Below are positions 1 through 39,228 of a DNA stretch of 39,228 nt, piece by piece; the stretch's first letter is position 1, and every line of letters starts with the position of its first letter. The position numbers were made by a program, and so were the translations under genes. The stretch spans positions 11,627,780 to 11,667,007 of the forward strand of contig NC_068998.1 in assembly GCF_001194135.2 (NCBI RefSeq). The letters are read 5' to 3'. The notes beneath the pieces were generated by a model. It saw only the letters and a list, made by a program, of their open reading frames with translations, made no database searches and was not told the DNA's origin. The stretch is from Octopus bimaculoides. Its lineage: Eukaryota.

Positions 1-866
1 TAAACATTAACATCTAAACAACGTTTCGATCGGTTTGGTCTTCAGTCATCCTCGGGGATCTAATTCTCTGGTTGAAATTTGTGTAAACATTATATATAAA
101 AATATTATGATAAGATTAGTAGCCCTAAAGAGTATAATCTTATTAACAATAACAGCTCACTTCAGACAATTTCCAAACAACTTCGACATAACTTATTTTA
201 AAGAAATTCTTCAGTTTCAACCCCTGAATGAGAACGAGTTGGGAAAACTGGGAACACATCCAACTGATAAAAGATGTTTTTTATAACGAAAATAGGGGCG
301 TAAATAGCGGGGGGGGAAACTAACACAAAAACGACAATAAATAAATGATAGTGAATAAATTGTAACTATTTTCGTTATGAGAAACATTTGTTAATCAGTT
401 TGAAGTGTTTGGTAACGTTTGGGTCTCGAAACAAGGACTTTTGAAGAACTAACAAATATTAAGGAACATAACATTGTTCCATTAATTTTGAAACAATTTT
501 ATTTTCTTAAAGAATTAATAATTTTTTTTCTTCTTCTAGATATCAATTTTTCGTTGTGACGCACCTGCTAGATGCTGCTTAAATATCAAATTTTACTTAT
601 TAGACAACGAATGTAATTGATAAATCAATTTGTTCAAGGTTGCTGACCCCAAAACTGAAATTGTGCCAAGGTAAACGGAGAAACGAATGATTTTCTTTCT
701 ATATTTGAGGAACACATTTTAAAAAAACTTTACAAAGAGGAACACAGATGTATTATATTATCTACAAACTCTAGTTCAACGCTTCATGGTTATTAAATCA
801 AATTTCATTCGATGTAACTATACGTTTTATACCCCTAAGGAAATTGTGTTAAGGATTTAGACTGTA

Positions 867-914
867 CCTTTTTAAGACATAAAATTGCTATACTAATTTT
901 ATGTCTTAAAAAGG
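867..914. repeat. Perfect 20-bp inverted repeat with 8-nt loop
   Basis: CCTTTTTAAGACATAAAATT-GCTATACT-AATTTTATGTCTTAAAAAGG. Confidence 0.9.
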
Positions 915-1850
915 AATCGATTAGGGTATTTTTTGGTTTAATTCTATAACTTTTATTTATATATCTGTATTGCATTTTACAGAAGTTATGTAAAAAATCT
1001 ATCATAAGCAGAAATACGTCTGGCGTTAAGGTTAACAATTTTGTAGACAAGTGACTTATCACAGCAATGACATTTCGCTATAAATGGCTTGTCAGTAATT
1101 GCACTTCAAGGCCATTCTGCATATGAAGTTTATGATTCTGTAGAGAAAGGACAGTCCTTAACCTTCGGTTTAACGAATTTAACATGTTCTATTGATTTCA
1201 TTATTGTATTTAATAGCATAAAATCTGTATAAGCATATTAGACACACCCCACAAATTCAAGAAAAAAGTCTTCAGGGCATTAAAGCTTGAAGGAGGCTCA
1301 ACTTCTTATGTAGGATTCGAAGTGATGTTTTTTTGGAAAGAGTGCGTCAAATGCCATCAAATACGATAATGATGATTATTATACTTAGTTACCACGAAAA
1401 GTAGTGTTGGTGCATCGGTTATTTTTGTACACAGAGGACAAAAAAATCTTCAATTTGCTATGTTTTGTGATGTTACATTTGGGTAAATATAAAGAGAAAG
1501 CGTTTTCCATATTCCTATATGAATAACATGAAACAAACATTAAAAAATTTTTTTACGACTGATGCCAGAAAAAAATTGTGATAAATAATTAATTTGGAAG
1601 AAAGTCTGCCAAAATCTTCTGCCTCCCACTTAGAAAGTTACGATGCACTTTTAACGAAGGAAATGCCAGCCCAGACTGACTAAGGTGTATTACATTTTGT
1701 AAACTCATTAAAGGAAAAAAAAAAAAAAGAGAATTTTGTAATCAGGGATGTACCTGTAAGGTTACTACTAAATACCTTACATCGTATTTTTATTTTACTG
1801 CACAGCAATCCATTTGGCTATTCAAATAAAATAAAAGAAGGGAGACAAAG

Positions 1851-2205
1851 ATATATATATATATATATATATACATACATACATACATATATATATACAT
1901 ACATACATATATATATATATATACATACATACATATATATATATATACATACATACATATATACATACATACATATATACATACATACATAGAGAGAGAG
2001 AGAGAGAGAGAGATACATACACACTCATATATATATATATATATACATACCTATATAAACATATATATAGTCATACATATAATGTACACATATATATACA
2101 TACATGCATGCATATACACACATTGTACATATCTATCTATCTACACATACGTATATATAAATACATATACATACATACATGCACAATCACATACATACAT
2201 ACATG
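1851..2205. repeat. Compound (TA)n/(TACA)n/(GA)n microsatellite
   Basis: Direct inspection. Confidence 0.95.
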
Positions 2206-4302
2206 CATTTCTGTTTTAGCGAAAACTTAGACTCATATATGGAGCCAGCACATATTACATTTCCGTTGCATTTCTAATAGTCTGAAGAGAAAGAAACATA
2301 AACCTCCTACAATATATCTTCTGCTTGTTTTCTATAAAAACAATGGCTATTTTGGGCCAAGCAAAAAATCGTCTCATTTGCGACTCGTCTGCATAAATGC
2401 TTAAATATTGTATTATGGTTTTAAACACTCCACAAAACTCACAGACACCAGAGTATTATCTTAGGAAATAAATATACTTTTAATTAACGCACAATAAGAT
2501 GCAAATACATAAATGCATGGTGCAACAGGGCAGCTTCGCTATGGTTGCCTGATGTATTAGAAATAGCAGCTAAACATTCCCAAAATTACACCCTGCCGTC
2601 TTAGAAACGGACCAGTTGGATAATGTAATCATGGGTCCTCTACATCTAGGAATACGATGGGATAGTCACGGATGGAATGCTTTTGATGATAGGTCTGCTC
2701 GTTCAGGACTGAGCTGGGGCTAAAACCAACATCATCACCATCAACAACGAAATCATAAAAGTATGACGATTTAATATATTCAAATGCAGATATGTTAATG
2801 TATTCGCATTACAGAATGGTCTTTCGTCAAAGTATTTGAATATGCTAATTAAATATTATAATATATTGAAATAATATGAAGAAAACGTGAATACGTAGTA
2901 TGATATAAACAACAAATTGTTGCGAATTCATCGGTTTTAATGTTCAAATTTATTTTTTCTAGTTTGCATGATATATAAAATATTATAAGAAATATATTTC
3001 TTCGGAAATTAGTATCTTATTATTTTTTGTCTGTTTGCTTAAATGAAAGATGGTTTAGCAAAAGACCTTGACATTAAAAGTTCAAGGTGAAATAAATTGG
3101 ATTTCTTTCTCTCTTTCGCGGGATGTAAATGAAAATCAAGCATTTATGGTTTAAAACAACTTAATTCTATATTATATTTCTGGAAAAAAAAAAAATTATA
3201 GAAAAAAAAAAACCCCGAAGAAAGTGAATAGAAAGCTTGATATAATATTAAAATCATTCTGCGGAATTGGTAAGGATAATTACAAAATTAGTAACAATAA
3301 ATAAATAAATAAATAAATAGATAAATAAATAAGCAGAATTTTTAAAATAATTACTGTTAAAAAAGACATTAATTGCATTAGTCGTTGTTAAAAGTACACG
3401 ACAATCTGTCGTATATAGGAGTACATTACCAATTTCCAGATTGTCAGCAAACGACCTTCAGACAATGATGAAGGTTATTTTAGTACTGCTTTGTGTTAGA
3501 TAGAATTAAATTAAAGCGAATGTTGTTGCTTAATGATGTTAACAAAGCGATGCGGGATAATAACAATCAATTCCTGCAAGTAGAAGAATATAAGAAAAAA
3601 AAGGAAAGAAAGAACATCTGAAAAGCAAAATTTCGATGCTACGATGAACAACTTACCCGGGTAAAGATCTGAGACTTTCCCCCTGTCACGTTCGCCAACA
3701 ACTGTCAAACGTAAGGGCAAGGTTCTTGCTATATACACAATGCAGACGCCACCTACTACTATAAAACAGACGTGCCAGTGTTTAAGGGAGGTAATGATGG
3801 CGATAATAAAGAAGTCGCCTCCCTGTATATTTTTTTTTTTTTTACTGATACCTATTTTTGTATATTATAAGCACCATTTTTAGTCGAAAAAGAACAATGC
3901 ATTTTGAAACATAAACGTTGAGCAACGGAATTCGAACGAGAATGTCAATTACACCTCAGGGCACCTGATATTTAATCTCCAATTAGGCGTTGGGCGGACT
4001 ATTTTAACTAGATTAGATAGCTACAACAGGACGTTAGCCGCTAATTCATAATTTGTTCGAGATATTTCTAATAGCAAACATAGACCCAATGTAGAGCATC
4101 TCACTGTGTTGAACATTAGTAATTGTTATTAACATATTTTATGTAGCAGCAAACAGCGGCGTTATAAATCTAACTAGAATTAACTTAACTATTGTTTGTG
4201 ATGAAGATGCCGTCCCTGGATTATTTGTCAATGAGGGATTCGTGGAAAAGTTCCAAGGATACCACGAAAAAGCGGAATAATAATAATAGTTATTATTTTT
4301 AC

Positions 4303-4490
4303 AAATGACACAAGGCCTGAAATTATGGGGGCAGTAGGGGGCTAGTCGATTACATCGGTACTTATTTTTATCGACCCCGAAAGAATGAAAAGCAAAATCA
4401 ACCTCGGCGGAATATGAGCTCAGAACGTAAAGACGGACAAAATGCCGCTAAGCATTTCGTCCGGCGAGCTAACAATTCTGCCAGCTCTCC
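4303..4490 (-). mobile_element. SINE family B copy
   Basis: Reverse-complement homology to 24143-24360. Confidence 0.75.
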
Positions 4491-5202
4491 GAAAATAATA
4501 ACAGAATCAACAGAACTTTTTAAGTAGAATTTTAATAGATTTCAACAAAATAATAGAATTTTGATAGAATTTAATAGAATTTTATTTTATAAAAACATTG
4601 TCTTCTCTATTTTCAAATTAATGAGTAATTTCTCATGATTTTATTTTTAAATAAAAAATAATACTCTCTCTGTAAAACGAATTTTATTCCGTTTAATGTC
4701 TTATATATTAAAACTTGTGTGCCGGGAGTTTCCTAGAAAATATTGATTCCGCGTTCCACGATCTTTGGAAAACATAGATTTCTGCGACAAAACAAGTTTG
4801 GCAACCACTGCAGTAAATAATTCTACTTTGTTACGCCAACCATTGTACACTACTTCGTCGCTACTTTGGCAAGCATAACAACGGTTGTATTTTGGTGTCG
4901 CGTTCAGGATAAGACTTGGTCATACCCGATGCGATCTCTTATACCTGCCAGAAAATAAAAATAATATTTGTCATTGATTGATATTTATCACTTTATGATA
5001 TGATTATTTTAAAATAACATTCAGCTCAACTATTAATTGGTAATCTGTCCTACTAGCGTTAAGTGACTGACAAATTATTTTATGGAGTGAAAATAGCAGA
5101 AATAATACAAAGCACCTAATAGAAGAATGTAGTGTTAACGGTAACACAATCAGCTGGCAGGTGAGAGATACGAAGTTCAAGTCAGTCGTGGTGAGTGTAG
5201 AC

Positions 5203-5390
5203 CAGTGTTCTGCAGCCGGTATGTTGCGACATACTGGTGTGCCACGAGAGGATGTTAGGTGTGCCGCAGTGTAACATGAATATAATTTTTTCCCCTTTAT
5301 ACATTTAGTTACATTTTTAGTTCAGGTGTGCCGCCAAACTTTGAAAAGAATATAAGTGTGCCGCAAGTGAAAAAAGGTTGCGGAGCACTG
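5203..5390. mobile_element. hAT (Charlie-like) MITE, 188 bp
   Basis: TIRs CAGTGTTCTGCAGCC and (rc) CAGTGCTCCGCAACC. The 8-bp flanks GTGTAGAC/TGCTAGAC resemble a decayed NTCTAGAN target duplication. Confidence 0.65.
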
Positions 5391-5829
5391 TGCTAGACAG
5401 ACCTAGCTTGTCAAGGTTATAGCAAAAACTCGAGTTGGCAGGATGTCAACTTACAAACTGTAGAGTCAACTGTTTGTCTTCTACCACCAGCACTAAAAGG
5501 AACCCCACCACCCTCTAATGACATTTTGGTCTCAATGATTCAGTTCACCAAAGACAGAAGTTCTCAGTGGCCCTCACTAAATTTCTTATTAGGGCCTACT
5601 GTGACATGTTGAAATTCTGATGAACCACCTGGACAGAAAACTCATGTATATATATACACACACACGAGGATAAGCATATTAAAAGGGGGCCGTGGGAAAA
5701 CTCATTTAAATAAAAGGGGTCCATGGTAATGAAAGGGTTGGGAACTACTAGTCTAAACGAATAAAATAGTAGGCGATTATAAAAGGAGAACATGGCATAC
5801 AGTGTATACTTCGGTGTGATGTATATCCT

Positions 5830-6032
5830 TTTCTATTCTAGGCACAAGTCCCGAAACTTTTGGGGAAGGGGCTAGTCGATCAGATCGACTCCAGTACGCA
5901 ACTGGTATTTGATTATATCGACGCCGAAAGGCAAAGATGACCTCGATGGAATTTGAAAACAGAACGTAAAGAAAGACGAAATACCGCTAAGTATTTCGCC
6001 CGGTGTGCTAACGTTTCCGCCAGCTCGCCGCT
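5830..6032 (-). mobile_element. SINE family B copy
   Basis: Reverse-complement homology to 24143-24360. Confidence 0.75.
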
Positions 6033-6512
6033 CTGGTACAATGTATATCGTAGTAAGTCTCAAGTTTGTAGTAGTTTCTCAGGGGAGATAAATCAGTAAT
6101 TCTTATTGTTATTGAATTAGGTACAAGGCCAGTAATCGCAGCGGCGTTGACGATTAAGTTAGTCGATAAAAATATCAACCTCAGAGAGCTGAAAGGCAAA
6201 GCTGATATCGGCCTGGTTTGAAATCAGAACGTAAAGAGCTGAANNNNNNNNNNNNNNNNNNNNNNNNNNNNNNNNNNNNNNNNNNNNNNNNNNNNNNNNN
6301 NNNNNNNNNNNNNNNNNNNNNNNNNNNNNNNNNNNNNNNNNNNNNNNNNNNNNNNNNNNNNNNNNNNNNNNCTCTCTCTCTTTCTCTCTCTCTCACTCTT
6401 TCTCTCTCTCTCTCAGCTAAATCTTCTGTCTATCTGTCTGTCTCTATCTGTCTGTCTCTCGTTCTCTCTCTCAGTTAAATCTTCTGTTTGTCTGTCTGTG
6501 TCTGTCTGTCTC

Positions 6513-6578
<66 letters not shown>

Positions 6579-7153
6579 CCACTCTCTCTCGTTTCTCTGA
6601 TGACTGGTTTTATAGAATATATGAGATTGTACTGGTTGTTACTCCACCTCAAACCTACATTCAGTGAATTTTTCCTTTTCGTCTGCCCTCCACTCCTGAG
6701 GCTGATTAATCGGTTTCCTTGGCGTATAAACGACCGAGCATTTCCCTGAACGGACACTGGTCCATTGCAGGATTCAAGGCCAGTAATTTTTGTGCAGAGA
6801 AAACAAATCCATAAGATCAACGCCAGTACTTGATGGGATGAAAAGTCAAGCTGACCTCGGTGTACCAGGCCATGGATGAGTATACCACAGACTAGATAAA
6901 CTCTTAGGGTCATTCCCGAGTTGGATCAACATGAGAGTGTGTGATAAGGTTGGACCTTTCAATTAAATGAAATGTACACCCGACAGGCTTCAACATAGTT
7001 TTCAACTACGCAGTTTCACTCACAGAGATTGGATCGATCCAGACAGTTGGTAAAGACACATGTCCAAGATACCACCTGTTGGGATCGAACTAGAGAATTC
7101 GCGATTCGTTGTTGCACGAACTTCTTAACCACTCAGCCAAGCCTGGAAAGAGA

Positions 7154-7196
<43 letters not shown>

Positions 7197-7597
7197 ACCG
7201 CTCTCTCTATGTATGTATGTATGAATGTATGTATATATATGTATGTACGTGTCTGCCTGTCTGTCCGTCCGTCTGTATGTCTTCTGTGTGTCTGTCTGTC
7301 TATCTATCTATCTATCTATCTATCCGTCCACACACATATACATACATACGTATATACATACACACATACATAATACATACATACATACATACATATATAC
7401 ATACATACATACATACATACATGCATACACGTACATAATGTGTGTATACATACACGCATAGACCTATATACACATTAATATGTTTCAAGTCGCAGGCCAT
7501 AGTTACGTACCTAGGTAACTAAAATATTTTAGAGACACGTCTCTTCAAAGAGAAGTTCTTCATAATTTATGTAAATTTTTCTCGTACTCTCTGTAAA

Positions 7598-7655
7598 CCA
7601 GGGCAAGGCCGGTCGTTGCTGCCAGCCAAATCCTAACGTACAAGTTACACGCACA

Positions 7656-7694
<39 letters not shown>

Positions 7695-8095
7695 ACACAC
7701 ATACATACATACATACATACATACATACATCTAGTATATATAAATCACAGTATGTGTGTGTGTGTATATTTACTAACGCATGCATTTCCAGAATTCTCAA
7801 CCGATTTTCACCAAACTTTACACACACATTACTTATGTGCCAAGGATGGTCATGCACTATAACATTTTGCCCAGAGCTTTTGCGCAAATGGACAAACCGA
7901 GAAAAACTGTGGTTTACGCGGGTTTTTATCTAATTCGTTGTATGTACATAGTTTTTTGTATGTAAGGTCTTACATATTTTTAAAATCTATATGGTTATAT
8001 ATTTGCATTACAGAATATTTTTGGGCTGTTTTTAGGTATTTTTATTTCTTATTTATTTATATGTTAAAACTCCAAGGGACGAGTGCGTTTGCTAG
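7598..8095 (+). mobile_element. Helitron-like remnants (a 3'-end-like hairpin at ~7598-7625 and an A|TC 5'-end-like start at 7730)
   Basis: CAGGGCAAGGCCGGTCGTTGCTGCCAG resembles non-autonomous Helitron 3' hairpins. TCTAGTATATATAAAT-(TG)n-...AACCGATTTTCACCAAACTT resembles Lep1-like 5' ends. Termini are degenerate. Confidence 0.3.
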
Positions 8096-8110
8096 CGCGA
8101 GCGTGTGTAT

Positions 8111-8235
8111 CGCACCTGAACTAAAAGTATAACTAAAAGTATAGGAAAAAAATTATATTCAGGTTACACTGCGGCACAACAAGCATCGTCACGTGACAAA
8201 CCAGTGTGTCGCGGAATACCGGTTGCGGAGCACTG
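8111..8235. mobile_element. Second, one-end-truncated copy of the same hAT MITE in opposite orientation
   Basis: Aligns by eye with the reverse complement of ~5203-5330 (CACCTGAACTAAAA...TTATATTCA.GTTACACTGCGGCACA...ACCGGTTGCGGAGCACTG). Confidence 0.65.
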
Positions 8236-8250
8236 ATATATATATTACTC

Positions 8251-8365
8251 TTATACAACAGAGTGGTCGTCAGTGACTTCGAAGTTTCGGTTAGCTAAGC
8301 CATCGTCGAACGATGGCTTAGCCAGCCGAAACTTCGAAGTCCCTGTCAAGAACATTCTTGTATAA
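8251..8365. repeat. Near-perfect palindrome formed by two head-to-head hammerhead-like remnants
   Basis: Arms 8275-8306 and 8310-8341 pair at 30/32 positions, with outer TTATACAA/TTGTATAA. Each arm reads (GA)CGA-T-GGCT(TAGCC)AGCC-GAAAC-TTCGAA-GTC; only the CU of the CUGA core is lost at the junction. Confidence 0.6.
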
Positions 8366-8566
8366 AAATNNNNNNNNNNTCGTCAGTGACTTCGAAGTTT
8401 CGGTTAGCTAAGCCATCGTCGAACGATGGCTTAGCCAGCCGAAACTTCGAAGTCCCTGTCAAGAACATTCTTGTATAAAAATAGTAAATTTGTACACAAC
8501 AAAAGTATAGAGTAACTCGTTAAATTAATGTGAAATTGTTTTTACTGTAACTGAACACAAACCTTA

Positions 8567-8617
<51 letters not shown>

Positions 8618-9550
8618 AGTGAGTGAATGCATCAAGCTATCTTTATTTAACACTGTTCTATAATTTGGCTCTACTGCTCCAGTATGACCGGAAATTTTTA
8701 TTGCTTCCTCTTATACTCTGCATGTGCATGAAAGAGAGGGTATGTGTGTGCGTGTGTGTGTATCTTTGTGTGTGTATGCATGTGTGTGAATGTGTTTGCG
8801 CATGCGCGTATGCCTGCAAGTGTGTGTGAGTGTATATGTATGTGTGAATATGTGAGTGTGTGTTTGTGTGAGTGTGTGTGTGTGAATATGTATGAATGCG
8901 TGCGCATATGTATGTATGTATATGTGCGCAAGTGTGTGCGTGCGTATATGTATGTATGTGAGCGTGTGTGCGTGCGTGTCAATATGTATGTATGCATGTG
9001 CGCGTAAGAGTGTTTGCGTGCGCGTGTGTATACATGTGTGTATGTATGAGTGTGTATGTGTGAATATGCATGCATGCGTGCGTAAGAGCGTATACGTGCG
9101 CGTGGGTATATATGTGTGTATCTATGAACGTATGAATGTATATATATGTGCATCAGAGTGTGCGCGTGCGCGTGTGTATGTATGCGAGCGTGTGTGTGTG
9201 TGTGTGTATGTGTATATGTATGCATGCATGTGTGCGTAAGAATGTGTGCGTTCGCGCCGTGTATTCCGGTACCAGCAAGCTTTTATTTTCAATTCCTTTT
9301 TCTATTTATTTACTCTATCAATATCGAGTTTCCGAAGCCTGTATCTTCAGGAGCTTATCTGTGATATGTATCTGCAGTTAATTGCTGTCACTAAGTCCCA
9401 GACTGACTTTTAATCTGCTCCACAAATGTAATTATTTCTAGCTTATCGTTCTTTCTCAATCTTCAGCTACTTCGAGATGAAGTTTCACGACAGATAACTA
9501 GTTTATCTTTCCCAGCTCCCGCTCAGTCAGTCTGTCTGTCTGTCTGTTTG

Positions 9551-9586
<36 letters not shown>

Positions 9587-9816
9587 NNNNNNNNNNNNNN
9601 NNNNNNNNNNNNNNNNNNNNNNNNNNNNNNNNNNNNNNNNNNNNNNNNNNNNNNNNNNNNNNNNNNNNNNNNNNNNNNNNNNNNNNNNNNNNNNNNNNNN
9701 NNNNNNNNNNNNNNNNNNNNNNNNNNNNNNNNNNNNNNNNNNNNNNNNNNNNNNNNNNGTCTGCCTGCCTGCCTGCCTGTCTGTCTGTTTGCCTGCCTGC
9801 CTGCCTGCTTGCATGC

Positions 9817-9851
<35 letters not shown>

Positions 9852-10330
9852 ACTTTCATTCTGTGTCTTCCTGTCTTTCTTTCTCTTTCTTCCTCTCTTT
9901 CTTTCTGTCTGTCAGTCTGTCTCTAACCCTCCCACTCTTGTCTATTCTTCTCTTTGTCTGTTTGTCTGTGTCTCTCTTTCTTCTCTCGCCCCCCGTCCCC
10001 CTTCTGCTCTTTGTGTGCCCCTTCTTTCTTCTCTCTTTCTTTCTCAGTCTCTCGTCTTTCTTATCTCCTCTCTCTCCCTCTCTCTCTCTAAATAATCCTT
10101 CTTTCTCTCGTGTCTGTCTTGTTTGTCGCCTTTTTCGTCTGTCTCCCCTCTCTCTGTCCCTCACCCACTCTCTCTTTCTCTATGTCTCTCTCCCCCCCTT
10201 TTCCTCCCCCGTCTCCCTCCCGCTCTCTGTGTGTGTCTGTCCCATTTCTCTCTCTTTATTTCCTTCTCTCTCGTCTTCTTTTTCTCCACATCCCTCTCTG
10301 CCCCCTCTCTCTATCTCTCTTCTTTCTCTG
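8567..10330. repeat. Degenerate (TG)n, (CCTG)n and CT-rich simple-repeat block
   Basis: Direct inspection; includes gap 9587-9758. Confidence 0.9.
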
Positions 10331-10516
10331 CTTCCGACCCGACTCCATTATCTCTGTTCTTCGTTACGCTTTTAATCTACTTCTGTTTCGCCGTGATTGC
10401 CCAGTAGCCAAGATGATAAAAGTGTCACATAATTGTGTAGCTGTATCCATGGTAAGTAAATATAACTATACTACTTCAAATTACGTCGTTTCGGTTTACG
10501 TCGTTTTGGCTTTACG

Positions 10517-10680
10517 AGGTGGAAGCATAGCTGCCTGGCAAGAAGTTTGCCTCCCAACCACATGGGTTCCGGGTTCAGTCTCATTGCGTGGGACCTTAAA
10601 CAATTGTCTTCTACTATAGCCCCAGGTCGACCAAAGCCTTGTGAGTGAATTTAGTAGACGGAAACTGAGAGTAGCCCGTC
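10517..10680 (+). mobile_element. SINE family A copy
   Basis: Homologous to 28247-28410. Confidence 0.8.
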
Positions 10681-10933
10681 ATATACATACCGGATAAACT
10701 AGGTTTTCAGAAAGAGAAATCGACTAGCTAGTCTGTAAGTGGAACAGTAAAGATATGCAAAACTTTTTTCAACTTCCAAATGTGAATTTGTCAGTGTTAA
10801 CTACATCCCAAGGATGGAGCCTTGTATGTTTGTTGGAAACCGGCTCTTTCCTCAGTGGAAGATTTATAATAATTAAAAAAAGAACTGCAGGTACATACAT
10901 ACATACATATACACACACACGCACACACACACA

Positions 10934-11001
<68 letters not shown>

Positions 11002-11512
11002 NNNNNNNNNNNNNNNNNNNNNNNNNNNNNNNNNNNNNNNNNNNNNNNNNNNNNNNNNNNNNNNNNNNNNNNNNNNNNNNNNNNNNNNNNNNNNNNNNNN
11101 NNNNNNNNNNNNNNNNNNNNNNNNNNNNNNNNNNNNNNNNNNNNNNNNNNNNNNNNNNNNNNNNNNNNNNNNNNNNNNNNNNNNNNNNNNNNNNNNNNNN
11201 NNNNNNNNNNNNNNNNNNNNNNNNNNNNNNNNNNNNNNNNNNNNNNNNNNNNNNNNNNNNNNNNNNNNNNNNNNNNNNNNNNNNNNNNNNNNNNNNNNNN
11301 NNNNNNNNNNNNNNNNNNNNNNNNNNNNNNNNNNNNNNNNNNNNNNNNNNNNNNNNNNNNNNNNNNNNNNNNNNNNNNNNNNNNNNNNNNNNNNNNNNNN
11401 NNNNNNNNNNNNNNNNNNNNNNNNNNNNNNNNNNNNNNNNNNNNNNNNNNNNNNNNNNNNNNNNNNNNNNNNNNNNNNNNNNNNNNNNNNNNNNNNNNNN
11501 NNNNNNNNNNNN

Positions 11513-11826
11513 ATTAACGTACAAGTGGCTGAGCATTCCACAGACACGTGTACCCTTAACGTAGTTCTCGGGGGATATTCAGCGTGACACAGAGTGTGAC
11601 AAGGCTGGCCCCTTTGAATTACAGGCACAACAGAAACAGGAAGTAAGAGTGAGAGAAAGTTGTGGTGGAAGAGTACAGCAGGGTTCGCCACCATCCCCTG
11701 CCAGAGCCTCGTGGAGCTTGAGGTGTTTTCGCTCAATAAGCACTCACAACGCTCGGTCTGGGAATCGAAACCGCGATCCTATGACCGCGAGTCTACTGCC
11801 CTAACCAGTGGGCCATTGCGCCTCGA
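11513..11826 (-). mobile_element. SINE family C copy
   Basis: High similarity to 29370-29670. Confidence 0.8.
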
Positions 11827-11986
11827 CACACCTAATTATAGGGTAAGAGAAATCCACAAATAAGAAAAGAAAATAACAAATATTAAAAACAAAGAGATTT
11901 TCTTTTATTCAATACTTCCTTACACACCGGTCATGTTTCAACTTTCGTATCACCGGAGAAGACTGATATATATATATATATATATA

Positions 11987-12099
11987 TAGTAGAAGCTGCT
12001 TTGGATGTTATCAACCGATTAGCAAAATTAGTGGGTTCCAAGCTCTTATTTACTTAATCTCATTAGTGTCAAACCGTTCACAATAAGCAGCTTCCACTG
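11987..12099. mobile_element. pogo/Tigger-like MITE, 113 bp, TA-flanked
   Basis: TIRs TAGTAGAAGCTGCTT and (rc) CAGTGGAAGCTGCTT, with TA on both sides. Confidence 0.6.
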
Positions 12100-12117
12100 T
12101 ATGTGTGTGTATAAGTT

Positions 12118-12151
<34 letters not shown>

Positions 12152-12234
12152 TATTTGAGTGTGTATATGTGTGTGTATCTGTATATGTGTATACATATAA
12201 TATACATATTATATTATATTATATTATATTATAT

Positions 12235-12277
<43 letters not shown>

Positions 12278-12679
12278 CAGTCGTATTTTGTGGTTGGTTC
12301 AGGTAATTATATCTCTTCCTCCAAGAGAATGGCTCTGTGGTGCCTATGTAAAAAACTATATAAGATTCTAACTGATCCAGTAAAGGAGCTTCAACAGTGG
12401 TCGATGGCCTGTGAGAAATAGCAGAAAAATCTCCTCCAAGGCCTAAAGAAGTAGAGTCTTTAAAGGTCTCATTGGACAATATAGTCCTTGATATGTAAAT
12501 AGTCACGGGTTGAACGTCTTTGATCTTAGGATCGCCGAATAAAGACTGACCAAGGGTTAAATTATAATAGATAATAATATCAATGTTAATGTAAAAATAA
12601 AATCAGAACAACAAACTACAAATTAATGTTTCATTTAAAATGTATGTCATTTCCAGTCATTTAATGTCTTTATTCATAA

Positions 12680-14025
12680 GGCGGCGAGCTAGCAGAATCG
12701 TTAACGCACCGGGCAAACAGCTTCGCAGCAATATGTCTGTCATTACATGAGTTCAAATTTTGCCGAGGTCAACTTTTTCCTTTCAGCCATCGGGGTTGAT
12801 AAAATAAGTATCGTTTGAGCACTGGGAGCGATGCGATCGAATTTCCCCTTCCCGCAAATTGCTGGCTTTGTGCCAAAATGTGAAACCAATATTTTATTTT
12901 ATTTATATTTGACGATGAACGAGCAGAATAGTTAGAACGCCGGGCTGAATGCTGAGCGGTATTTCGTCCTTCATTACTTTCTGAGTTCAGATTTATCCTT
13001 CCAAGATCGATAAGTACCAGTTGAACACTGGGATCGATCTAACAAACTAAGCCCATCCCCCGCGACTGACTGGCCTTGTGCCAAAATCTGACAACAAAAT
13101 TTTACTTATTTATAGGAATTTTTCTAGGTAAAATCTCCAGTTTTTTTTTATGTCTTCACTTAACAATAATCATTGCCATCACGAGATGTTCAACATTCCC
13201 ACGTTTTGTGCTGTTTCCATCTTAAACGAGACTATCTCTTGATGTTCTAATAACAGGGGTTCCCAACCTTATCGTGTTTTTGGACCCCCTGAGAGCTATC
13301 TTATCAAGGTGTCGTGCAGTGGGACTGAACCTAGAACCGTGTGATTGGGAAGCAAGCTTCTTACCACACGGCCACATTTGTTTAAAATGTTGTCACAAGG
13401 CTAGCAATTTTAGTGGGGGAGAGAATTAGTCGATCACATTTACATCAGCTTTAGACTGGTACTTTTTTATTTTATCGATCTCGGGCAAGATTAACAGCAA
13501 AATCGATCTCGACGGCAATTGAACAGGAAACGTAAAATGCAAGAAGAAATGCTTCTAAACACTTTGTTCGAGAATCACAAACAATTCTGCCAGCTTACCG
13601 CTTTAAACACTTCCAATAATCCTTTCTACTATAGGCACAAGCCTGAAATTTGGAGGAGGGGTATAGTCGATTATATCAACCCCAGTGCGTAACTGGTACT
13701 TTTTTTTTAAGTATAAGTTTGAAAGCTGAGTCAACGGAAATGAGTTGAAATTTTCAGGCGGTTTAAATGCACAGGTGTCCGATATCCAAAATGTCAGCAG
13801 AATGGAACCCAGGAGTCATGACCTGTATACGACCCGTAAGAAGTTAAGGGCCGCAACGCTTGCCTGAGTGGGGGTGGGGGGAGTGGATTCTCCTCCGAAG
13901 ACCTTCTGTTGTTCAGCTCTCTTGAGAATCTCTTACCACTGTCAACCCCGAAAGGATGCAAAAGTAGAGTTGACCTCACCGGAATTTGAACCCAGTGCGT
14001 AAAAATGGACAAAGGGTCGCTAAGC
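12680..14025. mobile_element. Cluster of family B SINEs (12680-12891 +, 12911-13098 +, 13390-13603 -, 13615-13708 -, 13940-14025 -) plus a family A fragment (13305-13377 -)
   Basis: Each segment aligns by eye to 24143-24360 or 28247-28410. Confidence 0.7.
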
Positions 14026-14274
14026 TTTTATATATACATGCATATGTGTGTGTGTGTGTATAAATAGATATACACACGCATACACACACACACAAACACA
14101 CAAATATACGCACACACAGCTCTATGAATGTCAGTAGACCATATTAGAGGATGGATCTTAACTATGTCTCATCTACACCTACAGACTATTCACATCTAAA
14201 GGCTTGTCACTCTTTAAATCACTTCTCAGTTCGTAACGAAGTTACTGAGGAGTTCCTCTCTGTATGCGATGAAT

Positions 14275-14495
14275 TCATTTCGTACAAGTGGGTTGTGAGT
14301 TCAATTCCGATTGAAAGTTACAGCGTATAATACTTTCGATCAGAGTGATTGTTGGAAAATCCATACAAATAATACCAAACCGTTTCTTGGGTTTCTTTCC
14401 TTGTAAGTATTCCTGGAGTCGAGGGTTGAGACGATTAGCTACGGCCTTAGGCCAAGCCCAGAAGCTGGTTCCACTGGTGTAGGTTATATAGATAA
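14275..14495 (-). CDS. PI-PLC coding exon 2 (terminal; aa 212-284 plus TGA)
   Basis: A polypyrimidine acceptor TATTTTGTTTTTTATTTGCAG| (AG at 14497-14496) is phase-compatible with the exon 1 donor (G+TT = Val). It reads VIYITYTSGTSFWAWPKAVANRLNPRLQEYLQGKKPKKRFGIICMDFPTITLIESIIRCNF..., the typical C-terminal barrel strands of this family, including the conserved MDF aspartate. Stop TGA at 14277-14275. Confidence 0.9.
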
Positions 14496-16004
14496 CTGCA
14501 AATAAAAAACAAAATACGAGTGGTCCTAAATACATCAACATTGTTCATAATTGTTGTTACTGTTAATTATTTTATTGCTGTTATATATTTATGCTGTGGT
14601 GAGAAGATGGGAAGATGGGAAGGCGCGTGGTTTAGTGTTTGAGATATTGCACTACCGAACGTCGTTTCACTTCTCGGAGCGGGCGGTGTGTTGTGGTGTT
14701 GGGCATAACACTACATTTCACGTGAAGTGACGGTTTCGCGGTTTCCTTGGCGCCGGTCCGTCGCAGGATTGTTCATTTTTGCCAGCTGAGTGGACTGGAG
14801 CAACGTGAACTGAAGTGGTTTGCTCAAGAACACAACGTGTTTCCCTCAGTCCAAGAATCGAAACCACAATCTTACGATCATGAGGCCAACAGTCTAACCA
14901 CTATGCGACGCGCCTCTACCATCTAACGATAACAAACAGATAAATATATATACATGTGTGTGTGTGTGTGTGTGCTTGTATATTTTCCCCTTTGCCATGC
15001 TTCTGTCAATCATAATTATGCTTTTAGCAAAAAATATGAGAACTATTTTTATTTTCTATATAGAATATTAGAATATGCAAGCTACTTGAAATGCGTATGC
15101 GGACTTTAGCGAACCGTTTCTACACGCTCTTCCAGCACTTATATAGCGAACAGTCTTTCTGAAGAAAATTATATTCAACCAATGAGCTGAAATTTGAACA
15201 ACAAACGACGAGTAGACTACTCACGAATATATAAATATGTTTATACAGCGTTCCGTTCGTATATTCTATCCCAGTACTTCTATGTGCCGTAGTCTGCTTA
15301 TGGTTTGTTTGTTGTTCAAATTTCAACTCGCTTAGCGAATGGATGCGTTAGTAAACCTTATACATGGGCATAGTCTGTTCGTTGTTCGTTGGCCAAATTT
15401 CAGCTCCTTATGCGAGTTTAATTTTCATTAGAAAAACAATTCGTCATTCAATTTATTCGTTTAGAGAACCGTTTGTATATGGGTACCCCACTGTATATGT
15501 AAAGCGGTAAAAACTATTTATGGATCATCCTGTATATTCTTATGGGGAACTTTCGTTAATAATGTGCACAGATGAAAATGTGAATTAGAGATATCTCATA
15601 AACGTTAGTAGAGATTAAAAGAAGGAAAACAAAGAGGAATTGAACGAGAAAGATGCAGCAGACCTAGAAGTCTATAGTTCAAAAAACAACAATACAATAG
15701 ACCCAGAAGGCCAAAATAAAAAAGAAATAATAATATATAGATTTTTTCACACACAAAAGGACAACTGACCAAAACATAAAAGTTAGCTACACGCTGTAAA
15801 AACACATTAAAAGAGATTTTCGCGGAAACCCAGAGTGATTGTCCACCATCAATATAAATTGCAATTAAGATTCAGGCGCATAGCATGAAAACTATGTTGT
15901 ATATGTGAAAAATAGCTGTACATGGTGGATACATTATTTGTGGGCATCATTCCAAGAACGAGAATATTCTAGAATGAAAGAAATAATCGTGATAGTTGTT
16001 ATTG

Positions 16005-16215
16005 TCTAACGCCAGCAGCCTTGTTCGATTAAATCTAATATCAAAGGTATTCCAACCATGACCGTCCCAGCTTTTTTTGTTCAGCTATTGTGTATCCTGG
16101 ACTATATTATGTATGTGTCTTTTATATGTAAATATAAAATGGTAAGGTGTGATTTGAAAGAGATTTGGTTGCTATTTCTAGCGACCTGATAGAAGCTCCT
16201 TCGTTGGCTTGCAAC
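16005..16215 (+). repeat. Dispersed repeat family E (unclassified)
   Basis: Shared core ...GTGTGATTTG..GAGATTTGG.TGCTATTTCTAGC... with copies at ~2520-2730(-), 12415-12570(-), 20920-21001(-) and 30700-30835(+). Confidence 0.55.
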
Positions 16216-16631
16216 ACAATAGAATTCATAAAAGGGAAATTTATTAAGAATATTTTCAACTAACATTTAATAGAATTCGATAAATATATAATACAAAACT
16301 CACATTAAAATCCAAATCCAAATCCAAGCAAAACACAAACATAAGCGAAGAAAGAAAAAGAAAACGGAAAGAAAAAAGAAGAGGAAAAATAGGAAGAATG
16401 AAAACGAAGCAAAAAAAAAAAACTACCAATTCAACACCAAGTGCCTTAATTGGTCGCACACCAAAATGTTCAAGAGATCCTACTGAAGCAAGGGAATAAT
16501 TGTTAACTTGCAGCTGACCATTCTCTCAGCTCCACCTCCACCCACACGCTCCCCTTCTGCGTTTAACCGTTATACTCACTCGCAGTTTGTTCCATGCCTT
16601 TTGCTATTCCCAAAATAGCCGCGAACAGACG

Positions 16632-17530
16632 TACGTGGCCTGATCAATAAGTATCCGGACTGTTGGCATAGTAAAGAAGTTAAAGCACGCAGAGTAAAGT
16701 TGCTTGATACACGTTGATCTTGAACTCTGTTGCACATGCGCACTAAGTTTTAACGTTCTAGCTCAGTTCCGCTGTTTACAGCAGTGCTTGGAAGGTAGGT
16801 GTGTAGCGTGTGATCGTCGCATTGATAATGATAGAGAAAATTGAGCAGAGAATCTGCATCAAATTTTGCCAAAAGCTTGGCGATACTTGCTCAGAGGTCT
16901 ATGCAAAGTTTTCAAAAAGTTTTCAGCGTTCTCGACACAATCAACACGATCTTGTGCAACTGAAACCTGAGTCTTTTTGGTCAGCCGAAAGCAGTTTTGG
17001 CACAAGCTTGGCAGATACGCATCTCATACCCAAATATTCAGTGATAATGGAGCGAACTGAACCATAACTAATCTGCACATCCTCTGATAACTCACAGATG
17101 GTGATTCGACGATTTCCCCTCATATCTGCGATGTTTTTCTCAGTTCTGCTGGTTGCAGGTCCCCCAGAACGTTTGTCAATATCGCCATTTTTTCGGCCAT
17201 CTTGGAAATATCTGAACCACTCGTACGCTTGTGTGCGGCTCATACACTCCTCTCCATACACTTTCTGCAGCTTTGCGTAGGCCGCTTTGCGTAGGCTGCT
17301 TTGCAGGTATTGCCATGACAACTTTCATTGTCATGGTCAATGTGACGATCACACACTACACACGTTCCTTCGAAGCACCGCTGTAAACAGCAAAAGTGAG
17401 CAAATACGTTAAAACTCAGTGCGCAAGCACAGCAGAATTCAAGATCAATTTGTGTCGAGAGGCTTCACTCTACGTACTTTAGCTTCGTTACAATGGCAAC
17501 AGTCCGGATACTTATTAATCAGACCTCGTA
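16632..17530. mobile_element. Non-autonomous mariner derivative made of two inverted 5' ends, TA-flanked
   Basis: TA at 16632-33 and 17529-30. Ends are CGTGGCCTGATCAATAAGTATCCGGACTG and (rc) CGAGGTCTGATTAATAAGTATCCGGACTG. The + arm encodes the transposase N-terminus MIEKIEQRICIKFCQKLG. The - arm encodes the HTH region (VYGEECMSRTQAYEWF...RRITICELSEDVQISYGSVRSII...SAKLVPKLL) and stops just before the first catalytic Asp. Confidence 0.88.
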
Positions 17531-17841
17531 GATGCCCTCTCGGCCCTCCCAACTCTACCAAAAGCAGTGGCACCCAGTCGTATATATATTTTTTGTTCCT
17601 ATGAACCCCTTTGATTCCTCTTTTACTCTTCTGGACCCCCATAGCCATTCGATGTCAAGGATTTGAACACTGCACATAGAATCAGAAGAAACACTACAAA
17701 GCATTTTCTCCGATGCTCTAACGATGCTGCAAAAGAATTGTTTTGTAATTTAGCCAGCAATTTAAGAGGTGGGAGGGCATCGATTATACCGGCCCTAGTA
17801 TTTGACTGGTACTTTATTTTTATCGATTCCAGTATGATGTT

Positions 17842-18090
17842 GGAGGCGCGTGGCTTAGTGGACAGGGCGTTAGATTCATGATCATAAGATTGTGGTTTCG
17901 ATTCCTGGACCGGGCGACGCGTTGTGTTCTTGAGCAAAATACTACATTTCATGTTGCTCCGATCCATTCAGCTGACAAAAATGACCAATCCTGCGACGGA
18001 CTGGCGTCCAACCCAGTGGCGAATATATTCGCCACGGAAACCAGAAAATCCGCCCTATGAGTCTATGAGACCCTATGAGACTCGGGAATG
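17842..18090 (+). mobile_element. SINE family C-related copy (intronic)
   Basis: GGAGGCGCGTGGCTTAGTGG...GGTTTCGATTCCTGG...TTGAGCAA...CCTGCGACGGACTGGCGTCC. Relatives at 14621-14723(+), 14727-14916(-), 18806-19075(+), 19712-19990(-), 20030-20234(-) and 34293-34356(-). Confidence 0.75.
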
Positions 18091-18488
18091 GTCGTTATCC
18101 TTTTATCCTATCCAATATGATAAAAGGCTAAGTTGGTATTTTTGTTCGACGCTCTAGCGAGTCTGCCAATCCTCAGCCTCAAAGGCAAAGCTGACCTCGA
18201 CAGGACTTACACTAAGAACGTAAAGCGCTGTGACTAAATGCTTCAAGACAATTTGTCCGCTTCTAATAATTCAACCAATCAGCCACTCGTCTCATTGAGG
18301 CTCAGATAATATTAGAAAATGTCCTAGTTTTTAAATCCGATTACAACTATAAATTATGCTAAGTACAGAGATAAATTCATTCGCCGGTTGTCTTATATAT
18401 ATAAAGTGAGATGTAACGATTTGATATTCAATAGATATCATCCATTATTCCTTCTAGTAAAACAACTGAAAATTTGGTCAACCATATC

Positions 18489-18491
<3 letters not shown>

Positions 18492-18576
<85 letters not shown>

Positions 18577-18583
18577 TGATGAC

Positions 18584-18627
<44 letters not shown>
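18492..18627. repeat. (TAA)n followed by (TGA)n
   Basis: Direct inspection. Confidence 0.95.
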
Positions 18628-18628
<1 letters not shown>

Positions 18629-19271
18629 AATAAAATAATACGTTTACAAGATAATGTTATATGGCGGAGAAATGCCGACTGTACTTTTAGTATGGGATTA
18701 TAACAGATTTGAGAAGGGAGCTAAATGCGTCTACTTTAAATTAAAGTATTTATTTATTTATTTATTTATTTTACTTACTCATTGAGCAGGTTTCTTTACA
18801 AAACGACATGTTGGGCTCACGATCGTTAGATCAAAAGTTCGATTCGCAGACCTGGCAGCACATTGTGTCTTTGAGCAAGACACTTCCTCTCATGTTGCTG
18901 CAGTTCACTCACCTGAAAATGAGCACCTGCTGCAGCTAGGACGAGGTTTAACTCTGCGACGGACTGGCATCCGTTCAGTGGCGGAAATGGAGAATTATAC
19001 TCTCTGGCGTCTGAAAGCCTCGAAAACCCGGTTAAGCTTGTGATCCTCTGGGCTCCAGGCAGACAGTTGTAACAGCACACTTGAAGTTCCGCAAGCGTGA
19101 AAGATATGTTTTTTTCCCCCTCTTTTATCCTTTATTGCTGTTTCATGCTGCATTGCACATCGGTCCTACTGAGGACAGTCCCAACAGAACATCATTTGCT
19201 GACACTTCGCCCAACTCTTCTCCACTTCTGGTAAAAACGAACACAGTGAATGCTTTCTTACGTAGCTGATT

Positions 19272-19321
<50 letters not shown>

Positions 19322-19390
19322 NNNNNNNNNNNNNNNNNNNNNNNNNNNNNNNNNNNNNNNNNNNNNNNNNNNNNNNNNNNNNNNNNNNNN

Positions 19391-19446
<56 letters not shown>

Positions 19447-20730
19447 GTGGAGGAAGAAGGAAAGAGTAGAATCCACATTTATTTCAGGTCTGATACTTTA
19501 TTTATCGACCCAGAGAGAATGAAGGCAAAATTGACTTCCGCAGGATTTGAACTCAGCGCAGAGAGCCGGAACAAACACCCAATGACCAATGACAACTACA
19601 GTATGTACCTGTCGGAGCAGTATTTGAGTTTGCAGACACCACTCCATGCTCTGGGGCAATACAGCTTTTACAGCAACAATGCCGACCTAATAAAAGTGTT
19701 GATCGTGGTATACAGCAACCCACCTCAACACCGTCAGTTTCGACGATGAGGCTTCCAATCGATCCGATCAACGGAACAGTCAGCTCGTTAAATTAACGTG
19801 AATGTGGCTGGGCACTCCTCAGACACGCGTAGCCCTTAACGCAGTTCGCAGGGAGATTCAATTCAGCGTGACACGTAATGTGACAAAACTAGCCTTTCTG
19901 AATTAGATGTACAGCTCATTTTTGTCAGTTGAGTGGACTGGAGCAAAGTGAAATAAAGTGTCTTGCTCAAGAACACAACATGCTGCCGGATATCGAGTCT
20001 TTATGCATACATATAAGCAACGGAGTTTCCCAGTTTCTGTGGTGCATATATTCTACCCCGGGTGGACTGCCAGTCCGTCGCAGGATTATTTAATTCTACC
20101 CGCTGAGTGAACTGGAGTAACATGAAATGAAGTGTTTTGCTTAAGACCACAACGTATCACCCGGTCCAAGAATCTAAATCACTGTCTTACAACCACGAGT
20201 CCAACACCCTTGACCACTAAGCCACGCGCCTCCACGGCATAGTCAAGTATTAGGTTTTCAGAACGTTAAAGCTTACGGGAGACCCAAGTTATCATATAGG
20301 ACCGAGGGTNNNNNNNNNNNNNNNNNNNNNNNNNNNNNNNNNNNNNNNNNNNNNNNNNNNNNNNNNNNNNNNNNNNNNNNNNNNNNNNNNNNNNNNNNNN
20401 NNNNNNNNNNNNNNNNNNNNNNNNNNNNNNNNNNNNNNNNNNNNNNNNNNNNNNNNNNNNNNNNNNNNNNNNNNNNNNNNNNNNNNNNNNNNNNNNNNNN
20501 NNNNNNNNNNNNNNNNNNNNNNNNNNNNNNNNNNNNNNNNNNNNNNNNNNNNNNNNNNNNNNNNNNNNNNNNNNNNNNNNNNNNNNNNNNNNNNNNNNNN
20601 NNNNNNNNNNNNNNNNNNNNNNNNNNNNNNNNNNNNNNNNNNNNNNNNNNNNNNNNNNNNNNNNNNNNNNNNNNNNNNNNNNNNNNNTGTGTGTGTGTGT
20701 GTGTGCGTGCGTGCGTGTGTGTGTGTGTGT

Positions 20731-20920
20731 GATTGTCCTCCATTACCGTTTGACAACCGGTGCTAGTGTGTTTACGTCCTCGTAACTTAACGGTTCGGCG
20801 GAAGAGAACGATAGGCTAGGCTTAAGAAATAAGTCATGCGGGTCGATTTGTTTTACCAAAACCCTTCAAGGCGTTGCTCCAGCATGGCCGCAGTCAAATG
20901 AGTAAAAGAATAAAAGAATG
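20731..20920. repeat. Dispersed repeat family D (microsatellite-associated; ends in AGTAAAAGA repeats)
   Basis: TTGACAACCG.TGCTAGTGTGTTTACGTCC...GCTCCAGCATGGCCGCAGTCAAATGA. The same terminal motif occurs at 27677-27697. Confidence 0.5.
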
Positions 20921-21461
20921 GAAAAGATGACAGCGGCTGGAACGCTTATGGTTATAAGATATGTTCCCTTTCAAGGCCGACCTAGGGTTAAACAACAACA
21001 CCACCTTAAATTGCTATATTGCAGTTACTATATTATAATCTAAGTATTTTCCTGGGGTTGGTTCCAAAGCTTTCTAGCTTGGTAATTTTTCCAAACCAGC
21101 GGTGGTCACCTTGGCCAACACACCCCGAATTAAACAAACATTAAATTTAAATTTGCTTGGACAATTAAATGAAATACAGGTGCCTGTTACATAAGTGTAA
21201 ATTAGCGTGGACTATAAGAGGTGCCGAACCATTAATGTTCGGAAAATTGGTGTTGTACCCGTATAAGCATGTTGTTGCTTCTGTGATTACAGTACTGTTG
21301 CATGGATATTGTGTTGGAGCTATACTGTACGCTATATATTGGACAGGCCAGATTCGACGGAGTTGGCATTTGTCGGCTGGTTTAGCATGGGTTTACGATT
21401 TCGAGGTAGCCTATCTTCCTCAGGTAGAAACGATGGAGTTAGCGTTCTGTGAATAAATGAT

Positions 21462-21499
<38 letters not shown>

Positions 21500-22250
21500 T
21501 TGCTTATATGTATGCATAAAGATACACGTTCATACTTAAGTATGTGTGTGTGTGTGTGTGTATTTATATATATCAAATATATGCATATATGTATACATAC
21601 ATACATAAATAAATATATATATATATATATACACATGTATACACATACACACGCATATGTATAAATACATGCATGCACATATATACATATGCACATACAT
21701 ACATAGTTACATATATATGCATACATACAAGAATATACATACATATATACATACACACCTGTATTTATATAGACACACACACGCATACATATGCATACAT
21801 ACAAGTATATAGCACACACATACATACATACATACGCACACACACACACACACACATCGTTCTAGCACTTTTATTCTGTTCCATCACTTGTAACTACTTC
21901 CTATATATTACATGTGCAATTACAAACCTGTTACGCATGCATAAATCCTATGTACTTAGCAGTGATTACTATAATACTTAATAAGCAGATTGAAATGGGT
22001 GGTGGTGGTGGTGGTGGTGGTGGTGGTGGTGATGGTGAAGAGGGGAGCTACATTTCATATCGGGTCTTTTAACAGGTTTATTAGGGGCCTGACATAGGGA
22101 ACAGTACGATAGGTACAACACCAATCGTAATTATTGTTGGCGCTGAATTGTTGATAACTGGAAATATGCACTTTAGAGTACAATGGGTACGGTACCACAC
22201 AGTAGGTACTCTGTAGTAGTTAGTAAAGGCATTAGTAAAATCCAACTTAC

Positions 22251-22884
22251 CGGAACTTCCCTCGTCCTCACCGGAAGCGTCGAGTTTACGTTTGACATGC
22301 TGCCATTTGTGTCCTATGTGTAAGTCCAGAATTGTAGGCACCTTCCAGTGGTCCTCAATTGAGAACATGTCACCATTGTAATCCAGTCCGTACGCGGATC
22401 CCCGGAAATCTTGCAAGATAACAATTTTGCCACGGATGTCTCCAAGAATGGGTATAGAAGAGAAGCAACTCCAAATTCGACCGTCCCTGATGTACTGTTG
22501 GATAGACGCCTGGAACGTTTCTTCAAAGGGTCGGCTATTTTCAGCCGACTGAAATTCCTTCTTAATACGCATAATGATTATCTCTGTCGGGTAGTCTATT
22601 AAAAAGCGAACGATCTCTCGCAGAACCATGGGAAAATCAGCATGTTGGTATTTAATTCCGTGGTGTATTGGCAACCCGTTACGATAATGTCGACAACGAA
22701 TATCTAAGAAACGTATGCCTGCCTGTAGTTGTGAATATAACAACCAGTGTTGACACTCTGCCATGTCTCCGCCGTAATGAGCCATCGTGTTGTGTGTGCC
22801 TGGCACGGTTAAGTGTGCTAGCGATGTTTGATCTGAGAGTGTCGACATCCAGTCGGTGTTGTAACGACTGGGGAAGTTTAACAT
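22251..22884 (-). CDS. PI-specific phospholipase C, bacterial-type X-domain (1-phosphatidylinositol phosphodiesterase-like), coding exon 1 (aa 1-211 plus 1 nt)
   Basis: The translation has the B. cereus/Listeria PI-PLC motifs in order: DWMSTL..SLAHLTVPGTHNT, QLQAGIRFLDIRCR, LPIHHG, FL..YPTEIIIMRIKKE, DIRGKIVIL, EDHWKV. Homology ends at ...GGA AGT TCC G|GTAAGT, a consensus donor (GT at 22250-22249). The true 5' end is uncertain. Confidence 0.93.
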
Positions 22885-23521
22885 ATCGACTGTGGGTTGA
22901 CTGGAACAGGAGCCCTCGATGGGAACATGGTGCTCCTTTCCCTGTAGTCTCCCTAGTCTGTAACCGGCCCGAGGCCGGAGGCAATAGACATATGTAGATG
23001 ATGTTTAGACACAACAGTACAAGGTGAGTGCCACTACTACACTGCTGAACTGCAATGGATACACTCGTTAGCAGCAATATAAGAAATATTGATTTTGGCT
23101 TTTGCCATAAAACGTTTTTTTTTTATTTCCTTTTCTTTATGTTATTTTTTTTTCTCCAACTGATTTTCAACTTGTTACTATTAAAACACGAACGTGTGCT
23201 GTGAATTGATCGTCCTCCCTTGGGTTGGTGGTAACGCTGTCTGTTTTCTTCCCTCATTTAGATAAGAGTCTGTTGATATTGTACGTTCTATTGGAATTTT
23301 CTAATAAATCATTGTTATGAATCACAGCCTCATTAGGAATCCTATTGTCCGGTTTTAATATTGAACAGAACAGAATGAAACGAAAACATCGGAAACAGGT
23401 TTCGATGTCGGTTTGCTTTTATCTCGTGTTTTCCCTTTAATAGAAAAAAAAATAGTAAAAATAAAAATTTCATCCTCGTACGTCGTAGCTGAGACAGATT
23501 TGACAGGAGAGTGAAGAAAAA

Positions 23522-23559
<38 letters not shown>

Positions 23560-23878
23560 NNNNNNNNNNNNNNNNNNNNNNNNNNNNNNNNNNNNNNNNN
23601 NNNNNNNNNNNNNNNNNNNNNNNNNNNNNNNNNNNNNNNNNNNNNNNNNNNNNNNNNNNNNNNNNNNNNNNNNNNNNNNNNNNNNNNNNNNNNNNNNNNN
23701 NNNNNNNNNNNNNNNNNNNNNNNNNNNNNNNNNNNNNNNNNNNNNNNNNNNNNNNNNNNNNNNNNNNNNNNNNNNNNNNNNNNNNNNNNNNNNNNNNNNN
23801 NNNNNNNNNNNNNNNNNNNNNNNNNNNNNNNNNNNNNNNNNNNNNNNNNNNNNNNNNNNNNNNNNNNNNNNNNNNNNN

Positions 23879-23943
<65 letters not shown>

Positions 23944-24142
23944 ATATATACACATACACACAAACACATGTATATATACACACACATACACACACATACA
24001 CACGCATACATACATATATAATTATATATACATACACATGTATACACACACACATACATAATTATATACACACACACACATTGTACTCTACCCAGTTGTA
24101 CTCTGCACAATCATCAGCTGGATGATTATTTTGGCAGAATAA

Positions 24143-24360
24143 GGCAGCGAGCTGGCAGAAACGTTAGCACGCCGGGCGAAACGCTTAGCGGTATTTCGTC
24201 TGCCACTGCGTTCTGACTTAAAAATTCCGCCGAGGTCGACTTTGCCTTTCATCCTTTCGCAGTCTATAAATTAAGTACCAGTTGCGTACTGGGGTCATCT
24301 AATCGACTATCCCCCTCCCCACCAAAATTTCTGGCCTTGTGCCTGGAGTAGAAAAGATTA
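24143..24360 (+). mobile_element. tRNA-derived SINE, family B, full length
   Basis: GGCAGCGAGCTGGCAGAAACGTTAGC...GCCGAGGTCGACTTTGCCTTTCATCCTTTCG...GGCCTTGTGCC. Related copies at 4303-4490(-), 5830-6032(-), 6107-6243(-), 17730-17835(-), 18175-18290(-), 19485-19590(-) and 38303-38465(-). Confidence 0.8.
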
Positions 24361-24622
24361 TTTTGGTAAAATGATGAATGACTACAACAGGTGTGCACTC
24401 GTTTCACTTTCAAAGATTTTCAAGCAGTAAAATAAAGGTGGTCTAATCTTATCTTATCTAATATATAGTTCAGTTTTGTGTCAGTAATTCAAGCAAAATG
24501 AAATAGAAGACGTTTAAATAGAAATTGCTGATGGGATGATATAAGCTATTGTTAAATGAAGAAATAATCTCGGATTGAATGGAATTTGCTAAACTAAGAA
24601 CTGTGTAGAAGACCCCTGTATG

Positions 24623-24906
24623 TACAGGGGTTAGACAAAATAATGGAAACACCTTAAAATTTCAAACAAATTTATTTTAATATGGGGTAGAACCGCCTTT
24701 GGCAGTAATTACAGCTTGTATTCTACGAGTTATAGACTCGTACAAAGGAATTTCTGTCCATTCTTCAGCTAAAACAGTCTCCAGTTCTTGTAGTGATGAT
24801 GGTGCAGGATATCGACTCCTTGTTTTTCTAAAATGCACCATAAATGTTCAATAATATTGAAATCTGGGGACTGTGGTGGCCAGATAAGATGTTCAACTTC
24901 ACTAGA
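24623..24906 (-). mobile_element. Tc1-family DNA transposon, 3' end fragment
   Basis: TA plus TIR CAGGGGTTAGACAAAATAATGGAAACACC at 24623. The minus strand encodes WPPQSPDFNIIEHLW, the Tc1 SPDLNPIE motif, followed by a frameshifted ...RIQAVITAKGGSTPY* C-terminus. Confidence 0.88.
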
Positions 24907-24907
24907 A

Positions 24908-25114
24908 TAAGGAATAAGGAGATGAAGAAAGAGAAGAAAAAAGAAGCATAAAAGTTCACAATTCAACTTTCCGATCTTGTAGAAATAAGTCCATAAGTCC
25001 TTACGCAGGATTGCACCTAAGGACTTATGGACTTATTTCTACAAGATCAGAAAGTTGAGCTGTGAACTTTTATGCTTCTTTTTTCTTCTCTTTCTTTATT
25101 TCCTTATTCCTTTA
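24908..25114. repeat. Fold-back inverted repeat, arms ~96 bp, 14-nt loop
   Basis: 24908-25003 is the reverse complement of 25018-25114 with a handful of mismatches; the loop is CGCAGGATTGCACC. Confidence 0.9.
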
Positions 25115-25606
25115 NNNNNNNNNNNNNNNNNNNNNNNNNNNNNNNNNNNNNNNNNNNNNNNNNNNNNNNNNNNNNNNNNNNNNNNNNNNNNNNNNNNNNN
25201 NNNNNNNNNNNNNNNNNNNNNNNNNNNNNNNNNNNNNNNNNNNNNNNNNNNNNNNNNNNNNNNNNNNNNNNNNNNNNNNNNNNNNNNNNNNNNNNNNNNN
25301 NNNNNNNNNNNNNNNNNNNNNNNNNNNNNNNNNNNNNNNNNNNNNNNNNNNNNNNNNNNNNNNNNNNNNNNNNNNNNNNNNNNNNNNNNNNNNNNNNNNN
25401 NNNNNNNNNNNNNNNNNNNNNNNNNNNNNNNNNNNNNNNNNNNNNNNNNNNNNNNNNNNNNNNNNNNNNNNNNNNNNNNNNNNNNNNNNNNNNNNNNNNN
25501 NNNNNNNNNNNNNNNNNNNNNNNNNNNNNNNNNNNNNNNNNNNNNNNNNNNNNNNNNNNNNNNNNNNNNNNNNNNNNNNNNNNNNNNNNNNNNNNNNNNA
25601 TATACA

Positions 25607-25771
25607 CACGACAAGTTTCTTTTCAACTTCTGTCGACCAAATCCAATCACAAGGGTTTGGTCGGACCGAGGTTATAGTAGAAAACATTTCCTTAAGGTGC
25701 CACGTAGTGGGACTGAACCAGGAATAATGTGGTTGGGAAGCAAACTTCTTACCACACAGCCACGCCTGCAC
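25607..25771 (-). mobile_element. SINE family A copy
   Basis: Reverse-complement homology to 28247-28410. Confidence 0.8.
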
Positions 25772-26067
25772 TTATTCAAACAGCAACGCCTACATGTTTT
25801 TCAAGGAAAAGGGCACCAAGGACAAAATTATTAATGACAATTCAATATGTTGTTTGTCTCCGCCCCAAATGCTTGTTTATAACACCGGGATTTTACGAGT
25901 TAAACATCTGCTGGTTCTATTGATTTGAGCGATCAGAATTTTGCTGACGTCAAACTTTGACAGCATCCTGTTTCTGTTATTATTTTTAACATGAAAATAC
26001 AGTGGTTCGGATTCGCTTCTTAGGCCCTTAGTTGGTGTTTGGCCCGTTAATTGGTGTTCTTGCTGCA

Positions 26068-26103
26068 TATCTATCTACTTATCTATTTATGTATCTATGT
26101 ATG

Positions 26104-26140
<37 letters not shown>

Positions 26141-26260
26141 GTCTGTCTATCTGTCTGTCTGTCTGTCTGTCTGTCTGTTCGTCCGTCCGTCCGTCCGTCC
26201 GTCCGTCCGTCCATCCGTCCGTCCGTCCATCCGTCCGTCCGTCTATCTATGTATCTATCC

Positions 26261-26310
<50 letters not shown>
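26068..26310. repeat. Compound (CTAT)n/(CTGT)n/(CCGT)n tetranucleotide microsatellite
   Basis: Direct inspection. Confidence 0.95.
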
Positions 26311-26490
26311 TACACGCGCGCGCGCACATACCCACACATATACTTTCTTCTCTTATACTCTCCTGTCTTAGAAATAACTTTTTCTTCATCCATTCCCTTC
26401 CGGTCATTTCAAAATGTAACTCCATGTGGATTGTTGGCGATTTTTCCCCCCTCCATCTTCCTTTTTCTCTTGGACTTTCCTCTGTCTCCT

Positions 26491-26525
26491 GTTTCTGAAG
26501 AAGAGCTTTGCTCGAAACGTAAAAC
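26491..26525 (+). ncRNA. Minimal type I hammerhead ribozyme motif
   Basis: GTTT-CTGAAGA-A-GAGC(TTT)GCTC-GAAA-C-GTA-AAAC. Stem I is GUUU/AAAC (4 bp), the core is CUGAAGA plus an extra A, stem II is 4 bp, then GAAA, a palindromic ACGU stem III and a predicted GUA cleavage after 26521. Confidence 0.75.
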
Positions 26526-27152
26526 CACCTTTTCTAACTTCCCTGAATGTCTGTTAATACTTTGATTGTACCACGTCCTTGCGCTGTTNNNNNNNNNNNN
26601 NNNNNNNNNNNNNNNNNNNNNNNNNNNNNNNNNNNNNNNNNNNNNNNNNNNNNNNNNNNNNNNNNNNNNNNNNNNNNNNNNNNNNNNNNNNNNNNNNNNN
26701 NNNNNNNNNNNNNNNNNNNNNNNNNNNNNNNNNNNNNNNNNNNNNNNNNNNNNNNNNNNNNNNNNNNNNNNNNNNNNNNNNNNNNNNNNNNNNNNNNNNN
26801 NNNNNNNNNNNNNNNNNNNNNNNNNNNNNNNNNNNNNNNNNNNNNNNNNNNNNNNNNNNNNNNNNNNNNNNNNNNNNNNNNNNNNNNNNNNNNNNNNNNN
26901 NNNNNNNNNNNNNNNNNNNNNNNNNNNNNNNNNNNNNNNNNNNNNNNNNNNNNNNNNNNNNNNNNNNNNNNNNNNNNNNNNNNNNNNNNNNNNNNNNNNN
27001 NNNNNNNNNNNNNNNNNNNNNNNNNNNNNNNNNNNNNNNNNNNNNNNAATAAAAAAACGAAGAAAGAAGCAGAACAAGAAGCAAAAAACAACAGCGCAAG
27101 GACGTGGTACAATCAAAGTATTAACAGACATTCAGGGAAGTTAGAAAAGGTG

Positions 27153-27187
27153 GTTTTACGTTTCGAGCAAAGCTCTTCTTCAGAAAC
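27153..27187 (-). ncRNA. Minimal type I hammerhead ribozyme motif (second, inverted copy)
   Basis: Exact reverse complement of 26491-26525. Confidence 0.75.
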
Positions 27188-27516
27188 AGGAGACAGAGGA
27201 AAGTCCAAGAGAAAAAGGAAGATGGAGGAAAAAATCGCCAACAATCCACATGTAGTTACATTTTGAGATGACCGGAAGGGAATGGATGAAGAAAAAGTTC
27301 AGTAAATTTCTATATTTTTGTGCAGCTGAGGATTGCTCTGCATCTTACATTTGATGTAATGTTTACATTGCTTAAATAGATGGAGTCGCATGAAACGATC
27401 GTACTGCATTAACTTTGGATATCCTTTTGTTGTAATTAGCAGAACCATATACACGTTCGCCTCTAGGGGTGAACAACTTGTATAAGATTCTGAGAATTAT
27501 AACTGTCTAGCAGTTC

Positions 27517-27577
27517 GCGCTGAAGAGGGGCAGATTTTCTCTCGGTAAGAGATTTTTAACTCCGAAACCTGGTCCGC
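27517..27577 (+). ncRNA. Candidate type I hammerhead ribozyme with extended stem II
   Basis: GCG-CTGAAGA-GGGG...CTCC-GAAA-C-CTG-GTC-CGC. Stem I is 3 GC pairs, stem II is 4 bp (one G-U) capped by a TCTCT/AGAGA hairpin, stem III is quasi-palindromic ACCTGGT, and the triplet is GUC. Confidence 0.45.
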
Positions 27578-27666
27578 TTACCAACCACATGGTCCTGGGT
27601 TCAGTTCCACTGCGTGGCATCTTGGGCAAGTGTCTTCTACTATAGCCTCGGGCCGACCAAAGCCTT
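27575..27666 (+). mobile_element. SINE family A partial copy (runs into a gap)
   Basis: GCTTACCAACCACATGG...GGGCCGACCAAAGCCTT. Confidence 0.75.
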
Positions 27667-27696
27667 NNNNNNNNNNCAAGTAAAAGAGTAAAAGAG

Positions 27697-27740
<44 letters not shown>

Positions 27741-28173
27741 GAGAGAGAGAGGGGGGAAGGGGGAGAGAGAGGCAATTATGCGGACAAACAAATTACATAC
27801 ATTAAATATATCAAATATAATACTTTGGGAACGGAATACAAAAAATATATATATGTATGCATGGAAAACGAGAGAGGAAGGTGGAGACTTTCAGATGTTG
27901 AATTTTTAAGTATATATATATATAGATATTTATATTAATAGGTCCAGCTTACATGCAGTACAAACGACAGGTAGTACTCAAGGAGTTGAAGATTGGTGAT
28001 ATATGTATAGATATATATGTATGTCCAACAGCTGTCCCTGGGGGCTCAGAGATCCCTAATAATGTTAGTAGATGTAGCTCATCACAATATGCAGCCGCAT
28101 GGATGTCTAAGTTGGAACCTTTTGAGCACTACTAGGTGTTGTCTATACGCAGAATGTCTGGATCTCATCCATG

Positions 28174-28210
<37 letters not shown>

Positions 28211-28246
28211 CATATACATATATATATATATAAATATATATATATA

Positions 28247-28407
28247 GGCGCAGGAGTGGCTGTGTGGTAAGTAGCTGGCTTACCAACCACATGGTTCCGG
28301 GTTCAGTCCCATTGCGTGGCACCTTGGGCAAGTGTCTTCTACTATAACCTCGGGCTGACTAAAGCCTTGTGAGTGGATTTGGTAGACGGAAACTGAAAGA
28401 AGCCTGT

Positions 28408-28410
<3 letters not shown>
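28247..28410 (+). mobile_element. tRNA-derived SINE, family A (octopod OK/OR-type; exact family not assigned), full length with (TA)n tail
   Basis: Pol III A-box TGGCTGTGTGG and B-box GGTTCAGTCCC, followed by a body shared with the copies at 10517, 25607, 27575 and 13305. Confidence 0.8.
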
Positions 28411-28444
<34 letters not shown>

Positions 28445-28511
28445 AGAAATATATGTATGTATATATGTATATATATATTTGTATATATATATATGTGTAT
28501 ATATATTTATG

Positions 28512-28560
<49 letters not shown>

Positions 28561-28600
28561 GTGTAAATATATATATATATGTGTGTGTATACACACAGAT

Positions 28601-28649
<49 letters not shown>

Positions 28650-29250
28650 GTGAGAGGGAGAGAGGGAGAGCTTGGAAGCCTCTTGTGAAATAATTAGACC
28701 CGTAGGTATCACAAGGATTAAAATCGTATATACTTTTTAATTATTGTTTTAGGCGCCAACGGATTGTGAGGCTCCCTAAGTAGTTTGATTAGCCCGTGCG
28801 TAAACCCGTTACTGACTTTGCTAAACTGCTTTATGCTTTGTCTACTTGTTTCAAATAGGAGATACGTTTCCTATTACATTCTTCATTAAATTCATTTATA
28901 ATCAATTAAAATTGCAATGTCATCCCTACTTTTATTTGTTTTTAACAGAATTAGTCAACAGGAAAACGATTGTTCTAAACACCGGGGTGATTAGATCAAT
29001 CATTTTTTATTAGTTTAATACTACTTCTTATCTCTATAATCTGTAATGTTTTAAACGATAGACGCGTTGCCCTAAATCTCCGGTAAGCTGACGAAATGAC
29101 TAAGTCATGGCAGTATGGTAAAGAAGTTAGCTTCGCAACCTCACGTTTTCCGGATTCGATCCATTCTGCATGCAGTAACTTCGACTAATGTTCTGATATT
29201 CAAGTGTCCGAGCAGTGAAACTGGGTCGACGGAAAGTGTCTAAGCTTGTC

Positions 29251-29281
<31 letters not shown>

Positions 29282-29286
29282 TCGTC

Positions 29287-29670
29287 GTGGCACTCCGTCG
29301 GTTACGACGACGAGGGTTCCAGTTGATCCGATCAACGGAACAGCCTGCTCGTGAAATTAACGTACAAGTGGCTGAGCACTCCACAGACACGTGTACCCTT
29401 AATGTAGTTCTCGGGGATATTCAGCATGACACAGTGTGACAAGGCTGGCCCTTTGAAATACAGGTACAACAGAAACAGGGAGAAAGAGTGAGAGAAGGTT
29501 GTGGTGAAAGAGTACAGCAGGGTTCGCCACTACCCCCTGCTGGAACCTCGTGGAACTTTAGGCGCTTTCGCTCAATAAACACTCACAACGCCCGGTCTGG
29601 GAATCGAAACCGCGACCCTACGACCGCAAGTCCGCTGCCCAAACCACTGGGCCATTCATTGCGCCTCCAC
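29287..29670 (-). mobile_element. tRNA-headed SINE, family C (long form)
   Basis: Head GGAGGCGCAATG...GGTTTCGATTCCCAGACC. The body is shared with 11513-11826 and, in part, with 19712-19990. Confidence 0.8.
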
Positions 29671-30367
29671 ATATACGAGTACNNNNNNNNNNNNNNNNNN
29701 NNNNNNNNNNNNNNNNNNNNNNNNNNNNNNNNNNNNNNNNNNNNNNNNNNNNNNNNNNNNNNNNNNNNNNNNNNNNNNNNNNNNNNNNNNNNNNNNNNNN
29801 NNNNNNNNNNNNNNNNNNNNNNNNNNNNNNNNNNNNNNNNNNNNNNNNNNNNNNNNNNNNNNNNNNNNNNNNNNNNNNNNNNNNNNNNNNNNNNNNNNNN
29901 NNNNNNNNNNNNNNNNNNNNNNNNNNNNNNNNNNNNNNNNNNNNNNNNNNNNNNNNNNNNNNNNNNNNNNNNNNNNNNNNNNNNNNNNNNNNNNNNNNNN
30001 NNNNNNNNNNNNNNNNNNNNNNNNNNNNNNNNNNNNNNNNNNNNNNNNNNNNNNNNNNNNNNNNNNNNNNNNNNNNNNNNNNNNNNNNNNNNNNNNNNNN
30101 NNNNNNNNNNNNNNNNNNNNNNNNNNNNNNNNNNNNNNNNNNNNNNNNNNNNNNNNNNNNNNNNNNNNNNNNNNNNNNNNNNNNNNNNNNNNNNNNNNNN
30201 NNNNNNNNNNNNNNNNNNNNNNNNNNNNNNNNNNNNNNNNNNNNNNNNNNNNNNNNNNNNNNNNNNNNNNNNNNNNNNNNNNNNNNNNNNNNNNNNNNNN
30301 NNNNNNNNNNNNNNNNNNNNNNNNNNNNNNNNNNNNNNNNNNNNNNNNNNNNNNNNNNNNNNNNNNN

Positions 30368-30409
<42 letters not shown>

Positions 30410-31289
30410 GTGTGCGTGCATATTTCGTTTTGTCGATGTATATCGACAAAAGATATAAACTTCGGTGAAAACTCAGAAAAAAGAGAAAACTAGAGTTTTA
30501 CGTGCTTTACAGAATCCCTCGAGATATTTGTTTCTCATCGAGTTACAGACACTCCTTTATGACCCATTTTATGGCTAGAAATGCTCTGAACCTGGAGTAG
30601 CCAGTTAGAAGCCTATATATACAATGAAGATGTTGTTCACAAACTGCAATATGTAGTTTATGCAGACTGACAGACCGACAGATAGACAGACAGAGACACA
30701 CTCACATGCACACACAGCATTCCTGCAATGAACATTACATCATTCATTGGTATGTAGATAATCTGAGGGTCGTTTAGCTGCTAATTCTAACAGGTCGAGC
30801 CACCGTCGAGAGGTCTGTCTTGTTGACTTGTGAAACATGATTTGTTAGTTATTCGTAATAACGACCGGATAGATTTTTTTTTTTAAATCATTTATTTGGT
30901 TTCCAAGAATGAACTGAAAGAGAGAAAGAAAACAAAGAAGGAAGGAAGGAAGGAAGAGAAAAGGAGGAAAAGCTTGTTTATTTCTATAATGCCATTGAAG
31001 ATATTTTCGCCTGCATAGACTTAAACTTCGTATCTACTTAAAAATGATGACCTATAGCTGTCGACCGGCTAAACGTAGCCTATGGCTACATGACCATGGT
31101 TTACTGAAATGAATAGGGACAGTCTGTTTACTTAGCTCTTTGGTACAGCCGGTATGTGCTGATTCGATCTTTACAGCAATAAAAATAGCTTTAGCTTTGT
31201 TATTGACAGTCAAACTTTTTGTCTTTAGTGTTGCTATGTTTTTTTTTTTGTTATTGCACAGTGAGATGAAATTGCTCTGCGCGCATTTT

Positions 31290-31608
31290 TGTTCATTGAT
31301 CGAGCGTTGCTAACTTTTGTGGAGTCATGTCGAACGCTAGTTGTCGCGTGGACGACAGATCTTACATGCAACCGAGTCCATCGTGAATCCCTCGCAGCTA
31401 TTTATCCGTCAGGACGAGTGGGAGGGGGTACTCCCCAAACCACCACCACCACCACCACCACCACCACGTGAAGGAACGGGCCGAAGTATGGCGAATAGTC
31501 TCTGAAGGGGGAGGGCAAAAGAGGAGGAGGGTACAGTCACATCCAAGGTTACAACAAAAACAACAAACACAAAAGCCACAATTGGCAAACACTCTCACAA
31601 ACAACAGT

Positions 31609-31639
<31 letters not shown>

Positions 31640-32023
31640 ACAACAAAAACAACAACAACATCAGTAGCAAAACAACAAGAAAACACAAACACAACAATCA
31701 AAACTGAAACAGCAAATACAATGGAACTGTTTACAAAAAGTCTCCATCAACTTCGCTGTTTTAAGTAAAAACAAAAACGAGTTGATGGTATATTTAAATA
31801 AAAATAAAGAGAAAATCGAGAAAAGGAGAAGAATTTGAGGATATCATTCTCAAAATGTTAAAACTGCTAAAACAATTCGGGGAAAATTCCCGGCTAGAGT
31901 GAGGATTTTAAAAAAGATTTTTAGAAGGGCCTTTTACAAAAATTTTGTCCGAAGGGAGGTCCAGAACATCCAGACTTCTCGAAGATTTAGTGAGTGTTCT
32001 CCCCTTTGCTTTCTCCGACAAAC
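31290..32023 (+). mobile_element. Possible degraded ORF1/5' region of the Tx1 element
   Basis: A Q/T/K-rich low-complexity stretch directly upstream of the ORF2 start; assigned by position only. Confidence 0.3.
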
Positions 32024-33130
32024 ATGACTGTGCTGAAATTAAATATGTGAATATGGATAGATTTGGGTCAATTTAGAGGCAAGGTCACTTCACTTACTCA
32101 ACGCTTTGAGATCGCTCGACATAGATGTGACAGCTATCAGGGAGATGAAGGTTTCTAGAATGCACACACTAGCGCCCGTTTTCGACGACTGTTAGATATT
32201 CTCATTTCGTGGTCAGTCAGAAATTAGTGCTATTCCGAAAATCCTTATATCTCAAAGTACGGGCAAAGTTCTTGGACCCGGACAGTAAGCTGGTGGTCCT
32301 GGACGTGAACCGCAGCGAAGGTGGCATCTTTAGACTGGTGACAGTTTATACCATGACAGGAGCTGGAGGATCAGATTTCTTCAGACCTCTAGAAACATTC
32401 CTGGAAATGCCTCGCTCTTTAGTACTAGTGAGGGAGTGAAATTGTATTTTGAACGAACAGAATGACTGTGTGAAGATAGTACATAGCAGAAGGTGGCGCA
32501 AAAGTGTGGCACACCTGCTCAGAAACTTCTAGTTGCCTGACGGGTACCGACTGGATTTCTCTGATGTGCCAGCTTGGACATGGAACAACCACAGTGGGTC
32601 ATTCAGATCATATCTAGAAAGAGTATTTGTTGGGTCAGTGGATAAGAATAACGTAGGATGTCTACAGATCAAACTCCAAAGAATTAGCAACAGGAAGAAA
32701 CAAATTAGAGAGAGAACTAGTTCGCAAACTAAAGGCTTCGTGACCCACGTGTTAGCAATGGAAATGGTGCTTGGCCATTTCTTCGAGGCGGAACAAAAAA
32801 GCTGCATTGTCAAAACTAAAACTGTGGAGCTGTTCGATCTCGTCAAGGCAGCTCGCTCTCACTTCTCCTGTGCGTGCTGCCTTAAGGCCACTGCTGCGGA
32901 AGTTGGAAATGGGACCTGGGAAGGCAGTGTTGGTGTACGCAGACGACGTTACTGCTATGGTGTTGGATACCTCCGAGGTGGCGGTGGTCGTCACTATTCT
33001 AAAGAAATACAAGTCGATGACAGGACCCAAAATCAACGCCAAGTAGGTAGGCTTGCAGTTGTGTACCTGGAGAGACAGGTCCATGCCATCAGACAGCATT
33101 GTAAATCGTGTATACACACTGAAACCTGGG
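32024..33130 (+). mobile_element. Decayed Tx1/L1-clade LINE ORF2 (AP endonuclease fused by internal deletion to the RT YADD region)
   Basis: Frameshifted pieces: HLLNALRSLDIDVTAIRE, KLVVLDV...FRLVTVY...SDFFRPLETFL, YRLDFSDVPAWTWNN...RSYLERVFV (APE). Then LRPLLRKLE...VYADDVT...TGPKIN (RT). Confidence 0.85.
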
Positions 33131-33290
33131 TATACATTTTGCCTTTTTTATTTCCATTCTACATAAATCCCCACACTTTGTTTGTCTTTGTATTGCCCAC
33201 CCCACCCCCTCGCCATCCGTCGTCCTAGTAGCAAATAAAGGAAATAATAATAATAATAAAGGAAATAATAATAATAATAATAATAAAGGA

Positions 33291-33338
<48 letters not shown>

Positions 33339-33777
33339 CACACAGATAGAGAAATTAAGGCAAATAGACCAGATATAGTTGTCAAAGATCATGAAGGAAA
33401 AAAATGCCTTCTAATTGATGTTTCAATACCAGCAGATGACAACGTTTCTCTAAAAGAAATGGAAAAACTTTCAAAATACAAAGACCTGGAAATAGCGATA
33501 ACTCGAATGTGGAATCTAAAAACAGAAACAATTCCTATCATAGTAGGTGCCTTAGGTATAATAAAAAAATATTCAGACAAATACATAACAAAAACACCAG
33601 GACTTACAAATATATATAACATACAGAAAATTGCACTACTGGGTACTGCACACATTCTACGCAAAACACTTTCAATACAGTAAACATAAGAGCACCACAG
33701 CAAACCACAGCACATACCCAAGGCGCACAGATCTGCGCTCGGTAGTGAAGTGAAAGTACGTTATAAAAATAAAACTA

Positions 33778-33831
<54 letters not shown>
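33339..33831 (+). mobile_element. 5'-truncated R4/Dong-type non-LTR retrotransposon (restriction-like endonuclease end, 3' UTR and (AAT)n tail)
   Basis: An uninterrupted frame 33339-33683 reads HTDREIKANRPDIVVKDHEGKKCLLIDVSIPADDNVSLKEMEKLSKYKDLE...IPIIVGALG...ALLGTAHILRKTL*, with the PD..D..K RLE motif. (TAA)n lies on both sides, the known Dong target. Confidence 0.85.
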
Positions 33832-33832
<1 letters not shown>

Positions 33833-35727
33833 GTCGCTGTCGTCGTCATCATTGCAGCAATTGTTAGTAACTTGCTTTGTTTACATATTCTATTAGTACT
33901 GACCAATCCTTTGTAGCCGTTGAAAGAACAGTTTAAAATGGCCTATAGTGGAGTGGGAAAATCTAACTTCTCTAGCTTGGAAGGGGAACTTGCAGATCTT
34001 GTTTTGACTCGTTGCTTTATTTATTTATTTATTTATTTATTTGATATTATATATAATTAAGTTTTGTCTGCTTTGCTCGAACTGCTGCAGTCTGGTGCAA
34101 TGCTGATTTCGACATATTGTCTTTTGTCTTTCGTCAGGGCCAATAGTTTCAGCCGTTTCCGTCTCCCCCACCCCACCCCACATCCATTATGCCGGCTCTC
34201 TCGGTGAACATCTTTAAAACTCGACACGTAAGTCCAGATTTCGTTGCAGACAGTCACTATGACAGCTATACACCAATGCATGGATGCTTACACATCGAAA
34301 CCACGATCCTACGACCGCGAGTCCGCTGCCCTAACCACTGGGTCATTGCGCCTCCACTCCTTTTATTAACACTAAGGGAAAAATATAAACAGCTGACTCG
34401 ACCCTAGTGTATTAATGGTAAATATTTTATCAACAACAAAACCATGAAATGGAAAGTCAGCGTTGCTGGGATTCGAACTCAGGCTTATAAAACAATGAAA
34501 GTGGTCCACCAGGGGAGTGAATCCAATTTCTTAACGTCTTCGAAAATTCCTCTAATAANNNNNNNNNNNNNNNNNNNNNNNNNNNNNNNNNNNNNNNNNN
34601 NNNNNNNNNNNNNNNNNNNNNNNNNNNNNNNNNNNNNNNNNNNNNNNNNNNNNNNNNNNNNNNNNNNNNNNNNNNNNNNNNNNNNNNNNNNNNNNNNNNN
34701 NNNNNNNNNNNNNNNNNNNNNNNNNNNNNNNNNNNNNNNNNNNNNNNNNNNNNNNNNNNNNNNNNNNNNNNNNNNNNNNNNNNNNNNNNNNNNNNNNNNN
34801 NNNNNNNNNNNNNNNNNNNNNNNNNNNNNNNNNNNNNNNNNNNNNNNNNNNNNNNNNNNNNNNNNNNNNNNNNNNNNNNNNNNNNNNNNNNNNNNNNNNN
34901 NNNNNNNNNNNNNNNNNNNNNNNNNNNNNNNNNNNNNNNNNNNNNNNNNNNNNNNNNNNNNNNNNNNNNNNNNNNNNNNNNNNNNNNNNNNNNNNNNNNN
35001 NNNNNNNNNNNNNNNNNNNNNNNNNNNNNNNNNNNNNNNNNNNNNNNNNNNNNNNNNNNNNNNNNNNNNNNNNNNNNNNNNNNNNNNNNNNNNNNNNNNN
35101 NNNNNNNNNNNNNNNNNNNNNNNNNNNNNNNNNNNNNNNNNNNNNNNNNNNNNNNNNNNNNNNNNNNNNNNNNNNNNNNNNNNNNNNNNNNNNNNNNNNN
35201 NNNNNNNNNNNNNNNNNNNNNNNNNNNNNNNNNNNNNNNNNNNNNNNNNNNNNNNNNNNNNNNNNNNNNNNNNNNNNNNNNNNNNNNNNNNNNNNNNNNN
35301 NNNNNNNNNNNNNNNNNNNNNNNNNNNNNNNNNNNNNNNNNNNNNNNNNNNNNNNNNNNNNNNNNNNNNNNNNNNNNNNNNNNNNNNNNNNNNNNNNNNN
35401 NNNNNNNNNNNNNNNNNNNNNNNNNNNNNNNTTTTAATTATGTGACTTGGTTAAGTTCAAGAGGTTAAACTTTCTCCATCTAAACACCAGAAAGCGGAGA
35501 AGATTGATCCCTTAAGAAAAGCAATTTATGACTCACAACATTCATTATAACCAGCATAGCTAGAGCTAGTAATAACAAGGCACTAAATTTACAAAATCAG
35601 TAGAGCGCCAGACCAAATAAATGCCTTGTGACATTTAGTTGCAAATCATTCATTAGATTCTGAGTAAGGTTGTGAGCTGGTAGAATCCTCACTGCCCGGA
35701 TAAAATAGCTAACAGCATTTCTTCCGG

Positions 35728-35865
35728 CACTCCAATAATTACTGTTATAAATCTGAGCTTGTAATCCGTGTGGAGTAGCTGTAAGTTTCTCAGTTGTCCA
35801 GAGTAGGTGTTTTCTTTCTCGCTGATCTTCAGCTTTAACATCCGCTGGGCAACAGATTTCTGCTG
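35728..35865 (-). mobile_element. Old fragment of a second RLE-type (R4-like) LINE endonuclease
   Basis: AEICCPADV, then a frameshift, then KLKISEKENTYSGQLRNLQLLHTDYKLRFITVIIG. This resembles the E-x-S-x-P...K..KY...PIIIG block of RLE domains. Confidence 0.55.
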
Positions 35866-37109
35866 TATGTATGTATGTATATATGTATGTATGTATGTAT
35901 GCATACATGTATACAGAGAGAGAGAGGGGGGAAGAGGGAGAGAGAGAGGGAGAGAGAGAGGGAGAGAAAAGAAATACAAGAGAAATAGAAACGTGTAAAT
36001 ACATTTCGTGTACATGCATTATTTTCTAAGACAGAAATGGAGGAGTCAATCGCACTGGTTTCAAATGTGTGTTGGGATTTCATCGGTGACTGAGCTTTGT
36101 CTACAAACATACACACAACCCCTAGACACACACACACATGTATATGTATATATATATATATNNNNNNNNNNNNNNNNNNNNNNNNNNNNNNNNNNNNNNN
36201 NNNNNNNNNNNNNNNNNNNNNNNNNNNNNNNNNNNNNNNNNNNNNNNNNNNNNNNNNNNNNNNNNNNNNNNNNNNNNNNNNNNNNNNNNNNNNNNNNNNN
36301 NNNNNNNNNNNNNNNNNNNNNNNNNNNNNNNNNNNNNNNNNNNNNNNNNNNNNNNNNNNNNNNNNNNNNNNNNNNNNNNNNNNNNNNNNNNNNNNNNNNN
36401 NNNNNNNNNNNNNNNNNNNNNNNNNNNNNNNTATATATACTTATATGTGTGTGTATTTTCAATGTGTACAAATAACACGGAAAGATATATATAAAGAATG
36501 TCACAACAAGCAGTTAAAGAAAGTTCGCAGTTGTTGATGGAATCCCAACTCAGGGTTCAAATGAGGCGTTTAGCAACTGAGCATTTACTGATTTTGTTAA
36601 CAGCCGCCCGTCTGAATAAAAATCCGGTGTACGCAATTGAGGTACTATTAAATTAAAATAGCCCTCTAACTATCATACTTAAAGTATACACGCTATTTTT
36701 AACATAGCACGTGTAAAAGTGATGTTATCTCAGGCCTATCGACAGTGTTTATACTTTATGAATGATACGCTCATGGCTATTTTACTACATGTATTTCATT
36801 CATTTCTATAACGAAATATGCGCATGCGTATGTGTGATTGTGTGTAGGGGGTGTGAAGGGCATGCGGGTATGTGTGTGAAGTAGTAAATCGGGGCGGCGA
36901 TGAAAAGTAATTTTGTTGAGTGATGTTCATTTATGCGGAAAGAGAAATTAGCCATTCAGTAAATAGAGATCGATCAAGTAAGTATTATATAAAAAAAATA
37001 CTGGGATCGATATAATCGAAGAAAACCATTGAAGGCGGAGCCTCAGTCCGATTGAAGTCCGATAACGGGAACAGAAAAAGAGCATTGAAAATGCACACTC
37101 CTTACTGCA

Positions 37110-37210
37110 GGGTCATAAGATTTAACAGGCACAGGGAGGAACATAGATGTTGCACAGATGGTAGTCGAACCAAGAAAGAAAGGTCAGGCCTGGCCGCTGC
37201 TTTTTCGTTC
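37110..37210 (+). mobile_element. Possible RNase H remnant of an I/Jockey-like LINE
   Basis: CTDGSRTKKERSGLAAAF resembles the YTDGSK...GAA first RNase H motif; no other support. Confidence 0.25.
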
Positions 37211-37538
37211 GCCCGTTATACATTAATTAGTAAAAGAGGTGGAGGTGGAGTGAGTGAGAGGTGATGTAAGAGTGAGAGAGAGAGAGAGGGAGGTTTGAAG
37301 AAAGATTAGAGGAAGAGATAGAGAAAGGTGATTAATATTAATAGACTTAGACTAAATAGTCACGTGGTAAGCTGAAGGTAGAGGCGAAGAACGAGAGATA
37401 AAGACGACGAGAGAAAAAGAGGGACAGAGAAGTGTTTACGACGCGCAGCGGGGTGGGAAAGGAATACTTATTACATCGTTAAAAAGTTAGCTGAAGTGAA
37501 AAGGTAGAAAGAGAGAGATGGACAGGGGAGGCAGCTAT

Positions 37539-37591
<53 letters not shown>

Positions 37592-38168
37592 GACAACAGT
37601 GGTGGTGGTGGTGTGTTGCTACTGTAAAGTCTTTTTTTTTATTGAACTAATTTTTTTTATAGCCACCATCGCATACGCATAAGTGCAATTATTTATCGTC
37701 TGCTCGTTTAAAAAATTGATATTTGTTTATAAAGGTCAATTTAACCCAAACTCTGGATTTACAAGAAACACGGTTGCAAGCTTCCCTAGAAAGGAAGCTC
37801 AGATATAGAACACGAATCAGAGAGGAACAGTGAGAGGATATAATAAAGAGAGAAAAAGGACACCAGCGATGGAGACGTGAGGAAGTGACTGTAGACGAAC
37901 GTCAAGAATATTTTAAGAAAGCTAAACTTTGAATGCTGTAAACACGCAAATCATCCTTTCTTTGTTAAGTAGGTCCTCTTAGTTTTTTCCATTCCGTAGA
38001 ATTTACACGGGTCTTACTAGTAAATATATATTATATAACGTATGTGTACGCTTATATACATACATATGTGTGTGCTTGTACCTACGTATGTGTGTGAGAG
38101 TGTGTGTGTCTGTGTGTATATATATATGTGTGCGTGCGTTTGTGTTTGTGTTTGTGTGTGTGTGGAGA

Positions 38169-38304
38169 GAAAGAAGAAGACGAAGAAGAAGAAGAAGAAG
38201 AAGAAGAAGAAGAAGAAGAAGAAATAGAAGAAGAAGAAGAAGAAGAAGAAGAAGAAGAAGAAGAAGAAGAAGAAGAAGAAGAAGAAGAAGAAGAAGAAGA
38301 AGAA
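38169..38304. repeat. (GAA)n tract, ~45 units with two interruptions
   Basis: Direct inspection. Confidence 0.95.
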
Positions 38305-38483
38305 TCGATCCCAGTATTGGAAAGACAGAGTCTTTGTCTATTGACCATGAAAGGATGAAAGATAGAGTTGACATCAATGATATTCGAAATCAGAACGCAG
38401 AGAGCTAGAACGAATTAGCACGAGGCATTCTATCCGACGTTCTAGTGGCAGAGCCAACGCGCTAACATACATACATACATACA

Positions 38484-38516
<33 letters not shown>

Positions 38517-39228
38517 TACATGGAAAAATACGTGCTAGAAAAATGATATTCTCAAGATTAAAACCTGGAAAATTTCAGGACAACTTATTACATCTGGTAA
38601 AGTAGAGAACAAGAAAATTTTTACTCAAAATATTGCAGCTAAGGATAAAATTTGAATATTAAAAATTATTTGATTTTAATTTACAAAGTAACACTATAAT
38701 TAAAAAAAGGTATCATCATTTTGTTAAAATATTGACACACTAGAACACTTAAAAAACGAGAGCTAGAAGTACCAATATAGCTGAAGTTCTATGAAGAGTA
38801 GAATAGTATATATACTAGGCAAATTCATTATGGGAAAAATAGGCATTGGGTCAAGACTAAAAATATGAAGACTTGGCAATAACTTAGGCAATAACTCAAG
38901 CAAATTTTACTATGAATTTGTTGTTATAGGTATATTTTACTGTAATATATAACTAATTTTTGCATTATTCTATTTATTGTACTAACTAATTATGTACTAC
39001 TATTATCTTTTATAACCTATTTTTAAATTTCTAATTATTGATTAATAATTAAAAGAATGAATTTTTTCTAAAGTGCAAAAAATATTTTGAGTTATTTTTT
39101 TATTTCTAATAAAAGTAACAAGTAATAACAAATAGAAGTAATAACACGTAATAAAAGTTTTAGTTTTGATAAAAGCTAATATTTTGTAAATCTAAATATT
39201 TTATTTGAAATAACTGGTCCTGTAATTT

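Follow-up and report, generated by a model that had tools for sequence, protein, structure and literature searches.

A two-exon octopod gene in an animal family of bacterial-type phosphatidylinositol-specific phospholipases C

Background

How does an octopod chromosome come to carry what reads as a bacterial phospholipase C specific for phosphatidylinositol (PI-PLC), and is the sequence a working gene of the animal? The locus in question lies on the minus strand of a stretch of 39,228 nucleotides (the window). Our search of the literature found no paper on animal bacterial-type PI-PLCs. Ascomycete fungi likewise have eukaryotic single-domain genes of this type, with cytoplasmic, vacuolar and extracellular products, and these include non-secreted cytoplasmic forms with canonical residues (bioRxiv 10.64898/2026.07.28.741319); no named fungal protein occurs among the 120 best matches of the window protein. 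The novelty implied by a first-pass annotation of the window falls away, as relatives already bear the name '1-phosphatidylinositol phosphodiesterase' in RefSeq and UniProt.

Results and discussion

Two coding exons and one intron on the minus strand of the window encode a protein of 284 amino acids. Coding exon 1 (22251..22884, 634 nt) opens with ATG and supplies residues 1-211 as well as the opening base of codon 212. The PI-PLC-X region (Pfam E 1.6e-11), with H31, N32, D61, R63, H75 and K108, lies here; the exon is matched at 100% by tblastn and shows 95.7% amino acid identity to L002, a related octopod contig. Coding exon 2 (14275..14495, 221 nt including the TGA stop), also matched by tblastn, supplies residues 212-284, with the IYITYTSG strand and D257. 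The 3' end of exon 1 at the donor reads ...TTCCG/GTAAGT, the sequence directly 5' of exon 2 is ...TTTTGTTTTTTATTTGCAG, the junction codon G/TT yields Val212, and the spliced length (634+221 = 855 nt) equals 284 codons plus a stop. Listeria PlcA (1aod, E 7e-29) and the Bacillus cereus PI-PLC align to the product without gaps across the exon junction, as do the intronless homologues of gar, Glandiceps, Ephydatia and Calothrix, and no residue is missing there. Frame, donor and acceptor, and ungapped alignments thus agree with the phase-matched GT-AG join of two reading frame pieces that had been proposed. On this sequence evidence the two-exon model is confirmed across two assembly gaps; an additional 5' exon may supply a leader. 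Close matches in Logan include no spliced transcript, all of them being genomic read-throughs of the donor site.

The single phase-1 GT-AG intron (14496..22250, minus strand) measures 7755 nt as assembled, its real length being uncertain with two gaps inside. Its donor, GTAAGT, lies at 22250-22245, and its acceptor, a polypyrimidine tract followed by CAG, ends at 14496. One gap (19322..19390) has (GA)n microsatellite on both sides; the other (20310..20687), bordered by (TG)n at its high-coordinate end, falls within a lineage-specific expansion of the intron. Both being intronic, they leave the reading frame unaffected. A Mariner/Mos1-type HTH fragment of a transposase (16941..17321, minus strand; Pfam HTH_48 E 4.9e-6) is inserted in the intron and is part of the reason for its length. 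Octopod family members have the exon structure in common with the window gene, and the position and phase of the intron are the same in O. bimaculoides (811 nt) and Argonauta hians (3870 nt). The O. bimaculoides intron is free of Ns, and the window pieces 22250-22078, 17978-17841 and 14723-14496 match it in order and orientation. The block at 17841..17978 (minus strand) matches the middle of that intron at 79.7%, which shows colinearity of the scaffold over both gaps. Beyond the exons, the 5' flank (22885..23559, minus strand) is about 80% identical in nucleotides to O. bimaculoides, and the 3' flank or UTR (14105..14274, minus strand) is conserved with that species as part of an 83% block (14723-14105). 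Overall, flanks and intron blocks match the P0003 locus of O. bimaculoides CM046618.1 at 80-86% identity, so that the earlier reading of an animal (octopod) gene, with a real spliceosomal intron and non-coding flanks matching the orthologous chromosome locus, is borne out. Judged by flanks, intron blocks and intron site, the window gene is orthologous and syntenic with annotated octopod genes.

Pfam finds PI-PLC-X as the sole domain of the protein, with no PH, EF-hand, Y-box or C2. An AF2 model (pLDDT 91.2, pTM 0.90) matches the PI-PLCs of Listeria, S. aureus and B. cereus (1aod, 3v18, 1ptd) over the whole chain in Foldseek with TM 0.80-0.83, eukaryotic PLCs reaching no more than 0.53. From sequence and modelled fold, the product is assigned to the single-domain B. 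cereus/Listeria type and would be EC 4.6.1.13-like. A multi-domain metazoan PLC (beta, gamma, delta, epsilon or zeta) is ruled out by the weak TM values and the absent X+Y/PH/EF/C2 architecture; Pfam, alignment and Foldseek all agree with the original placement in the Arg69-type bacterial class rather than with PLC-beta/gamma/delta. The latter enzymes and PLCXD1-3 belong with the window protein to the X-domain superfamily and likewise have both catalytic histidines, but they have Ca2+ ligands where it has the Arg69 equivalent. None of its 120 best matches bears a PLCXD name. Like the bacterial enzymes (B. cereus, Listeria PlcA, S. aureus; cd08586-type), it consists of one X-type (beta-alpha)-barrel domain, about 280 amino acids long; unlike theirs, its gene is an animal one and contains a spliceosomal intron, and the protein has no secretion signal. 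Identity to the solved bacterial structures is 22-29%, with Asp33 changed to Asn and Arg163 to Asp, and is higher (35-41%) to actinomycete, myxobacterial, Bacteroidota and cyanobacterial homologues.

The active-site mapping of the first-pass annotation proves right by alignment: H31, R63, H75, K108 and D257 correspond to His32, Arg69, His82, Lys115 and Asp274 of B. cereus PI-PLC, and the Asp67 equivalent is kept as well. Among 108 aligned sequences, R63 is invariant, H31 and H75 are conserved in at least 103, and D257 has a single exception, Asn in a type-B member. The further claim, that the full motif set of the class is kept, fails at a residue which that annotation had passed over. Asp33, the helper of His82 and one of five canonical catalytic residues (PMC9572076), is Asn32 in the window protein. 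Most type-A animal members show the same active-site pattern, this Asn included, as against Asp in 56 of 62 bacterial relatives. By analogy with the bacterial enzymes and from the conserved residues, His31, oriented by Asp257, would deprotonate the inositol 2-OH, whose attack on the phosphodiester would give diacylglycerol (DAG) and inositol 1,2-cyclic phosphate; Arg63 would steady the transition state where eukaryotic PLCs use Ca2+, and His75 would protonate the leaving group. Ca2+-independent cleavage of PI or GPI to these products marks the bacterial class; for the window protein, such cleavage of PI is predicted. With the usual helper of His75 replaced by Asn32, the rate or pH profile may be altered, and activity could be strongly reduced or changed.

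The animal family to which the gene belongs is animal-wide but very patchy and comprises two subtypes. The clade of the window protein contains RefSeq models named '1-phosphatidylinositol phosphodiesterase(-like)' from O. bimaculoides, O. vulgaris, A. hians, Latimeria, Xenopus, Ptychodera and Glandiceps, together with si:dkey-266f7.9 of zebrafish and medaka and Em0001g757a of Ephydatia. In a distance-based neighbor-joining tree of animal and bacterial sequences (500 bootstraps), octopods, hemichordates, fishes, amphibians, coelacanth, hagfish and sponges form an animal clade apart from about 60 bacterial relatives at 92% in the unrooted tree and again when Listeria and B. cereus serve as outgroups. 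Deep branching among phyla is without firm support, the type-A clade reaching 61%. Among the matched stretches listed for GTDB species genomes, 595 of 600 encode a relative, at up to 41% identity to the window protein over the best segment.

Several independent transfers into octopods, hemichordates, fishes and sponges, from one unsampled donor or from animal to animal, could mimic an old animal clade of this kind. The extremely patchy distribution and weakly supported branching among phyla would suit such a history, as would the predominance of intronless copies and the type-B copies of lungfish, whose identity to the Ephydatia paralogues (54-60%) is as high as that among the paralogues themselves. 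The tree, however, follows taxonomy inside the vertebrates and inside the cephalopods, and neither the 80 best GTDB loci nor the metagenome matches include a donor clade. Moreover, the change of Asp33 to Asn and an MG start are common to members of different phyla and favor one eukaryotic ancestor. We regard independent transfers as unlikely.

A recent or octopod-specific acquisition from bacteria, later domesticated by the gain of one intron, is very doubtful. It draws on identities to bacteria (mean 39%, maximum 44%) that nearly equal those to vertebrates (44.5%), on the intronless ancestral state of the gene, and on the absence of other molluscs or decapodiform cephalopods from the 120 best matches. 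Octopods are nonetheless not nested among bacteria; they lie inside the animal clade with hemichordates and vertebrates, and an octopus-specific transfer is therefore rejected. Many animal members of different phyla also begin with MGxxxS/T, a start absent from the bacterial relatives, and gene and intron are older than the split of Argonauta and Octopus, across which dS is saturated. The suggestion of an old horizontal acquisition or a patchily retained lineage thus survives in part: patchy retention fits best, the recent, octopus-specific form of transfer does not stand, and a transfer at the base of the animal clade is still compatible with the tree. The outcome named beforehand as refuting horizontal transfer, a place inside a broadly distributed animal clade, has largely come about. 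A very old transfer of that kind fits the intronless genes of gar, acorn worm (Glandiceps) and sponge (Ephydatia); the carp Labeo has an intron at a different site, and the introns of teleost genes are different ones. An ancient origin from bacteria, with patchy loss thereafter, is plausible. The ancestor of the family was probably intronless and possibly of bacterial origin, long before octopods; the intron would have been gained in the octopod stem lineage and then enlarged in the window gene by repeats and the mariner fragment.

The start of the protein bears on where it acts. Its sequence begins with the opening residues of the mature bacterial domain, 11 hydrophilic residues ahead of a conserved WM motif, as do A. 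hians P0001 and L002, and neither it nor the in-frame upstream sequence contains a signal peptide or hydrophobic leader. In the same exon, the O. bimaculoides orthologue begins MGSGFS, and its ATG aligns with GAG at 22917-22915 in the 5' flank, whence we infer that the myristoylation-type start has been lost in the window gene. The protein thus has neither the MG start of O. bimaculoides, coelacanth, gar, caecilian and sponges nor the signal peptide of teleosts and anurans. Given the missing signal peptide and the additional loss of the MG start, it would most likely act intracellularly, on PI in the cytosolic leaflets of membranes and not on extracellular GPI anchors. The secreted, GPI-cleaving role in defence or venom that had been floated, or one in digestion, has parallels in the signal-peptide-like leaders of teleost, anuran, hagfish and several Ptychodera homologues, and in IL-17 pathway knockouts the medaka homologue si:dkey-266f7.9 goes down together with digestive enzymes of the pancreas (PMC7092794, PMC8187396). 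Against the hydrophilic octopod N-termini and the MGSGFS start, we consider it highly improbable here.

The window gene is under strong purifying selection (dN/dS 0.078 against L002; dN 0.098 with saturated dS against A. hians). A decaying pseudogene, or a scaffold mis-joined from unrelated exons or hiding an exon in a gap, is hardly credible: the intron gaps of uncertain real size, the lost ancestral start codon and the replaced Asp33 are outweighed by that dN/dS over an intact 284-codon frame, equal divergence of both exons from A. hians (about 86% amino acid identity), colinearity with the gap-free O. bimaculoides locus over both gaps, the complete alignment to intronless homologues, and a downstream ATG start common to the window gene, A. 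hians and L002.

Conclusions

Very probably, this is a working octopod gene, passed on vertically, whose two coding exons encode a 284-residue, single-domain, Ca2+-independent bacterial-type PI-PLC. More tentatively, it may belong to an old animal family of such enzymes that stems from one ancient bacterial acquisition, took an early intracellular, N-myristoylated form with Asp33 changed to Asn, was lost many times, and was re-targeted to secretion in teleosts and frogs. On that reading, the octopod gene would stand for a second pathway, independent of receptors, that leads from PI to DAG and cyclic inositol phosphate in animal cells. For annotation, the value of the result is that a 'bacterial-looking' gene is endogenous and not contamination. 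Its biological interest is modest and lies in the family, from sponges to lungfish, rather than in the window copy, as the family shows a clean split between myristoylation-type starts and signal peptides together with a recurrent change of the catalytic helper. Were these enzymes active, they would supply DAG and cyclic inositol phosphate free of control by Ca2+ or receptors.

Gene structure and active site

On the minus strand, exon 1 extends from the ATG at 22884 to 22251 (634 nt), where homology stops and GTAAGT adjoins, while exon 2 (14495 to 14275, 221 nt) is directly preceded by TTTTGTTTTTTATTTGCAG and terminates with a TGA at 14277-14275. The exon 1/exon 2 junction is in phase 1 (G|TT, encoding Val212), giving a predicted spliced product of 284 amino acids. 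Reading through the donor adds 56 unrelated codons to exon 1. When aligned with Listeria PlcA and with intronless animal and bacterial homologs, the spliced protein is colinear across the junction, with no residue lost or gained. This gap-free alignment to PlcA bears out the first-pass annotation, which had joined two minus-strand ORF pieces through a phase-matched intron into one 284-residue protein. By tblastn, the two exon pieces are the only PI-PLC matches in the 39-kb window, and neither a further PI-PLC copy nor another convincing gene was found across it. The sole other long non-repetitive ORF (32533-33228, plus strand, 231 aa) has no Pfam match. GC content is 46.5% in the exon 1 region versus 20-35% in the adjacent kilobases.

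PI-PLC-X is the sole Pfam domain match (E-value 1.6e-11); a search of the protein against NCBIfam profiles returned no match. The closest solved structures are those of Listeria PlcA (7e-29) and of PI-PLCs from B. cereus, B. thuringiensis, and S. aureus. An AlphaFold model built from 22 homologs (pLDDT 91.2, pTM 0.90) predicts a fold that matches these bacterial-type enzymes with TM-scores of 0.80-0.83, versus at most 0.53 for eukaryotic PLCs. By alignment, H31, D61, R63, H75, K108, and D257 correspond to His32, Asp67, Arg69, His82, Lys115, and Asp274. The equivalents of His32, Arg69, His82, Lys115, and Asp274 had thus been assigned correctly at first pass, but that list omitted Asp33, a member of the usual catalytic five of bacterial PI-PLC (His32, Asp33, Arg69, His82, and Asp274; PMC9572076). 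Its equivalent here is Asn32 (codon 32, window 22789-22791), the other four being kept. Asn is typical of this position in the animal homologs that we term type A, the subtype comprising octopods, hemichordates, and vertebrates, whereas 56 of 62 bacterial relatives carry Asp.

The intron and its assembly gaps

Two assembly gaps lie in the intron, one at 19322-19390 with (GA)n on both sides and the other at 20310-20687 with (TG)n on one side; being intronic, they cannot alter the reading frame. Three intron blocks (22250-22078, 17978-17841, and 14723-14496) match the N-free, 811-nt O. bimaculoides intron (donor GTAAGTTG, acceptor ...TATTTGCAG) at 80-83% identity, with order and strand kept. This colinearity implies that the gaps fall in a lineage-specific expansion of the intron, within which a mariner/Mos1-type transposase fragment (HTH_48; 16941-17321, minus strand) sits alongside microsatellites. 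Judged from the sequence, no coding exon is concealed in the gaps. The assembled length of the intron, which spans both gaps, may differ from the true one; its site and phase are common to O. bimaculoides and Argonauta hians. The window as a whole contains 13 N-gaps, a large share of it being microsatellite-like, (TG)n, (GA)n, or (TA)n, a pattern typical of octopod scaffolds assembled from short reads.

Intron positions common to several phyla were considered as evidence of age and ruled out: no intron interrupts the genes of Glandiceps, gar, and Ephydatia, and Labeo introns occur at other sites, one of them about 30 codons upstream of the octopod site and in phase 0. The same observations imply that the octopod intron was gained in its own lineage; in the animal ancestor, the gene probably lacked introns. 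A second tandem or alternative first exon in A. hians, with its copy in a window gap, was likewise discarded, as the 95.7%-identical exon 1 match (609-1241) comes from L002, a Logan contig of 1582 nt (SRR11869390) from another, closer octopod. A. hians has a single gene in 24.7 kb of flanking DNA.

A host gene under selection

The 5' flank, intron ends, and 3' flank match the O. bimaculoides locus on CM046618.1, which encodes P0003, at 80-86% identity. Against L002, dS is 0.23 and dN/dS 0.078; against A. hians, dN is just 0.098, with dS saturated. Together with the common intron site, these values and the matching flanks rule out contamination and a pseudogene. The dN/dS against O. bimaculoides is 0.585, and three-taxon arithmetic attributes the greater part of this change to Octopus (branch dN about 0.17, versus about 0.02 for the window). 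O. vulgaris has at least three paralogs on one chromosome, and one model, P0002, resembles a fusion of two partial exon 1 copies. A repeat of about 100 nt (80-87% identity), probably an octopod SINE-like element, occurs in the window at 10588-10680, 27614-27666, and 28297-28409 and at the A. hians locus (L001) at 12864-12926, 18969-19061, and 22819-22884.

N-terminus and predicted location

The protein starts where the mature bacterial enzyme does, with 11 hydrophilic residues followed by a conserved WM motif. The O. bimaculoides start, ATG GGC TCC (MGSGFS; L003 10001-10003), aligns to GAG at window 22917-22915 and to GTG in L002 (approximately 576-578); the window, L002, and A. hians share the start MLNFPS, 11 codons downstream. 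The window protein thus has neither a signal peptide nor Gly2, and we infer a soluble intracellular enzyme, which argues against the secreted GPI-cleaving or venom role earlier thought possible. An MG start, mostly of the N-myristoylation type (many MGxxx[STAGCN]), occurs in homologs from octopus, acorn worm, coelacanth, gar, caecilian, lungfish, and sponge; those of teleosts, frogs, and hagfish, plus several from Ptychodera, have hydrophobic leaders, as in bacterial proteins. Among ascomycetes, bacterial-type PI-PLCs include cytoplasmic, vacuolar, and secreted forms (bioRxiv 10.64898/2026.07.28.741319).

Relatives and origin

The best matches are octopods (A. hians 86%, then O. bimaculoides and O. 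vulgaris at 56-69%), followed by a tier at about 45% comprising teleosts (si:dkey-266f7.9), coelacanth, gar, hagfish, amphibians, and hemichordates. The sponge Ephydatia and lungfish represent a second subtype, type B. Among the matches listed, bacterial relatives come after the animals, at 37-41%; the best 120 matches include no other molluscs, amniotes, or arthropods. The family forms 4638 clusters at 50% identity (E-value <=1e-3). Relatives carry the automatic annotation '1-phosphatidylinositol phosphodiesterase(-like)'. A medaka member is reported as a differentially expressed intestinal gene grouping with pancreatic digestive enzymes (PMC7092794, PMC8187396), and searches directed at octopus, HGT, PLCXD, and individual taxa found no other literature on the animal family. 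The window gene therefore joins an already known, poorly studied kind.

A neighbor-joining tree (108 sequences, 262 columns, 500 bootstraps; PLCXD and fungal sequences left out) places every animal sequence on one side of a split with 92% support and about 60 bacterial sequences on the other. Support is 100% for cephalopods, 97% for type B, and 61% for type A. With Listeria and B. cereus sequences included as outgroups, support for the animal clade stays at 92%, and the outgroups fall on the bacterial side. Branching tracks taxonomy inside vertebrates and inside cephalopods, with no resolution between phyla. The type B proteins of the lungfish Protopterus (P0083, P0099) and Ephydatia (P0082, P0065, P0067) are 54-60% identical, as close as the sponge paralogs are to one another, and their N-termini are almost identical (MGNINA[KR]DPDYWNVP), which is odd for such distant lineages and could reflect strong constraint or animal-to-animal transfer. 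Glandiceps (L004 18744-19598 and 966-1334) and Ephydatia (L005 2392-2826) have additional intronless PI-PLC paralogs or fragments no more than 10 kb from their genes, suggesting that both lineages underwent local tandem duplication.

Horizontal acquisition, one of two origins first proposed, is rejected in its octopod-specific form on this tree, since the octopod sequences fall within the animal clade with or without the added outgroups. Recurrent transfer, either between animals or from a donor lineage that has not been sampled, is a minority possibility. The other proposal, a patchily retained lineage, fares better: the evidence fits a gene long present in the animal lineage that would have been lost very many times, and an ultimately bacterial ancestry of the animal family is plausible.
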